A stretch of DNA of 64,000 nucleotides, from positions 4,288,001 to 4,352,000 of the forward strand of contig OZ243927.1 in the NCBI GenBank assembly GCA_965213925.1, written 5' to 3'. The stretch comes from Trueperaceae bacterium (GTDB taxonomy: Bacteria; Deinococcota; Deinococci; Deinococcales; Trueperaceae). Below the pieces are notes generated by a model. It saw only the letters and a list, made by a program, of their open reading frames with translations, ran no database searches and had not been told where the DNA came from. The number at the start of each line of letters is the position of its first letter. Positions within the stretch are counted from its first letter, which is position 1. Of this stretch, positions 1 through 64,000 are shown piece after piece. The position numbers were made by a program, and so were the translations under genes.

Positions 1-1
1 G

Positions 2-214
2 AACCTCGCGACGCTCGATCCAGAAACAGACGCACTGGTTGCTTTCTTCCATCCACGTAGTGATACCTGGACCGAACACTTCAGTTTAGAGGAAGGGCGC
101 ATTGTCGGAAGAACCGTTAAAGGACGAGCGACGGTGCGTATTTTCCGTTTCAACGATGACATGAGGATAAAGCAGCGCCTTACCCTCAAGCGTCAAGGTC
201 GGTATTCTCGATAA
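2..214 (+). CDS. 3' end of an HNH endonuclease family protein (partial, runs off window)
   Basis: Own translation of frame 2: NLATLDPETDALVAFFHPRSDTWTEHFSLEEGRIVGRTVKGRATVRIFRFN...RYSR*; resembles the DP...LFxPR..W.EHF...GRATV tail of small HNH proteins. Confidence 0.7.
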   Translation, partial: NLATLDPETDALVAFFHPRSDTWTEHFSLEEGRIVGRTVKGRATVRIFRFNDDMRIKQRLTLKRQGRYSR

Positions 215-248
215 CGACTGCGACCATAACTCGCAGTCTATAGACTAG

Positions 249-1142
249 CTACGCCGCCGTTTCCTGCTGCCGCGCCGACTCCTCTTGCCCCGCTTGGTCC
301 AGCGCACGAAAATCCTCGTCACTAAGCTCTAAAGACGCCGCCGCGACATTTTCCTCCAGGTGAGACACGCTACTCGTCCCAGGAATCGGCAGCATGACCG
401 GGCTGCGCTTCAAAATCCAGGCGAGCGCCACCTGTGAGGGCGAGGCGTCTAGGTGCTGTGTCACCTCGTCCATCACGCTGCCTTTTTCGGCTAAGCTGCC
501 CGACGCGAGCGGGAACCAGGGGATAAAGCCGATGTTCTCCCCCTCGCAGTACTCCAAGACCTCTTCGTGCTGGCGCGTCACCAGGTTGTAGAGGTTTTGC
601 ACGCTCGCCACTTCGAAGTGTTCGCGCGCCGCTTTAATCTCCTCTACACTGACTTCGCTCAGCCCGACGTGGCGGATGAGGCCCTCTCGCTGCATCGCGG
701 CAATCTCTTCAAACTGCTCCTCACGCGGCACTTTCGGGTCGATGCGGTGGAGTTGCCAGAGGTCGATACGCTCGACCTTTAGGCGGCGCAGGCTCATCAG
801 CACGCACTGGCGCAGGTATTCGGGGCGACCCACGGGCGGCCACGCGTTCGGACCGTGCCGGGTCAGCCCGCCCTTCGTGGCGATGAGGAGCCCGTCGTAA
901 GGATGCAGCGCCTCATAGAGCAAATCTTCGCTCACAAAAGGACCGTAAGAGTCCGCCGTGTCGATAAAGTTGACGTCCAACTCGGGTAGACGTTTCAGAA
1001 CGCGTAAGGCTTCGTCCTTGTCGTCGGGCTGCCCCCAAATACCCTCACCCGTGACACGCATCGCGCCGTAACCCAAACGGTTAATTTCAATGTCACCACC
1101 CAGCTTAAAGGTGCCGCTCGCCTTTGCACTAACCTCGCTCAT
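249..1142 (-). CDS. Aldo/keto reductase
   Basis: [30 protein letters not shown] and PIPGTSS motifs; start moved to MSEVSAK (1142), which follows a GAAGGGAG RBS. Confidence 0.9.
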
Positions 1143-1240
1143 AGACTTGCTCCCTTCGCAGGGGAGTGTAGCGCTGACCTGAAATCTTGTATGTAGGGAG
1201 CGTAACGATAAAGCAATCAGGAAAAAAGTTAAAAGCAACC

Positions 1241-1350
1241 TAGTCGAGCTGGGCGAACGGCGAGCAGTGAGCCATGAGTTGAAAATCTCTGGTTTTCACT
1301 CACTACTCACCGTTCGTCCCCGAAAGGGGATTGCTCGGTACTCGTTGCTG
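1241..1350. repeat. Heptamer-based (GCAATGA/GCAGTGA) hairpin repeat
   Basis: GAGCAGTGAGCCATGAG...CTCACTACTCACCG...GGATTGCTCGGTACTCGTTGCT; near-identical segments at 13121-13218. Confidence 0.65.
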
Positions 1351-1374
1351 CCTTTTTGAGCTAAACTGGGAGGA

Positions 1375-2436
1375 GTGTTCGACAAACTTCTCAATTACAT
1401 TTCCAAAGCGACGAGCGTGCAGCCTCAGTACACCTCGGAGCACTGTCTCGTCGTGACGAGAGCGGTGGGCGGCTGCAAGGTCTGCGCCGACACCTGCCCG
1501 CACAACGCCATCACTATCAAGCGCCAGGTCGAGATTGACGACATCGACTGTACGGGTTGCGGGCTCTGCGTGCAGGCGTGTCCGTCACAAGCTCTGGAGA
1601 GCAGCGTGTCATATCAGCCGGGTGCGCCTCTAAAGTGTTCACAGGTGCGCGGCTCGGCGCAGAGCGTGCAGTGCTTGGCGCGGCTCCAACCCTCCGACCT
1701 CTTGCGACTCGCGAGCAAAAAGGGCAAGGTGACGCTGGTTCGAAATGAATGTGAGGGGTGTAAAATCGGCGCGGCGGCGGTGAAAGAGGCCGTTGACGCG
1801 CTGTTCGAGCGCGCAGAGACGCTGGCGCAACTTAAAGGGCTCGAGCTAGAAACGAGCGTTCTCGTAACCGAGCACTACGATACCACCGACAACCCCGACC
1901 CCGTAAGCCGCCGCGACCTCTTGCGCGGCGGCTGGCGCGGGGCGCAGCGCGGCGCTGCCGACGTGCTCGCGCCCCTAGAGGTCTTAAACGCCGCTGAGGA
2001 GGCGGAAAAAGGGCTCCCCACCGAACTCAAAAAGCACTACGGGCTCATCGAGGCGGCGAAGCCTGCGCCCGAGACGCCCGTTCCTTGGATCTTGCCCCGC
2101 GTCGCGGAAGGCTGCATTATGTGTCCGGTCTGCACGAACGTCTGCCCGACCGGAGCCTTTCACCGCGAGTTGGAGCCCGTGCAGGTGGGGGGCGGCGTTT
2201 TGAAGCTCGAGCCCGAACGCTGCAACGGCTGCAACGCCTGTGTGACCTCCTGTCCGGTCAAGGTCATTTCACTAGACGAAGAGGTGACGTGGGCGGAGCT
2301 TTCGGGCGGACCGGAAGAGGTCTACCGGAAGGACGGAAGCGCGGCGCAAGGAACCGTCGCGCGCGCGCCACGAGCTAGGAAACCTGCAGAGGATTCATCT
2401 AAAAATCCAGTAGACGACTCGTCAAATAACCCCTAA
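1375..2436 (+). CDS. Multi-[4Fe-4S] ferredoxin-type protein
   Basis: Several CxxCxxCxxxCP motifs (CTGCGLCVQACP, CIMCPVCTNVCP, CNGCNACVTSCP); GGAGGA RBS before GTG. Confidence 0.85.
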   Translation: MFDKLLNYISKATSVQPQYTSEHCLVVTRAVGGCKVCADTCPHNAITIKRQVEIDDIDCTGCGLCVQACPSQALESSVSYQPGAPLKCSQVRGSAQSVQCLARLQPSDLLRLASKKGKVTLVRNECEGCKIGAAAVKEAVDALFERAETLAQLKGLELETSVLVTEHYDTTDNPDPVSRRDLLRGGWRGAQRGAADVLAPLEVLNAAEEAEKGLPTELKKHYGLIEAAKPAPETPVPWILPRVAEGCIMCPVCTNVCPTGAFHRELEPVQVGGGVLKLEPERCNGCNACVTSCPVKVISLDEEVTWAELSGGPEEVYRKDGSAAQGTVARAPRARKPAEDSSKNPVDDSSNNP

Positions 2437-2466
2437 CTTTTCATGCTAAGGGCGTAAGATAGCAGC

Positions 2467-2709
2467 GTGACGGTAGACACTTGGGTTTTAGAGGCGCTAA
2501 GAAGTGCTGGCAGTCGCGGTTTGACCCTGCGCGAAGTGCAGCGCTATATCGACGAGCACCGCTACGAAGAGCTTGCGGTGGATACGCTGCGGCGCTCACT
2601 CAATCACCTGAAAGAGCAGGGCAACGTCGAGCAGCAAGATGAGCGTTACGTCGCCGTATCAAAAACGAGTAAGGAAGACGCACTTAAAAAGCTATTCGGA
2701 GATGCTTGA
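2467..2709 (+). CDS. Small winged-helix-like hypothetical protein
   Basis: 80 aa with a wHTH-like pattern (GLTLREVQRYI...TLRRSLNHLKEQGNV); TAAGAT 6 nt upstream suggests a leaderless transcript. Confidence 0.65.
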   Translation: MTVDTWVLEALRSAGSRGLTLREVQRYIDEHRYEELAVDTLRRSLNHLKEQGNVEQQDERYVAVSKTSKEDALKKLFGDA

Positions 2710-2883
2710 GGCTTCATACTTAGGACAAATAGTGAGTACAAACCACGTTTCGCCGTCTCTCGCGGTTTAGGCTACAGATATCCAGAGCATGGGGCGCGCC
2801 ATACATCGTTGTCTGGTCCATCCAGAAATGTGTGGCAAAAAAAGCGCCGCGGAAGGTACAAAAACCCGCAAGGAGGGGCAAAC

Positions 2884-3732
2884 GTGGCACAAACAGGCGA
2901 AGGAGCAAGGGACACCGCGGACAAAGCGTCATCCGGTGAGGTGGCGGCGTGGGTCAAAGGGCTCGCGCGGTTCGGTTACGCGGCGAAGGGAATCGTCTAC
3001 GCCATCATCGGCGTTTTAGCGGCACAAGCGGCGTTCGGCGGCGGAGGGCAGACGACCGGACAGTCGGGTGCGCTGCAACAGGTGGTGAGTCAACCGTTTG
3101 GGCGCATCATGCTAGGTGTCGTCGCGGTGGGACTTGTTGGCTACGCGATTTGGCGCTTAGTGCAGGCGATCATGGACCCCGAGCAAGAGGGGACGGATGG
3201 CGAAGGCATCGTTAAACGCATCGGTTTCGCGATTAGCGGGCTTGTCTACCTAGGTCTCGCCTTTACCTCGTATCAGATTATTCGCGGTACGGGCGGCGGA
3301 GGCGGCAGCAGCGCCGAAGACTTCACGGCGCGGCTCATGTCGCAACCGTTCGGGCGGTGGATGGTGGGCATCGTCGGGCTAATTATCATCGGCGTCGGCT
3401 TTTTTCAGCTTTATAAAGGGTTCGCCGCGAAGTTCCGCAAGGACTTAAAAATCAGCGAGATGGGCGACACTGAGGAGACTTGGGCGACGCGAGCGGGGCG
3501 TGTCGGGCTCGCCGCAAGAGGTGTCGTCTACGGTGTCATCGGTGTGCTGCTCATTCAAGCCGCGTTGCAAGCGAACCCGCAACAAGCGGGCGGGTTAGGG
3601 CAAGCGCTCAGTACGCTGGCGCGCCAGCCTTATGGCCCGTGGATTTTGGGTCTCGTCGCGCTAGGTCTTATCGCCTATGGCGCTTACGCCGCTTTAGTGC
3701 TGGCGCGGTTTCGTAAAATCGAGGTGCGTTAA
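2884..3732 (+). CDS. DUF1206 membrane protein
   Basis: Repeated ARFGYAAKGIVY / GRVGLAARGVVY and QPFG units; AGGAGG RBS at 2871 supports the GTG start at 2884. Confidence 0.85.
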   Translation: MAQTGEGARDTADKASSGEVAAWVKGLARFGYAAKGIVYAIIGVLAAQAAFGGGGQTTGQSGALQQVVSQPFGRIMLGVVAVGLVGYAIWRLVQAIMDPEQEGTDGEGIVKRIGFAISGLVYLGLAFTSYQIIRGTGGGGGSSAEDFTARLMSQPFGRWMVGIVGLIIIGVGFFQLYKGFAAKFRKDLKISEMGDTEETWATRAGRVGLAARGVVYGVIGVLLIQAALQANPQQAGGLGQALSTLARQPYGPWILGLVALGLIAYGAYAALVLARFRKIEVR

Positions 3733-3766
3733 AGGTTTCGTCAAACGTTTTTTCGCATTCTGGACA

Positions 3767-3808
3767 TACAAAAGGCTCGAGTCAACACTAAAACTCGAGC
3801 CTTTTGTA
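3767..3808. terminator. Intrinsic terminator-like hairpin
   Basis: TACAAAAGGCTCGAGT...ACTCGAGCCTTTTGTA perfect inverted repeat just after the DUF1206 gene. Confidence 0.75.
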
Positions 3809-3841
3809 TCCTCTCCGCGGTGTGACGCGGCCGTCAAATAA

Positions 3842-3966
3842 TACGGAATTGCATGATTTACTTATCCTTACGGAGGGCGTTAGAGCTTTTCAGCGAAGCG
3901 CCGAGTTTACGTCCCACCACAGATGGGCACGGCTTAGTTTTGCAAACTAAGCCGTGCAACCTCGTA
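3842..3966. mobile_element. MITE, TACG-ended, with TAA target-site duplication
   Basis: Imperfect TIRs TACGGAATTGCATGATTTAC / TACGAGGTTGCACGGCTTAG (rc); TAA at 3839-41 and 3967-69; internal 14-bp hairpin. Confidence 0.6.
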
Positions 3967-4036
3967 TAACAAACGCAAGTCAGCCTCCCTCACAAAATTT
4001 TGTCCAGCGGGAGCGAATAATAGAGAGGGAGGCTCT

Positions 4037-4291
4037 ATGCTACTCGTTCTAGGTATCATCTCGCTCGCCGCTGCCGCGCTCGGACTGCTCTGGTTTACAC
4101 GTGCAAGAAATAAAAGGGATCAAACCTCCACCGAACAGGCGGACTTAAACCGTGCCGGCAGCCTTATCTTCACCTTCGTCAGTCTTGTCGTCGGCGCGGT
4201 CTCGCTCGTTCTCTACTTCACGAATTTCCCGGACTCCGCCGGGCAACTTGACGGGGCAAGCCTATATATAACGTTCAGGTGGAGCATATAG
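4037..4291 (+). CDS. Small two-TM hypothetical membrane protein
   Basis: GGGAGG RBS; two hydrophobic segments. Confidence 0.65.
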   Translation: MLLVLGIISLAAAALGLLWFTRARNKRDQTSTEQADLNRAGSLIFTFVSLVVGAVSLVLYFTNFPDSAGQLDGASLYITFRWSI

Positions 4292-4307
4292 AGGAGTCCA
4301 TAAGCCT

Positions 4308-5045
4308 ATGATCGTCGCCGTCGTGCTCGGCGGCTCGGACCGTGACGACTCGCTCGCTAGAGAGGCGGGCGTCGCCGCGAAAGCGCTCGTCCCCATTGGC
4401 GGCAGACCGATGGCGAGCTACGTTTTAGAGGCGCTGCGCGAGAGCGCGGCGATTTCAGCGTCTATTTATGTAGGCAGTGCAACGCCCGAGATACGCGCGC
4501 TAGCGGCACAAACCCTCGAGTCGGGCGAGAGCTTAACGGCGAGTTTGAGCGTGGGGCTGGACGCGGCGAAAGCGCTACGCCCGGAGCGCGTGCTCGCGGT
4601 TTCCGCCGATCTGCCCTGGCTTACGGCTGACACGGTCGATACCTTTATTAGCGATGCGCCCAAAGCCGCGGCCGTTTATCCCATCATTCCCAAAGAGGTC
4701 GCCGAGCGGCAGTTTCCGGAACAAAAGCGCACCTACGCCAAGTTAAAAGAGGGCGCGTTTACGGGCGGCAACGCGGTGCTTTTAGAGCCGCGCATCTTGC
4801 CGACCTTACTCCCTTTCGTCGACCGCGCTTACGAAGGACGCAAAAACCCGTTCAGCTTAGCGAAACTCGTAGGCGTTCGTTTTGCGCTTCAACTCGTCAC
4901 GGGCAGGCTCACAGTCACTGCCTTGGAGCGCCGTATAAGCGAGATTTTAGGGATGAGCGTGCGCGCTTTTCAGAGTCAAGATGCGGCGCTCGGCGCGGAC
5001 GTGGATAAGCCCGAACACCTCAAAACTTGGCGCAAACGGGTTTAA
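4308..5045 (+). CDS. MobA-like NTP transferase / nucleotidyltransferase family protein
   Basis: AVVLGG...KALVPIGGRPM, SADLP and DVDKPEH motifs. Confidence 0.8.
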   Translation: MIVAVVLGGSDRDDSLAREAGVAAKALVPIGGRPMASYVLEALRESAAISASIYVGSATPEIRALAAQTLESGESLTASLSVGLDAAKALRPERVLAVSADLPWLTADTVDTFISDAPKAAAVYPIIPKEVAERQFPEQKRTYAKLKEGAFTGGNAVLLEPRILPTLLPFVDRAYEGRKNPFSLAKLVGVRFALQLVTGRLTVTALERRISEILGMSVRAFQSQDAALGADVDKPEHLKTWRKRV

Positions 5046-5184
5046 GGGGTAGTGATACGGGTCTTTCGAGACCCACAATGCGACGTGACGAGTGAAAGTT
5101 ATCGCAGTTTTACGCGGCAATCTCGAGCACAATAGACTCTAGGATTATGACGACGCTTCTCCACAACGATTCGGGTGACCCTTC

Positions 5185-5988
5185 ATGCGCGTTTTAGCCC
5201 TCTTCGCGGACCGTCAGCAAGGGCGCGCGCTGGGCGAGCGCTTTTACGCGCGCTTCGGCGACAAGCTAGACATGCACGTGCTACCTGACGCTTTCTCCGC
5301 GACGGAGAAGTTGGAGCGCTTTACCCCAGACCTCATCATCTGCGCCGCGAAAGTTGGCAAGATGAAAGGGCTGGACTTTCACGCCTTTATCCGCCGCGAT
5401 CCCAAGTTCCAGCAGGCCGCCTTTATCTTGCTCGACTCGGACGCGAAAGACAAACTCGCCTCGCCGCTCAGCGCCGCCTTACACACCTACGCGCCGCCCG
5501 AAGAGGTGTTGCGCGCGGCCTTTAAGCTGATGCTCAGTAACGGCAAGCTGCGCGACACGCGGCACGACTCGAGGGAGCACACCCCGGTCAACACGCCGCT
5601 ACGCGCCTCGGGACGTCCCGACATGACCTCTAGCGCCAAGGCGTCGGGCTCGTTCGAAGTGCTCACCCTCTTCGACCTCGTGACCTCGCTCACGCAGAAG
5701 AAAAATTCGGGCACGCTCCTCTTGCGCCTAGGTTTAACCAACGCCACCCTCGTTTTCGACGCGGGTCAGCTCGTTCACGCTCGCTTTGGCAGCGCATCTG
5801 GCGAAGCGGCGCTCATCTCGAGCTTCTTAGCCGCCGAAAGCGACCCCGATGCGAGCTACGAATTCGTTAAAGACAGCCCGCCCTTACCCGAGGAAGCGTA
5901 CACGCTGCACGCGCCCGTGCAAGAGCTGCTCCTCACCGTCGCCGTCAAACTCGATCATCACCGCTTGGGCGAACCCGAACTGAGCTAG
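5185..5988 (+). CDS. Receiver-like domain fused to DUF4388 (PATAN-like) domain
   Basis: N-terminal PDLII...MKGLDF receiver pattern; C-terminal GSFEVLTLFDLV...KNSGTL...FDAGQLVHARFG. Confidence 0.75.
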   Translation: MRVLALFADRQQGRALGERFYARFGDKLDMHVLPDAFSATEKLERFTPDLIICAAKVGKMKGLDFHAFIRRDPKFQQAAFILLDSDAKDKLASPLSAALHTYAPPEEVLRAAFKLMLSNGKLRDTRHDSREHTPVNTPLRASGRPDMTSSAKASGSFEVLTLFDLVTSLTQKKNSGTLLLRLGLTNATLVFDAGQLVHARFGSASGEAALISSFLAAESDPDASYEFVKDSPPLPEEAYTLHAPVQELLLTVAVKLDHHRLGEPELS

Positions 5989-6181
5989 GTACAAATGCGC
6001 TTAGAGAAGAGGACGGCGCTACCGGGCTCGTCACCCGGTCGAGGCGCACCCAACTATCTGGTCATCCGCCGAGCACGCCGCTGCAATAGCCGGGAAGCCT
6101 GCAACGTTTATCTTCTCTTGGTGTACACTATTCTCAGCATCACAATTTTATTTGAACGAATTTCAAATCAAGAGGTGTATC

Positions 6182-6700
6182 TTGCAACGAGTCGCTATTT
6201 TCATCGACGGCAGCAATCTGTATAACGGCATGAGGGAAAACCTCTCTAACACCAGAGTCAACTTGCAAAGCTTCGTTCAACAGCTTTTGAGCGAGCGAGA
6301 CTTAGTGCGTATTTACTACTACAACGCGCCCTTGACCGACGATTACGAGAGCGACCTGCGCGAAGGGCAGCAGCGCTTTTTCGAGTCGCTACGGCGCATT
6401 CCTTATGTGACGGTGCGTTTAGGACGTCTGCACCGCCGCCACGACGGGTCATTGGTGGAAAAAGGCATCGACGTGGCGATCGCCGTTGAATCTTTAGCCC
6501 TCGCTTACGAAGACGCTTACGACACGGCGCTCATCGTGAGCGGCGACGGCGACTACGTGCAACTCGTCGAGGCGATCAAGCGCAAAGGCAAGCACGTGGA
6601 GTGCGCGATGTTTCGCAATCAGTCGGCGGGCGTGTTGTTGGAATATGTGGACGTGTTTCACCCGTTGGATGACCTTAACTGGTCGAAGGTGCTGTTTTAG
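6182..6700 (+). CDS. NYN-domain (PIN-like, LabA/DUF88) protein
   Basis: IFIDGSNLY, EKGIDV and VSGDGDY motifs; GAGGTG RBS before TTG 6182. Confidence 0.9.
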   Translation: MQRVAIFIDGSNLYNGMRENLSNTRVNLQSFVQQLLSERDLVRIYYYNAPLTDDYESDLREGQQRFFESLRRIPYVTVRLGRLHRRHDGSLVEKGIDVAIAVESLALAYEDAYDTALIVSGDGDYVQLVEAIKRKGKHVECAMFRNQSAGVLLEYVDVFHPLDDLNWSKVLF

Positions 6701-7016
6701 GGAGAAGAGGTGTGTCGTACGGAGGCTCGAGCTTCCCCTACCCGCAAATATAAATATCGACCTCGCCAGACGAATGATTCAAGAGAGTGTTGCCGAACGC
6801 AAACTCAATGTCACACTACAAGACACTCTCAACGCTTTTCCAGGCTCTACTCACTGGCACCTCAAACGGGGGCGTCAAGTGGGTATTTTGGAAGTCACCT
6901 TTTGGTCTGAGCAGCGCCGCATCTGGTTCTCTGTTCACAAAAACCGCACAGCACCCTGGATTGAAGAAGAGGTAGACGCCTATGAGCTTTTGCGACGCCG
7001 TCTTGCCAGTGCTTAA
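6669..7016 (+). CDS. Hypothetical protein (start uncertain)
   Basis: Protein-like stretch FPGSTHWHLKRGRQVGILEVTFW; no clear in-frame start next to the RBS at 6701. Confidence 0.5.
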   Translation: MTLTGRRCCFREKRCVVRRLELPLPANINIDLARRMIQESVAERKLNVTLQDTLNAFPGSTHWHLKRGRQVGILEVTFWSEQRRIWFSVHKNRTAPWIEEEVDAYELLRRRLASA

Positions 7017-7102
7017 ACCTTCGTTCTCATCTCACGAGTACATACAGCCTGCATAATCTTTCTTATCTCAACCTCTTGGTGCGATAAGAAAGGCGGTCAA
7101 AT

Positions 7103-7960
7103 ATGAGCAAGGTGTACCTCATCACTGGAACGAGTAGCGGCTTCGGGCGGGCGTTAGCGGAAGCTGCATTAGCGCAGGGCAACCAAGTTGTTTTGACGGC
7201 GCGTAGACCTGAAAGCGTCGCGGAGCTTGAGCAAGTTGGGGGCGAAAACGCACTCACCGTCAAGCTCGACGTGACGAGCGCCGAGGATAGACAAGCCGCG
7301 GTAGACGTCTCGGTAGAGCGCTTCGGACGCTTGGACGTTTTAGTCAACAACGCCGGACGCGGTAGCTTGGGCGCGGCGGAGGCGTTTTCAAGCGAGCAAC
7401 TTAGGGCTCAGATGGAGGTCAACTTCTTCGGCGCGGTAGAGATGACTCGCGCGGCGCTTCCCGTAATGCGTGAGCAAAAAAGCGGACACATCGTAAACAT
7501 CTCGAGCGTCGGCGGTCTCGCCGCTGTAGGCGGCTTCTCGCTCTACTGCGCGTCGAAGTTTGCGCTCGAGGGCTTCTCGGAGAGCCTCCGCGATGAGGTC
7601 GCGCCTCTAGGCATCTTTGTGACCATCGTCGAGCCGGGCGCGTTCCGTACCGAGTTCGCGGGCGACGCGAATATGCAACCCGAAGAAAATATCGACGCCT
7701 ATGAGAGCGTTATCGAGCCTATTCGTCAGTATCTTTACGGCAGCAGCGGTCAGCAGCCCGGCGATCCGCGTAGAGCGGCGCTCGCGATGATTCAAACGGT
7801 AGAGAGCGACACGCCCCCGCTACGCCTCATGCTCGGCGCGGACGCTTACGGGCTGTGGGAGAAGAAGCTTTCGGAGATGAACGAAGAGCTTGCGCAGTGG
7901 CGTGAGGTGGGCGAGAATACGGCGTTTCCAGATGCAGAGGTAGGCACCATCGGCGGCTAG
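7103..7960 (+). CDS. SDR family oxidoreductase
   Basis: ITGTSSGFG, VNNAG and YCASK motifs. Confidence 0.92.
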   Translation: MSKVYLITGTSSGFGRALAEAALAQGNQVVLTARRPESVAELEQVGGENALTVKLDVTSAEDRQAAVDVSVERFGRLDVLVNNAGRGSLGAAEAFSSEQLRAQMEVNFFGAVEMTRAALPVMREQKSGHIVNISSVGGLAAVGGFSLYCASKFALEGFSESLRDEVAPLGIFVTIVEPGAFRTEFAGDANMQPEENIDAYESVIEPIRQYLYGSSGQQPGDPRRAALAMIQTVESDTPPLRLMLGADAYGLWEKKLSEMNEELAQWREVGENTAFPDAEVGTIGG

Positions 7961-8037
7961 AGGGGTATTTTGGCGCTCGAGAAGCGGTTAATACGGTTCT
8001 CGGTGATTCCCGTAAGAATTGACCCGAGTGTAACTAT

Positions 8038-8202
8038 TACACTGTCAACTAAGTATTGATACTTCTTACTGATGTCACCCTGAGCCGAAGGCGTAAGGGT
8101 CTCGTCTTGCAGTCTCGGCTGGTTGGGAATAAAAGACGAGATTCTTTCACTCCACTTCGTTGCGTTCAGAATGACATGATTCATCTTTTAGTCGACAGAG
8201 TA
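8038..8202 (+). mobile_element. MITE family A copy 1 (TACACyGTCAACTAA ends, internal GTCA...TGAC REP-like pair)
   Basis: Homologous to 29383-29616, 40272-40438 and 58766-58931. Confidence 0.8.
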
Positions 8203-8203
8203 C

Positions 8204-8342
8204 TATAGCGATTAACGCAAGTACTGAGTTTGAATCACGCTTACGAAGTTTTGCCTCCGGCAAAAGTATCATCACAACTAAGTGCGTGCTAGAGCGTGCG
8301 CTCTCCTCTCAGATTGGCTCAAACCAAATGATACTTGCTATA
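8204..8342 (-). mobile_element. MITE family B copy 1 (TATAGC...GCTATA ends)
   Basis: Reverse complement aligns with 48180-48360 at both ends. Confidence 0.7.
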
Positions 8343-8353
8343 ATTGAAAAGAC

Positions 8354-8443
8354 TACGGATTCCGATGAGCTTCACAGCAGTACTCCCGTCGGAAACGGAA
8401 CCAACTTTGCAAGAGTTTATGCAGTAATCAATCGGAACCCGTA
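8354..8443 (+). mobile_element. MITE family C short copy (TACGGATTCCG...CGGAACCCGTA)
   Basis: Ends match those of the mazF insertion at 16742-17006. Confidence 0.6.
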
Positions 8444-8523
8444 TAAGTGGAATGATAGATTCGTTGCTTTCAACCCACCTCTATTCTCACCCTACAGCGC
8501 CGCCGAACAGCAAGTAGATACGT

Positions 8524-9069
8524 TTAGAGACCCGTGTAAATATCCGAGAAAGCTAAAGAGGTCTTAAGACACCCGAACTCAACCTCATCCGTTTCACGCC
8601 ACACCTGCGCTTTCCAGCCCTCAGGCGTGCGGATATAGCCCTCGACATGTGGTGTCTGCGCGTCAATCATGATGTAGCTGGTCAGACTAGGCAGGGTAAA
8701 ATACGCCTCGGCTTTCTCGCGTCTATCTATACCAGATGTCGAGGGAGACAAAACCTCCACGATGAGACAGGGGTGTTCTTTGTAATAGGCGTCGTTTTCC
8801 TGTTCACAGGTGACGAGCAGGTCGGGATAGTAAAAGCGCCCTTCGGGAATACGCACTTTCATGTCGGTGGTGTAGAGTTGGCAGCCTTTTTGCTGGCTTG
8901 CGTCGTCCAAGCGCTTGATTAGGTTAATGATGATGCGAACATGTCTATCGCTTGCGCCCGCAAACGCAAAGAGCCGCCCACGAACGTACTCGTGCTTAAC
9001 TGGAGAGGTCTTTTCACCTTCCAAGTATTCCTCTATGCTCACGAAGTCGAGAACTTTCGCGGTGCTCAT
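8524..9069 (-). CDS. Uma2 family endonuclease
   Basis: KHEYVRG, YYPDLLV, IVEVLSPST and DRREK motifs. Confidence 0.9.
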   Translation of the reverse strand: MSTAKVLDFVSIEEYLEGEKTSPVKHEYVRGRLFAFAGASDRHVRIIINLIKRLDDASQQKGCQLYTTDMKVRIPEGRFYYPDLLVTCEQENDAYYKEHPCLIVEVLSPSTSGIDRREKAEAYFTLPSLTSYIMIDAQTPHVEGYIRTPEGWKAQVWRETDEVEFGCLKTSLAFSDIYTGL

Positions 9070-9089
9070 AACTTTATTTTAGCGCTTTT

Positions 9090-10919
9090 CTACCGCCGCT
9101 TCTTCGTATACCCTGCCGGAACGCGCATCCTTCTCTCGGCGTCCCTTGCCGAGAGCATCGCGTTGATCTCTTTGAGTTCGGCGTAGTACTGCTGGAGCTT
9201 GTCAGTGGGCAAATTCGGGTCGGTCAGGTACGAGCTGACCTCTTGCATCCGCTCCAAGAGGCGCTTGCGCTGGTTCTCCTTTTCGCCCGTGAGGTAGAGT
9301 TCGCGTAAGCGTGAGAGCGACTTCTGAAGATGCCCGTCCACGTCAATGCGCATCTCCTCGTCGCGCCGCTCCGCGAAAAGCCGCTCGAAGAGGATGCGCC
9401 CTTCGTCGCGCTCGCGGTAGTGGAGTAAGACGCGCTGGTCGTCGTAGTCTTCAGCCTCACAAATCGCGTGAAATTCGCGCAGGAGGGAGTCGCCTTCGGC
9501 GGGTAGCGACGCCTCGAGCGTCAGCAACCGTTCGCGGAGGCGGTAGGGCTCTAGGAGCAAGAGGGCGATGGTCTCTAACTCGATGACCGCCACCTGCGAC
9601 GTGCTCCCCTGGCGCTGCATCCCTTTGACCTGCGTTTCACTCAAAGTATTACGTCGGCGCGTTCTCGAGCTGACCCACTCGTCTAAACGCGAGCCCTCAA
9701 TCTTCAAGTGGTCGACGACTAAGCGGCGCATCTCGGTGGCGACGGGGTCAAAGACATCGCGCGGTTGTAGCGCGGGTAAAAGGTCTTGCAAGATGGCTTT
9801 TTTGCCCTCCACCGTGTTTCTGTCGTACTTCGCCAACATGCTCTGAAAGCGAAACTCGACTTCGGACACGCCGCCCGAGAGCGCACCCCGAAATTCATCA
9901 ATGAAGCCGCCCAGCACCGCGTCGGCAGGGTCTTTGCCGTGGGGCACGCGCACCGCCCGTACCAAGAACTGCCGCCCGACGGACTGCTCCAAGCCTGATA
10001 AAACCGCCCGCTGCCCCGCCTCGTCCGCGTCGAACGCTAGGAGGAGTTTGGACACGTCTAAGCGGCTCAGTTGCGCGGCTTGTTCGGCGGTCAGGGTTGC
10101 ACCCAAAGCTGCCACCGCGTTTTCAAAGCCCGTCTGATGAAGCGCAATCACGTCCATATACCCTTCAACGACGATACACTCGCCCGAGTCGCGAATGGCG
10201 CTCTTGGCGAGGTCTAAGCCGTAGAGGAGTTCGCCCTTATTAAAAATGTCGGTTTCCGGTGTGTTCATGTACTTAGGCAGCGAGTCGTCCAGTACACGCC
10301 CCGAAAAGCCCACCGTCCGCCCGAGATAGTCCTTGATAGGAAACATGACACGGTTTCGGAACCTATCGTAGCGCCGCCCCGAGCCCGACTCGGCGAGGAG
10401 CCCTGCATCTAAGAGGTCCTGTTCGGGCACGCCTTTATTCAGCGCGTACTTTAAGAGGTTGTCCCAGCCTTCGGGCGCGAAACCGAGTTCGAACGTCTCG
10501 ATACTTTCCGGTGTCAGCCTGCGCTCTAAGAGGTAGTTTTCGGCGACGCCGGGCAAATGGGCGCGGAAGAACTCGAGCGCCACCTTGTTCACGTCGAAGA
10601 GGTCGCGGCGCTTATTAGTCTGCGGCGTGGCGGGCGTGACCTCGACGCCTGCGCGTTGCCCTAAATACGAGAGCGCCTCGTAGAACTGGACGTTCTGCGT
10701 CTGCATCACGAAATCAAAGACGTCGCCCTTCGCCTGACAGCCGAAGCAGTAGTAGAAGCCCTTATCTTGAAGCACGTGAAATGAGGGCGTCTTCTCGCTG
10801 TGAAACGGGCAGAGCCCCTTTAAGCGACCCTTGCCTGACGGTTTGAGGGCAACCGTCTCCCCCACCACCTCGGCGATGTCGAGGCGTTCGCGGATGCGTT
10901 CTTTAGCATCACTGGGCAA
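9090..10919 (-). CDS. dnaG: DNA primase
   Basis: CPFHSEKTPSF...CFGC zinc finger, RFRNRVMFPI, VVEGYMDV Toprim, FDADEAG. Confidence 0.97.
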   Translation of the reverse strand: MPSDAKERIRERLDIAEVVGETVALKPSGKGRLKGLCPFHSEKTPSFHVLQDKGFYYCFGCQAKGDVFDFVMQTQNVQFYEALSYLGQRAGVEVTPATPQTNKRRDLFDVNKVALEFFRAHLPGVAENYLLERRLTPESIETFELGFAPEGWDNLLKYALNKGVPEQDLLDAGLLAESGSGRRYDRFRNRVMFPIKDYLGRTVGFSGRVLDDSLPKYMNTPETDIFNKGELLYGLDLAKSAIRDSGECIVVEGYMDVIALHQTGFENAVAALGATLTAEQAAQLSRLDVSKLLLAFDADEAGQRAVLSGLEQSVGRQFLVRAVRVPHGKDPADAVLGGFIDEFRGALSGGVSEVEFRFQSMLAKYDRNTVEGKKAILQDLLPALQPRDVFDPVATEMRRLVVDHLKIEGSRLDEWVSSRTRRRNTLSETQVKGMQRQGSTSQVAVIELETIALLLLEPYRLRERLLTLEASLPAEGDSLLREFHAICEAEDYDDQRVLLHYRERDEGRILFERLFAERRDEEMRIDVDGHLQKSLSRLRELYLTGEKENQRKRLLERMQEVSSYLTDPNLPTDKLQQYYAELKEINAMLSARDAERRMRVPAGYTKKRR

Positions 10920-11184
10920 GGGAGGCTCCTAGAGAGGTGAGGGAGGGCGAGACAGGGTGGGAAGAGGCGAGACGAAGTGAGTAGGACATCATAGCATTTT
11001 GGAGTTTAGAAATTTCTCTACTTCACGAAGAGAGAAAGCCGCTTCAGTACACGCTTCACCATGAGAGAAACCCTGAGAACCCCGTCCTCATCGTGTCAAG
11101 GGGGTGAGTCTACAGTTTCACTTACTTGTGTACTACGCTTATTATGTGTAAGTTAGGCTCGAGAGACGATACGGTAAGCATTCA

Positions 11185-12363
11185 TCACGACTTCCCTTCA
11201 GCCGCCCGCGCCACCCGTATGACGGGTTGCCTTAAAAGCGCGAAGAGAATCGCTAACGAAATGAGCGACGCGCCTCCTACGACGTACATTAGCGCCAGCC
11301 CTACCTCATTCGCGAGCGGTTGCGTCGCGATGGGCGAGAGAAATTGCCCCAGGAAAAAGAACAGCGTCAGCCCGCCGAGCGCGCGTCCTTTGAGGCGGTC
11401 GGGTACGCGCTCCGAGAGCCACGTGTTGAGGTTCGGCATCATCAGCCCGAGCCCGACGCCGCCCAAAGCGAGACCCGTCATGATGACGAGGTAGCCGCTA
11501 CCCGCCCCGATCACCATGTAGCCTGCACCCATCACCGCGAGCGACACGACTAAGATAACGATGAAGCCAAAGCGCTTTTGGAATTTGCCGTAAAAGGTCG
11601 AAGCGATAGCACTGAAAACCGTTACGGCGGCGATGGCGAGACCGCTCTGGGTGGCGCTGGCGCTGAGGAGTTGCTCCAAGTAGAAAGGAAGCTGCACGGG
11701 CACGGTGTAAAACACCACTTGCATGACGAGCGCCACCCCGTAGATGATGCTCAGCAGTCGCCACGGGAGGTGTGAAAGAGGTGCGCCACTGCCGCTATCT
11801 GTTTGACGTTCTGGTTCGTACAGCGCGAAGGCGATAAAGGGCAAGAGGACAAAGGCGAAGAGGTAGATGAGAAAGGGAAAGCGCCAACTCAGATCAGCCA
11901 GCACGCCGCCCAAAGATAGAAAGAGGACGCCGCCCAAACTCATAAAGGTCGCTTGCAACCCCAAAAGCTGGGCGCGTTCGTCGCCCTCGTAATAGTCGGT
12001 GAAAAGCGTCGTGACCGTCGTCATGATGCCCGCTACCGCCAGACCTAGAAGCGCACGCCCGGCGAGGAGCGCCCATAGGCTGTCTAGCACAACCCCCGAC
12101 GCGCCTGCAAATCCGTAGAGGACCACCGACACGGTTAAAAGCCCTTTGCGCCCCCAACTATCCGTGAGCACGCCCGCGATAGGCGCACCGATGACGATAA
12201 AGAGCGCGGGCATCGTCAGCACCAAGCGCACCCAATAGTCAGCGCTGGGCACGTCCGAAAAAAACGCCTGAATTGCAGGTAATGAGGGAGAAATCGTCGC
12301 CCCCGACATCACCGTGAGGGTACTCGTTACGAGCAGCGTGCCTTTAATAAGGGCTGGGCGCAT
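11185..12363 (-). CDS. MFS transporter
   Basis: 12-TM pattern, GVLTDSWGRK motif A. Confidence 0.9.
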   Translation of the reverse strand: MRPALIKGTLLVTSTLTVMSGATISPSLPAIQAFFSDVPSADYWVRLVLTMPALFIVIGAPIAGVLTDSWGRKGLLTVSVVLYGFAGASGVVLDSLWALLAGRALLGLAVAGIMTTVTTLFTDYYEGDERAQLLGLQATFMSLGGVLFLSLGGVLADLSWRFPFLIYLFAFVLLPFIAFALYEPERQTDSGSGAPLSHLPWRLLSIIYGVALVMQVVFYTVPVQLPFYLEQLLSASATQSGLAIAAVTVFSAIASTFYGKFQKRFGFIVILVVSLAVMGAGYMVIGAGSGYLVIMTGLALGGVGLGLMMPNLNTWLSERVPDRLKGRALGGLTLFFFLGQFLSPIATQPLANEVGLALMYVVGGASLISLAILFALLRQPVIRVARAAEGKS

Positions 12364-12389
12364 GGCTTCTCCTTGTAAGCTAAGATGAC

Positions 12390-12479
12390 GCAGAGATAGG
12401 TTTCAAATTCGCCCCTGCGCCGCTCGCTCCACCACACTTCACTCGTGCGGCGTAGGGGCGATTCATGAATCGCCCCTAC
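12390..12479. repeat. GTAG-type REP doublet
   Basis: GTAGGGGCGATTCATGAATCGCCCCTAC at 12452-12479 plus a degenerate partner at 12390-12419. Confidence 0.8.
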
Positions 12480-12483
12480 TGAA

Positions 12484-13026
12484 TTATTTGCCTGCGTCTT
12501 CGGGATAGAGCGGCAGATGCCCGAGCGTGATCACGTCATCGCGCTCATCGCCTTCGGTCAAGACCGCAAAGGTCGCCACGACTTTCCCGCCCATTTCATC
12601 AATCAGCTCGCTCAGCACGCGCAAGGTCTCGCCGGTACTCACCACGTCGTCCACAATGGCGACGCGCTGACCCTCTATCTGCGGCTTGTTCGAGCCGTCA
12701 ATCACTAGATTCTGCGGTTTGCCCGTGGTGATTGAGACGACGCTCTTACTCACCGCATCAATCATGTAAGGCTTCTCCGTTTTGCGAGCGACGACATAAG
12801 GAATGCCTGTGCGTGCACTCATCGCGTGGGCTAAAGGCACCGCTTTAACCTCGGGCGTCACAAACGTGTCCACGTTCTCGGGCATCTGCTTGAGGAGTTC
12901 GTCCGCCGCCGCTTCGGTGAGTTTGGTGTCACCCAAGAGGTTGAGAAGCGCTACGGAGACGTCGCCGACGTTGATGATAGGAAGGTCGCGCTGTTCACTG
13001 CCGATCGTCACGGAATGAGTGGGCAT
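12484..13026 (-). CDS. apt: Adenine phosphoribosyltransferase, Thermus-type
   Basis: [15 protein letters not shown] motif; [21 protein letters not shown] and SITTGKPQ recalled as typical of Thermus APRT. Confidence 0.75.
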
Positions 13027-13120
13027 AAGTAAGGTCTCCTCGAGAGGTTACGTTAGTCATACCACAACCAGTGGAGGGCGTTAGGGACGTTGCGCTTAGC
13101 GAGAGTTTAGAGCGTCTAAG

Positions 13121-13218
13121 AGCAATGAGCAATGAGTTCCAAGCAATGAGTCTAAAGCCTTTCACTCGTTGCTCACCGTACCGTCCAGCTCGACTGGATT
13201 GCTCGGTACTCATTGCTC
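13121..13218. repeat. Heptamer-based hairpin repeat
   Basis: AGCAATGAGCAATGAG...CTCGTTGCTC...CTCATTGCTC. Confidence 0.7.
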
Positions 13219-13842
13219 CTACAACCTTCTCTCCTTCGCATAGAGCGCCGCTTGCACCCTGTCTTTGACGCCCAACTTGGCGAAAATACTGCTCACATGC
13301 ACTTTGACCGTCTTTTCCGCGATGCCTAAAGCTGACGCGATGCGCTTGTTACTCATGCCTTCAGCGAGATGATTTAAGACCTCACGCTCTCTCGAGGTCA
13401 AACTTCCTAGCGGGTCGTCAAACGGTTGTGCGAGCATCCTCGTCGCTTCTGGGTCGAGCGGCAGTTCACCTCTTAAAGCAGCGCGAAGGGCGTCCGCGAG
13501 CCTATCCGGTCCCGAATGTTTGACCAAAAAACCCGACGCGCCTAGACGAAGAGCCTCACGCAGATAATCCTCTTCTAAAAAGCTCGTCAGCATAAGGACT
13601 TTAGGAGGTGACGCTAAGCTCAAGAGTTTGGGCAGGAGCCGTAATCCGTTCTCGCCGGGGAGTTGCACGTCTAAAAGGACCAGTTCGGGTTGCGTTCTAT
13701 TCACCAACTCGAGCCCAGAAACCGCGTCCCCCGCTTCGCCTACGACTTCGAAGTTTTGCAGTTCCAAAAACGCCTTTAAGCCTTCGCGCACGATAGGGTG
13801 GTCATCCACAATCACGAGGCGGGCGTTGGGGGTCTCAGCCAT
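13219..13842 (-). CDS. NarL/LuxR-family response regulator
   Basis: IVDDHPIVREG receiver; LTSREREVL...KTVKVHVSSIFAKL HTH. Confidence 0.93.
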   Translation of the reverse strand: MAETPNARLVIVDDHPIVREGLKAFLELQNFEVVGEAGDAVSGLELVNRTQPELVLLDVQLPGENGLRLLPKLLSLASPPKVLMLTSFLEEDYLREALRLGASGFLVKHSGPDRLADALRAALRGELPLDPEATRMLAQPFDDPLGSLTSREREVLNHLAEGMSNKRIASALGIAEKTVKVHVSSIFAKLGVKDRVQAALYAKERRL

Positions 13843-14986
13843 TGGGGAGTGTGACCTCGAGGCGCAACCCTTGAGAAGAGGTCAGCTCGAGCCTCCCGCC
13901 GAGCGATTCAGCCCGCATCCTCACGCTTCTGAGTCCGAGCCCATACTCAACCTCTTCAGATAACCCTCGCCCATCGTCCTCGATGCTCAATGTGACCTCT
14001 TGTCCATCTCGCATCAGACGAATCCAAATATTGTTTGCACCCGCGTGTCTGAGCGCGTTATGCAGCGCTTCTTGGGCGACGCGGTAAAGCGCTTCGGCGT
14101 GGCGTTCGCTTAGCGTGAGGGGTTCGGTCTCGAGGTGCACCTTCACCCCCGTCTCTTGCGTGCGCTGCGCCAACCGTGAGAGCGCACTCGGCAAGCCTTG
14201 CGAGAGGTCGGCGGGGCGCAGCACTTCGACCAAGCCGCGCAGTTCGCCTAACGCATGATTCACTAGTTCAGCACCTCTCGCCAAACTTCGTTCCTGCTGC
14301 TCGCCCCGTCCCTCTTGCGCGACCTTGAGAGACAACTCCGCCCCGAAGAGAAGCTGCGCCACCGAGTCGTGCATCTCGGTGGCGAGGCGTTGGCGCTCCT
14401 CCAAGGTCGCCGCGTACCGCGCTTCACGCTCCCGTTCGGCTTGAAGTTTAGAACGCTCGAACGCCGTGCCGAGTTGCCGCCCCACCGTCGTCAAAAAGGC
14501 CAGCGTGTCCGCGTCAAACCGCTCGCGCCCTGCCGCCGCGAGGTTGAGAATCCCGACCGGACCGCTCTGCCCTAAAAGCGGCATACTGGCGTGAATTTCC
14601 AAGCCCTCTTTATCCTCCGTCGCCGCTTCTAAGCGGCTGCAGTGCACGATGTTGACACCTCTATCCAACTTACCTTGCTTAAAGAGCCACTGACAGTCAC
14701 AACTGCCGCCGCAAAGAGGTGCGTTATCGTCGCGGCTCAGCGCGGGCGGCAAGCCCGTTACCGCAGCAACCCGGAAGCTCCCCTGGTGGCTGTCACCCTG
14801 CGAGACGCGGGTTAGAAAGACCCAGCCCGCCTTGAGGTCTAAGAGGTCCACGAGCCGTTTCAAAGCACGCTGAGCCGCCACCGAAAAGTCACCCTCAGCG
14901 TTCAAGATGTCACCGACGGCATTCAGGGTGGAGAGTTCGCTGAGGCGCTGTTCGAGGTTGCGAGCTGATAGGTCCTGTACGTTCAT
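13835..14986 (-). CDS. GAF-domain sensor histidine kinase (YhcY/AirS-like, HisKA_3)
   Basis: GWVFL...LPPAL...CGGSCDC...NIVHCSRLE GAF; ERQRLATEMHDSVAQ H-box; EALHNALRH, DDGRG. Confidence 0.9.
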   Translation of the reverse strand: MNVQDLSARNLEQRLSELSTLNAVGDILNAEGDFSVAAQRALKRLVDLLDLKAGWVFLTRVSQGDSHQGSFRVAAVTGLPPALSRDDNAPLCGGSCDCQWLFKQGKLDRGVNIVHCSRLEAATEDKEGLEIHASMPLLGQSGPVGILNLAAAGRERFDADTLAFLTTVGRQLGTAFERSKLQAEREREARYAATLEERQRLATEMHDSVAQLLFGAELSLKVAQEGRGEQQERSLARGAELVNHALGELRGLVEVLRPADLSQGLPSALSRLAQRTQETGVKVHLETEPLTLSERHAEALYRVAQEALHNALRHAGANNIWIRLMRDGQEVTLSIEDDGRGLSEEVEYGLGLRSVRMRAESLGGRLELTSSQGLRLEVTLPNG

Positions 14987-15125
14987 GTGGCTCCTGCGGC
15001 GTGAAAGGGGTCAGGGATTAGAATCCAGCCCACACCTTCTACTGTCTACCGAATTCTGACTACTGTCTACTCTTTTTACCAAATTCTGCTACGCTGTCCT
15101 CAATTCAACCTGAAGGAGAACCACC

Positions 15126-16436
15126 ATGCGGCGACTCTCGAGCTTTTTTGTAACCGTGATGCAGCGCTTTTTACCCGACCCCTGGGTGCTGGCGATTATC
15201 CTGAGCCTTATCGTGTACGCTGCGGGACTCCTCTTAACGGGCTCGAATCCTCTGCAGATGGTGACGTTTTGGGGTGACGGGTTCTTCGGGCTTTTAGAGT
15301 TTTCCATGCAGATGGTCCTCATCTTGGTGACGGGCTACGCGCTGGCGAGTACGGCGCTCGTGAAAGGTGGGCTCGAGGCGGTCGCCAAACGCGCCGGGAA
15401 CGCGGGCAACGCGGTCATGATCACAACCGTCTTCGCCGTCGTCGCCAGTTGGCTCAACTGGGGCTTCGGGCTCATCGTCGGGGCGCTTTTAGCTAAAGAG
15501 ATGGCGCGGCAGGTCGAAAACGTGGACTACCGCTTGCTGATTGCGGCGGCGTACAGCGGTTTTTTGGTGTGGCACGCCGGGCTCTCAGGCTCAATCCCTT
15601 TAGTCATCGCTACCGAAGGGCACTTCTTAGCGGAGCAGATGGGCGTCATCCCGACCTCACAGACGATTTTCACGGTGTATAACCTCGTCATCGTTTCCGC
15701 GCTCCTCATCGCGTTGCCGCTCACCAATAGACTGATGCTGCCTGCCGAGGGTGAGCGGGTCGTCGTGGACGCGGCGAAGTTAGAGGAGGACGAGGTAGAC
15801 GCGGACGACCTGCGCGGGACGCCAGCGGAGACGCTCGAGACTACCCCCTGGCTCTCTATAATTATCGGCGTCGGCGGGCTCGCTTACCTCTTCAGCTACT
15901 TCGCGGCGGGCGGCGGGTTGGGGCTCAATATCGTCATTTTCATCTTTTTTATGCTGGGTATCCTCCTGCACGGCACACCGCGCAACTACATCGCCTCATT
16001 CATCGAAGCGGTCAAAGGTAGCTCGGGCATCATCTTGCAGTTCCCCTTCTACGCCGGGATTTTAGGCATGATGGACAGCTCGGGCTTGGTGGACATTATC
16101 GCGGGCTGGTTCGTGGCGGTCTCGACGGCGCAGACGCTGCCCTTCTGGTCGTTTATCAGCGGCGGCGTGGTCAACTTCTTTACGCCTTCGGGCGGCGGGC
16201 AGTGGGCGGTGCAAGGTCCCATCATGATTCAAGCCTCGGAGCAGTTAGGCGCAGACCTCGCCAAAGTCTCGATGGGTGTGGCGTGGGGCGACGCCTGGAG
16301 CAACATGGTACAACCGTTTTGGCTCTTGCCTGCGCTTGGGATTGCCGGGTTAGAAGCGCGGGATGTAATGGGGTTTTGCGTGATGGCGCTGCTTGTTTCG
16401 GGCGTCCTCATCACGTTGGGGTTGCTTATTCTTTGA
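15126..16436 (+). CDS. atoE: Short-chain fatty acid transporter (AtoE family)
   Basis: RFLPDP, FSMQMVLILVTG, PSGGGQWAVQGP and WGDAWSNMVQPFW motifs. Confidence 0.88.
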   Translation: MRRLSSFFVTVMQRFLPDPWVLAIILSLIVYAAGLLLTGSNPLQMVTFWGDGFFGLLEFSMQMVLILVTGYALASTALVKGGLEAVAKRAGNAGNAVMITTVFAVVASWLNWGFGLIVGALLAKEMARQVENVDYRLLIAAAYSGFLVWHAGLSGSIPLVIATEGHFLAEQMGVIPTSQTIFTVYNLVIVSALLIALPLTNRLMLPAEGERVVVDAAKLEEDEVDADDLRGTPAETLETTPWLSIIIGVGGLAYLFSYFAAGGGLGLNIVIFIFFMLGILLHGTPRNYIASFIEAVKGSSGIILQFPFYAGILGMMDSSGLVDIIAGWFVAVSTAQTLPFWSFISGGVVNFFTPSGGGQWAVQGPIMIQASEQLGADLAKVSMGVAWGDAWSNMVQPFWLLPALGIAGLEARDVMGFCVMALLVSGVLITLGLLIL

Positions 16437-16445
16437 CTTTGAGAA

Positions 16446-16519
16446 GCAATGAGCAATGAGGAACGAGCAATGAGTAAAAACCTTTAGACTCATTGCTCAT
16501 TGCTTTCAACTCATTGCTG
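16446..16519. repeat. Heptamer-based hairpin repeat / possible terminator
   Basis: GCAATGAGCAATGAG...CTCATTGCTCATTGC. Confidence 0.7.
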
Positions 16520-16548
16520 TTTTGTGCCACTGCTCACGTAATCCCTCT

Positions 16549-17158
16549 TCAAAACGTATCTTCAAGCGAAAGGGCTACGCGGAGCGCTTGACCGAGTTCG
16601 GACAGAGTATCCTCTCCCAAGTTACCTACGTAGTTTGTCAGCACAGATTTTGGCAAGCTGACGAGGGTGTCACAGTGAACGCTCGAGCTGCGCTTTAACC
16701 CCTCGTCAATCCCGACGGCAACTTGCGTGCTCAGCGCGTCATACGGATTCCGTTTAATTCCCTATCACCGAGAAAAGCGTTCGATGATAGTCCATACACT
16801 CGAGTCCGTTTCGCAAGGGCGAAAACTACGTAAATCTTTGTTCCTTCTCGCAGAGAAGCCTTTAGCAGCAGGTCTAGCGGGAGCGGTCCACGCGCGACGC
16901 ATCTGGTCATCGAGTCAGCGTGTTAATAACGGCATGGTACGCCCTGCTAAAGGCTCTTTTCCGCTCGGATTGATTCGCTATGTTAGCGAATCAATCGGAA
17001 TCCTTATCATAGCGTGAATAGACGGGCGCACAGATGACGGTGGAGTAGGCTGAGTCTAGCAGCACCTGACGGCTCACGACCACGTAAACTCGGTAGGCTC
17101 GGGGGTCTTTATCGGGTGTGTTGGGGCGCTTGACGCGGTAGAGGTCCCCGCGCTTCAC
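16549..17158 (-). pseudogene. mazF: MazF/PemK toxin interrupted by a MITE
   Basis: 5' half [12 protein letters not shown]...RVYVVVSRQ...[13 protein letters not shown] and 3' half [42 protein letters not shown]...[12 protein letters not shown] join in frame if the insert is removed. Confidence 0.9.
16742..17006. mobile_element. 265-bp MITE family C inside mazF, TSD TCA
   Basis: 23-bp imperfect TIRs TACGGATTCCGTTTAATTCCCTA / TAAGGATTCCGATTGATTCGCTA (rc); TCA at 16739-41 and 17007-09. Confidence 0.9.
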
Positions 17159-17178
17159 GGCTGCTCTTGACTCTCCTC

Positions 17179-17406
17179 CTAAAAAACCTGCCCGACAAGG
17201 CTCAGGGTGTCGTGTGCTTCTTCGTTCAGCGCGTCCGCGCTACCCTGCAAGCGTTCCGCGTCACGCGCGTCCCTCTTGGCGCGTTCGCGCTTTTGCACGA
17301 GCTGCCGCGCCGCATCGAGAAAGAAAGCGCTGCGAGACTCGCTCTCCAAAAGCGCGTCGTCAATACGGTTTAGAAGCTTAGCGTCCAAGGTGATACTGGT
17401 TTTCAT
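17179..17406 (-). CDS. Ribbon-helix-helix antitoxin (MazE/CopG-like)
   Basis: [16 protein letters not shown]...[13 protein letters not shown] pattern, directly upstream of mazF; TATACT 7 nt upstream (leaderless). Confidence 0.82.
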
Positions 17407-17445
17407 ACCGCGCAGTATACCAAAGTTTGCGGTACTATTGACCCT

Positions 17446-17817
17446 TCAGGATATGTCTTTATGCCACCACTCGAGCCACTCTCTACACAACCCTTCACGA
17501 TTGAATCTTCCGACGCTCACGCCGTTGACTACGGCTCGCTCTCTCGTCTTCGCGTCGGTGTAATGTGCTTGCCAGTTCACCACCGCCCGCTCAGCCGTCA
17601 CCGCTAAAACCTCAAACGATACGCTGACCTCTTCTTGCTCCGCGATCATCTCTCGCCAATACCTCTCGACCTCTTCACGTCCTCTAAGCGGTTCGCCAAA
17701 AGGATCCTCACGGTAAGAAACGTCCGTACTGAAGAGGTTAGCGGCTGCCTGGGCGTCCCGGTTCTCCCAAGCCTCACCCAGACGCTGCATCCAACTCGCA
17801 AAACTTGCTTCGGTCAC
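17446..17817 (-). CDS. NTF2/SnoaL-like protein
   Basis: AWENRDAQAAANLFSTDVSYREDPF...LRGREEVERYW. Confidence 0.85.
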   Translation of the reverse strand: MTEASFASWMQRLGEAWENRDAQAAANLFSTDVSYREDPFGEPLRGREEVERYWREMIAEQEEVSVSFEVLAVTAERAVVNWQAHYTDAKTRERAVVNGVSVGRFNREGLCREWLEWWHKDIS

Positions 17818-18620
17818 GGCTCAATCGCCCTGATGTAACGCTCCGCCGAACGTCGCACCGCGTCTTTCGCGTCCTCTTTCACCACTGCGTCCCACCACGC
17901 ACCGTAGATACGCTCGAAGGCAAGAGGTCGGACGCTCTCGGCGATGTGCTCGACCTTTCTAGCGGGAAGCGGGATGAGGTTGGGATAGCTGTACATGAAG
18001 CTGACGAACGTTCTGTCGGGGATGACTTGGATGATGTCACCTGTAAGAAGAGCGCCGCGTCCGTCTGCGCCGTCAGACCAGTGCAAAACCGTGCCCCCGG
18101 CGAAGTGACCCCCTAAGCGGAGAAGCGTCAAACCGCCGAAGAGGTCTTTTTGTTCGCCGTCCCAGAACTCAATCTCTGGACTAGGGCGCATGACCCACTC
18201 GCGGTCAGCAGCGTGGAGGTAGACCGGGGCGTTAAAAGCTCGAGCATACTCGATCACCGAGCTGTAGTAGTGCGGATGCGAAACCGCAACCCCTTGTACA
18301 CCGCCCAAGTCGTTCAGTGCTGTAACCGTCGCGTCATCAAGCAAGCTGACGCAGTCCCACAAGAGGTTGCCCTCGTCCGTTTGCACCAGAAGCGCCCGCT
18401 GCCCGATGGCGAACTTGGGCTCGGTGCCGACGCCTGTGAGGTTGGACCCCAGCGTCTCGATACGGTTGCGATGGTCTTTTCGCAGTTCGTCCAACGTCGT
18501 CCACTGCTGCCCGCCCTGATTGACGTACTGCCGCTCGTCTTCGCAGATGGGGCAGTGCTCGGGTGGCGCGTCCGTCGCGGCGAACTGCGTGCCGCAAGTG
18601 ATACAGATGAAGTTAGGCAT
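17814..18620 (-). CDS. MBL-fold metallohydrolase with N-terminal Cys knuckle
   Basis: CITCG...CPICEDERQY, SHPHYY, GGHFAG, LTGDI. Confidence 0.88.
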   Translation of the reverse strand: MPNFICITCGTQFAATDAPPEHCPICEDERQYVNQGGQQWTTLDELRKDHRNRIETLGSNLTGVGTEPKFAIGQRALLVQTDEGNLLWDCVSLLDDATVTALNDLGGVQGVAVSHPHYYSSVIEYARAFNAPVYLHAADREWVMRPSPEIEFWDGEQKDLFGGLTLLRLGGHFAGGTVLHWSDGADGRGALLTGDIIQVIPDRTFVSFMYSYPNLIPLPARKVEHIAESVRPLAFERIYGAWWDAVVKEDAKDAVRRSAERYIRAIEP

Positions 18621-18643
18621 TGCTTCTCCTCATAGCGTCAAGC

Positions 18644-19048
18644 TTACCAATGTGCTTGTCCCGCCTCTTTGAGCGCGTGCTCGCGCCAGCAGGTCACCTC
18701 TAAGAAATTCCCGTCAGGGTCGGTGAAGTAGAGCCCGGTGGCGGATTCACGCTTGAGCACGTCGAGGTCTTCCAGCTTAGGCTTGAGTTGTGTCAAAAAG
18801 CTTCTTGGCGCACGAAACGCGAGGTGGGCGGAGAGGTCGAGACCTGTTTTCTCCGCCAATACCTTCGGCGTCTGCTCGGGCGCGAGCGTCAGGTTGAGCG
18901 TTTGACCCGGACCGAAGTTGAGCCAGAGGTAGGAGGAGGTGAGAGGTCTCGAGTCCACCACCCGCATTCCTAAAACGTTGCGGTAAAACGCTACCGACTT
19001 CTCAATATCTGAAACGCAGATCGCCGCATGGTCGAGTCCTTGAATCAC
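18644..19048 (-). CDS. VOC/glyoxalase family protein
   Basis: GLDHAAICVSDIEKSVAFYRNVLG, HLAF, YFTDPDGNFLE; GTG start overlaps the QueA-like stop. Confidence 0.88.
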   Translation of the reverse strand: MIQGLDHAAICVSDIEKSVAFYRNVLGMRVVDSRPLTSSYLWLNFGPGQTLNLTLAPEQTPKVLAEKTGLDLSAHLAFRAPRSFLTQLKPKLEDLDVLKRESATGLYFTDPDGNFLEVTCWREHALKEAGQAHW

Positions 19049-20154
19049 GCAGAACCCCTTTCCGACCTCTTCTCCGGCAAGATGAGGTGACTGTCGCCAA
19101 ATTCGTGCCACAAGTAGCCCGCTTTCACCGCTTCGGCGTAAGCCTCCCGGATGAGGTCTTTGCCCGCTAGCGCGTAGAGCATCGCCAAGTGGCTCGCTTT
19201 GGGGTCGTGAAAGCCGCTCAAAAGACCGTCCACCGCGTCCACACTGCGCCCTGGATGGACGTAGTGGCGCGTGAACCCTCTTACCACTCGCGTCTTTTCG
19301 CCGTCCCATGCCGACTCCAAAGCCCGCACGACGGTTGTCCCGACAGCTATGACGCGGCGACCTCTTGCCCTCGTTTCGTTGACTGCCTCGGCGACCTCTT
19401 GTGTGACCTCGAACGGTTCGGCGAAGAGGGTGTGATTCTCGATATCGTTTTCAGTCATCTCGAGACTACTCACGCCTGTATGGAGGGTGATTTTTTCTAA
19501 CCCGACGCCTTTATTTGTCAGACACGCCAAGACTTTCTCGCTAAAAGGTCGCGCGGCGGAGGGCATCTCAGCGCTGCCTATATCTGTACCTAGGGTGTCA
19601 GCGAAAATGGTTTGGTACGTAGAAAGCGGATAGGGCTTCTCCACGTAGCCGTAGCGAATCGGCTTGCCAAGGCGCTGCATGGCGGCGGACACGTCACCTT
19701 CCAAGCGGACAAACCACAACCTCGGCATTCCGGGATGAGGTCGGAGCAGCGTGGCGTTCAAACCTGCGGCGCGAAACGTTTCGCCAGCTTTAAGAGGAAG
19801 AGGTCCCGCCTTGTCATAGCTCCACCTCGGCTCGGCAAGCCACACCTCTGCTCCATCACTTGCGTCACTCGTTCCGAGGCTGTAGCGCGTCGAGAGGTTG
19901 AGGATAAAAGGTCCGACGCTCCCCTCGGCGGGCAAACTCGCGGGCAGCGTGGCGCTGCGGTTCACCACGAGTAAATCACCTGTGTCTAAGAAGTTGGCTA
20001 GATTTGCGAAGCGGCTGTGGTGATGACCTCGTCCTGTTTCTTTCTGTGTGCTGACGAGCAGCCTTACCTTGTCCCTAGAACCTAAGCGGAATTCGGCGGG
20101 CTCGGCGGCTTGGAGAGATTGAGGTCTGGGGAAATCCAACTCCGCCAACTTCAT
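19045..20154 (-). CDS. QueA-like SAM:tRNA ribosyltransferase-isomerase paralog (non-canonical)
   Basis: GDLLVVN, YQTIFA and RVIAVGTTVVRALES as in QueA; divergent GSAEMPSAARPF, LHTGVSS and YLWHEFGD; ATGA coupling to the SDR. Confidence 0.85.
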   Translation of the reverse strand: MKLAELDFPRPQSLQAAEPAEFRLGSRDKVRLLVSTQKETGRGHHHSRFANLANFLDTGDLLVVNRSATLPASLPAEGSVGPFILNLSTRYSLGTSDASDGAEVWLAEPRWSYDKAGPLPLKAGETFRAAGLNATLLRPHPGMPRLWFVRLEGDVSAAMQRLGKPIRYGYVEKPYPLSTYQTIFADTLGTDIGSAEMPSAARPFSEKVLACLTNKGVGLEKITLHTGVSSLEMTENDIENHTLFAEPFEVTQEVAEAVNETRARGRRVIAVGTTVVRALESAWDGEKTRVVRGFTRHYVHPGRSVDAVDGLLSGFHDPKASHLAMLYALAGKDLIREAYAEAVKAGYLWHEFGDSHLILPEKRSERGSA

Positions 20155-20894
20155 CCTAAAACCTCCCCGGACACCTCTTGCTCGGTTCTTTGTCGCGTCT
20201 CCCAACGCTCACCTTGCGCTTGGAAGCGCCCTCCACTGACCTCTTTGGGGTCTTGCCCCAACAGCCACGCCCAAAAGGGCAGCGTCACCTCGGGAAGAGG
20301 TCTATCTGAAATATCCTCACCCGGAAACGCCGCTTGGTGCATCGCGGTGCGCATGTCGCCGGGGTCTACGCTCACCGCACTTACGCCTTCGTTGGCGAGG
20401 GTTGCGCTCAAGAGGTCCAAAGCGGCTTTGCTCGAGCCGTACCCACCCCAGCCCTCGTAAGCGCCGACAGCGGCGTCCGAGGAGAGGTTCACAATCAATC
20501 CGCCATCTCTGAGTAAAGGCAGCGCCTTTTGGATAAGTCCGAGAGGTGCGAAGACGTTTGTGTGGTAGAGGCGCTCTAACCTCTCCAACGGATAGTCTTT
20601 TAGAAGAGGTTGCGGGCTCGGTCCCAAGTCCGAAGCGTTATTGACGAGCAAATTTAAGCCGCCAAGTTCTTCAGCTTTTTCTATTAAAGCGCTGCGATGT
20701 TCTGCTTCACTTACATCACCCGCGAGCGTAATCACGCGACCTCTTGCCGTCTCTCTAAGTTTGGCTGCGCTCTTTTCCAAAACCTCTTGGTCTCTCGCTG
20801 TGAGCACCAAGTCGTAGCCTTGCGCCGCCAAAAAGTCGGTTAAGGTCAAGCCTAAGCCGCGGCTCGAGCCGGTGATTAACGCGACCCGGCTCAC
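20151..20894 (-). CDS. SDR family oxidoreductase
   Basis: ITGSSRGLG, LVNNAS, YGSSK, VDPGDMRT. Confidence 0.9.
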   Translation of the reverse strand: MSRVALITGSSRGLGLTLTDFLAAQGYDLVLTARDQEVLEKSAAKLRETARGRVITLAGDVSEAEHRSALIEKAEELGGLNLLVNNASDLGPSPQPLLKDYPLERLERLYHTNVFAPLGLIQKALPLLRDGGLIVNLSSDAAVGAYEGWGGYGSSKAALDLLSATLANEGVSAVSVDPGDMRTAMHQAAFPGEDISDRPLPEVTLPFWAWLLGQDPKEVSGGRFQAQGERWETRQRTEQEVSGEVLG

Positions 20895-20941
20895 GTGTGA
20901 CCTCTTCGTTGTTCAGAGAAATTGCTCATTCGATAAGTCAT
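20891..20941 (-). CDS. 16-aa upstream ORF MTYRMSNFSEQRRGHT coupled to the SDR start
   Basis: AGGAGGT RBS just upstream; its TGA overlaps the SDR GTG (GTGA). Confidence 0.5.
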   Translation of the reverse strand: MTYRMSNFSEQRRGHT

Positions 20942-21010
20942 GACGACCTCCTAGCTCGAGTTTAGACCCCTGCCGGAGAGGTTCCATCCGCCTTTGACCC
21001 CAAGTGTTTC

Positions 21011-21026
21011 TAAGACTTTAGACCTA
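21011..21026. promoter_or_regulatory. NarL/LiaR-type response-regulator box
   Basis: TAAGACTTTAGACCTA fits TA-N3-C-N4-G-N3-TA; about 50 bp upstream of a minus-strand TAAACT -10 at 20959-20964. Confidence 0.5.
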
Positions 21027-21099
21027 CAAGGACAGGAGGGACAGGTTTGACTTACCCCTTCACAGCGCCGCACCACATCTACATTTGAATACAGCGCTT

Positions 21100-21129
21100 C
21101 GTAGGGGGGATTCATGAATCCCCCCTACG
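21100..21129. repeat. GTAG-type REP palindrome
   Basis: CGTAGGGGGGATTCATGAATCCCCCCTACG. Confidence 0.8.
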
Positions 21130-21226
21130 CCGTCCGCGACACCTGCACTATCCCTTTACGTTTCCGTAAACCTCTCTGTAGCGGTACAACTAAGCCTTGA
21201 CCTCTTCACCGCCGTAGAGTGTCCTC

Positions 21227-22435
21227 ATGGCTTCCTCGAAATCCGCCACAAAATCCAGCGCAAGCCGCAACGCCGTCATCACGGGTACGGGGCTCTCACT
21301 CCTCTTAGTCCTCGCGCACAGCGCCAACGACGCCTTCGCCAACATCTTGTCGGTACTTTTGCCGACGCTCCAAGCCCGCTTTACCCTGAGCGAGACGGTC
21401 TTGGCGAGCTTCGTCGCGGTGGTCTCCATCTCCTCGAACGTGCTGCAACCCGTCATGGGTGCACTTTCAGACCGCTGGGGCAAGCGGCGACTAGCAGCGC
21501 TAGGTCTCATCGCGGGCTCGGTTTTGATGAGCCTCTTGGCGGTCGCGCCGAGCGTGTGGATTTTGGTGCTCCTCTTGGCGGTGGGCGGGCTCGGCTCGGC
21601 GGCGTTTCACCCGGCGGCGAGTTCGATGGTGAGAGCGGCAAGTCGTAGGGAAGGGCTGAGCGTCGGCATCTTTACGGCAGGCGGACCCTTCGGCTCGGCA
21701 GTTGCGCCCGTCGTTGTGCTAGCAGTCATCGCCAACTACGGGACGAGCGCGGTGCCTTACTTGGCGCTTCCGGGCGTGCTCATCGGGCTGGTGTTGCTCT
21801 TCTTCGCGCCGCCTCAAGCGAAGTCGCCCGCGCATCGCCGCCCTAAACTCTTCGACTTAGACCTCTTTATGGGACCCATCGGCGTGCTCTGCGCGGTGGG
21901 CGTGCTGCGCTCGCTCGCGTACGTGACCTTTCTCAACGCGATGCCGCTCTGGTTAGTGGCGCAGGGGTTCGCACGCGACAGCGTGATGATCGGCTGGACG
22001 CTAGGGGTTTACAACGCGGCGGCGGCTCTGGGCGTGGTGATTTCGGGAGCGCTAGACGATAAGGTGAGCCGCCGCCTGTTAGTAGTCGGGAGCATCCTTT
22101 TGGCACTTCCCTTGATGGCGACGACGCTCTTCGTGCCGACGGGTTCGGCGCTCTTCTTCGTCAACGTGGCGCTCGCCGGATTGATGGCGAACGCGGCGAT
22201 TCCACTTCTGGTCGTGAGCGCCCAAGACCTCGCGCCGCACGCGGTCGCCACCGCCTCGGGGATGTTGATGGGCTTGACCTGGGGTACGGCGGGCGTGCTC
22301 TACCTCGGGCTAGGCGCGTTGCAGAGTACGCTCGGGCTCACGCCTGCGATTTTAATCGGCTACGCTTTTTTGCTGCCTGGGGCGGTGCTGGCGTATGTCG
22401 TTTTGGGGAAGCATCGTTCAAAAGTCGAGGGATAG
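21227..22435 (+). CDS. MFS transporter (Fsr-like)
   Basis: HSAND, LQPVMGALSDRWGKR, GSAAFHP. Confidence 0.88.
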   Translation: MASSKSATKSSASRNAVITGTGLSLLLVLAHSANDAFANILSVLLPTLQARFTLSETVLASFVAVVSISSNVLQPVMGALSDRWGKRRLAALGLIAGSVLMSLLAVAPSVWILVLLLAVGGLGSAAFHPAASSMVRAASRREGLSVGIFTAGGPFGSAVAPVVVLAVIANYGTSAVPYLALPGVLIGLVLLFFAPPQAKSPAHRRPKLFDLDLFMGPIGVLCAVGVLRSLAYVTFLNAMPLWLVAQGFARDSVMIGWTLGVYNAAAALGVVISGALDDKVSRRLLVVGSILLALPLMATTLFVPTGSALFFVNVALAGLMANAAIPLLVVSAQDLAPHAVATASGMLMGLTWGTAGVLYLGLGALQSTLGLTPAILIGYAFLLPGAVLAYVVLGKHRSKVEG

Positions 22436-22454
22436 TGTGAATCTCACGGACGGC

Positions 22455-22551
22455 GCAGGGGGAATTCATGAATTCCCCCTACGGGACTGCGCTCTGTTAG
22501 GCGCATTTTCAGGTGGCGTTGTATAGGGGAGGGTTTCAAACCCGCCCCTAC
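22455..22551. repeat. GTAG-type REP doublet
   Basis: GCAGGGGGAATTCATGAATTCCCCCTAC plus TAGGGGAGGGTTTCAAACCCGCCCCTAC. Confidence 0.8.
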
Positions 22552-22577
22552 TGACGAGCGAGTCTCGCAAGACTACA

Positions 22578-23090
22578 ATGAGCCCCATGACCATCCAAGA
22601 ACTCATGAACACGGTGCCGCAAAAAGGTAGCCTCAAGCACATCACCCTCCGCACCGAAAGGAGAGGTCAGGTCGAGCGTGTGGAAGAAACAGAGGTCATC
22701 GCAGGATTAGGACTCGCGGGCGACCACCGCACGAAGCGCAAAGAGGTCAACATGCAGAGCAAGCGCCAGGTGACGCTCATCCAGGCAGAGCACTTCCCGG
22801 CGCTCTCCGCGATGATGGGTCGCGAGGTTGTGCCGGAGGACACGCGGCGTAACTTGGTCGTGTCAGGCGTCAACCTCTTGGCGCTCAAAGACAAGCGGTT
22901 CAAAATCGGCGAGGCCATCTTTGAAGGGTCGGGGCTATGTCACCCGTGCTCGAGGATGGAAGAGACGCTAGGCGAAGGCGGCTACAACGTGATGAGAGGT
23001 CACGGAGGAATTTTGGCGAGGGTTTTGCAAGGCGGCACCATCCGCGTGGGTGACGAGGTTGTTTTTCTGCCGGGTGAGCTTGCCGATTAG
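22578..23090 (+). CDS. MOSC domain protein
   Basis: GLAGDH, RQVTLIQAE, RRNLVVSG, CHPCSRME, GGILARVLQGGTIRVGD. Confidence 0.88.
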   Translation: MSPMTIQELMNTVPQKGSLKHITLRTERRGQVERVEETEVIAGLGLAGDHRTKRKEVNMQSKRQVTLIQAEHFPALSAMMGREVVPEDTRRNLVVSGVNLLALKDKRFKIGEAIFEGSGLCHPCSRMEETLGEGGYNVMRGHGGILARVLQGGTIRVGDEVVFLPGELAD

Positions 23091-23587
23091 GGGCTGAGCA
23101 GTTCCGAAAGCTCCTCCATCCGCTCGCGGTTCACGCCGAAGTCGCCGTAGCCCCGCCGCGCCGCCGAGCGGAAGTGGATGAGGTTGTTTCCGGTGTCTAA
23201 GTAGAACTCCACGTCGTCCACAAAGCCGAAGATGCGGCTGCGAAATTCGGCGCGCAAGTAGTTGCCGTCCCGCTTAACGATGCGCGTGCGCGGAAGGCGC
23301 GTGACCTCTTGGACAATGCGGTTCATCACGTTGCTCGGCATGTCTTCGAAGGGAACGGGCGCGATGTGATGCGCAAGGTCATCTTGCGGCGCTTGCGTCG
23401 AGACGCAGTTCGGGCTATTCGGGCAGGGCGCAAGTTCGCCGTTCACGACACCTAAGTCCTCGGGTGAACGTTCTTGACTGCTCTGCACTTGCTCGGTTGG
23501 TTCGGACGTTTGCTCAGACATAGAGACTCCGTGAATAGAGAAGGTCAAAAGGAGTGCAAGGAAGACCTCTTTGGAAAATACAGACAT
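23087..23587 (-). CDS. DUF1499 protein
   Basis: LAPCPNSPNCVSTQ, FGFVDDVEF, RSAARRGYGDFGVNRERM. Confidence 0.85.
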   Translation of the reverse strand: MSVFSKEVFLALLLTFSIHGVSMSEQTSEPTEQVQSSQERSPEDLGVVNGELAPCPNSPNCVSTQAPQDDLAHHIAPVPFEDMPSNVMNRIVQEVTRLPRTRIVKRDGNYLRAEFRSRIFGFVDDVEFYLDTGNNLIHFRSAARRGYGDFGVNRERMEELSELLSP

Positions 23588-23682
23588 AGTGAACGAGATG
23601 CGTAGAGAACGAAGTAGCGCCTAACAAGGTCGTGCGGCTGAGCGCTAATCACCTCTTTACGCCCCTAGCCTAACCCCCTAGC

Positions 23683-24672
23683 TTAACCCCCTAGTCTAAC
23701 TAACGTCTGCCCTTGCGTCTGCCCCTGCAAAATTACGTCCACCGCGTCGTCAAGCTCATTCAGCGTGATCTCATTCGTGATGGCGTCTAGGTCGGGCTTC
23801 CACTCGTCCGCGAGCTTCGCCCACACCTCTTTGCGCTTCGCCATCGGGCACTGCGCCGAGTCCACCCCTAAGAGGTTGACGCCGCGCAGGATAAAGGGGA
23901 AAACCGTGAGGTCGAGTTTCGGTCCCGCTACGAGCCCGCACGCCGCCGCCGCCGCGCCCCACTTGAGCGACTTGATGACGTTCGTTAGGGTCGTGCCGCC
24001 CACCGTGTCAACCGCGCCGCCCCAGCGACTTTTGAGCATCGGGCGCTCCTGCTCTTCTGATAACTCGTGACGGTCTATGACTTCGGACGCGCCTAATGAT
24101 TTCAAGAGGTCATGCGCCTCCTTCGTGCCCGTGCTCGCCACCGTCTCGAAGCCGAGCTTGCCTAAAAGCGCCACCGCGACGCTGCCGACACCGCCCGTCG
24201 CGCCCGTCACAACGACGGGTCCGTCCTCTTTCGTTAAGCCCTGCCTTAAAAGCGCGTCTAAACAGAGCGCGGCGGTGAGCCCTGCCGTGCCTAAGACCAT
24301 CGACTCACGTAAGCTCAACCCTTGCGGCAGCGGAATCACCCAGTCGGCGGGCACGCGAATCATCCCGCCAAAGCCACCGTCCGTCTCCATGCCGAGGTCG
24401 TAACTCGTGACGATGACCTCGTCGCCCTCGCCGAAATCGGCGACGCTCGAGGAAACAACCGTTCCCGCCGCGTCGATCCCTGGGGTATGCGGATAGTTTT
24501 TCGTCACACCGGGGTTGCCCGTGGCGGACAGAGCGTCCTTATAATTCAGCGACGAGTACGCGACCTTGACGGTCACGTCGCCTTCGGGTAGGTCGCTGAC
24601 GTTAAGCTCTTGCAACGAGCGCGTCGTCTCGTCGCCCTCTTTTTCCACGCGGTAGGCCGTAAAGTCCGACAT
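23683..24672 (-). CDS. YhdH/YhfP (AcuI-like) MDR oxidoreductase
   Basis: YSSLNYKDAL, PGIDAAG, VTGATGGVGS, PFILRGVNLLGVDS; start MSDFTAY after a GAGGTG RBS. Confidence 0.9.
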   Translation of the reverse strand: MSDFTAYRVEKEGDETTRSLQELNVSDLPEGDVTVKVAYSSLNYKDALSATGNPGVTKNYPHTPGIDAAGTVVSSSVADFGEGDEVIVTSYDLGMETDGGFGGMIRVPADWVIPLPQGLSLRESMVLGTAGLTAALCLDALLRQGLTKEDGPVVVTGATGGVGSVAVALLGKLGFETVASTGTKEAHDLLKSLGASEVIDRHELSEEQERPMLKSRWGGAVDTVGGTTLTNVIKSLKWGAAAAACGLVAGPKLDLTVFPFILRGVNLLGVDSAQCPMAKRKEVWAKLADEWKPDLDAITNEITLNELDDAVDVILQGQTQGQTLVRLGG

Positions 24673-24859
24673 AAGTTTCACCTCTCTGGCGTCACTATAA
24701 CGGGTTTGAAGAGGTGGAATAGGCGGATTGTACTCCGTGACTTTCACTTTGTCAGGGCTTTTGGCTGTTAGCCATTGGCTTTTAGGTTTCGAATTTCGCT
24801 AATCGCTAACGGCTTCATCTATTCAATTTCTTCATATAAACCATGTAGAATGAACTACC

Positions 24860-25492
24860 TTGAACACCCCGTCACATGCACTCATCGGCGCGGCGCTCCG
24901 CAAAGGGTACGGCAAGCATTGGGGCGTGCCGCTTTCGGCAGTGCTCTGGGGCTCGGTTGCGCCGGATATTCCGCTTTACCTACTCTCGGTAGGAGGCGGG
25001 CTCTACTACACGCAGCTCATGGGGATGGAGGCGCGGGCGGCGGCTGAGCTGATGTTCGATGACCTCTTTTTCAACAGCTTGTGGTGGAAGGGGTTACATA
25101 ACCTCTTGCACGCGCCACTGGTCGTGCTGGCTGGGCTCGGTCTTACCTGGAGTTCAAGAGGGAGGGCGAGGCGAGATGCTGACCTTTCTACTCGAACGGA
25201 GACCAGGGCTACTCGCATTGGTCACTGGCTCTTCTGGTTCTTCGCCGCGTGTTTGGTTCACACCACCATCGACATCTTGACCCACGCGATGGACGGACCC
25301 CTTATCCTCTTTCCCTTCAACTGGGACCTGCGCTTCCAGAGCCCGGTGAGCTACTGGGACCCCGAGCACTACGGTATACCGTTCACAATTTTTGAGCTTA
25401 CGCTCGACGTCGCGCTACTCGTTTACCTCTTGCTCCCCCCAGCACGGCGCTGGTTAAGCAGGGGAAATGAAGGTCAAGCTCAGCAGAATTAG
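24860..25492 (+). CDS. Membrane metal-dependent hydrolase-like protein
   Basis: TPSHAL, GSVAPD, HNLLH, HTTIDILTH. Confidence 0.75.
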   Translation: MNTPSHALIGAALRKGYGKHWGVPLSAVLWGSVAPDIPLYLLSVGGGLYYTQLMGMEARAAAELMFDDLFFNSLWWKGLHNLLHAPLVVLAGLGLTWSSRGRARRDADLSTRTETRATRIGHWLFWFFAACLVHTTIDILTHAMDGPLILFPFNWDLRFQSPVSYWDPEHYGIPFTIFELTLDVALLVYLLLPPARRWLSRGNEGQAQQN

Positions 25493-25510
25493 ATGCGTTA
25501 GTAGTTGAAA

Positions 25511-25549
25511 AGAAGGGGCGACGCTTTGGACTCGAGCGTCGCCCCTTCT
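25511..25549. terminator. Bidirectional terminator hairpin
   Basis: AGAAGGGGCGACGCT...AGCGTCGCCCCTTCT between convergent genes. Confidence 0.7.
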
Positions 25550-25566
25550 CCGTCGCCGTTCGATGC

Positions 25567-25971
25567 TCAGTTCAGCACCTGCAACACCCTCTGACAGCTC
25601 TCCTCACAGCGGCGGCACGCTTCGGCGCAGAGGCGGCAGTGTTCGTGCATCTCGGCGTGCTTTTCGCACTCATCGCCGCACGATTTACAGGCGGCAGCGC
25701 ACGCCTCGACCTGAGTGCGCAGTATTTTCATGTCCGGCTCGGTCTGCCTTGAGAGCACGCGCCCGGTGGCGTTGCAGATGTCGGCGCAATCTAGGTCTTG
25801 CCGGATACAAAAGCGCAAATCCGCCACCATCTCCTCGGCGAGGCAGGCGTCGGCACATGAAGTGCAGGTCGAGGCGCAATCAAAACACGCTTTGACGCAT
25901 TCCGCTAAAGTCTGAGCGTCTAGGTTCATCGGTGCCGGATGCGTTTGGAGCATCGTTTGAACGTCTTGCAT
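25567..25971 (-). CDS. Four-helix-bundle copper storage protein (Csp3/DUF326)
   Basis: 18 Cys in CxxC/CxxxC spacing, HEHC motif, no signal peptide. Confidence 0.88.
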   Translation of the reverse strand: MQDVQTMLQTHPAPMNLDAQTLAECVKACFDCASTCTSCADACLAEEMVADLRFCIRQDLDCADICNATGRVLSRQTEPDMKILRTQVEACAAACKSCGDECEKHAEMHEHCRLCAEACRRCEESCQRVLQVLN

Positions 25972-26168
25972 GGTTCCCCCTAAAGCGTTGAGCTAAAAGT
26001 CGGTTGTTGAATCCGTTGCGGCTGAGCTACTAAAAGCGACCTCCCCTCCCCCTAGCTTTATAGAGGTCGGTTGCAGTGCTACTCATAAAGCCGCGTTTTG
26101 CTGCGAGGCAAACCCACTGTCCCCGAAACGCTTGCTATAATCGGCGTAGTCTATTACGCTTAACAACC

Positions 26169-26186
26169 CACCCCCCCAGGGGTATG
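26169..26186. promoter_or_regulatory. Putative CsoR operator
   Basis: CACCCCCCCAGGGGTATG C-tract/G-tract pseudo-palindrome just upstream of copZ; TGCTATAAT extended -10 at 26133-26141. Confidence 0.6.
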
Positions 26187-26199
26187 TCAGGAGTATACA

Positions 26200-26424
26200 A
26201 TGCCAGAAAGAAAAATCAAACTCAACGTCGAAGGGATGACCTGCGAGCACTGCCAGAAGGCGGTTAAAGAGGCGCTCGAGGGCGTCCCCGGTACGGAAAG
26301 CGCCAGCGTAGACTTAGAAAATGGCACCGCGATGGTCGAAGGCTCACCCGACGTGCAACTCCTCATCCGCATGGTGGAAGAAGAAGGCTACAAAGCCACA
26401 CTCGACACGCAACGCGCCCTGTAG
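26200..26424 (+). CDS. copZ: Copper chaperone (HMA)
   Basis: VEGMTCEHC motif. Confidence 0.9.
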   Translation: MPERKIKLNVEGMTCEHCQKAVKEALEGVPGTESASVDLENGTAMVEGSPDVQLLIRMVEEEGYKATLDTQRAL

Positions 26425-26428
26425 CGAG

Positions 26429-26728
26429 GTGGCCGCCGGGGAGAACTGCTTACATCTGGACGCCGACACGCGCCAAGACGCGACACGCCGTTTGAAGAGC
26501 GCGAAGGGGCATTTGGAGGGGGTTTTGCGAATGCTCGAAGACCCCGACGTGTACTGCGTGGACGTCTTAAAGCAAGTCAAAGCCGTACAAGGCGCACTCA
26601 GCAAGGTCAACGACCAGGTCTTGCGTTCGCACATCCGCGATCACGTGGTAACAGCAGCGGAGCGCGGCGACGCGGAAGCGATCGTCGAAGAGTTGATGGA
26701 AGCCTTGAAGTACCAAGCGAGGGTGTAG
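26429..26728 (+). CDS. csoR: Copper-sensing repressor CsoR family
   Basis: RRLKSAKGHLEGV...YCVDVLKQVKAVQGAL...HIRDHV (C-H-H type); start position approximate. Confidence 0.88.
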   Translation: MAAGENCLHLDADTRQDATRRLKSAKGHLEGVLRMLEDPDVYCVDVLKQVKAVQGALSKVNDQVLRSHIRDHVVTAAERGDAEAIVEELMEALKYQARV

Positions 26729-26772
26729 GGCTTCTCCAAAGGTTACGCAACTCGTTCATCCATATTCAAATT

Positions 26773-26818
26773 AGAGAACTCGAGCCACCTCTCGATTATA
26801 TTGTGGCTCGAGTTCTCT
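26773..26818. terminator. Hairpin after csoR
   Basis: AGAGAACTCGAGCCAC...GTGGCTCGAGTTCTCT. Confidence 0.6.
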
Positions 26819-26833
26819 TGCTTAACAGCTTTT

Positions 26834-26850
26834 TTGTAACCGGTTACGAA
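26834..26850. promoter_or_regulatory. LacI-family operator O1
   Basis: TTGTAACCGGTTACGAA near-palindrome. Confidence 0.7.
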
Positions 26851-26947
26851 AACGTATTTTTCAGTTCGACGCTAGCCTCTACTTGTCTAAATTTAGAGCG
26901 AATAGCATTGCTAATTGGAAGAGGACCGCGCAAATTCGTTCAACCTC

Positions 26948-27007
26948 TTGACAAGTTGAACTGCAAAGGCGTAAGCTTCGCTAAAGCCAAATTGTAAGCG
27001 GTTACAA
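26948..27007 (+). promoter_or_regulatory. Sigma-A promoter with LacI operator O2
   Basis: TTGACA (26948)-N18-TAAGCT (26972), then TTGTAAGCGGTTACAA at 26992-27007. Confidence 0.72.
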
Positions 27008-27060
27008 AAGTATAGAAGCGATAACTTCACCTCCCGATCGAGGATGGGCTCGAGGTTCAC

Positions 27061-28044
27061 ATGGCGCTACCCAAACCCAGCAAAACGACCATTGCCGACG
27101 TCGCTAGAGCGGCGGGCGTCTCGACGGGCACGGTGAGCCGCGTACTAAATGAGCGTCCTGGTGTAAAAGCGCAGACCAAAGCACAAGTGCTAGCCACCAT
27201 CGAGGAGCTTGGCTACAAGCCAGACGCCGCCGCCCGCGAACTCTCCGCCAATCAGGGAAAGCGCATCGGGCTACACGTGGCGACGGGCGAGCGGCGCATG
27301 GTCTTAATCCCTTACTTCATGCTCTTTTTAGAGCATCTTGTCGAGGAGCTGCAGAACGACGGCTTTCGGCTGCGTGAGATTCCCTCGAGGGCGGACGGGC
27401 TACCCGAATATCTCACCGACGGCGTGGTGCTTTTGGGCGCGTACGAGGATGACCCGCGTGTGGCGTATCTGCAACGAGAAGGCGTCCCTTTCGTCCTCAT
27501 TGGTCACAGCGACGAAGTGCGCTCGGTTGCACCGGACGATGTAGACGGCGGCAGACAAGCGGCGGCGCATCTGCTCAAGTTAGGACATAGAGACATCGTT
27601 CACGTAAGTGGATTTACGAATAGTCAAGCCTCCTTTGACCGTTATGAGGGGTTCAAAGAGGTGCTGGGGGAGGCGGGGCTCGAGTTCTCCAAAGACTACC
27701 TCTTGGACGGCGAATTCACCTCTTTAGGCGCGTACCGGGCGCTTCGCAAGGCGCATGAAAAAGGTCTGCGCTTTAGCGCGGTGTTCGCCGCGTCGGACGA
27801 GATGGCGTTAGGGGTCATTGCGGCGTTAGAGGACGTGGGTTTGCGCGTTCCCGCGGACGTGTCCGTCGTCGGCTACGACGACTTACCCGGTGTGGCGGAC
27901 AAGCTCACGACGGTGCGTCAAGACATCGCTCAGATTGCCGCTGTTGCCGTGACGCTTTTGCAAGAAGGTTTGCGGGGCGAAAACGTGCGCAGCCAAGTCA
28001 TGCCCGTGCAGCTCGTGGTGCGCAATACGAGCTGGAGGAGGTGA
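27061..28044 (+). CDS. LacI-family transcriptional regulator
   Basis: TTIADVARAAGVSTGTVSRVLN HTH; DVSVVGYDD. Confidence 0.95.
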   Translation: MALPKPSKTTIADVARAAGVSTGTVSRVLNERPGVKAQTKAQVLATIEELGYKPDAAARELSANQGKRIGLHVATGERRMVLIPYFMLFLEHLVEELQNDGFRLREIPSRADGLPEYLTDGVVLLGAYEDDPRVAYLQREGVPFVLIGHSDEVRSVAPDDVDGGRQAAAHLLKLGHRDIVHVSGFTNSQASFDRYEGFKEVLGEAGLEFSKDYLLDGEFTSLGAYRALRKAHEKGLRFSAVFAASDEMALGVIAALEDVGLRVPADVSVVGYDDLPGVADKLTTVRQDIAQIAAVAVTLLQEGLRGENVRSQVMPVQLVVRNTSWRR

Positions 28045-28112
28045 GTTTGATCCAACTGTAATGTCCACCCGTCCGCCCGAACTTCGCACTCTACCCACTC
28101 TGGAGGAACACC

Positions 28113-29336
28113 GTGAAACTTGCTGTAACGCTACTTTTGGGACTTTTAGCTTCAACTGCCTTGTGTCAAACGACCGTCCGCATCACCGGCTACGGCGGGC
28201 AAGACCCGGCCATCGTCAACCGCCTTATCAACGAGGTGATCGGTGAAGATTTACAGGCTGAGGGCATCACCCTTCAGTACGAGCCCGTCGAGGGTGACTA
28301 CAATGCGGGGCTCTTCAACGCCCTCTCCGCGGGCACGGCGGGCGACATCTTCTACATCCCCGCTGAGACCGCGCCCGGCATTCTGGCGACGGGTACGGTT
28401 CTTCCCCTCAACGACGTGGTGGATACAGAGCCGTTCATAGACACGCTCATGGAGCCCTTCACTCTGGACGGTCAGGTCTACGGCATCCCCAAAGATTTCA
28501 ACACCTTGGCGGTTTTTTACAACGAAGACCTCTTTGACGAGGCGGGCGTTGACTATCCGAATGAAAACGACACTTGGGAGTCTTTCGCTGAGAAGCTGCG
28601 CGGCGTCAGCGAACTCGGCAACGACGTCGAGGGCGCGTGCGTCGTCGCCGACCTCGCCCGCATGGGACCCTTCGCTTTCGCCGAAGGCTGGCAGACGTTC
28701 TCGGAGGACGGCTCCACGAACCTGCAAAATGAAGCTTTTGTAGACGCCTTTGACTACTACACCGGGCTGGTGCAAGAGGGCGCGGCCGTGCTCTCTACCG
28801 ACTTAGGTCAAGACTGGGCGGGGGGCTGCTTCGGCACCGGCAACACCGGGGTGGCGATCGAAGGGGCCTGGATTTTGGGCTACCTGCGCGATACGGCTCC
28901 GAACTTGCAGTACGGCACCACCTTTTTGCCCGTCGCGCCCTCGGGCGAAACCGGCAACTACACCTACACGGTGGCGTACGGCGTCAACGCCAACTCGTCC
29001 AATCAGGAGGCGGCCTTGACCGTGTTAGAGGCGCTAACGAGTGAAAAGGCGCAGCAGTGGGTTTTGGAGAACGGCCTCGCCATCCCCAGCCGCGAAAGCT
29101 TGGAGGACAACCCCTACTTCCAAGAGGACACGCCCGAAGCCCGAGCTAACCGCATCATCTACGAGGGCGCGACGCGCGGCAACGTCCAGAGCTATCAGTT
29201 TGGCTCGGTCGGCACCGACTTCGTGACGCCCGTCAACACCGCCATTAACGCCGTCGCCACGGGTCAAGCTCAGGTTACGCCCGCCTTGGAGCAAGCGCAG
29301 AGCGAGGTTGACGCGCTAGTCCAGCGGGCGCAGTAG
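28113..29336 (+). CDS. Sugar ABC transporter substrate-binding protein
   Basis: Signal peptide; YGIPKDFNTLAVFYNEDLFDEAG. Confidence 0.92.
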   Translation: MKLAVTLLLGLLASTALCQTTVRITGYGGQDPAIVNRLINEVIGEDLQAEGITLQYEPVEGDYNAGLFNALSAGTAGDIFYIPAETAPGILATGTVLPLNDVVDTEPFIDTLMEPFTLDGQVYGIPKDFNTLAVFYNEDLFDEAGVDYPNENDTWESFAEKLRGVSELGNDVEGACVVADLARMGPFAFAEGWQTFSEDGSTNLQNEAFVDAFDYYTGLVQEGAAVLSTDLGQDWAGGCFGTGNTGVAIEGAWILGYLRDTAPNLQYGTTFLPVAPSGETGNYTYTVAYGVNANSSNQEAALTVLEALTSEKAQQWVLENGLAIPSRESLEDNPYFQEDTPEARANRIIYEGATRGNVQSYQFGSVGTDFVTPVNTAINAVATGQAQVTPALEQAQSEVDALVQRAQ

Positions 29337-29382
29337 ACATTGATTCACTCGCTGTCGGACAGCTGAATGAAAGCAGGTTGAA

Positions 29383-29616
29383 TACACCGTCAACTAAAGA
29401 ATGAGTGATGTCATTCTGAGCGTAGCGACAGCCCTACGGCAAACCATAGGATAGACTCCACCCTTTACAGGATTGGCTTCGCCTGATGAAAGAATCTCTG
29501 ACCGCCTTCTCCTCTGGCAGAGAGTGAAGGGCGAGACCCCTCGACTGCGCGGAGTCTATCCTGTAAAGGGCTCCGCTCGGGGTGACACAGTGTTGTAAAA
29601 CTCAATTAACAGTGTA
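29383..29616 (-). mobile_element. MITE family A copy 2 (expanded, with nested mini-inserts)
   Basis: TACACCGTCAACTAA...GTCATTCTGAGCG...GAATCTCTGACC...CGCTCGGGGTGAC...TTAACAGTGTA. Confidence 0.75.
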
Positions 29617-29624
29617 TTAAACAA

Positions 29625-29696
29625 GCCGTTAGGTATTAGCGATTAGCTCTTAGCAAAGGCTTCTAGCTAATACCTAAGGGCCAACCGCTAACAGCC
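29625..29696. repeat. TTAGC/GCTAA heptamer hairpin
   Basis: GTTAGGTATTAGCGATTAGCTCTTAGC...GCTAATACCTAAG...GCTAACAGC; similar arrays at about 24762-24813 and 35124-35170. Confidence 0.6.
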
Positions 29697-29774
29697 TTTT
29701 GTGCGGCTTTCGTACGGCGTGACTTCGCCCATCAATGACAAGTTCGAATCCCCTAGCTTTGGAGGTGAGACCCC

Positions 29775-30869
29775 ATGAATCAGCGGTTCCGGGACGCGCT
29801 AGCAGGCTACCTTTTCCTCGCGCCCTTTCTGCTCACGTTAGGCGTCTTTTTCATCTACGCCTTCGTGCGCGCAGTTGTCTTTAGCTTTACCAACTACAAC
29901 CTCTTCAACATCAACAATCTGGAATTTATCGGCCTGCAAAACTACATCAATCTGTTTCAGAGTGACAACTTCTTGCGCGCGCTTTTCAACACGGTCGTGT
30001 TTGCAACCGTCGTGACGGCCTTGCAAACTATCGGCGCACTGCTGATGGCGGCCGTTCTCAACCAAAAGGTGCGCGGCTTAGGTTTTTTCCGCGCCGCGTT
30101 CTACATGCCGAGCGTGACCAGTAGCGTCGTCATCACGCTCATCTTTTTATGGCTCTTTCAGCGCACCGGCCTCATCAACTATCTCGTCACGCAGTTTCTC
30201 ACCTATCTACCGCTTATCGCCGTGTTCTTGACCGTTCTGGTCGTAGCCCAACTCGCGCAGGTGTGGTTTGAACGTGCCCGCAACCTGCCCGCCGGCTGGC
30301 TCGACCCCGCCCTCTTGGTCATCTCGATGTTAGTGGCGCTAGCCGGGACCTTTCTGCTCAATATAAGCGGCGTGATCGCGCCGAGAGAAGTTGCGCCCAT
30401 CGGCTTTATCTGGCTCAACACCCAACAGAGCGTCGGCTTGATCGGGCTGCCGCTCATCGTCATTATGTTTCAGAACATCTTCACGACCATGCCCACCTTC
30501 ATGCTGATGTTTTTAGCCGCGCTGCAAGACGTGCCCAAGTCCTACTACGAGGCGGCGTCCCTCGACGGCGCAACCGCTTGGCAGCAGTTTCGCCACATCA
30601 CGGTGCCCTCCGTGCAGCCCGTGACCTTTCTGGTGGTGACGCTCGGGCTCATCGGCACCTTGCAGATGTTCGACCAGGTCGCTATTTTCGGCGACGCAGC
30701 GCCATTGGAGTCGATCATCACCTTGGCGTACTTCGTCTATAACCGGATGTTCCCCGGCGGGCAACTGCCCGAGGTCGGCTTCGCGTCGGCGGCGGCGATG
30801 TTCTTGGCGGTCTTGACGCTTATCGTGGTACTCATTCAGCGCGTCTTCATCCCCTCGGAGCGGCGCTGA
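29775..30869 (+). CDS. Sugar ABC transporter permease (MalF-like)
   Basis: YYEAASLDGA EAA loop; LQMFDQV. Confidence 0.92.
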   Translation: MNQRFRDALAGYLFLAPFLLTLGVFFIYAFVRAVVFSFTNYNLFNINNLEFIGLQNYINLFQSDNFLRALFNTVVFATVVTALQTIGALLMAAVLNQKVRGLGFFRAAFYMPSVTSSVVITLIFLWLFQRTGLINYLVTQFLTYLPLIAVFLTVLVVAQLAQVWFERARNLPAGWLDPALLVISMLVALAGTFLLNISGVIAPREVAPIGFIWLNTQQSVGLIGLPLIVIMFQNIFTTMPTFMLMFLAALQDVPKSYYEAASLDGATAWQQFRHITVPSVQPVTFLVVTLGLIGTLQMFDQVAIFGDAAPLESIITLAYFVYNRMFPGGQLPEVGFASAAAMFLAVLTLIVVLIQRVFIPSERR

Positions 30870-32311
30870 TGGCGGTTCGTAATGCACCACGGGGCGCAGG
30901 TTCCTTTGCCACTCGCGCCGACTTCGAACGCTGGCACGCCCGCCGCCGCTGGGCGCGGGCCGGGCTGGTCTACCTGGCGATGCTCTTTTTCGCGGTGGTG
31001 CTTTTAGGTCCTATTCTCTTCGCGGCGTTCTCGAGCCTCAAAACCAACCCCTTGGACTATCCTCCCACGCTGAACATCCCGCAGCTCTCCCCGGCTAACT
31101 GGTCGGCGGCGGGGCGTTTGGGCGCGGCGGGCGAGGGCGGACGCTGGTTCGGCGGCTTCGCGCCCGGCGCGGAGGTGCCCTTTAGCGTCACCTACTTCGT
31201 CCCCGAGGGTCAGGAGCCCGAAACGCCCGAAGTGGTCGTGTCGCGCCGCCGCAGCGGTGGCTTGCAAGCCGCGCAGCAGATCGAGTTCGCCGCCGACTAC
31301 GCCGAGCTGAGTGACGTTAGGGAAACCTCCAGAGAGCCCGGCAGCGGCGAGATACGCGGTGAGAGCGTCCAGGGGCAGATCGTGTCTTACGAATTCACGG
31401 TGACGTACCCAGGTGACGGCCCCGAGGTGGAGACCTTGCCGGTGGACATCACCGCGCCCGCCAATCAGCGCTACATTGACGCGACGCTGGCACCCTCGAG
31501 GCTCGAGCGCCGGGGCCGCGTCGTCTCCTACGACACCATCACCCCCGGCGCGATAGGCTACGTCTTCCGCAACTACGTGCGCGTTTTCAACGAGGTCAAG
31601 AGCGTGACCACCGGACAGAGCCTCTTCTGGGCCTGGACGCTCAACTCATTTTTCGTCGCCATCATGCGGGTGCTCTCGACGCTGCTGTTCGCGTCGATGG
31701 CGGGCTACGCACTGGCGCGGCTCGCGTTTCCGGGGAAAACTTTCATCTTCTTCGCGCTCCTTTTCAGCATGATGATCCCCGGTCAGGTCACCTTCATCTC
31801 GAACTACCTGGTCTTACGCGACGGCATCTTCGGGTTGACGCAGCTTTTCGGCGTGCAGACGCTCCTCAACTCCATCTGGGGGGTGATCATCGGCGGGGCG
31901 AGCGGCTCGGCTTTAGTCGCTGCCGCGATGGTCTTTCTGATGAAGCAGTTTTTCGAGTCCATCCCTAAAGAGGTCGAAGAGGCTGCCATGATCGACGGCG
32001 CGAACCACTGGCAGCGCTACTGGCGCGTCGTGTTGCCGATGGCGCGGCCCGCGTTGGGCGCGGTGGCGATTCTCAGCTTTCAAGGGGCCTGGAACGAGTT
32101 CTTCTGGCCCTTCATCGTGCTGACCACGCCCGAAGACATCAAAACGTTGCCTATCGGCTTGCTCACGTTCCGGGAGGTTTACGGCGCGACGGGCGATTGG
32201 GGGCTCATCCTGGCGGGTGCAATTCTGAGCGCACTCCCTATCATTATCCTCTTCGTAGTGTTTCAGCGGTACTTTTTGGAAGGCGTATCGTATGGAGGGT
32301 CGAAGGAGTAA
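30869..32311 (+). CDS. Sugar ABC transporter permease (MalG-like) with extra periplasmic domain
   Basis: EEAAMIDGA, WNEFFWP; about 160-aa hydrophilic insert after TM1. Confidence 0.92.
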   Translation: MAVRNAPRGAGSFATRADFERWHARRRWARAGLVYLAMLFFAVVLLGPILFAAFSSLKTNPLDYPPTLNIPQLSPANWSAAGRLGAAGEGGRWFGGFAPGAEVPFSVTYFVPEGQEPETPEVVVSRRRSGGLQAAQQIEFAADYAELSDVRETSREPGSGEIRGESVQGQIVSYEFTVTYPGDGPEVETLPVDITAPANQRYIDATLAPSRLERRGRVVSYDTITPGAIGYVFRNYVRVFNEVKSVTTGQSLFWAWTLNSFFVAIMRVLSTLLFASMAGYALARLAFPGKTFIFFALLFSMMIPGQVTFISNYLVLRDGIFGLTQLFGVQTLLNSIWGVIIGGASGSALVAAAMVFLMKQFFESIPKEVEEAAMIDGANHWQRYWRVVLPMARPALGAVAILSFQGAWNEFFWPFIVLTTPEDIKTLPIGLLTFREVYGATGDWGLILAGAILSALPIIILFVVFQRYFLEGVSYGGSKE

Positions 32312-32472
32312 GGAGCTAGTCAGCATGTCAGCGGGTCAGGAAAACCTAAAAACCTGAAACGCTGACATAGGTTAGAGCGAAGCTCAAAGCACTATGTGCT
32401 TCACCTATGCTGAGACGCTTACTAAACCGGCAATACCAAACCCACTCATGTCATACCCAGTGAGGCACACCC

Positions 32473-34332
32473 ATGCACATCGAACGCGACACAAACGGCA
32501 ACTTGGTCTTAAAAGAGAACTACACTTTTTTTGTGGGGCGGCAAGACGGGCAGGTTTTAGAGAGTGAACACGGGCTCTACAGCCGCGACACACGCTTTTT
32601 AAGCCGCTACGCTTGGCGTTTTAACGACTCGTTTCAGACGCTTCTCACGCATAGCGCTAGACCTGATCAGTTCAGCGCTCACTACGCGAAGATCGAGGGT
32701 CCGTCGCAAATGGTGGGCGTGCAGCGCAGGCTGAACGTATCGGCGCAGGCGCTAACGGATGTGCTCGAGTTCCAAAACACCAGCCCCGAGCCGCAAACCG
32801 TCGAGGTCACTTTGGACCTCGCTGCCGACTTCGCAGACCTCTTCGAAGCGCGGGCGTGGCGCGTCGCTGAGCGTGATGGCGTCGTTCGCGAGGCAGAGGA
32901 ACAGGGCGTGAGGTTTCGCTATAGAGCGAAAGACGGGCTCGAATTCGCCACCGCCATCACCTTCTCACTTGCACCGACTGAAACGAACGAGGAGAATACA
33001 GGGTTTAGGCTCGAGCTTGCGCCTGGAGAGAAATCAGGGCTGCGCGTCCAAATCTCTTTAGACAACCCTTTAGAGAGGAGCGAGCCGCGCGACCTCTCGT
33101 ACGAATCGTGGCGCAAAGGCTTCTCCTTAGGGGCAAAAAGCGAACGCCACCAAGAGGTCTTGGACCAGGCAATTGACGACCTCCGCGCCCTGCTGCTCTT
33201 TACCGAATGCGGACTCTATCCCTCGGCGGGCATCCCCTGGTACGTCGCGGCGTTCGGACGTGACGCGCTCCTGACTGCGTTCATGATGCTCCCTCATCAA
33301 CCGGAAGTGGCAGGTGGCACGCTGCGCTACCTCGCCCGCTATCAGGGCAAAACTTATGACGACTTTCGCGCCGAAGCCCCCGGCAAGATCATGCACGAAC
33401 TCCGTTTCGGCGAACTGACGCGCACGGATCAAACCCCGCACGGCCCCTACTACGGCACGGTGGACGCTCCCGCGCTGTTCGTAATGCTGCTCCATGAAAC
33501 GTGGCAGCAAACGGGCGACTTTAGTTTGGTTGAAGAGCTGAGAGCAAACTGGGAAGCGGCTTTGAAGTGGCTGCAAGAGGATGGCGACGTGGACGGTGAC
33601 GGCTTCGTGGAGTTTCAGGGCGTGGAGGATTTTGAAGGCGCGAAAGGTCTCTCGGTTCAGTCCTGGAAGGATTCGCACGATTCGATGAGCCATGCGGACG
33701 GGGCGCTGGCAAGAGGTGCGCTGGCGGTGAGCGAGGTGCAGGGCTACACCTACGCGGCGTACCGCGCCGCTGCTGCGTTCTACAGTGAGTTGGGGGATGA
33801 GGGGGGCAGGGGCCGCTACGCAGAAAAAGCTGACACCCTCAAAGCTAAGTTTAGCGAGACATTCTGGTTAGACGACATGCAAACCTATGCGATGGCGTTA
33901 GATGGCGAGAAGAAACCTCTCAAAGTCCACAATTCCGATGCAGGACAGCTCCTCTGGACGGGTATTGTGCCTGAAGAGGTCGCACCTGCGTTAGTCGAGA
34001 CCCTCTTCTCGGATACGAACTGGTCGGGCTGGGGCGTCCGTACGCTCGGCAAGGATGAGGTGCGTTACAACCCCGTCTCGTATCACAACGGCTCGGTCTG
34101 GCCGCACGACACGGCGCTGATTGCAGGCGGGCTAGCGCGTTACGGCTTTACGGAAGAGGTCGCCAAGATTCGCGAGGCGACGTTCGACTTGGCAGCGAGC
34201 CAAGCGGACAAGCGGCTGCCCGAACTCGTGGCGGGCTACTCGAGGACAGACGCGCCGCCTGTGCCTTATCCAGTGGCGTGTCGTCCGCAGGCGTGGGACG
34301 CGGCGGCGCTTTTGTACCTCTTAAAGCTGTAA
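32473..34332 (+). CDS. Amylo-alpha-1,6-glucosidase-like glycoside hydrolase (GDE_N_bis + (alpha/alpha)6)
   Basis: GLYSRDTRFLS, AGIPWYVAAFGRD, GKIMHELR, WKDS, YHNGSVWPHD, ACRPQAW. Confidence 0.88.
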   Translation: MHIERDTNGNLVLKENYTFFVGRQDGQVLESEHGLYSRDTRFLSRYAWRFNDSFQTLLTHSARPDQFSAHYAKIEGPSQMVGVQRRLNVSAQALTDVLEFQNTSPEPQTVEVTLDLAADFADLFEARAWRVAERDGVVREAEEQGVRFRYRAKDGLEFATAITFSLAPTETNEENTGFRLELAPGEKSGLRVQISLDNPLERSEPRDLSYESWRKGFSLGAKSERHQEVLDQAIDDLRALLLFTECGLYPSAGIPWYVAAFGRDALLTAFMMLPHQPEVAGGTLRYLARYQGKTYDDFRAEAPGKIMHELRFGELTRTDQTPHGPYYGTVDAPALFVMLLHETWQQTGDFSLVEELRANWEAALKWLQEDGDVDGDGFVEFQGVEDFEGAKGLSVQSWKDSHDSMSHADGALARGALAVSEVQGYTYAAYRAAAAFYSELGDEGGRGRYAEKADTLKAKFSETFWLDDMQTYAMALDGEKKPLKVHNSDAGQLLWTGIVPEEVAPALVETLFSDTNWSGWGVRTLGKDEVRYNPVSYHNGSVWPHDTALIAGGLARYGFTEEVAKIREATFDLAASQADKRLPELVAGYSRTDAPPVPYPVACRPQAWDAAALLYLLKL

Positions 34333-34380
34333 CTCACATGTGGGGTGGGGCTCGAGGCTGACGCTTGCAGCTCTCCGCAA

Positions 34381-35082
34381 TCAGCGAGACAGTGCCCCTA
34401 ACATCCCCCGCACCACCCGCTTCGCCCGCTTCGCCGCAAGAGGCGTAAACTCCCGGAAATTCACCTCAGCCTGATGGTCCGCAGTATCGCTGATACTGCG
34501 GATAATTACGAAAGGAACGTTTGCTTTTGCGCAAATTTGCGCCACTGCCGCCCCTTCCATCTCGGCGCACGCTGCCCCAAAAGTCTCACGTAACTGTGCA
34601 ACTTTATCCGCGTCAGCGATGAACTGATCACCCGAGGCGACGCGCCCGGAGAGGACTTTAACCTCTTCTAAGCCTTGCGCCGCCTCTACCGCCAAGTCGC
34701 GCAACCGCTCATCCGCTTCCCATGCGAGCGGCTCCCCTGGCACTTGCCCTAACTCGTAGCCGAGCGCGGTCACATCCGAGTCGTGCTGCAGCGCATCGGT
34801 GCTAACAACGATGTCGCCGACCTTCAAAGTTGGGTCAACCGCACCCGCGACACCTGTGAAGATGATTCGCTCAACCTCTTGCATGACAAGAAGCTGTGTC
34901 AGCGCCGCCGCGTTGACCTTGCCGACGCCACACTCCGCGAGGAGGACCTCTTGTCCGTCTAAAGTTCCCCGGTAGAGCGTAAACGCACCTCTTTGCTCCT
35001 TCTGCGCACTTTCCAGCACGCCCAGAAGTTCTTCCAACTCTTCAGGCATCGCGCCGATGATTCCGGTGAGATTATCAGGCAA
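34381..35082 (-). CDS. mtnN: 5'-methylthioadenosine/SAH nucleosidase
   Basis: GIIGAMPEE, GVGKVNAA, EMEGAAVAQ, IRSISD. Confidence 0.93.
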   Translation of the reverse strand: MPDNLTGIIGAMPEELEELLGVLESAQKEQRGAFTLYRGTLDGQEVLLAECGVGKVNAAALTQLLVMQEVERIIFTGVAGAVDPTLKVGDIVVSTDALQHDSDVTALGYELGQVPGEPLAWEADERLRDLAVEAAQGLEEVKVLSGRVASGDQFIADADKVAQLRETFGAACAEMEGAAVAQICAKANVPFVIIRSISDTADHQAEVNFREFTPLAAKRAKRVVRGMLGALSR

Positions 35083-35185
35083 CGTCGTCTCCTCTTAGCT
35101 TGAATTCGGCAGGCGAACGTGAAGCTATTAGCCATTAGCGTTTAGCACAAGCTTTCAAGCTAAGGGCTAACTTTAGCGTAAGTCC

Positions 35186-35749
35186 TCAACTAACCTCTTC
35201 AAACCTCTTCCTTAGTCCCTCCCACACCTTCTTATCACCCACAAAAAGCGTCAGATTCGCGTCCTTAAAGCGGAAGCGCACGCCGTAGAGCGTCTCGCGG
35301 CTGCGCGTCTCTTCGCTCCAGAAACGAGTGAGTAAGAGGTCTGACCAAGCGTAGACGTGCTCCGTGCGGTCGGGCCAGAAGCCGGACAGCTCGAGCCCCT
35401 CCCCAGAGAGAATCACGCGCGTGCCGCCTACCGCTAGCGAGAGTGAAAAGGCGCACAAGATAAGCGGCAAGAGCCAGAAGAAGGTCTCGGGGAGCGTGGG
35501 CAATCTGCCGAACGAGAGGTTGGGCGAGGGCGTGAACCACCCTAGCGTCAGCGCGGCGGAGTAGAGGAAGAGCAAGCAGCCCGCCGCGCCGAAAAGCCAC
35601 ACTGCTCTCGTCATACGACTCGGCGCGGAGAGGATGATATCGGGATGGGATTGACCCGAGTCACCTGTGCGCAGTTTGACGCTCAAGGTGCCGAGGTCGT
35701 GCTCTTCGAAGGTATCTAGTCCTGCTTGGGTGCTGTTGACGCGGTCCAC
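35186..35749 (-). CDS. Hypothetical membrane protein
   Basis: 187-aa ORF filling the gap; two TM segments and a beta-rich C-terminus. Confidence 0.6.
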   Translation of the reverse strand: MDRVNSTQAGLDTFEEHDLGTLSVKLRTGDSGQSHPDIILSAPSRMTRAVWLFGAAGCLLFLYSAALTLGWFTPSPNLSFGRLPTLPETFFWLLPLILCAFSLSLAVGGTRVILSGEGLELSGFWPDRTEHVYAWSDLLLTRFWSEETRSRETLYGVRFRFKDANLTLFVGDKKVWEGLRKRFEEVS

Positions 35750-35926
35750 CCTTCACCTTACCTTATAGAACGGTATTTTAAGCGTGGGCTGAGCCTGTTT
35801 ACACAGACAAAGCGCCGCGCCTCCGCTACACTTGGGGGCGATGTTGTCTTCTCTTGTTATCTTTACCTCTTTTACTCCTCATTCTACGCACGTCCCCACG
35901 CTACGGGGTACACTCGGAGCAGCGCT

Positions 35927-38065
35927 ATGACGAGTCCCGCGACGAACGACACTACCGCAAAGGTCTACGCCTTCGACGTTTTCGATACATGCGTTGTCAG
36001 AACGTTTGCCCGCCCCGCCGACCTCTTCTACGCGCTTGCACGACGGGTCCTCACGGCGTGTCGCGGCGAGGAGAACTTTGGTCAAGAAGAGGTGAGCGAA
36101 CTCGCGCAGGCGCGCGTCGCCGCCGAGAAGCGGGCGCACCGGGAGACCTCTAAAGGTGATATCAACTTGGAGGATATCTACGACGCCTTCACCGAGTTAG
36201 AGGCGTGGCGTATTTCGCCGGATTGGATGCGCGCCGAAGAGGTACGACTCGAGAAAGCCTCCCTCCGCCCGATCGCTCGCACGAAGCGCCGCATTGCGCA
36301 GCTTAAAGGTGAGGGGCAGCGCGTCGTGTTCATCTCGGACATGTACCTCTCGAAAGAGGTCATCCAAGAGGTGCTTATTGGGCACGGTATCGCCACGGCG
36401 GACGACCCCTTGTATGTGTCTTCGGAACTCGAGATGACCAAACGCACGGGCGAGCTTTTCAAGCACGTTTTGGAGCGCGAAGGCGTTCAGCCAGGCGATT
36501 TGCATCACTGCGGCGACAGCATGGTGGGCGACTTTTTAGCCGCGCGCAAGCTGGGCATCAAGGCGGAGCTGTTCGATGTCTCGCACCTCAACCGCTTCGA
36601 ACGAGCGATTTTAGACGACTCGCACGCGCCGCCCTGGGTTTACGCGCAACTCGCGGGGCTCTGCCGCGCGGCGCGGCTCATGTGCAAGGACGAAGGCGAT
36701 ACCGCCGTCACCGATATTGCTGCGAACGTCGTTGCGCCGCTCCTAACGAGCTTTGTCCTCTGGACGCTGCAAGACGCGAAGCAGCGGGGCACCGAGCGCT
36801 TGCATTTCGTCGCCAGGGACGGGCAAATTATGCATAAAATCGCTCAGGAACTCGCGCAGACGCTTAACGCGCCCGAGTTGCACTACCTTTACGGCTCGAG
36901 GCAAGCCTGGTATTTGCCGTCGGTCGCTTCGCTCGAGGGGGACGACCTGGCGTTCCTCGTCCTAACGGGTCAGTCGTCCGCGCCGCGGCACAACCTCAAG
37001 CGCTTGGACCTTAAGCCGGAGGATTTAGAAGGACCGCTCCGTCGGCACGGCTTCGCGCCCGAGACTTGGGACGAACAGCTTGACGAGGAGAGCGAAAAGA
37101 GGTTTTGGGCGTTCATCTACGACGATGAAGTCGCGCCCGTCGTGATGAGGCAGGCGAGAGAGGCGCGGGAGGTCGCGCTCGCCTACTTCGAGCAAGAGGG
37201 TTTGTTAAGAGATGACAAGTGGGCGCTCGTGGATATCGGTTGGACGCTCCGCACGCAGGCGTCGTTTAAGAAGATTTTAGGGCGGGCAGGGCAACCGCAT
37301 ACGCTCGGCTACTACTTAGGGATTTCCAAAACGCGCTTTTCGGCGACGGAGTACGGTCAGGCTCGAGGCTTTTGGTTAGAGGAGTTCGAGCAGGGCGTGG
37401 CGAGTTCGGGCATCCGGTACCTCTTCCAGAACAAGGGCTTGATCGACCAGATTTTCACGATGGCGGACCACGGCAGTACGAGAGGGTACGCACGGCGCGG
37501 TAACAAAATCGAGCCGGTGCTCTCGGAACTCAAGCCGTATCCTCAGCGCGAAGCGTTCTTAGAGCAAGTTCACCGGACCGTGACGACCTTCGCCGCCGAA
37601 CTCGCCAAAACGCCTTTAATCCATGAGGGCGCGGACGACCTCAAGCGCTGCGCGCACCTCGTCACGGGGATGCTCATCGGCAACCCGACGCGCCGCGAGG
37701 CGAAGGCGCTCGCTTGGGCTCCTATCAGCGACGACCCGAACGAACTCCGGGCGGTCAAGCTCGCCAAGCCGCTCAGCGTCTCCGACCTCTACAAAATCGC
37801 TAAAGACGTCGCCTTGCGCGTCAAGGATTCGCGCACCGCGAATACGAAGACGGTGCCGAGCCTTTTCTACAAGGACCTCGCGTGGGGCTTTTCGTGGCTC
37901 GAGGGCTCGGTCGCCCTCTCGGGTCTGCCCGCCAAATTCACCTTGTGGACCTACGAGCAGGCGCAGCGGCTCAACCGGGAGAAGAAAGTTCTGGCCCTCC
38001 GCGTGCTCACGGTGCCCCAAAACGTGTCGCGTAAGCTCTCAAAACTGAAGCGGTGGCGTTTTTGA
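35927..38065 (+). CDS. Large HAD-superfamily hydrolase (polysaccharide-locus type)
   Basis: AFDVFDTC motif I, ISDMYL, KRTGELF, HCGDS; second module FVARDG...LVDIGW; start at MTSPAT. Confidence 0.82.
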   Translation: MTSPATNDTTAKVYAFDVFDTCVVRTFARPADLFYALARRVLTACRGEENFGQEEVSELAQARVAAEKRAHRETSKGDINLEDIYDAFTELEAWRISPDWMRAEEVRLEKASLRPIARTKRRIAQLKGEGQRVVFISDMYLSKEVIQEVLIGHGIATADDPLYVSSELEMTKRTGELFKHVLEREGVQPGDLHHCGDSMVGDFLAARKLGIKAELFDVSHLNRFERAILDDSHAPPWVYAQLAGLCRAARLMCKDEGDTAVTDIAANVVAPLLTSFVLWTLQDAKQRGTERLHFVARDGQIMHKIAQELAQTLNAPELHYLYGSRQAWYLPSVASLEGDDLAFLVLTGQSSAPRHNLKRLDLKPEDLEGPLRRHGFAPETWDEQLDEESEKRFWAFIYDDEVAPVVMRQAREAREVALAYFEQEGLLRDDKWALVDIGWTLRTQASFKKILGRAGQPHTLGYYLGISKTRFSATEYGQARGFWLEEFEQGVASSGIRYLFQNKGLIDQIFTMADHGSTRGYARRGNKIEPVLSELKPYPQREAFLEQVHRTVTTFAAELAKTPLIHEGADDLKRCAHLVTGMLIGNPTRREAKALAWAPISDDPNELRAVKLAKPLSVSDLYKIAKDVALRVKDSRTANTKTVPSLFYKDLAWGFSWLEGSVALSGLPAKFTLWTYEQAQRLNREKKVLALRVLTVPQNVSRKLSKLKRWRF

Positions 38066-38066
38066 G

Positions 38067-39218
38067 ATGAACCCTGAGAACAAAGTTCGCGTCCTCTTCA
38101 TCCTGAGCGCCGTGCAGCGTAACGGCGCGGTCTTGAGCACCCTCACGACGATGAAGCACCTAGACCGCTCGCGCTATGAGCCTGCGCTGTTCGTTTTAGA
38201 GCGCCGCGACGAGCCCTGGCACGAACTCTTAGAGGGCGTGCCTATCACCTACGGCGTCACGAAGGGCAAGCTTAAAGCGCGGCACGCGCCGCAGGTTTTC
38301 GCCAAACTCTTCCGCGCGGCGCGGCGCTCTGACGTGCTTGTCGGCGGCGTCGAGATGGCTCCGACGTTCTTGGCGGTTATCGCGGCGAAGTTCACGCGCA
38401 AGCCCTCCGTGGGCTTCGTGCGCAACTCTTTGCCCGAGCACTTGGCACAGATGCCCGCACGCTACAAGACGCTGACGAAACTTATCTATCCGCACTTAAC
38501 GCGCGCTGTTGCGATTTCCGAGGGCATCAAGGAGAGCGTTGTACGCCTCGTGCCGCCTTTAGAGAACCGCACCCGCACCGTCTATATTCCGCTCGATATT
38601 GACAAGACGCAGCGGCGTTCGCGGGAGCGTTTGCCCGAAGCGGAGACCCACAAGCCCTACCTTCTGGCGGTGGGGCGGCTCGAGTACCAGAAAGGTTTCG
38701 ACCTCTTGCTCCGCGCCTACGCGAAGCTCAAAAAGGAGCTTCAACCGTCGCTGCGTCACCAGCTCGTTTTGGTGGGCGAGGGCAAGGAAAAGGAGCGACT
38801 TAGGGCGCTCGTTCAGGAGCTTGATTTAGAAGCGGACGTGGTGATGCCGGGCTTTCAAGAAAACCCCTACGCTTGGATGAAAGGGGCGGCGGTGTTCGTC
38901 TCGAGTTCGCGCTACGAGGGCTTCTGCCGCGTCATCGCCGAGGCGTTAGCGGTAGGTACGCCCGTTGTCGCGACGGACTGCCCGAGCGGTCCCGCCGAGG
39001 TCTTGCAGGGGCAGCAGTACGGCGTCTTAGTACAAACTGAAAACCCGGACGCGCTCGCCGAGGGCATCCGCTCGCTTCTCTGCGACCCCGCGCGCATGGA
39101 AACGCTGAGCGAAGTTGGACCGCGCCGCGCCGCGCACTTCACGCCCGAAGCGACCGTGGAGCACTTCGAGCGTGTTTTAGCCGAGGTGCTGCCGTCTCAC
39201 CCAAACAGCCTGATATGA
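38067..39218 (+). CDS. Glycosyltransferase family 4
   Basis: VGRLEYQKGF, SSRYEGF...EALAVGTPVVATDCPSGP. Confidence 0.92.
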   Translation: MNPENKVRVLFILSAVQRNGAVLSTLTTMKHLDRSRYEPALFVLERRDEPWHELLEGVPITYGVTKGKLKARHAPQVFAKLFRAARRSDVLVGGVEMAPTFLAVIAAKFTRKPSVGFVRNSLPEHLAQMPARYKTLTKLIYPHLTRAVAISEGIKESVVRLVPPLENRTRTVYIPLDIDKTQRRSRERLPEAETHKPYLLAVGRLEYQKGFDLLLRAYAKLKKELQPSLRHQLVLVGEGKEKERLRALVQELDLEADVVMPGFQENPYAWMKGAAVFVSSSRYEGFCRVIAEALAVGTPVVATDCPSGPAEVLQGQQYGVLVQTENPDALAEGIRSLLCDPARMETLSEVGPRRAAHFTPEATVEHFERVLAEVLPSHPNSLI

Positions 39219-39219
39219 A

Positions 39220-39239
39220 CAAGGGGTTGCAACCCCTTG
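39220..39239. repeat. Short palindrome between convergent genes (REP or terminator)
   Basis: CAAGGGGTTGCAACCCCTTG perfect palindrome. Confidence 0.55.
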
Positions 39240-39248
39240 CTTAAAGCG

Positions 39249-40070
39249 CTACGCGCCCTCTATCGTCCGCTCGTAAAGCGCTTCATCTGCGCTCACGACG
39301 AAGTAGGGGTTGAGCAGGTTCTCCTTGTTGTAGCGCAGCCGCTCGCCGTTTAGGTCGCCGACCTGCGCGCCCGCGGTCTCAGCGACGCACTGCGCAGCGG
39401 CCGTGTCCCATTCCATCGTCGGGCCGAAGCGCGGGTAGAGGTGCGCCGCGCCCTCCGCGACTAAGCAGAGCTTGAGCGAGCTGCCGATGGAGAGGCGTTC
39501 AATCGGCGCGTAGGACGACAAACGCTCCAAAAGCGCCTCCGTCTCTTCGCCCGCGTGCGAGCGGCTCGTCATGACAATGAGCGGTCCCGACGTGTGCGGC
39601 GTCACCTGAAGGGGGGTTCGCGCGCCGTCCACCACTTTGAACGCGCCTAAAGGCGTCGCCGCCCAATAGGTCGTTTTGAGCACAGGCGCATGGACGACGC
39701 CTAAAAGTGGCGCACCTTGGTCGATAAGCGCGATGTTGACGGTAAACTCGCCGTTACGCTTAACGAACTCTTTGGTGCCGTCCAAAGGGTCCACGAGCCA
39801 GAAGGTCGTCCAGTCGCGGCGCGTTTCATAAGGCACGGCTTTAGACTCCTCGGACAAGACGGGCACGTCCGGGGTGAGCCGCTGCAGCGCCTTTGCGATC
39901 ACCTCTTGCGAAGCGAGGTCGGCTTGGGTCAGCGGCGAGTCGTCCTCTTTATAGGTCACGCCTAAGTCGGCGCGGTTGTAGACCTCTAAAACGGCGTCGC
40001 CCGCGCGCTCAGCCGTTTCGATAAGCTCGGGGGCGAGGGTTTGTAAGTTCAAGTCTGTAACGGTACTCAT
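39249..40070 (-). CDS. cysQ: 3'(2'),5'-bisphosphate nucleotidase
   Basis: SPLTQAD, LVDPLDGTKEF, GSSLKLCLVAEG, TMEWDTAA. Confidence 0.93.
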   Translation of the reverse strand: MSTVTDLNLQTLAPELIETAERAGDAVLEVYNRADLGVTYKEDDSPLTQADLASQEVIAKALQRLTPDVPVLSEESKAVPYETRRDWTTFWLVDPLDGTKEFVKRNGEFTVNIALIDQGAPLLGVVHAPVLKTTYWAATPLGAFKVVDGARTPLQVTPHTSGPLIVMTSRSHAGEETEALLERLSSYAPIERLSIGSSLKLCLVAEGAAHLYPRFGPTMEWDTAAAQCVAETAGAQVGDLNGERLRYNKENLLNPYFVVSADEALYERTIEGA

Positions 40071-40080
40071 ATCATCTCCT

Positions 40081-40122
40081 TGTGGATAACTTGTGGATAA
40101 CCTGTGAATGGCTTGTGGACAA
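40081..40122 (-). promoter_or_regulatory. Cluster of four DnaA boxes
   Basis: TGTGGATAA at 40081 and 40092, TGTGAATGG at 40103, TGTGGACAA at 40114 (rc of TTATCCACA). Confidence 0.7.
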
Positions 40123-40271
40123 TGGGATTTAACCTGTGGTTGGGTTTCGCTAAGCTGAGTGCATTCGTCTGAACATGTTGGTCGAGCAGCTTGCGGGAAC
40201 GCTTCGGCTGGCTCGAGTACCCTCTCAACTACGCACCTATCCTAACCAATCAACCTACGACGACGACGTAC

Positions 40272-40438
40272 TACACCGTCAACTAAGTTTTGCTACTTAT
40301 TGCTGATGTCACCCTAAGCCGAAGGCGTGAGGGTCTCGCCTTTCGTTCTCTGTCAGAGGAGTCAGCAAGGTCAGAGATTCTTTCACTCCACTTCGTTCCG
40401 TTCAGAATGACATGCTTCATTTTCTAGCTAACAGAGTA
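40272..40438 (+). mobile_element. MITE family A copy 3
   Basis: Internal part nearly identical to the reverse complement of 58766-58931. Confidence 0.82.
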
Positions 40439-40481
40439 GTACCAATGAGCGACAAAAGTATCGACGCAGCGAATACCGCGC

Positions 40482-42251
40482 TTAAAAAGCCCAGATACGC
40501 GGGATGATGAGGAGCGCGATCAGCGCGGTCAGGAGGTTCAAGGGCACGCCGATCTTGAGGTAGTCGCTGAAACGGTAGCCGCCCGGTCCGTAGACCATCA
40601 GGTTCGTTTGATAACTTATCGGCGTGGCAAAACTCGCCGACGCCGCCATGATGATGCCGATCGCGAAGGGCATGAGGTTCACGTCCAGGTCGCCCGCTAG
40701 CGACAGCGCGATGGGAAAGACGAGCACCGCTGCCGCGTTGTTGGTGATCAGGCTGCTGAAGAGCGTCGTGACCGCGTAGAGCACCGCGAGCACCGCCAAG
40801 GGCTCGCTCCCGGCTAGGGCGACGAGGCTCTGCGCCAGCGACTGCGCCGCGCCGGTTGTTTCCAGAGCTTCACCGATGCCGAACGCCGCCGCAATGGTGA
40901 TGAGCACGCGCCAGTCCACGCTCCGGCGCGCGACCGCGCCCGTGCAGCAGCGCGTGATGATCATAAGCCCCGCCGCGAGCATCGCCGCTTCTAAAATGGG
41001 CAGCAAGCCCGAAATAACCGTGAGAATCATCGCGGCGAGGACGCCGACCGCGATGATCGCCCGGTCGAAGCGCGGCGGCGTCGAGTTGGCGACGCCACTG
41101 ACCAAGAAGAAGTCGCGAGAGTTGCGCTGCTGCTCGACAAAGGACGACTTCGCCTCCAAGAGCAGCGTGTCGCCGGGGCGCAAGACGATGTCGCCGACTT
41201 TACGCCTGACCCGCTCGCCGTTTCTCGCTACCGCGATGACCACCGCGTTATAGAACGAGCGAAAGTTGCCCTCGCGGATGCTCTGCCCGACCAGCGGACA
41301 ACTGCTCGAGACCACCGCCTCGATGAGCATCCGCTCCGAGCGTTGCCCGTCGAGCTTGAAAATCTGTTTCGTGGCGGGCGTGATGCCCCGAATCTTCTGC
41401 AAGTCCGCCACCGACTCGACGATGCCGACGAAGAGCAAGCGGTCCTCCGCTTGCAGCGTCTCTTGGGGCGAGACCGCGGGCAAGATGCGGCCCTTGCGGT
41501 CGATCTCGGCTAAGTACATGCCGGGGAGCTGCCTGAGCCCCGCATCCTCGATCGTCCGGCCGACGAGGGGTCCGCTTCCCTCGACGAGCATCTCGACGCT
41601 GTACTCTTTAGGGTTGTCGAGCCACCGCGTCTTAGAGGCGTTGTTGGGCAGGAGCCAGCGCCCGGCGAAGAGGATAAAGCCGAAACCGACGAGCGCCGTA
41701 GGCAAGCCGACCCAGGCGAGCGAGAACATGCCCAGACTCGGCAACCCGGCGCGGCTCACCAAAAGCCCGTTCACAACCAAATTGGTGCTCGTGCCGATAA
41801 GTGTGCAGGTTCCCCCTAGAATCGCGGCGTAAGACAGCGGAATCATCAGCTTAGAGACGGCCAGCCCGTGCCGCCGCGCCCAGTCGTTCACGGCGGGGAT
41901 GAGCATGGCGACGACGGGCGTGTTGTTCAAAAACGCGCTGATGAGCGTGACCGGCGTCATGAGCCTGAGCTGCGCGTCAGCGAGCGACTTGGGTTTGCCC
42001 AAAAGCCGCTGCGAAAGCCAGTGCACGCCCCCCGTCTCCTGCAAGCCCGCCACGACGATGTAGAGCACGCCGACGGTGATCACGCCGGGGTTAGCGAAGC
42101 CCGAAAACGCCTGCTCGGGCGTGAGGATGCCGAAGACGAGCAAGAGGGTGAGCCCGGCGCTTAGGATGATGTCTGGGCTCACCCGCGTGAAGGTGAGCAG
42201 ACCGACTAAAAACAGCACAAGGCTTAGCGTGGACCAGGCGTCAGGGCTCAC
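40482..42251 (-). CDS. SLC13/CitT permease with TrkA-C domains (putative sulfate/anion transporter)
   Basis: SAFLNNTPVV, CTLIGTSTNL, two TrkA-C repeats, FATPISYQTNLMVYGPGGY. Confidence 0.9.
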   Translation of the reverse strand: MSPDAWSTLSLVLFLVGLLTFTRVSPDIILSAGLTLLLVFGILTPEQAFSGFANPGVITVGVLYIVVAGLQETGGVHWLSQRLLGKPKSLADAQLRLMTPVTLISAFLNNTPVVAMLIPAVNDWARRHGLAVSKLMIPLSYAAILGGTCTLIGTSTNLVVNGLLVSRAGLPSLGMFSLAWVGLPTALVGFGFILFAGRWLLPNNASKTRWLDNPKEYSVEMLVEGSGPLVGRTIEDAGLRQLPGMYLAEIDRKGRILPAVSPQETLQAEDRLLFVGIVESVADLQKIRGITPATKQIFKLDGQRSERMLIEAVVSSSCPLVGQSIREGNFRSFYNAVVIAVARNGERVRRKVGDIVLRPGDTLLLEAKSSFVEQQRNSRDFFLVSGVANSTPPRFDRAIIAVGVLAAMILTVISGLLPILEAAMLAAGLMIITRCCTGAVARRSVDWRVLITIAAAFGIGEALETTGAAQSLAQSLVALAGSEPLAVLAVLYAVTTLFSSLITNNAAAVLVFPIALSLAGDLDVNLMPFAIGIIMAASASFATPISYQTNLMVYGPGGYRFSDYLKIGVPLNLLTALIALLIIPRIWAF

Positions 42252-42551
42252 CGCGAACCTCTTCGCCCAAACCCGCTTACTGCGGGGGTTAGCGTGGGCG
42301 TCGATCCTGACGACGTACCAATTGTGGGGGTTAGCAACACATACACATCCATACTGAAGTCACCCTACCGCCTTTATGCGTGAAGGGGTCTATAAAACTT
42401 TACGAAGTAGGTTTGAATAGCTCACCCATTTAGAGTGGCGGACTGGGGCCCGCCTCGCAGCGCGGGCGAATTCCGTTGTAAATAGGTATACCTCATCCGG
42501 CAAGCAAAAGCGTACCGCACGACCACATGGAGCACCAATTTCTAACAACAA

Positions 42552-42577
42552 AGGGCTACTGCGCACGCAGTAGCCCT
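42552..42577 (-). terminator. Terminator after small ORF
   Basis: AGGGCTACTGCG-CA-CGCAGTAGCCCT followed by T residues on the minus strand. Confidence 0.65.
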
Positions 42578-42612
42578 CGAGGTCAATTGAATTGTGAAAT
42601 TAAGCGAGCGGT

Positions 42613-42804
42613 CTAGTAACCGTCATATTCGCAGACTGAACGCTGCCAAATCTTTTTGGAGACGCGGCGCAAAAGCTGGTGCTGTTTCTGAAAACCGAGC
42701 TGCTGGTTGCTTTGAATGTCTTTAGCGAGTTCGATGAGCTGTTTGAGTGTTAGGTCGCTGCCGTCTAGGTTGTCCAGTGTTTTTTCCGTCTGACCGATAA
42801 CCAT
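42613..42804 (-). CDS. Small hypothetical protein (63 aa)
   Basis: GGGGGA RBS before MVIGQTEK; own terminator downstream. Confidence 0.5.
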   Translation of the reverse strand: MVIGQTEKTLDNLDGSDLTLKQLIELAKDIQSNQQLGFQKQHQLLRRVSKKIWQRSVCEYDGY

Positions 42805-43240
42805 GTTTCCCCCATCCCCATGAGTAACAGCTATCATCTGACTGAGAACGCGCTTACGGTAACGAGAACCGCTTAGCGGCTACGTTCAAAGATGATATCT
42901 GCGCCTGTTCGTCCCGCGCGACGGTGAGACCAACAAGGCAATGTGTGAAACTTCGCACTTGAAGAAAGATTCGTCCAGCGCGCCTCCTATTACAGCTTCT
43001 TGAGTTATGGTGCGTCTTGCTGTAAGAAACAGTTTACACTACAGCTCATGAGTTTGACCAGTGTATTTTCTCACATTGTGTAAGAATTCGCGCCCTTCCT
43101 GCGCAGTTTCCGAGGTTCTTGCGGTCGAATAGTAGCATGAAGGGCTCGAGCGTCCCCGATCAGTGATCTTCAAAGACTAAAAGTTGGCTTGTGCGAGAAA
43201 TTTCGCGGTTGCGCGCTGAGTCGGGTAGCATTCTCCGCCC

Positions 43241-44773
43241 TCACCCGCTATATTCGCCCCACTCCCGCCGCAGCACGCCGCAGACTTCACCTAACGTCGC
43301 ACCAGAGCGAAAAGCGTCTAAAACGGGAGGGAACATGTTACCGTCACCTCTCGCCGTTTCACAGATTTTAGAGAGCGCTCTATCCGTCTCTTCTTGGTCA
43401 CGCTTCTCGCGGTACGCGCTCACCTCGCGCTCGCGCTTTTCTTGCGTCTCGGCGGAAAGTTCCTGAATCGGCACGCCCTCTTCGGCATCTAAGCGGAAGC
43501 GGTTCACGCCCACCACAACGCGCTCCTCTTTTTCCACCTCGCGCTGAAAACGGAACGCCGCCTCTTCGATCTCCTCTTGGATAAAACCCGCCTCGATCGC
43601 TTTGACCGAACCGCCTAAGTCTTCGATTTGACGCATGAGGTCTCCCGCTTGCGCCTCTACATCATCCGTAAGGCGCTCGACGTAATAACTCCCCGCAAAG
43701 GGATCCACCGCGTTTGTCACACCCGACTCGTACGCGAGTACCTGCTGCGTGCGCAAGGCGGTTCGCGCGGACTTGTCCGTAGGTAAACCGAGGGCCTCGT
43801 CCATTCCGTTCGTGTGTAAAGACTGCGTCCCGCCTAAGACCGCCGCCAACGCCTGATACGCCGTTCTGACGATGTTGTTCTCCGGCTGCTGCGCCGTGAG
43901 CGTGCTGCCGCCGGTTTGCGTATGAAAGCGGAGCATCTGCGACTTGGGCTCTTTTGCCCCGAACTCCTCACGCATAATCCGCGCCCACATCCGCCTAGCG
44001 GCTCTAAACTTAGCGACCTCTTCGAAAATGTTGTTGTGGCACGCAAAGAAGAAAGAGAGGCGCGGCGCAAATGCGTCCACCTCTAAGCCCGCGCTTAACG
44101 CCGCGCGCACATAGGCTCTGGCGTTCGAGAGCGTAAAGGCAACCTCTTGCGCCGCCGTCGCGCCCGCTTCGCGGATGTGGTAGCCGGAAATGGAAATCGT
44201 GTTCCAATTTGGGACGTGCTCGGCGCAGTGGGCGAACATGTCGGTGATGAGGCGCATGGAGGGCTCTGTCGGGTAAATGTAGGTGCCGCGCGCGATGTAC
44301 TCCTTCAAGATGTCGTTTTGCACCGTGCCGCCAAGCTTATCTGCAGAGACGCCCTGCTCCTCTGCTACTAAGATATAGAGCGCTAAAAGCATCATCGCGG
44401 GGGCGTTGATCGTCATCGAAGTCGTGACTTTATCTAAGGGAATATCCTTAAAAAGCGTGCGCATGTCGTCTAAAGTAGCGATTGAGACGCCCACTTTGCC
44501 GACTTCGCCTCGCGCAAAGGGGTCGTCGGGGTCCATGCCGAGCTGTGTAGGCAGATCGAAGGCAACCGAGAGCCCCGCCCCGCCCTGCGCCAAGAGGTAG
44601 CGGTAGCGCTCATTGGACTCCTCAGCAGAGCCGAAGCCCGCATATTGGCGCATGGTCCAGAAACGCCCGGTCGTGTACATCTGCGGGTAGACACCTCTAG
44701 TGTAGGGGTATTCGCCCGGCGTACCGAGTCGCTCTTTAAGCCCTTCCGGGGTGTTATCGTAAAGGGGTTCCAT
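43241..44773 (-). CDS. Methylmalonyl-CoA mutase-family large (substrate-binding) subunit
   Basis: [43 protein letters not shown]; no B12-binding domain. Confidence 0.93.
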
Positions 44774-44923
44774 CGTTCGATTATAAGCGGGAGGTGGAGG
44801 TTTTACGCGCTACGACAGGGGTATTTAGAACAAAGTGGACATGAGACCTTCTTGCCGTAAATGAGCCTCCTCACTAGAAAGCTCCTCGAGCTTCCTACCA
44901 CTTCATATGCTACGCTAAGCCCC

Positions 44924-44980
44924 ATGTCAGAACAAATCGGCTACTTTATCTTACCCCCGCCTGCGCCTAGCATTCGCTAG
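44924..44980 (+). CDS. Leaderless 18-aa polyproline leader peptide MSEQIGYFILPPPAPSIR
   Basis: TG-C-TACGCT extended -10 at 44908-44916, 7 nt before ATG; followed by alternative hairpins. Confidence 0.6.
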   Translation: MSEQIGYFILPPPAPSIR

Positions 44981-45079
44981 GGACAGGTGAGAAGAGGTTT
45001 TCTACGCTGCGCGAGCGTAGCGTCATAGTTTACTACCTTCCCTGTTCTACATCACACCTCTTCACGGGAAGGACGCAAG

Positions 45080-45961
45080 ATGGAAACACCGAACCGCGGG
45101 CTCTGGTTCATCGTGCTCACCGCACTTCTTTGGGGCACGATTGGGCTCACCGCTCAGTCGCTCTATAACGTTGCTGAAATAGGGGCGCTAGGGATTATCT
45201 TCTACCGCCTCCTTATCGCCATACCTGTTCTCGGGCTCGCGCTCGTTAGCACGCTAGGACGCCGCGCCCTGACCTTTCGCAAGGTTGACCTCGGCGCAGT
45301 GTTCCTTATGGGCGTTGCGTTCGCACTTTTTCAGCTCGGCTACTTCGCCGCGGTCGCCCGCACCGGGGTCGCTGCTGCGACGCTCATCACGATTTGCACT
45401 GCGCCCGTGCTCGTGGCGCTTCTCTCCGCAGCGTTTTTACGCGAACGCCTTAGCGCTCGCGTGCTCAGCTCGCTCGCGCTCGCTGTCGTCGGCACCGCAC
45501 TTTTGGTTGACGTTCAGCCCCCTGCGCTCGCGGTGGAGGAGCAGCGGGCGCTCGGCACCCTCTTGGCGTTGGGCGCGGCGCTCTCGTACGCGCTGATGGT
45601 ACTCTCGAGCCGCCGCCTAGCCGCGCACTATCACCCGCTACAAGCCACCACCTTCGCCTTCACAGTTGCAGTACTGATCCTTTTACCCTTCTCGTTTCAA
45701 GCGATTACGGTGCAGCTTTCACCTGCGGCGTGGGGGCTGCTATGCTACCTGGGGCTCGTCCCTACGGCGCTAGGCTACGTGCTCTTCGTGATTGGGATGC
45801 GGACGACGGAGGCAACTGTGGCGAGTATCATCACGCTTTTGGAACCGCTTACCGCGACGCTGCTGGCGTGGCTTCTCTTAGGTGAGCGGCTTGGCGTTTG
45901 GGGCGCATTGGGGGGTGCGCTGCTGCTTACAGCAATTGTGCGGTTGTCAGTCAGGAAGTGA
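45080..45961 (+). CDS. DMT/EamA family transporter
   Basis: 10-TM pattern; ALLWGTIG, TAPVLV...LRERL, LLEPLTATLLAW. Confidence 0.9.
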   Translation: METPNRGLWFIVLTALLWGTIGLTAQSLYNVAEIGALGIIFYRLLIAIPVLGLALVSTLGRRALTFRKVDLGAVFLMGVAFALFQLGYFAAVARTGVAAATLITICTAPVLVALLSAAFLRERLSARVLSSLALAVVGTALLVDVQPPALAVEEQRALGTLLALGAALSYALMVLSSRRLAAHYHPLQATTFAFTVAVLILLPFSFQAITVQLSPAAWGLLCYLGLVPTALGYVLFVIGMRTTEATVASIITLLEPLTATLLAWLLLGERLGVWGALGGALLLTAIVRLSVRK

Positions 45962-45995
45962 AATACAGGCTTTCAAGTTGCGTTATTCTCTTTCT

Positions 45996-46388
45996 ATGAA
46001 ACCCGACGCCGCTTTGCTTAAAGAGATTATGGACCATGTCGCGAATGTTGGCTATTCTCGTGAGGAAATAGGTATTGAGAATTTGGGGATCGAAGACGTT
46101 CCTACGGACAAACTTAATTACCACGTCGTTCACTTGATCGAAGAGGGTTATCTGCGGGGAAAAATTAAAACATTCCCTGATGGATACAAATCTATACTTA
46201 TCGAACGTATGACCGACAAAGGAGCGCTCTTGCTCGAGACAACTGAGAACCCGAGGTTCTTAGAGTGGGTCAAGAGCAATACAGGGAGTGCCTTTGGAGA
46301 TTTGCTACAAGGAGGGGTGCAAGGTAGTGCCGCACTTGCTTGGGGACTCGCAAAACAGTGGTTGGCTGAGAATGGCGTAAAACTTTGA
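45996..46388 (+). CDS. DUF2513-like protein (AT-rich)
   Basis: MKPDAALLKEIM...LNYHVVHLIEEGYL...MTDKGALLLE. Confidence 0.7.
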   Translation: MKPDAALLKEIMDHVANVGYSREEIGIENLGIEDVPTDKLNYHVVHLIEEGYLRGKIKTFPDGYKSILIERMTDKGALLLETTENPRFLEWVKSNTGSAFGDLLQGGVQGSAALAWGLAKQWLAENGVKL

Positions 46389-46425
46389 CTTGCACACGTA
46401 GACTTCAAATACTCCGGTAAAGAGA

Positions 46426-46446
46426 AGGGCTGCACTGAGCAGCCCT
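46426..46446. terminator. Bidirectional terminator
   Basis: AGGGCTGC-ACTGA-GCAGCCCT between convergent genes. Confidence 0.6.
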
Positions 46447-46467
46447 CTTTCCTTTTCCCGATAAAAT

Positions 46468-48027
46468 CTATAGCCTCGAGACCAAATCCACCCCGTCCCG
46501 AACCTCTTGTACCGAGGGCGTCCTGCGCTGCCGCATGAGGTGATGGAGCGCCGTCATCTCCTTGTCTCGCCCTGCCCCGGCTGCCGCCCTTATTTCGCCA
46601 CCTTCAACGTAGTAGGCGATAAATTTAGCCTCGTCCACGTCGCCATCGATGATGACCTCGTCCCAACTCTCCGCGTGACCGACGTAACGCAGCTTGAGGT
46701 CGACCTGACCCGTCCAAAAGTAAGGGACGCTGCCGTAAGGCTCGTCCAAACCCAGCATGTTCTTTGCCGCGATACGCCCGTGCTGCGCCGCGAGCCGCCA
46801 GTGCTCGATGCGCACGCGCTTGCCGGAAATCGGGTCCGGGTAGGAGGCGATGTCGCCTGCGACGTAGAGCCCGTCCGCCACTCGGAGGTGCGCGTCCGCT
46901 AAGACGCCGCCATCATCCGCTAGCGGGACGCCTTCGAAAATGTCCGTGGCAGGCGAGACGCCGATGCCTAAGACGACGAAGTCCGCCTCCAACGTCTCCC
47001 CGCTGTCGAGCGTCACACCCGACACCGTCCCGTTGCCCTCGAAGCTCGACAACTTCGACTCCAACTTGAAGTGCGTCCCCTTCTCGTCGTGCAAGCGCCG
47101 AAAGAGGTTGCCGACTTGGGGTCCGAGAATCTTGGCAAAAGGAACCTCTTCGGGCGCGACGACCGTCACGTCAACCTCTAAGTCTTGGAGGCTCGAGGCG
47201 AGTTCTAAACCGATGTAGCTCGAGCCGACGATCACCGCTTTTTGTCCCTTCTGAGCGGCGGAAAGAATCGCTTGCGCGTCGTTCAACGAGCGCAGTTTAT
47301 AGACGTTCTTGGCGTCTTCGCCCTCTAAACCCAAGCTGTTCGGCACACCGCCCGTCGCCACTAAGAGCGCGTCGTACTCCATCGTCTCACCATTTGTGAA
47401 GGTCAGCGTCTTCGCTTCCGCGTCGACCTTCGTGACCTCAGCCTCTAAACGCTCGATGTCTCGTTCGTCGTAGAAGCTCGCGCTGCGAAGCTCCAGAGCG
47501 GAGGGGTCCTCCGCCGCGCTCGGTCCCTTACTGAGCTTCGTGCGGTCATAAGGCAGATACGGTTCTTTGGAGATCATCACCACGCGACCGCCGAAACCTT
47601 CTTGGCGCAAGGTCTCTACCGCATTTGCGCCTGCGATACCGCCGCCTAAGATGACGAAGGTGCGCTCGTCGCTCTCGGTTGCATCAGGGGCGACCAAGGT
47701 TCGGCTGTCTTTCGCGTCACTGGGAACCTCTACGTAGATATCGTCACCGTCCACACGTACATCAAAGCTGGGCAGCGAATCGAGGCCGGGCGGCTCCAAC
47801 TGTTTGCCCTCTTTCACCTCGAAGCAGGCGTGATGCCAGGGGCAGATAATTTTACCCTCGGAAATGGTTCCCTGTGCGAGCGGCGCACCGTAATGCGTGC
47901 ACGTCGCGCCGACAGCGTAGAAGTCGCCGTCTACGTTGGCGAGAAGCACGTCCGTCTCCCCTACCGTGACTTGTTTCATCTCGCCATTTTGCACGTCGTT
48001 CGTTTGGGCTACCTTTTGCTCAGCCAT
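46468..48027 (-). CDS. Rieske [2Fe-2S] + FAD-dependent pyridine-nucleotide oxidoreductase
   Basis: CTHYG...CPWH Rieske; GGGIAG, YDRTKLSK, ATGG, AGDIA, VPYFW. Confidence 0.92.
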   Translation of the reverse strand: MAEQKVAQTNDVQNGEMKQVTVGETDVLLANVDGDFYAVGATCTHYGAPLAQGTISEGKIICPWHHACFEVKEGKQLEPPGLDSLPSFDVRVDGDDIYVEVPSDAKDSRTLVAPDATESDERTFVILGGGIAGANAVETLRQEGFGGRVVMISKEPYLPYDRTKLSKGPSAAEDPSALELRSASFYDERDIERLEAEVTKVDAEAKTLTFTNGETMEYDALLVATGGVPNSLGLEGEDAKNVYKLRSLNDAQAILSAAQKGQKAVIVGSSYIGLELASSLQDLEVDVTVVAPEEVPFAKILGPQVGNLFRRLHDEKGTHFKLESKLSSFEGNGTVSGVTLDSGETLEADFVVLGIGVSPATDIFEGVPLADDGGVLADAHLRVADGLYVAGDIASYPDPISGKRVRIEHWRLAAQHGRIAAKNMLGLDEPYGSVPYFWTGQVDLKLRYVGHAESWDEVIIDGDVDEAKFIAYYVEGGEIRAAAGAGRDKEMTALHHLMRQRRTPSVQEVRDGVDLVSRL

Positions 48028-48179
48028 GTCCCACCTCTCTCAATATTATATGGTTCAGCTTACTCAACATGGGAAAAGCAAACGCTGCACCACACCGCAT
48101 TTTGTGGAGGTTGGAACGAAGTCACCACACCGTTATGAATAAAGAGATGCAACTTCTTGCAGCAAGGCAAAATAGCGAA

Positions 48180-48360
48180 TATAGCAGGTATCATCTGGTT
48201 TGAACCAACCTCACGTTATAGAACATTGTGTAGCACGCACTTCAAGTGATGAGGTTCCGCTCTCAGGCGAAGCCGTTCCGCTAGGCTTTGCCTGAGAGCG
48301 GAATTGTTCTTCGTCTGAGACCTGCGCCATTTCGCTCCAATACTTCCGATAACCGCTATA
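48180..48360 (+). mobile_element. MITE family B copy 2 with internal GC hairpin
   Basis: TATAGCAGGTATCATCTGGTTTGAACCAA...TACTTCCGATAACCGCTATA; homologous to rc of 8204-8342. Confidence 0.7.
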
Positions 48361-48451
48361 GTGCGAGGAAGCACCCAACACCAGATTCAGGGCAAAAAAG
48401 AAAGAGGTCAGGACGAATCCCAACCTCTTCAACTGTCTGAGAGAAAACGCG

Positions 48452-50884
48452 CTAGAGTTCTTCCTCCGCCGGCATCACCATCGCTGACACGACGCGGTCC
48501 CCGTTACCCAAACGCATGATCGTCACACCTTGCGAGGAGCGTCCGTAGGAGCTTATTTCACCGACGCGGGTGCGAATCAACACGCCGCCTTCAGACAAGA
48601 CGAGCAGTTCTTCTGTGCCTGTTACAAAGCCCAAGTTGACGAGCGAACCCGTTTTCGGCGTGACTTTGAGGGTGATGACCCCTTGTCCACCGCGTCCTTG
48701 TACGGGATACTCGCTTAGCGGTGTGCGCTTGCCAAAGCCGCATTCGGTTACAGCGAGAAGTTCGGCGGCGTCTTGCTGTTCGGCGGCGATAACGGAGAGC
48801 GAGACGACGATATCGTCCTTTTTGAGCTTGATGCCGCGCACCCCTTGCGTGGCGCGTCCGGTCTCGCGGGCGTCATCCTCGGCGAAGCGGATGGACTGTC
48901 CGTCCCTGGTCGCCAGGACGATGTGCGCCCCTTCCCAGGCGTTGCGCACTGCCACGAGTTCGTCACCGTCTACGAGGTTAAGAGCGATGAGCCCCGCCGC
49001 GTTGAGGTTGCCGTACTCGCGAATCGCCGTCTTCTTGATGATGCCCTGCCGCGTCGCGAAGACGAAGTAGCCGTCATCGTCGAAGTCTTTAACCGACAAG
49101 ACGGTAGCAACTTGCTCATCTTCGGATAGGGGCAAGATGTTACGCAAGTGATTACCGCGTGCGGCGCGTTCCGCTTCGGGCAGATCGTAGATTTTCTCGC
49201 GGTAGACGCGCCCTCGGTCGGTAAAGAAGAGCAAATAGTCGTGCGTGTTGCCGACGATCAGCATCGAGTTGATATCGTCCTCTTTGCGCTTTTGTGCGGT
49301 TGCGCCGCGTCCGCCGCGCGCTTGAGCGCGGTAAGCGGTCAGCGCGGTGCGCTTGATGTAGCCACCACGGGTGAGCGTCACCACCATGTCCTCTTCGGCG
49401 ATGAGGTCCTCCTTGGAGATGTTGCCCTCGTCGTCGCTGATGACCGTGCGGCGCTCGTCGCCGAAGCTCTTTTTCACGTCGCGAAGCTCTTTTTTGATGA
49501 CCTTGCGGAGTTCGGCCTCGTCGCCCAAGATGGTCTCGAGCCGCGCAATCTCCTCTTGCAGTTCGCGGTACTCCCCTTGGAGCTTTTCACGTTCTAAACC
49601 TGTGAGCCGCTGGAGGCGCATGTCCAATACCGCTTGCGCCTGCGCTTCGGTCAAGCCGAAGGTCTCGACTAAACCTGCTCGAGCCGTTGGACCATCCGCC
49701 GAGGCGCGAATGAGTTCAATGACCGCGTCGAGCCTATCGAGCGCAATGAGATAGCCCTCTAAGATGTGCGCCCGCTCCTGCGCCTTGCGCAGCTCATAGG
49801 TCGTGCGGCGACGCACCACGTCGGCGCGGTGGTTCAAAAAGAGCCCGAGCGTGTCTTTGAGCGACAAGACCTGCGGCGAGCGGTTCACGATCGCCAGGTT
49901 GTTGACGCTAAAGGTGGACTGAAGCTGCGTGTACTTGTAGAGCTGATTGAGCACTAACTCGGGGTGCGCCCCGCGCTTGAGTTCGAAGACGATGCGCATC
50001 CCCTGACGGTCGGACTCGTCGCGAATGTTTGAGATGTCCTCGATGCGCTTGCTGCGCACGAGCCCGGCAGCCGTTTGAATCAAAGAGGTCTTATTGACCT
50101 GATACGGGATTTCTGTGACCACAATCGACTGACGGTTGCCCCGCTCCTCAAAGCGCACCTTCGCGCGGATGCGGATGCTGCCGCGCCCCGTCTCGAACGC
50201 CTCGCGAATGCCGGAGCGACCCATCAAGCCGCCCGTCGGGAAGTCCGGTCCTTTGATGTGCTTCATCAGTTCGTCTAGCGTGATGTCGGAATTGTCCACC
50301 ATCGCGACGAGCCCGTCCACCACTTCGGAGAGGTTGTGCGGCGCGATGTTCGTCGCCATGCCGACGGCGATACCCGAGGCTCCGTTGATGAGCATATTCG
50401 GCACAGCAGAGGGCAAGACTTCGGGTTCCTCGGTGGTGCCGTCGAAGTTCTCCTTAAAGTCTACGGTTTCTTTGTCGATGTCGGCGAGAATCGACTCTGC
50501 TGCTAGCGCCATCCGCGCTTCGGTGTAGCGGTACGCCGCCGCCGGGTCGCCGTCGATGGAGCCGAAGTTGCCTTGACCGTCCACGAGCGGATAGCGCAAG
50601 TTCCACCCCTGCGCCATGCGCACCATCGCGTCGTAAATCGCGGTGTCGCCGTGTGGGTGGTACTTCTTGATGACCTCACCGACGACGCCCGCTGACTTCG
50701 AGTAGCGGCGGTTAGAGAATAATCCCTCTTGCTGCATGGCGTAGAGGATGCGGCGCTGTACGGGTTTGAGACCGTCGCGCACATCCGGCAGGGCGCGGTC
50801 TACAATGACCGACATGGCGTAGTTGATAAAACTCGTCTTGATTTCGTCTGTAATCTGGACGGGGACGATTTGACCTTCGTTCAA
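48452..50884 (-). CDS. gyrA: DNA gyrase subunit A
   Basis: [37 protein letters not shown], GyrA-box QARGGRG. Confidence 0.97.
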
Positions 50885-51382
50885 GATAAACCTCCGGGAT
50901 AGGTCTCAGCCGTCAGCCGTTGCGCTAGGCTTTGCCTGAGAGCGGGATTTCAGTAAGATAACGCGCTTAGTGGAACAATTTGAGACCTTCAAAGTGTGAG
51001 GATGATACCTGCGGCTCACGACTCTGATTCGGTACAACAGAGCGCGTTTTCAGACCTCCTCGAGAGCCAAAAACCGCCCTTCAGAACGTTTTATTCTAAC
51101 ATTTCGAGAGCGTCTTCTGGAACGAGTACACGACACCACCCTAAGCGCAAAAAGGTGTGAAGTTTTTACGCCTGCTACCCTCTCCCCGGTGACGCAAGGT
51201 TGCGCGGAAGATCTTCCCTTTTATGAACGCATGAATAGGAGCAAACGTAGCGGGTATCCGCGAAAAATAGGCGGGCAAGAGCCCTAGCCGTAGAGAGACA
51301 CGCTGGAAATTTTAGGGAATAGCCGCTCAAGGTGAAGCGGGTTCCGGTAGACCTACTTTGATAAAGGGAGGGGCCTCGAGCC

Positions 51383-51934
51383 TTACCGCAAGGGAGGGAA
51401 CACGACGATTTGCGTTTCTGGAAAAGCCCTCGGCGCGACCTTTTCGCTGCGCGGCACGAGCAAACGGTGGCGGTAACTGTTTTGGAAAGGTTCCCAGTAC
51501 ACCTCGGTTTGACCTCTTTCTACATCCACAATCCAAAGCTCTGGCACACCTGCCTCGGCATACCTGGGTAACTTCCTCTCTTTGTCGTATACGAAGCTTG
51601 ATAGGCTAATCTCGATAGTCAGAAATATATCCTCCGCTGTCGGATGAGCGTCCATATAGAGGGAAGCTTTAGGACGCGCAAGCGCAAGGTCTGGCTCTAA
51701 TAAACGATGCTTATCCAAAGTGAGCGGATTTTGAGTGCGAACGATTGCACGGTCTCCGTAGGACCGTTGCAGATATTTAGAAAGCCAATCCACGTGTCCA
51801 GCATGTTGACTACTCGGGGGTGTCATCGTATAAAGTTCTCCGTCGATGAGTTCAACACGCTCATCTGGGGCGAAAACGCCAGCCGCACTCATCGTAAAAA
51901 CGTCGTCCACCGTTAATTTGCGTTTGGCGATCAC
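51383..51934 (-). CDS. Uma2 family endonuclease
   Basis: RVELIDGEL, EPDL, YDKERKLPRYAEAGVPELWIVD. Confidence 0.9.
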   Translation of the reverse strand: MIAKRKLTVDDVFTMSAAGVFAPDERVELIDGELYTMTPPSSQHAGHVDWLSKYLQRSYGDRAIVRTQNPLTLDKHRLLEPDLALARPKASLYMDAHPTAEDIFLTIEISLSSFVYDKERKLPRYAEAGVPELWIVDVERGQTEVYWEPFQNSYRHRLLVPRSEKVAPRAFPETQIVVFPPLR

Positions 51935-52008
51935 CTCTTTAGTATAGCACCGAAGCCAACCTAAGCGCCATTTAGGGCGTGTTATGCTCCATGCTCGAGA
52001 GGTAAGCT

Positions 52009-55000
52009 ATGCCCAAGCGCACCGACCTTAAAAAAATTCTGATTCTAGGCTCTGGTCCTATCGTCATCGGTCAAGCTGCCGAATTCGACTACTCCGGCAC
52101 ACAAGCCTGCAAAGCGCTCCGAGGTGAGGGCTTCGAAGTCGTACTCATCAACTCGAACCCAGCGACGATCATGACCGACCCGGAAGTGGCGGACAAAACC
52201 TACATCGAGCCCCTAACGCCCGAGTTTGCCGAGAAGGTCATCGCGGCGGAGAAGCCAGACGCGCTCTTGCCCACATTAGGCGGACAAACCGCGCTGAACC
52301 TCGCGAAAGCGATGTACGAAGCGGGCATCCTAGAGAAGCACGGCGTCGAGCTGATTGGCGCGAATTATGACGCGATTCAAAAGGGTGAAGATAGACAACT
52401 CTTTCAGCAAGCGATGAACAAGATTGGGATTAGCACGCCCGCCGGGAAGATGGTGGGGACCTTAGAGGAGGCGTTGGCATTCACCTCCGAGATCGGCTAC
52501 CCCGCTATCATCCGCCCCTCGTTTACGCTGGGCGGCACGGGCGGCGGTATCGCTTACGACGAGGCGGAGTTCCGCCAAATCGTGCGTCAGGGCTTGCACG
52601 ACTCGCCCGTTCACACCGTTCAGGTGGAGCAGTCCGTGTTGGGCTGGAAAGAGTACGAGTTAGAGGTGATGCGCGACCACAACGACACGGTGGTCATCAT
52701 CTGCTCGATCGAAAACGTGGACCCGATGGGCGTGCATACGGGCGACTCTATGACGGTCGCGCCCGCGCAGACTTTGTCCGACAAGGAATATCAAAAGCTG
52801 CGCGACTACTCCATCGACATCATCCGCGAAATCGGCGTGGAGACGGGCGGCTCGAACATTCAGTTCGCGGTGAACCCGGCGAACGGCGACATTATCGTCA
52901 TCGAGATGAACCCGAGGGTGTCGCGCTCGTCGGCGTTGGCAAGTAAAGCGACGGGCTACCCGATCGCGAAGATCGCCGCCCTGCTCGCGGTGGGCTATCA
53001 CTTGGATGAGTTGCCGAACGACATCACGCGGGTTACGAAAGCTGCTTTTGAACCCTCCATCGACTACGTCGTCACGAAAATTCCGCGCTTCGCCTTCGAG
53101 AAGTTTCCCGAAACGCAAGACGTGCTCGGCACGCAGATGCGCAGCGTCGGCGAGGTCATGGCGATCGGGCGCACCTTCAAGGAGAGCTTGCTTAAAGCGA
53201 TGCGCTCGCTTGAACTCGACGTGCGCGGCGAGACGAGAGACCTCAACTTGGCGCAGCTCGAGTCTCGCCTCTATCCCAACCCGCGCCGCTTGCCCGCGCT
53301 TTTGGAACTTCTGCGGCGCGGCAAGAGCACGCGCTATTTGGGGGAGAAAACGTCCATCGACCCTTGGTTTCTGGGTCAGCTTAAAGAGATTGTGGACGTG
53401 GAGAAAGAGGTCGCGCGTTTAGGCGAGCCGAGTCGCTGGAGTGAGGGCGTGTGGTTCGAGGTCAAACGCATCGGCTTTAGCGACGCGGACTTGGCGCAGC
53501 TCACGGGGGTGGCTCGAGCTGACATTCGGCGCGTCCGCATAGAAAGAGGTCAGACGCCCGTCTATAAAACGGTGGACACCTGCGCCGCCGAGTTCGAGGC
53601 GTACACGCCCTATCACTACAGCACGTACGAGCGCGAAGATGAGGTCACGGACTCGGACGCGCAGAAAGTCGTGATTCTAGGCTCCGGACCCAACCGCATC
53701 GGGCAGGGCGTCGAGTTCGACTACGCCACGGTGCACGCGGTCTGGGCGCTCAAAGAGGCGGGCTATGAGACCATCATGGTCAACTCGAACCCCGAGACCG
53801 TCTCGACGGATTACGACACGGCGGACCGCCTCTACTTCGAGCCCTTGACCTTCGAGGATACGCTCAACATCATCGAACGGGAAAAAGCGGTGGGCGTCAT
53901 CGTGCAGCTCGGCGGGCAGACGCCCCTCAAACTTGCACAACCGCTGAGTGACGCGGGCGTACCGATTTGGGGCACGCCCGCCGAAGCGATCTTTGCCGCC
54001 GAAGACCGCGACGCCTTTTACGAACTCTGCCAGCGCTTGGAGATTCCGCAGCCGAAAGGCGGCGTGGCGAAAAAGCCTAAAGAGGCGCGCTCTCTCGCCC
54101 AGCGCATCGGCTACCCCGTCATGGTGCGCCCTTCGTTCGTCTTGGGCGGGCGGGCGATGCGGCGCGTCTACAACGCGGCGGAGCTGAACGACTATCTGGA
54201 AGAGGTCTACGCGGAGTTGCCGGACAACCCGTCCATTCTAGTGGATGAATTTCTGGAGGGTGCCAAAGAGGTCGACGTAGACGCGCTAGCGGACGGCGAA
54301 CGCGCCGTCGTCGCGGGCATCATGGAGCATATCGAAGGCGCGGGCGTCCACTCGGGCGACAGCGCGTGCATCACGCCGAGCGTCACGTTGAGCGAAGAGG
54401 TCATCGCAACGTTGAACGAATACAGCATCAAGCTCGCCCTAGACATCGGCGTGAAGGGACTCATCAACATCCAGTACGTTATTCAGAACGACAAGGTCTA
54501 CGTCATCGAAGCGAACCCTCGCGCGAGCCGCACCATCCCCTACCTCTCCAAAGCCACCGGTCATCCGCTCGCTAAGTACGCCGCGCTGATCGCGGCAGGT
54601 CAGACGCTCACCGATTTGAACTTTACCGAGACCCCGCAGCCGGACGTTTACAGCGTGAAAGAGGTCGTGTTGCCCTTTCTCAAATTTACGAACGTACCGC
54701 CCGTGTTGGGACCGGAGATGCGCTCGACGGGTGAGAGCATGGGTGTGGACGCTGACCCCTACTTGGCGTTTTACAAAGCGCTGCTCGGCGCGAACGTGCG
54801 CCCGCCGTCTCGAGGCGAGGTGCGGCTCATCGGAGATGATGTCGCGAGTTTAGAAGCGGACTTGACCTCTTTAGGGTTTAGCGTGAGCGGCGGAATCGAC
54901 GCCGAACTGAGCGAAGCGCCGGGCTATGACCTCTTGATCGACACGGTCCACACGCCCGAACTGCGCCGCGCTTTGGAAAACGGTATCCCCTACGTCACTA

Positions 55001-55107
55001 CGGGAGAGGCAGCGTGGTGGCTCGTCAGAGCGCTCGAGGCGGCGCAGAAGACGAGTTTGAACGTTACCGCCTTGCAAGACCTCAATGCTCAGGGTGTGTC
55101 GGGTTAG
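52009..55107 (+). CDS. carB: Carbamoyl-phosphate synthase large subunit
   Basis: [30 protein letters not shown]; duplicated ATP-grasp domains. Confidence 0.97.
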
Positions 55108-55109
55108 GG

Positions 55110-55757
55110 CTAGGGCGCTTCGTCCTCGAAAAGACCGTGCATAAAGAGGTGCATCACCGCTCGCAGAATGCGCTCGTCATCGTCGCCTTTCGACTCCGCG
55201 ACGCGCCAGAAGAGGAGGTTGAGCAGCCGCGCCGTGACCTCGATATCGACTTCTCGCCGCGCCCCCGGCAGAGCGAGCGCCGAACGCAGCGCTAACGCGA
55301 CGCGCCCCGCCGTCCACGCTTCGACCTCTCGGTCGAGCGCCATGATCTCCGCGTCGCTGAGCGCGACCTCGCGCCACGCCCGGTACGCGCCCAGGTAGGC
55401 ACGGTCTGCGCTGAGTCCGTCGCGCAGCGCAGTCTCTAAGACCGCTTCGGGGTTGTCCGAAGCGAGGTCTAGGTTGAGGGTCTCGATTTCTCGCAGCAAA
55501 TTGTCCATCAAGACGAGCAGAAGTTGACGCTTGGAGCGGAAGTGCTGGTAGAACGTGCCCGCCGCCGCGTTCGCCTCCCCCGCAATATCCGCGACGCTCG
55601 TCCTTTCGAAGCCGCGCTCCGCGAAGAGGTTGAGAGCGGCGTCTAAGAGGGCGCCTTTGGTGCGGCGGCTGCGCCGCTGTTGCGGCGCGGTGGGCAAATC
55701 TTCGTGCGCTAAGAGGTCGGGGCGTTCAAGTGAGGACGGGCTCGCGGGCTGTTTCAT
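55110..55757 (-). CDS. TetR family regulator
   Basis: LFAERGFERTSVADIA...GTFYQHFRSK HTH. Confidence 0.92.
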   Translation of the reverse strand: MKQPASPSSLERPDLLAHEDLPTAPQQRRSRRTKGALLDAALNLFAERGFERTSVADIAGEANAAAGTFYQHFRSKRQLLLVLMDNLLREIETLNLDLASDNPEAVLETALRDGLSADRAYLGAYRAWREVALSDAEIMALDREVEAWTAGRVALALRSALALPGARREVDIEVTARLLNLLFWRVAESKGDDDERILRAVMHLFMHGLFEDEAP

Positions 55758-56592
55758 TCATAAACAGTTTAATGGACGCCGTAAGAACTTCGGGCTGATC
55801 TTCAGAAACGAACGTTTTAGAGTTTGAGACGCGCTCTAAGCGAGCGTTTGGAAAGGCGTCTGCGAGCCGCTCGCCGAAGACGAAGAGCCTGTCGTCTTGT
55901 CCCCAAGCCACCAAGACAGGCTTGTGAAACTCGGAGAAGTGCTCGGCTGCTTCTAAGGTGTAGCGGTTAGAGATGCCTAGCGCGACCTTTTTAGCGTCTC
56001 GCCTTATCTTGGGGTTATGGATGTAGCCGTGGAAGTAGCTTTCGGCGACGTGAGGCTCGAGTCGCGTGTGGGCTAGCAGGGCGTAGAGCACGTTCTGAAC
56101 GGAGCGAAACTGTGAGGCGAAGCCGAGCAGTGACGCGCCACCAGGCATTTGGAAGAGAGCGATAAAGGGTTTCAAGAGCGGCGGGACAAAGTGTTCAAAG
56201 GCGTCGCAGTTAGTCAGTACGAGACGGCTGATGCGTTCCGGGTGGTGCAACGCCAGGAGTTGGGTAAACGCTCCCCCCGTGTCGCACGCGACGACCGTGA
56301 CCTCTTGCAGCTCGAGCGCCGCCATGAAATCCTCCACAAGCTGCGCGACGCCCAGAGGTGTGAGGTCGGCGTCTGGGTTTATAGGCGCTGTGTGCCCCCC
56401 GAGCGGCAATGTCGGGACGATACAGCGAAAGGTACGGCTAAGAGGTCCGTAAACCTTGCGCCACATCTCGCCGTTGACCAGGAAACCGTGCACGAAGAGG
56501 AGGGTGGGACCTTCTCCTATGTCTCGGTACTGGACAGGACCTTGCGGAAGCCGAACGGTGCGGAGGTCCGAAGCTTCTCCTGATACACTCAT
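55726..56592 (-). CDS. Alpha/beta hydrolase
   Basis: FVHGFL, ACDTGG nucleophile elbow, LVLTNCD, VAWGQDD. Confidence 0.9.
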   Translation of the reverse strand: MSVSGEASDLRTVRLPQGPVQYRDIGEGPTLLFVHGFLVNGEMWRKVYGPLSRTFRCIVPTLPLGGHTAPINPDADLTPLGVAQLVEDFMAALELQEVTVVACDTGGAFTQLLALHHPERISRLVLTNCDAFEHFVPPLLKPFIALFQMPGGASLLGFASQFRSVQNVLYALLAHTRLEPHVAESYFHGYIHNPKIRRDAKKVALGISNRYTLEAAEHFSEFHKPVLVAWGQDDRLFVFGERLADAFPNARLERVSNSKTFVSEDQPEVLTASIKLFMNETAREPVLT

Positions 56593-56611
56593 CTCACCAC
56601 TTCCTTTCTCG

Positions 56612-56633
56612 AATGTGAATTCGTATTCGCATT
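56612..56633. promoter_or_regulatory. Putative TetR operator
   Basis: AATGTGAAT-TCGT-ATTCGCATT inverted repeat just upstream of the hydrolase-tetR operon. Confidence 0.6.
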
Positions 56634-56753
56634 TTAGAGAAGTTGGAGGGTAAAGTCAAGAGGTCGTTGATGTGACTCGTCTCAAAGAAGTTGCTTTAGT
56701 GTTGTTTCGACGCACCTTATATCTTATAAAGCATTAGCCCTCAGTAATTTAAG

Positions 56754-56791
56754 TACACTGTTAGCTAAAAAATGAAGCATGTCATTCTGAA
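56754..56791 (-). mobile_element. MITE family A truncated end
   Basis: TACACTGTTAGCTAAAAAATGAAGCATGTCATTCTGAA matches the ends of copies 3 and 4. Confidence 0.65.
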
Positions 56792-56956
56792 CCCTACAGC
56801 GAGCTAGTGGCGAGCGCCGCGAGCGCGCCGTATAGCTCGTCGATGCGCTCGGGGGTAGTCAACTGCTCGGGTTGCATAGTCTCTCATTTTAGCACGGGTT
56901 TCGCCATTGTCGCTCTCGCTAGCGACCGACCGGGCTGACGCGGTAGGCTTATAGGT

Positions 56957-58117
56957 ATGACGCTTACCCCGGGCACGCGCTACGCGCTCACCGAAGAAAC
57001 TCAGCGAAGATTAGACGTTACTGCGCGGCTGCGCGGGCTCTTCTCGAGCTGGGGCTACGCAGCGGTGGATGTCCCCGTCTTAGAACCCTACGACCCCGCG
57101 CACCCCGCCGCTGAGAACGCCTTCAAGTTAGGCGGCTTGGAGGGCGACTTGCTCGCCTTACGCGCCGACTTCACCCCGGCGATCGCCCGCATGGTCAAGC
57201 TGCATTACCCCGAGGTGGCTTCTGGAATGCCGGGGCGTTTTCAGTACTGCGGACGACTCTGGCGCACCGTCGTCCCCGACATCGCCCGGACCCGCGAATT
57301 CACCGAAATAGGCACTGAACTCGTCGGCGTTTCGAACCCGAAAGCGGACGCAGAACTCGTTCATTTGGCTAGGGAGGCGGTGCGCGAGGTCGGTCTAACG
57401 CCCCGCGTGGAGGTCGGCAATCCCGGCTTCGTGCGTACGCTCTTCGACCTTGCTGAGATTCCGAATGATGCTCGTGAAACGCTAGCGAGCGCGATTGACC
57501 GCAAAGACGTAACGACGCTGCGCACCCTCTTAGAGCCCTATCGCCTCAACCCTGAGCTGAGAGACGCGCTTACGGGCGTGCCCGACCTCTATGGCGAGGT
57601 CGGTATGTTAGAGGAGGCGAAGCGCCTCACGCCCTGGGCGGAGACACGCGCCGAGATCGAGCGCCTAGAGGTCATCCTAAACGAGTTCGAGGACGACAGC
57701 GAACTCCTTTTAGACCTAGGGATGGCGCGGCGCCTAAGCTACTACACGGGGATGACCTTTCGCGCGTACACCTTCGACTTCGGGCAACCTCTTCTGGGCG
57801 GCGGACGCTACGACGGGGCGCTCTTGCCCTACGCGGCGGGTTTCGCGCTCGGGCTCGAGCGGCTCCTAAGCGCGACGCCGAGCCGACATGCGGAGGTGAC
57901 GCCGCTCGTGCTCAGTTTGGACGACGACGCCTCGAGACACCTCCGCGCCCACGGCTACCCCGTCGAACGTGCGCTCGTGAGCGCACTGGACGACCTCAAG
58001 CGCTACGCCCGCGCGCGCGGCATCCCCTACCTCTTGAGCGAAAGGGGTTTGGAGCCGCTCGCCGCTGAAAGTCCTTTTTACGAAGAACTGCAGGGGCTGC
58101 TCGAGGTTCCCGCATGA
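56957..58117 (+). CDS. hisZ: ATP phosphoribosyltransferase regulatory subunit
   Basis: [29 protein letters not shown]; coupled to hisG. Confidence 0.92.
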
Positions 58118-58755
58118 CCCGCGCCAACCAGACTAAGCTGACGCTCGCCTTACCCAAAGGACGGGTGATGGAGAAGAGCTTGCGGACGTTGCGCCTAGCG
58201 GGGATGCGCTTGCAGGTCGAGAATAGAGGCCGCGCCCTCCGCCATGACGCAGGCGACGCGCTCGTCATCGAGATGCGCAACACAGACGTGCCGACCTACG
58301 TCGACTTGGGCGTGGCGGACGCGGGCATCGTCGGCAAAGACGTACTTTTAGAGTCAGGTCGGGATGTGTACGAGCCCGTGGACTTAGGCTTCGCGTCGTG
58401 CCGCTTGTCGCTCATCCGACCGGCGGGCGAAAGGCATAAAATTCGCCGGGTGGCGAGTAAGTATCCCGCGACGGCGCAAGCTTATCTGCGGCGTCAGGGC
58501 GAAAGCGCCGAAGTGATCAAGCTCGCGGGCAACGTCGAGCTGGCCTGTTTGACCGGGCTAGCCGACGCGGTGGTAGACATCGTCGAAACCGGGGGGACGC
58601 TGCGAGCGAACGGTCTCGAGGAGGTCGAGACGATTCTCTCCTCCTCCGCCCGCTTCGTCGTGAACCGCGCTGCGCTCAAGCTCAAAGCGGACACGTTGCG
58701 GCCGCTTATTGCGGCGCTGAGAGAGGTCACGGGGGAGGTCACGCCGACAGCCTGA
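58114..58755 (+). CDS. hisG: ATP phosphoribosyltransferase (short form)
   Basis: ALPKGR, DVPTYV...[30 protein letters not shown]. Confidence 0.95.
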
Positions 58756-58765
58756 GGTAAATTAG

Positions 58766-58931
58766 TACACCGTCAACTAAACAATGAAGCATGTCATTCT
58801 GAGCGGAACGCAGTGGAGCGTAAGAATCTCTGACCTTGCTGACTCCTCTGACAGAGAACGAAAGACGAGACCCTCACGCCTTCGGCTCAGGGTGACATGC
58901 TAACAAGTAGCAATACTTGCTTAACGGTATA
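58766..58931 (-). mobile_element. MITE family A copy 4
   Basis: TACACCGTCAACTAA...GTCATTCTGAGC...CTCAGGGTGAC...TTAACGGTATA. Confidence 0.82.
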
Positions 58932-59010
58932 ATTAGTTCAACGTCGCAAACTGGCTCGGTGTGTCGTGGAACTGCCGATTATAGTGAGCTTGCGACCTCG
59001 AGCTAATAAA

Positions 59011-59037
59011 AAGAGCCGAGACTATCTCTCGGCTCTT
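59011..59037 (-). terminator. Terminator of the PPIase gene
   Basis: AAGAGCCGAGA-CTATC-TCTCGGCTCTT with a T-run on the minus strand. Confidence 0.7.
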
Positions 59038-59057
59038 CCTTATGTAGCGGCTTAGGC

Positions 59058-60227
59058 TTACTGTCCGCCCGTCCCGCCACCCGTTCCTGAGGGTGCGGCT
59101 GGCGCGGCTGGCGCGGCTGGCTGCGGCAAGTTCTCGGGAAAGGTCTCTAGGTCCGCGTTCTCGCGCAAATCGCTGATCGTTTGGCTGAGCCGCTCGTTAG
59201 CGAGCTGCGCGCGAATCTGCTCGCGCACCTCTTCTAAGGGAACCGCGCCCGCTTCGTTTTTGTCCGTCACGCGGATGATATGGTAGCCGAACTGCGTTTC
59301 GACCGGTCCGACCGTTTCGCCGACTTCGGCGTTAAAGGCGGCCTCTTCGAAGGGCTGGACGAACGACCCTCTCGACACGCAGCCGAGGTCGCCGCCGCGC
59401 GCCGCGCTGCCGGGGTCTTGGCTGCGCTCTTCGGCGAGCTGGGCGAAGTCGCCGCCGTCGTTGAGTTGCGTCAGGATTTCGTTCGCTTCGTCCTGAGTTT
59501 CGACTAGGATGTGGCTCGAGCACACCTCTTCCGGCGTCTCGAACTGCGCCTGGTTCTCCCCATAGAAGGTCTGGATCGCTTCGTCACCTACCTCGACCTC
59601 TTCGCGTAGGGCGTTGACGACTTGCTGGATGCGCAAGTTGTCGCGGATGAGCCCGCGAAGTTGCGCTTCGCTCTCGAAGCCCGCTTCGGAGAGGGCTTGT
59701 TGGAAGGCCTCGTCGCTTGCGCCGCCCGTTTCACCGCCGCCAGTGCTTCCGCCCGTCGCGCCACCCGTCTCGGCTTGCGGCGCGCTTCCCGCGAGACCCT
59801 GGCGCACCTGCGTGATCTGCTGCTCGACCTCTTCATCTGAAACCTGGATGCCGCGCGCTTCCGCCTCTTGCAGCAAGACCTGCTCGGTCGCGAGCTGGTC
59901 TAAAAACTGCGGGCGGAGGTTGCCGAGCTGCGCTAAGACCTGCTCGTTGAGGGGCAGACCCTGCTGCGCGGCGATGTTACGTAGCGCGATGCTGAAGCGC
60001 TCCTCGAACTCCTCTTGGGTGATGGTCTCGTCGCCGAGTTGGATAATCGGGGCGTCGGGGTTTAAGTCACCGCCGACGAGGGGCACATCGGTCGTCCCCG
60101 CCGCACCACCGGTTTGACCACCTGTTTGGGCGGAGCCGAAGACGAGAACCGCGAGGGTCGCGAGGATAAGAAGGCTGAAAAGCGCAACGGGTAGGCGCTT
60201 ATTTTTAGGTTGGTTCGAGTCAGGCAT
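59058..60227 (-). CDS. Parvulin-type peptidylprolyl isomerase (PrsA/SurA-like)
   Basis: SHILV, FAQLAEERSQDPGSAARGGDLG, PVETQFGYHII; N-terminal signal/anchor. Confidence 0.9.
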   Translation of the reverse strand: MPDSNQPKNKRLPVALFSLLILATLAVLVFGSAQTGGQTGGAAGTTDVPLVGGDLNPDAPIIQLGDETITQEEFEERFSIALRNIAAQQGLPLNEQVLAQLGNLRPQFLDQLATEQVLLQEAEARGIQVSDEEVEQQITQVRQGLAGSAPQAETGGATGGSTGGGETGGASDEAFQQALSEAGFESEAQLRGLIRDNLRIQQVVNALREEVEVGDEAIQTFYGENQAQFETPEEVCSSHILVETQDEANEILTQLNDGGDFAQLAEERSQDPGSAARGGDLGCVSRGSFVQPFEEAAFNAEVGETVGPVETQFGYHIIRVTDKNEAGAVPLEEVREQIRAQLANERLSQTISDLRENADLETFPENLPQPAAPAAPAAPSGTGGGTGGQ

Positions 60228-60445
60228 GGCGTTCCCTTCGGAGAAGCATCGTTGATTGCGCGAGGTTCACTAATTCGGAAGTATAAAATAATGTAACCGG
60301 ACGCTGCTAGAAAACCCTATCACCTAAAAGATGAGAAAGGGTCGCTCTGGGTAACGCCGGGCTTCATGGGGCATACAAAAATCTCCTCTCGATTTGCCGC
60401 ACTAGATTGCTGGCAAAGGAGAGGAGGTTCAGTTGCTACTTAGCG

Positions 60446-61387
60446 TTACGCCGCTTTCGCTTCGGCTTCGCTCAGCTCGCGCAGTTCCTCGTAGAGTCTG
60501 AGGTGCGCGTCGGTGAGGACTTCGGGGATGGTAGCGCGGATTTCGGCGAGTTCGTCGCCGCGCGTGCCGTCTTTTTTAGGATAGCCCCGTTCGCGTAGCC
60601 GGAACGAGCGACCCGACTGGGTGCCCGCAGGCAGGTTCATCTCCACGTCGCCGTCTAGCGTCGGGACGCGCACCTTGCCGCCCAACGCGGCGACGTAATC
60701 GGGCACATCCACGACAACACGGATGTTGTCGCCCTCGAGCCGAAACACCGAGTGCTCCTCTAACTTGATCGTCAGGTAGAGGTCGCCGCCACTAGGCGCT
60801 TGCCCGCGCAGCCGCAACTTCGCGCCGTCTTTCGCGCCTTTAGGCAGCGTGACCTCCAGGCGGCGTCCGTCGATGGAGATGACCTTGCTGTCGCCGCGGT
60901 AGGCTTCATCTAAAGGCACGCTGATGTCCGCGTCCACGCGGCGGGGCGCTCGGGCGCGTTCTTGCCGCAGGCTACCAAAGGGGTCTTGACCTCTCGAGCC
61001 TGCTGTCCCCGTGCTGGTGAAAAAGCTCTGTCCACCCGCGCCCGCGAAGCCGCCTCCGAAGAGGCTCTGGAAGAAGTCGCTGAAGTCGCCCTCAGCTGCG
61101 CCGCCGGGCGGGGGTCCCCCAAAGCCGCCCCCGAAACCGCCGCCCCCAGAGAAGTTCGGACGCCCCTCGGCGCTGCCGTAGCGGTCGTAAAACTTGCGCT
61201 TCTCGGGGTCGTTGAGAACGGTGTACGCCTCGTTGACCTCTTTGAACCGTTCCTCTGCTGAGGGGTCGTCCGGGTTGCGGTCGGGGTGATATTTGGCTGC
61301 GAGTTTGCGGTACGCCGAGCGGATGTCCTTCTGGTCGGCGCTGCGCGAGATGCCCAGCGTGTCGTAATAGTCTTTGTAAGCAGCCAT
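60446..61387 (-). CDS. dnaJ: DnaJ-class chaperone without zinc finger (class II/CbpA-like)
   Basis: DYYDTLG...YHPDRNP J-domain, G/F region, no CxxCxGxG. Confidence 0.88.
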
Positions 61388-61397
61388 TTAGTCCCCC

Positions 61398-62009
61398 TTA
61401 ACTTTGGTAAACGACGACTCTGGCAGGGCGTACCAAGCGCTCATCCTTGACGAAGCCGACTTGCACAACTTCGGCGATGGTGTTTGCGGCGTTCTTATCT
61501 TCGGTCGGGATAGCGGTCAAAGCTTCGTGCACGTCGGGGTTGAATTCGTCGCCCTGTGCGCCCACCTGGACGATGCCCAGCGCTTCCAAGTTGCGTTTCA
61601 AGCTCTCCTGAACGGCTTCTAAGTTTGGGATGAGCTTGCTCGGGTCGTCGCTGCCGACTCTGAGCGCGCGTTCCAAGTCGTCGTAGGTCGAAAGCACGGT
61701 GATGACGGCGCTGTCTAAACCCGACTCGCGGGCGCGAGCGACGTCTTGGGCGGCGCGGCGGCGGTAGTTCTCCAGGTCCGCCCGCGCACGCAAAAAGCGG
61801 TTCTTAAAGTCCGCTGTTTCCTCCTGCGCTTGGCTGAGTTTTTCATGCGCCTGCGCGAGTTCGCTGCGGAGCACCTCGACGTCGGTGACGCCTTCCATAT
61901 CGGTCATGCCTTCGGTCTGAGTATCGGTAGGTGAGGAGGTGACACTCTCGTCAGCCTCCCCTATGATCTCTTCCGCGGTCTTTAGTTTGTCGTCGGTTAG
62001 GTCGGCCAT
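61398..62009 (-). CDS. grpE: Nucleotide exchange factor GrpE
   Basis: RARADLENYRRR, FNPDVHEA, RLVRPARV. Confidence 0.95.
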   Translation of the reverse strand: MADLTDDKLKTAEEIIGEADESVTSSPTDTQTEGMTDMEGVTDVEVLRSELAQAHEKLSQAQEETADFKNRFLRARADLENYRRRAAQDVARARESGLDSAVITVLSTYDDLERALRVGSDDPSKLIPNLEAVQESLKRNLEALGIVQVGAQGDEFNPDVHEALTAIPTEDKNAANTIAEVVQVGFVKDERLVRPARVVVYQS

Positions 62010-62012
62010 GAT

Positions 62013-63899
62013 TTATCCTGCGGGTTTGAAGTCGGCGTCCACGACGTCTTCGTCGTCCTGGGGCGGCGCGTCCTGTCCACCTTGTTCGCCGTCCTGGGGC
62101 TCTTGTGGCGCGTTCGCCTGCTGGAACGCGGCGAGCTTCTCGGCTAACTCTTGCCCGATCTCTTCCAAGCGGCTTTTGGGCGCGTCGCTGTCGATGGCGC
62201 TCTGCGCTTCGGCAACCGTGCGCTTGACGGGCTGCTTGTCCTCGTCGGAGGCGCTTTCCGCCTCGTCCACGACCTTCTGCGCTTGGGCGCGGAGCGAGTC
62301 GAGCGCGTTCTTCGCTTCGATGTGCTCGCGGGCTTCGCGGTCTTTTTCGGCGTTGGCTTGCGCGTCTTGGACCATGCGCTCGACTTCGTCCTCGGCGAGC
62401 GTCGTGGTGTTCTGAATGGTGATGGACGCCTCTTTGCCCGTGGACTTCTCCTTCGCGGTGACGTTCAAGATGCCGTTCGCGTCGATGTCGTAGGAGATTT
62501 CGACCTGGGGCATACCCGCCATCATCGGGGGGATGCCGTCCAACTTAAAGCGGCCTAAGGACTTGTTGTCGTTCGCCATCGAGCGCTCGCCCTGGAGGAC
62601 GTGCACCTCGACGCCCGTCTGGTTGTTCTCGGCGGTGGTGAAGGTCTCGGACTTGCGCACCGGGATGGCGGTATTGCGCTCGACGAGCTTGGTAAATACG
62701 CCGCCCTTAGTCTCGACGCCCAAGGAGAGCGGGGTCACGTCTAAGAGGACGATGTCGTCCACGTCGCCGGTTAAAACGCCCGCTTGCACCGCTGCGCCGA
62801 GTGCCACGACCTCGTCAGGGTTGACCGACTGGTTGGGCGCTTTGCCGAGCATTTCCTGGACGATCTTCTTCACGGCGGGCACGCGGCTCGAGCCTCCCAC
62901 CAAGATCACTTCGTCGATGTCGCTCTTGGAGAGCTTCGCGTCCTTGAGTGCCGCTTCGACGGGTCCGCGAACGCGGTCTAAAAGAGGTGAGATGAGTTCT
63001 TCGAACTTGCTCCTCGAGAGCTTCTTCTCCAAGTACAAGGGCGCGTTCGACGCCGGGTCCATCGCGATGAAGGGCAAGCTGATGGTCGTCTCGGGAATGC
63101 CCGAAAGCTCGATTTTCGCCTTCTCCGCCGCTTCGATGAGGCGCTGGAGCGCCTGCTTATCTTTGCGCAGGTCGACGTTGTACTCTTTCTTGAAGTCTTC
63201 CGCGAGCCAGTTGACGATGGCGTAGTCGAAGTCCGAGCCGCCCAAATGCGTGTCGCCCGAGGTCGAGCGCACTTCAAAGACGCCGTCACCGACTTCGAGT
63301 ACGGACACATCGAAGGTGCCGCCGCCTAAGTCGAAGACTAAAACCGTCTCGTTACCTTTTCTCTCTAAACCGTACGCCAGAGCTGCGGCGGTCGGCTCGT
63401 TGACGATGCGCAAAACATCTAAACCCGCGATTTTACCCGCGTTCTGGGTCGCTTCACGCTGCGAGTTATTGAAGTACGCAGGAACCGTAATGACCGCTTT
63501 CGTGATCTTCTCACCTAGAGTTGAGGAGGCATCCTCGACGAGCTTTTGCAAGACCATCGCGGAAACTTCTTCGGGGGTGTACTTCTTGTTGCCGACGACA
63601 AAACGCACGCCGCCGTCGTCGCCGCGCACCACTTCGTAAGGGGAGCGCTCGGCTTCCTCTTTAACTTCGTCCCAGGTGCGCCCCATGTAGCGCTTCACTT
63701 CGAAAAGCGTACCTTGCGCGTTCAGGACCGCTTGGCGCTTCGCGACCTGTCCAACAAGGCGCTGCTCGTCCTTGAAAGCCACCACGGACGGCGTGGTGCG
63801 GTTGCCCTCGCTGTTGACCAAAACGGTGGGTTCGCCACCTTCCATCACCGCGATGACGCTGTTGGTCGTACCTAAGTCTATGCCTACTGCTTTTGCCAT
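62013..63899 (-). CDS. dnaK: Chaperone DnaK
   Basis: [31 protein letters not shown]. Confidence 0.98.
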
Positions 63900-63979
63900 G
63901 GTTTCTCCTTTTGTGTTCGGGTCTTTAGTCTGCCTTGCAGTCGGTGGGATGAAGATGTGTTCAAATATTCTGGAGAATA

Positions 63980-64000
63980 TCTAAGTGCAAGGCACTCAAT
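63980..64000. promoter_or_regulatory. HAIR-like HspR operator
   Basis: Minus strand ATTGAGT-N7-ACTTAGA versus consensus CTTGAGT-N7-ACTCAAG, upstream of dnaK. Confidence 0.6.

Follow-up and report, generated by a model that had tools for sequence, protein, structure and literature searches.

A conserved SDR and QueA paralog pair in bacteria and archaea that probably uses S-adenosylmethionine outside tRNA modification

QueA (EC 2.4.99.17) converts preQ1-tRNA and S-adenosylmethionine (SAM) to epoxyqueuosine-tRNA, adenine and methionine. The window analysed here, a 64,000-nucleotide stretch of a Trueperaceae genome (C1:4288001-4352000), encodes a QueA-like protein with neither tgt nor any que gene in reach, as an earlier note on this DNA had remarked; the que-related matches of the genome all fall outside the window. 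What does a QueA-like protein do in such a place?

A QueA paralog in a five-gene operon

The operon consists of five minus-strand genes, and the open reading frame list and Pfam bear out the order given in the earlier note. The first gene (20151..20894, GTG start) encodes a classical SDR oxidoreductase of 247 amino acids (PF00106, adh_short, 124.9 bits). The QueA-like gene (19045..20154; 369 amino acids; PF02547, Queuosine_synth, 255.5 bits) starts at the ATG at 20154 within a reading frame of 19045-20205. It is followed by a single-domain VOC protein of 134 amino acids (18644..19048; PF00903, Glyoxalase, 50.4 bits; GTG at 19048 in a frame of 18644-19309), a 268-residue MBL-fold protein with an N-terminal four-cysteine knuckle (17814..18620; PF00753, Lactamase_B, 24.7 bits against a cut-off of 22.7; RUBY_RBDX, 17.9) and a SnoaL_2/NTF2-like protein of 123 amino acids (17446..17817; PF12680, 64.1 bits). 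The three overlaps described earlier are all seen in the sequence, each a four-base start/stop overlap (ATGA at 20151-20154, GTGA at 19045-19048 and GTGA at 17814-17817), and the VOC and MBL genes are 23 bases apart. Shine-Dalgarno-like GGAGG/GAGGAG precede the QueA-like and MBL starts. A tentative leader, a 16-codon open reading frame (20891..20941, minus strand) whose ATG is preceded by AGGAGG, has a stop that overlaps the GTG of the SDR gene; a frame stands at the same place in two genomes of the same genus (G001 and G002).

The product of 19045..20154 is a QueA paralog that has the QueA fold and is very probably other than the tRNA enzyme. The PF02547 match spans residues 4-358, phmmer finds the solved QueA structures 1wdi, 1vky and 1yy3 at E 1e-44 to 9e-40, and a Foldseek search with the protein model returns QueA chains only (E 7e-20 to 5e-19, TM 0.54-0.70), so that the two-domain fold is present along the full length. 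The NCBI equivalog cut-offs, however, are not reached (NF001140, 191 versus 324; TIGR00113, 162.7 versus 267.45; NF002398, 107.9 versus 588). The motif changes quoted in the earlier note read as given. The paralog contains GDLLVVN, YQT, AVGTTVVRALES, GSAEMPSAARPF, LHTGVSS, SGFHDP and YLWHEFGD. It lacks the canonical PLPPYI, GSVAAPTAGLHFT, LHVGxGTF, TNFHLPRS and YRFxSxGD, for which it has PIRYGY, GSAEMPSAARPFS, LHTGVSS, SGFHDPKAS and YLWHEFGD, respectively; the consensus of 20 canonical QueA sequences reads GsvAAPTAGLHFT, LHVG.gTF, TNFHLPrS and YRFySlGD.

When 77 paralogs are compared with these 20 sequences, conservation reaches 90% or more in both classes at 41 positions, among them those of GDLLVxN, YQT and GTTxxRxLE; 15 others pass the same mark within each class but differ between the two. 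Six of the 15 fall in the loop at residues 166-203, and an insert in the beta-barrel, EPRW..PGPLPL, is extra relative to canonical QueA. The model has a mean pLDDT of 73.7, with residues 168-202 at about 30, and the loop of most conservation is thus poorly modelled. A passage in the report on the T. maritima QueA crystal describes an unresolved segment of 32 residues (PMC1282579), which may or may not correspond to the 166-203 loop. No ligand-bound structure is found among the solved QueA, and the conserved residues therefore cannot be mapped onto a ligand. In the phylogeny that the earlier note had called for, a quick IQ-TREE version with the same 77 and 20 sequences, a single branch, supported at 100 SH-aLRT and some 1.9 changes per site long, parts the paralogs from canonical QueA. 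A profile built from the paralogs separates them as well, scoring full-length members at 339-624 and canonical QueA at 129-219.

An obligate SDR partner, variable accessories and cysteine-rich regulators

The neighbourhood of SDR, QueA-like protein, GAF kinase and regulator that the earlier note had suggested surveying is conserved, to different degrees, across 80 loci. Of these, 76 have the SDR gene immediately upstream of the QueA-like gene; the other four have no upstream DNA, so no locus in which that DNA is present misses it. It is also upstream of a third, more divergent type of QueA-like gene. For the QueA paralog the SDR is an obligate partner, and these two genes alone make up the conserved core of the module. 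The pair occurs in bacteria and archaea, with a patchy, horizontally spread distribution. Linkage to tgt or preQ1 genes was not found, and our literature search returned no paper describing the pair.

Across 26 sequences, from Deinococcota to Thermoplasmata, the SDR subfamily is 50-71% identical. T8, G9, G13, G15, N113, S139, Y152 and K156 are invariant, giving a Rossmann TGxxxGxG and an Asn-Ser-Tyr-Lys set that we take to be catalytic, and a subfamily-specific C-terminal motif, VDPGDMRT..RPLPEVTLPFWAWLLGQ, is conserved. A33 and R34 are also invariant, and R34 may be the basic residue that marks NADP(H) preference in SDRs just past the second strand. The two genes are translationally coupled, and modelling suggests that their products probably join in a heteromeric complex. 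Against 0.00 for the best control, the modelled complex has a median ipSAE of 0.88 (0.88, 0.66 and 0.89 in three runs). In the calibration, which holds only roughly for models from self-built alignments such as ours, this mark is attained by 116 of the 157 solved complexes and by 2 of the 215 mismatched pairs. Partner pLDDT is at least 88, agreement between the three runs is as low as 6% of contacts, and the modelled interface is built from subfamily-specific motifs of both proteins. The solved QueA chains that we found carry QueA or hypothetical-protein names only, so no QueA-SDR complex appears to have been solved and the score is unlikely to be memorised. Two singleton SDR-QueA-like fusion proteins exist, which could be gene-calling artefacts.

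The remaining three genes do not travel with the pair. By tblastn, VOC was found in one of the 80 loci and in the same-genus genome G001, MBL in one of 80 and in G001, G002 and G012, and SnoaL in seven of 80 as well as G001, G002 and G006; Pfam recognises SnoaL in locus L071. The VOC and MBL genes are thus lineage-specific accessories almost confined to the window's family; the SnoaL-like protein is a recurrent accessory. Since none of the three is conserved with the pair, any role they have would be specific to their own lineage. The glyoxalase-like pair that the earlier note had placed in the pathway is not supported by this, nor do the proteins themselves fit it. VOC reaches 24.2 bits against the glyoxalase I model TIGR00068 (cut-off 120), over residues 5-38 only, and was rejected as glyoxalase I. 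Its best NCBIfam and PDB matches are epoxide-opening enzymes of the Fos family, all below cut-off and therefore a resemblance only (Fos_GSH, 45.3 bits versus 180; FosA and FosB at E about 1e-6), and assignment as a Fos thiol transferase or hydrolase was likewise rejected. HxHxDH is the metal motif of glyoxalase II and of binuclear MBL hydrolases; the MBL protein reads SHPHYY at that site, and it was rejected as either. It has no NCBIfam match, a search of solved structures gave no relative with E under 0.06, and the Atlas lists only unnamed MBL clusters. The SnoaL protein weakly matches ketosteroid isomerases.

A kinase and a LuxR-type regulator are linked to the module. In the window these are a GAF-HisKA_3-HATPase sensor kinase recognised by Pfam (13835..14986, minus strand) and a LuxR/NarL-type response regulator (13219..13842, minus strand; Response_reg, 93 bits; GerE, 81.8 bits), whose gene begins within the last bases of the kinase gene. 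Of 46 bacterial loci, 26 have the kinase next to the pair and 28 have the regulator; in G001 the kinase is contiguous with SnoaL. The window kinase reaches no curated kinase family. Three GAF cysteines, C96, C98 and C116, are invariant in all 21 module-linked kinases. A different regulator, absent from the window, stands beside the pair in eight archaeal and two Dormibacterota loci; it aligns over its full length with SufR (TIGR02702) at 109-130 bits, below the 178.8-bit cut-off, and its three cysteines are invariant. An operator-like motif, TCTAAAGTCTTAGA, occurs with up to three mismatches in 10 of 76 SDR upstream regions, compared with a rate of 0.006 per 300 bases when entire loci are scanned; three Actinomycetota loci outside the derivation set are among those carrying it. 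The window has one such site (21009..21022, minus strand, 128 bases upstream of where the SDR gene starts), while chance alone predicts 0.47, and the motif is considered tentative.

Proposed function and its alternatives

The earlier note had proposed a SAM-using enzyme acting with a reductase, and both a kinship to the SAM enzyme QueA and the SDR in 76 of 80 loci agree with it. The pair may or may not serve to detoxify a reactive carbonyl or a damaged nucleotide, the targets that the note had suggested. Since the paralog retains the scaffold of QueA together with many of its invariant residues, we infer that it uses SAM as QueA does; it probably catalyses an undescribed SAM reaction unrelated to tRNA. 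We put at roughly 0.55 the probability that the pair is a SAM-ribosyl-transferring, NADP(H)-dependent system with a non-tRNA, most likely small-molecule acceptor and redox-type control. The paralog would open the ribose of SAM, freeing adenine and methionine, and attach the five carbons of that ribose to a nucleophile other than preQ1 in tRNA as an epoxy-cyclopentane-diol or related intermediate. The SDR would oxidise or reduce the ring or an aldehyde intermediate at an active site shared with the paralog. VOC and SnoaL-type superfamilies include epoxide-opening or enone-isomerising enzymes, and in the window's genome the VOC, MBL-fold and SnoaL-like proteins may further process a reactive product, for example by such steps. 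The kinase with its three GAF cysteines and the LuxR-type regulator would control the module, which points to a redox, Fe-S or thiol-reactive signal as the inducer. A bolder form of this proposal, plausible though on balance doubtful, sees in the complex the first carbocycle synthase of the QueA type to act outside tRNA. Its product from SAM ribose would be an epoxy- or keto-cyclopentane polyol, either free or attached to a small molecule, perhaps reductone-like or an electrophilic cyclopentenone, made on demand under Cys/Fe-S redox sensors and horizontally shared among soil bacteria and archaea.

The pair might instead have no external acceptor at all. It would cleave SAM, or else a sulfonium variant of SAM that is damaged or unwanted, to adenine, methionine and a C5 compound; the SDR would reduce this last product, and the SAM pool would in this way be controlled or cleaned under stress. 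A two-gene cassette would be self-contained for this, with common metabolites sufficing; stress-type sensor control fits, as does the absence of conserved biosynthetic neighbours or transporters from the loci surveyed. The class-specific changes, however, cluster in the presumed substrate loop, which points to an acceptor that is new and specific and not to the lack of one, and a patchy, horizontally spread distribution is unusual for housekeeping repair. We regard such SAM catabolism as unlikely. Modification of another macromolecule, at an amine or thiol on a protein or on some other base of RNA or DNA, we hold to be somewhat less probable again. The sole characterised family member does act on nucleic acid. 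Paralogs and canonical QueA are alike in net charge and pI, a measure that therefore lends no support to the loss of a nucleic-acid substrate. Yet a dedicated, probably bound SDR fits small-molecule chemistry better, the window's genome has no 7-deazaguanine supply, and viral contigs, rich in DNA-modification genes, essentially do not hold the module (a single match of 29 residues).

Readings that return the paralog to queuosine fare worse. As to whether the genome has a separate canonical queA and tgt, TGT is present, as a sole copy at C1:487316-488500, and canonical QueA is not: the paralog is the only PF02547 gene despite tgt. The earlier note had listed a lone queA alongside tgt among the grounds to abandon its proposal, and in form that is the pattern here. 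Its weight is countered by what surrounds it. In the window's family TGT is found in 24 of 24 genomes and the paralog in 10 of 24. Profile searches of the window's genome found no real match for QueC, QueF, QueG or QueH, so preQ1 synthesis and QueG/QueH are missing, and a queuine-salvage gene (Q_salvage, PF10343, 217.7 bits) explains the tgt. Four sister families of the same order have canonical QueA at 385-445 bits in 16 of 16 genomes. Among 30 genomes that hold the paralog, reached through their loci and thus of uncertain completeness, an intact canonical QueA stands beside it in 11 (split in one further genome and broken in another), and a bacterial-type TGT above the TIGR00430 cut-off was not found in 14, namely 11 archaeal genomes, two Actinomycetota and one with a broken tgt. 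The QueA paralog is independent of the queuosine pathway, and the earlier claim that this is not queuosine synthesis holds on the cut-offs, the separate clade and these genomes alike.

An alternative, Fe-S-independent way of making queuosine or a similar base on tRNA, in which the QueA-like protein and SDR replace QueA and QueG or QueH, could draw on the TGT of a genome without canonical QueA, QueG and QueH, on a YhhQ/Vut_1-type transporter match (43.8 bits) and on SufR-like and Cys-rich regulators that would suit an Fe-S enzyme backup. The holders without TGT or with intact QueA, the family counts and Q_salvage speak against it, and SDRs are not known to reduce an epoxide directly to an alkene; we consider this route very improbable. 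That the paralog is a fast-evolving QueA orthologue making epoxyqueuosine, as its full-length fold and sole PF02547 status in a genome with tgt might suggest, is the least credible reading, since every point against the alternative route applies, the equivalog scores and separate clade oppose it, and the sister families keep canonical QueA.

Comparison with known systems

The SAM-ribosyl-transferring pair that we favour resembles several known systems in part. DevS/DosT-DevR and the Cys4 Fe-S sensor NreB-NreC combine GAF-HisKA_3-type kinases with NarL/LuxR regulators. The window kinase shares the domain order GAF, HisKA_3, HATPase and a LuxR-type regulator with them, making a cofactor-type sensor domain plausible, but has a single GAF with an invariant CxC...C triad. 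The archaeal and Dormibacterota regulators share full-length alignment and three invariant cysteines with SufR, the cyanobacterial Fe-S cluster regulator; unlike it, they score below cut-off and adjoin SDR and QueA-like genes rather than suf genes.

Like QueA itself (PDB 1VKY, 1WDI and 1YY3), the paralog has the two-domain fold and the 41 common invariant positions, which makes use of SAM ribose probable. It differs in its scores under curated cut-offs, its deep separate clade, its 15 class-specific positions and its insert, and in having an obligate SDR and being found both without bacterial TGT and beside canonical QueA. As in the end of the queuosine pathway (TGT, QueA, QueG/QueH), a QueA-type enzyme would be followed by a redox enzyme, here an NADP-type SDR rather than a cobalamin/Fe-S epoxyqueuosine reductase, with no tgt or preQ1 linkage. 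If the proposed chemistry holds, the product would be a ribose-derived cyclopentane polyol, to be set beside the C-ribomimetics, carbocyclic mimics of ribose. In its passages on these compounds, a 2022 review calls QueA a unique enzyme, gives a SAM-derived origin only for queuosine and epoxyqueuosine, and derives the other carbocycles it names from N-acetylglucosamine or glucose (PMC9092360). A free SAM-derived carbocycle would then be new.

The operon and its QueA-like protein

All five minus-strand genes described in the earlier note are present, each with an open reading frame and a Pfam family: SDR (20151-20894), QueA-like (19045-20154; hereafter the paralog), VOC (18644-19048, with a GTG start), MBL-fold (17814-18620) and SnoaL_2 (17446-17817). 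The three start/stop overlaps it reported can be read directly in the sequence as ATGA, GTGA and GTGA, four bases each. The best matches of the VOC protein are Fos enzymes, every one below cut-off, and the SnoaL protein weakly matches ketosteroid isomerase. For the MBL protein no NCBIfam family and no solved relative were found, and the Atlas gives unnamed MBL clusters only. A SCFA-transporter gene (15126-16436, plus strand) and a stretch of about 1 kb that lacks a convincing ORF (16437-17445) lie between SnoaL and a GAF-HisKA_3-HATPase sensor kinase (13835-14986, minus strand), which is accompanied by a LuxR/NarL-type regulator (13219-13842, minus strand). The transporter gene and spacer look like an insertion into the cluster, since G001, a genome of the same genus, has a contiguous run of SDR, QueA-like, VOC, MBL, SnoaL, kinase and regulator.

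The paralog has a full-length QueA fold (phmmer E 1e-44 to 1wdi), and Foldseek with its predicted model (mean pLDDT 73.7) returned QueA chains only, at E about 1e-19. None of the three NCBIfam equivalog cut-offs for QueA is reached (191 versus 324, 162.7 versus 267.45 and 107.9 versus 588 bits). The motifs quoted earlier for this protein and for canonical QueA are both correct, the canonical consensus being taken from 20 sequences. Among 5.8 billion proteins searched, the paralog has at least 8000 relatives; the best 120 are 58-86% identical and carry identical altered motifs. They make up a large subfamily under purifying selection. A profile built from this subfamily (the paralog HMM) scores full-length paralogs at 339-624 bits and canonical QueA at 129-219, with no full-length sequence between. 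A phylogeny, proposed in the earlier note, places the paralogs apart: in a quick IQ-TREE analysis of 77 paralogs and 20 canonical sequences, one branch of about 1.9 changes per site separates the two with 100 SH-aLRT. Archaeal sequences are scattered over several positions within the paralog clade, as are sequences of the window's own family, which points to repeated horizontal transfer. Net charge and pI, with medians of 6.41 for the 77 paralogs and 6.53 for the 20 canonical proteins, do not separate the classes. Conservation common to both classes covers 41 positions. Another 15 positions are class-specific, six of them in a loop at 166-203 where the model pLDDT is about 30. PMC1282579 reports a 32-residue segment unresolved in the crystal of T. 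maritima QueA, which may be the counterpart of this loop.

A dedicated reductase and its neighbourhood

Conservation of the gene neighbourhood was determined in the 80 best loci from a pattern scan that confirmed at least 583 relatives, using tblastn with the window neighbours. The survey of SDR, QueA-like, kinase and regulator genes suggested earlier gave a clear partner. In 76 of the 80 loci the SDR immediately precedes the paralog on its strand; the other four have less than 400 bases of upstream DNA, and the SDR is missing nowhere that such DNA exists. The median gap from SDR to paralog is 30 bases between tblastn matches. From Deinococcota to Thermoplasmata, the SDR subfamily is 50-71% identical and keeps the SDR motif residues together with a C-terminal motif of its own. 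Among 46 bacterial loci, 26 have an adjacent GAF-HisKA_3 kinase and 28 a LuxR-type regulator; neither is adjacent in any of the 34 archaeal loci. All 21 kinases compared share three invariant cysteines in the GAF domain. A different regulator, of 222 residues, is directly upstream of the SDR in eight archaeal loci and directly downstream of the paralog in two Dormibacterota loci. Its full-length alignment to SufR scores 109-130 bits, below the cut-off of 178.8, and three of its cysteines are invariant. The abundance of cysteine in these sensors suggests a redox, Fe-S or thiol-reactive signal.

The VOC and MBL proteins had been read as a possible glyoxalase pair, an idea that is not supported: each was found in one of the 80 loci and elsewhere in close kin only. 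SnoaL_2 recurs in seven of 80 loci by tblastn, in one more by Pfam and in three further kin. Clustering of 766 neighbour ORFs, from a simple caller that errs in GC-rich DNA, revealed no further widely shared neighbour. The PRT, MFS, MOSC and SCFA-transporter neighbours in the window are ruled out as parts of the module (0/80 loci), and viral contigs gave a single marginal match of 29 residues. At L127 in G002, also of the same genus (C2:127658-128708), the QueA-like match is in two pieces (214.7 and 28.7 bits), and the 19-kb stretch has neither the VOC gene nor the kinase-regulator pair; the module may be decaying there. At L024 (7050-7888), a related locus, two tandem VOC genes follow the QueA-like gene and are themselves followed directly by kinase and regulator.

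Structure prediction supports binding of the SDR and the paralog. The median score of the complex model is 0.88 (runs of 0.88, 0.66 and 0.89), and the best of three controls reached 0.00. Of 157 solved complexes 116 attain this mark, as do 2 of 215 mismatched pairs; the counts are rough here, since custom alignments went into the model. The partner pLDDT is 88 or more, and at least 6% of contacts are common to the runs. In the model, the SDR would make contact through a subfamily-specific C-terminal segment (199-215) and a genus-specific tail (228-234), and the paralog through its beta-barrel domain (91-150) and residues 291-298, with subfamily-invariant residues on both sides of the predicted interface. 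The solved QueA chains we found are named only QueA or hypothetical protein, so apparently no QueA-SDR complex has been solved. A search for fused forms found six longer proteins: four with unexplained extensions and two singletons, SDR-QueA-like and REC-SDR-QueA-like, which lend weak extra support to binding.

Candidate control elements surround the start of the operon. A motif resembling TCTAAAGTCYTAGA sits 128 bases before the SDR start. When up to three mismatches are allowed, 10 of 76 regions upstream of the SDR contain it, some of which served to derive it, compared with a rate of 0.006 per 300 bases across whole loci. The ten include three Actinomycetota loci outside the derivation set, at -76 to -87, and we tentatively regard the motif as regulatory DNA. 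A 16-codon minus-strand ORF, MTYRMSNFSEQRRGHT (20891-20941), possibly a coupling leader, has AGGAGG before its ATG and a TGA stop overlapping the SDR GTG start. Two same-genus genomes have an ORF at the matching position. Between the SDR operon and the MFS gene that diverges from it, bases 21100-21129 form a palindrome, CGTAGGGGGGATTC ATG AATCCCCCCTACG, that is GC-rich and nearly perfect, perhaps a hairpin or a site for a protein. An Rfam scan of 12000-24000 with E up to 1 gave no riboswitch and one chance snoRNA match. Scanning 16400-21300 for promoters and terminators gave 0 promoter-like sites and 6 terminator-like sites, with 5.4 expected.

Queuosine genes in the genomes that carry the paralog

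The observation that the window has no tgt or que gene stands, as the own-genome matches all lie outside it. The genome itself (96.9% complete) has one PF02547 gene, the paralog, and one TGT (C1:487316-488500). Profile searches of it found no QueG over cut-off and no QueH, sub-threshold or off-target matches only for QueF and QueC, and no QueT. It does have a Q_salvage gene (PF10343; C1:3704670-3705470, 217.7 bits), a family present in 0 of 14 control genomes, and a Vut_1/YhhQ-type gene (43.8 bits). Partial matches to the QueG model, at 53-59 bits and model positions 122-244, come from six ORFs of 424-465 aa that lie as three neighbouring pairs (C1:2967704-2969296, C1:851081-852664 and C6:2365-3945). 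All 24 genomes of the window's family carry TGT, 10 carry the paralog and 11 carry Q_salvage. All 16 genomes from the four sister families of the order have canonical QueA (385-445 bits), and none has Q_salvage. The window's family has therefore lost de novo queuosine synthesis, has retained TGT and salvages queuine in part, and the paralog is uncoupled from TGT there. The TGT of most family members matches Pfam in two stretches (about 2-92 and 81-355) within a single open frame.

Separate canonical queA and tgt genes were looked for in 30 genomes with the paralog (holders), reached via their loci; their completeness is not given, and absences are to be read as not found. Canonical QueA is intact in 11 (395-450 bits), in two pieces in one and in stop-codon fragments in one, leaving 17 with the paralog only. 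No bacterial-type TGT over the TIGR00430 cut-off was found in 14 of the 30. These comprise 11 archaea, with long archaeal-type matches only (58-103 bits), two Actinomycetota without a match, and one alphaproteobacterium with a broken tgt beside a broken queA. In this last genome (G050:C13:104529-106715) the adjoining canonical genes are both fragmented with stop codons and the paralog is intact.

The argument that archaea have no QueA, and that archaeal copies thus prove a new function, was dropped. In 301 sampled genomes from the phylum of one archaeal holder, the paralog profile matched 82, six at paralog level (473-541 bits, including two holders already known) and 76 below it. Of eight weaker matches tested, chosen on their score and the length of their contig, six (L119-L121 and L123-L125, in G086, G200, G219, G125, G073 and G120) are canonical QueA over the NCBIfam cut-offs, at 361-427 bits, so that some Thermoplasmatota do have the enzyme. 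SRP19 was found in three of four tested host genomes, in two cases sharing a contig with the QueA gene, with no match in G219. The remaining two (L118:3231-4885 and L122:2858-4580) are a third, more divergent QueA-like type (135-145 bits with the QueA model, 182-191 with the paralog HMM) that overlaps an SDR directly upstream, here a shorter one of 212-222 aa. The argument is also undercut by PMC8204110, whose relevant passages describe the bacterial queuosine pathway in 34 archaeal genomes; since it is already in print for some archaea, archaeal presence alone proves nothing. Canonical QueA is wider in archaea than the 34 genomes given in those passages. The relevant fact for the archaeal holders is that TGT and canonical QueA were not found.

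A proposed reaction and its place beside QueA

The results support the earlier proposal that the paralog does not act in queuosine synthesis and may be a SAM enzyme working with a reductase. The 41 positions common to both classes suggest that the SAM-handling core is kept, and the changed mobile loop at 166-203 fits a changed acceptor. QueA chemistry yields an epoxy-dihydroxy-cyclopentyl adduct of the nucleophile, with adenine and methionine. By similar chemistry the paralog would produce such an adduct of its own nucleophile, plus adenine and methionine, and the SDR bound to it would go on to oxidise or reduce either the ring or an aldehyde intermediate. The VOC and SnoaL superfamilies include, respectively, epoxide-opening and enone-isomerising members, which is no more than a hint.

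Full-text literature searches found no paper on the paralog; PMC11760712 deals with ordinary queA. Public annotation names the paralog genes "S-adenosylmethionine:tRNA ribosyltransferase-isomerase", and genome surveys overstate queuosine capacity as a result. The function can be tested in a cultured holder, Nonomuraea gerenzanensis, whose SDR and QueA-like genes (45.6% identity) are divergent from a kinase-regulator pair. The branch was found by pattern scan in at least 583 species-level genomes and spans Deinococcota, Chloroflexota, Acidobacteriota, Actinomycetota, Pseudomonadota, Dormibacterota, Thermoplasmatota and Bathyarchaeia. A 2022 review (PMC9092360) treats QueA as unique, being the sole known case of ribose donation by SAM and the one way from SAM to carbocyclic ribose mimics. 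That the QueA family has another large branch, equipped with a reductase and sensors of its own, implies that a SAM-dependent pathway has gone unrecognised.
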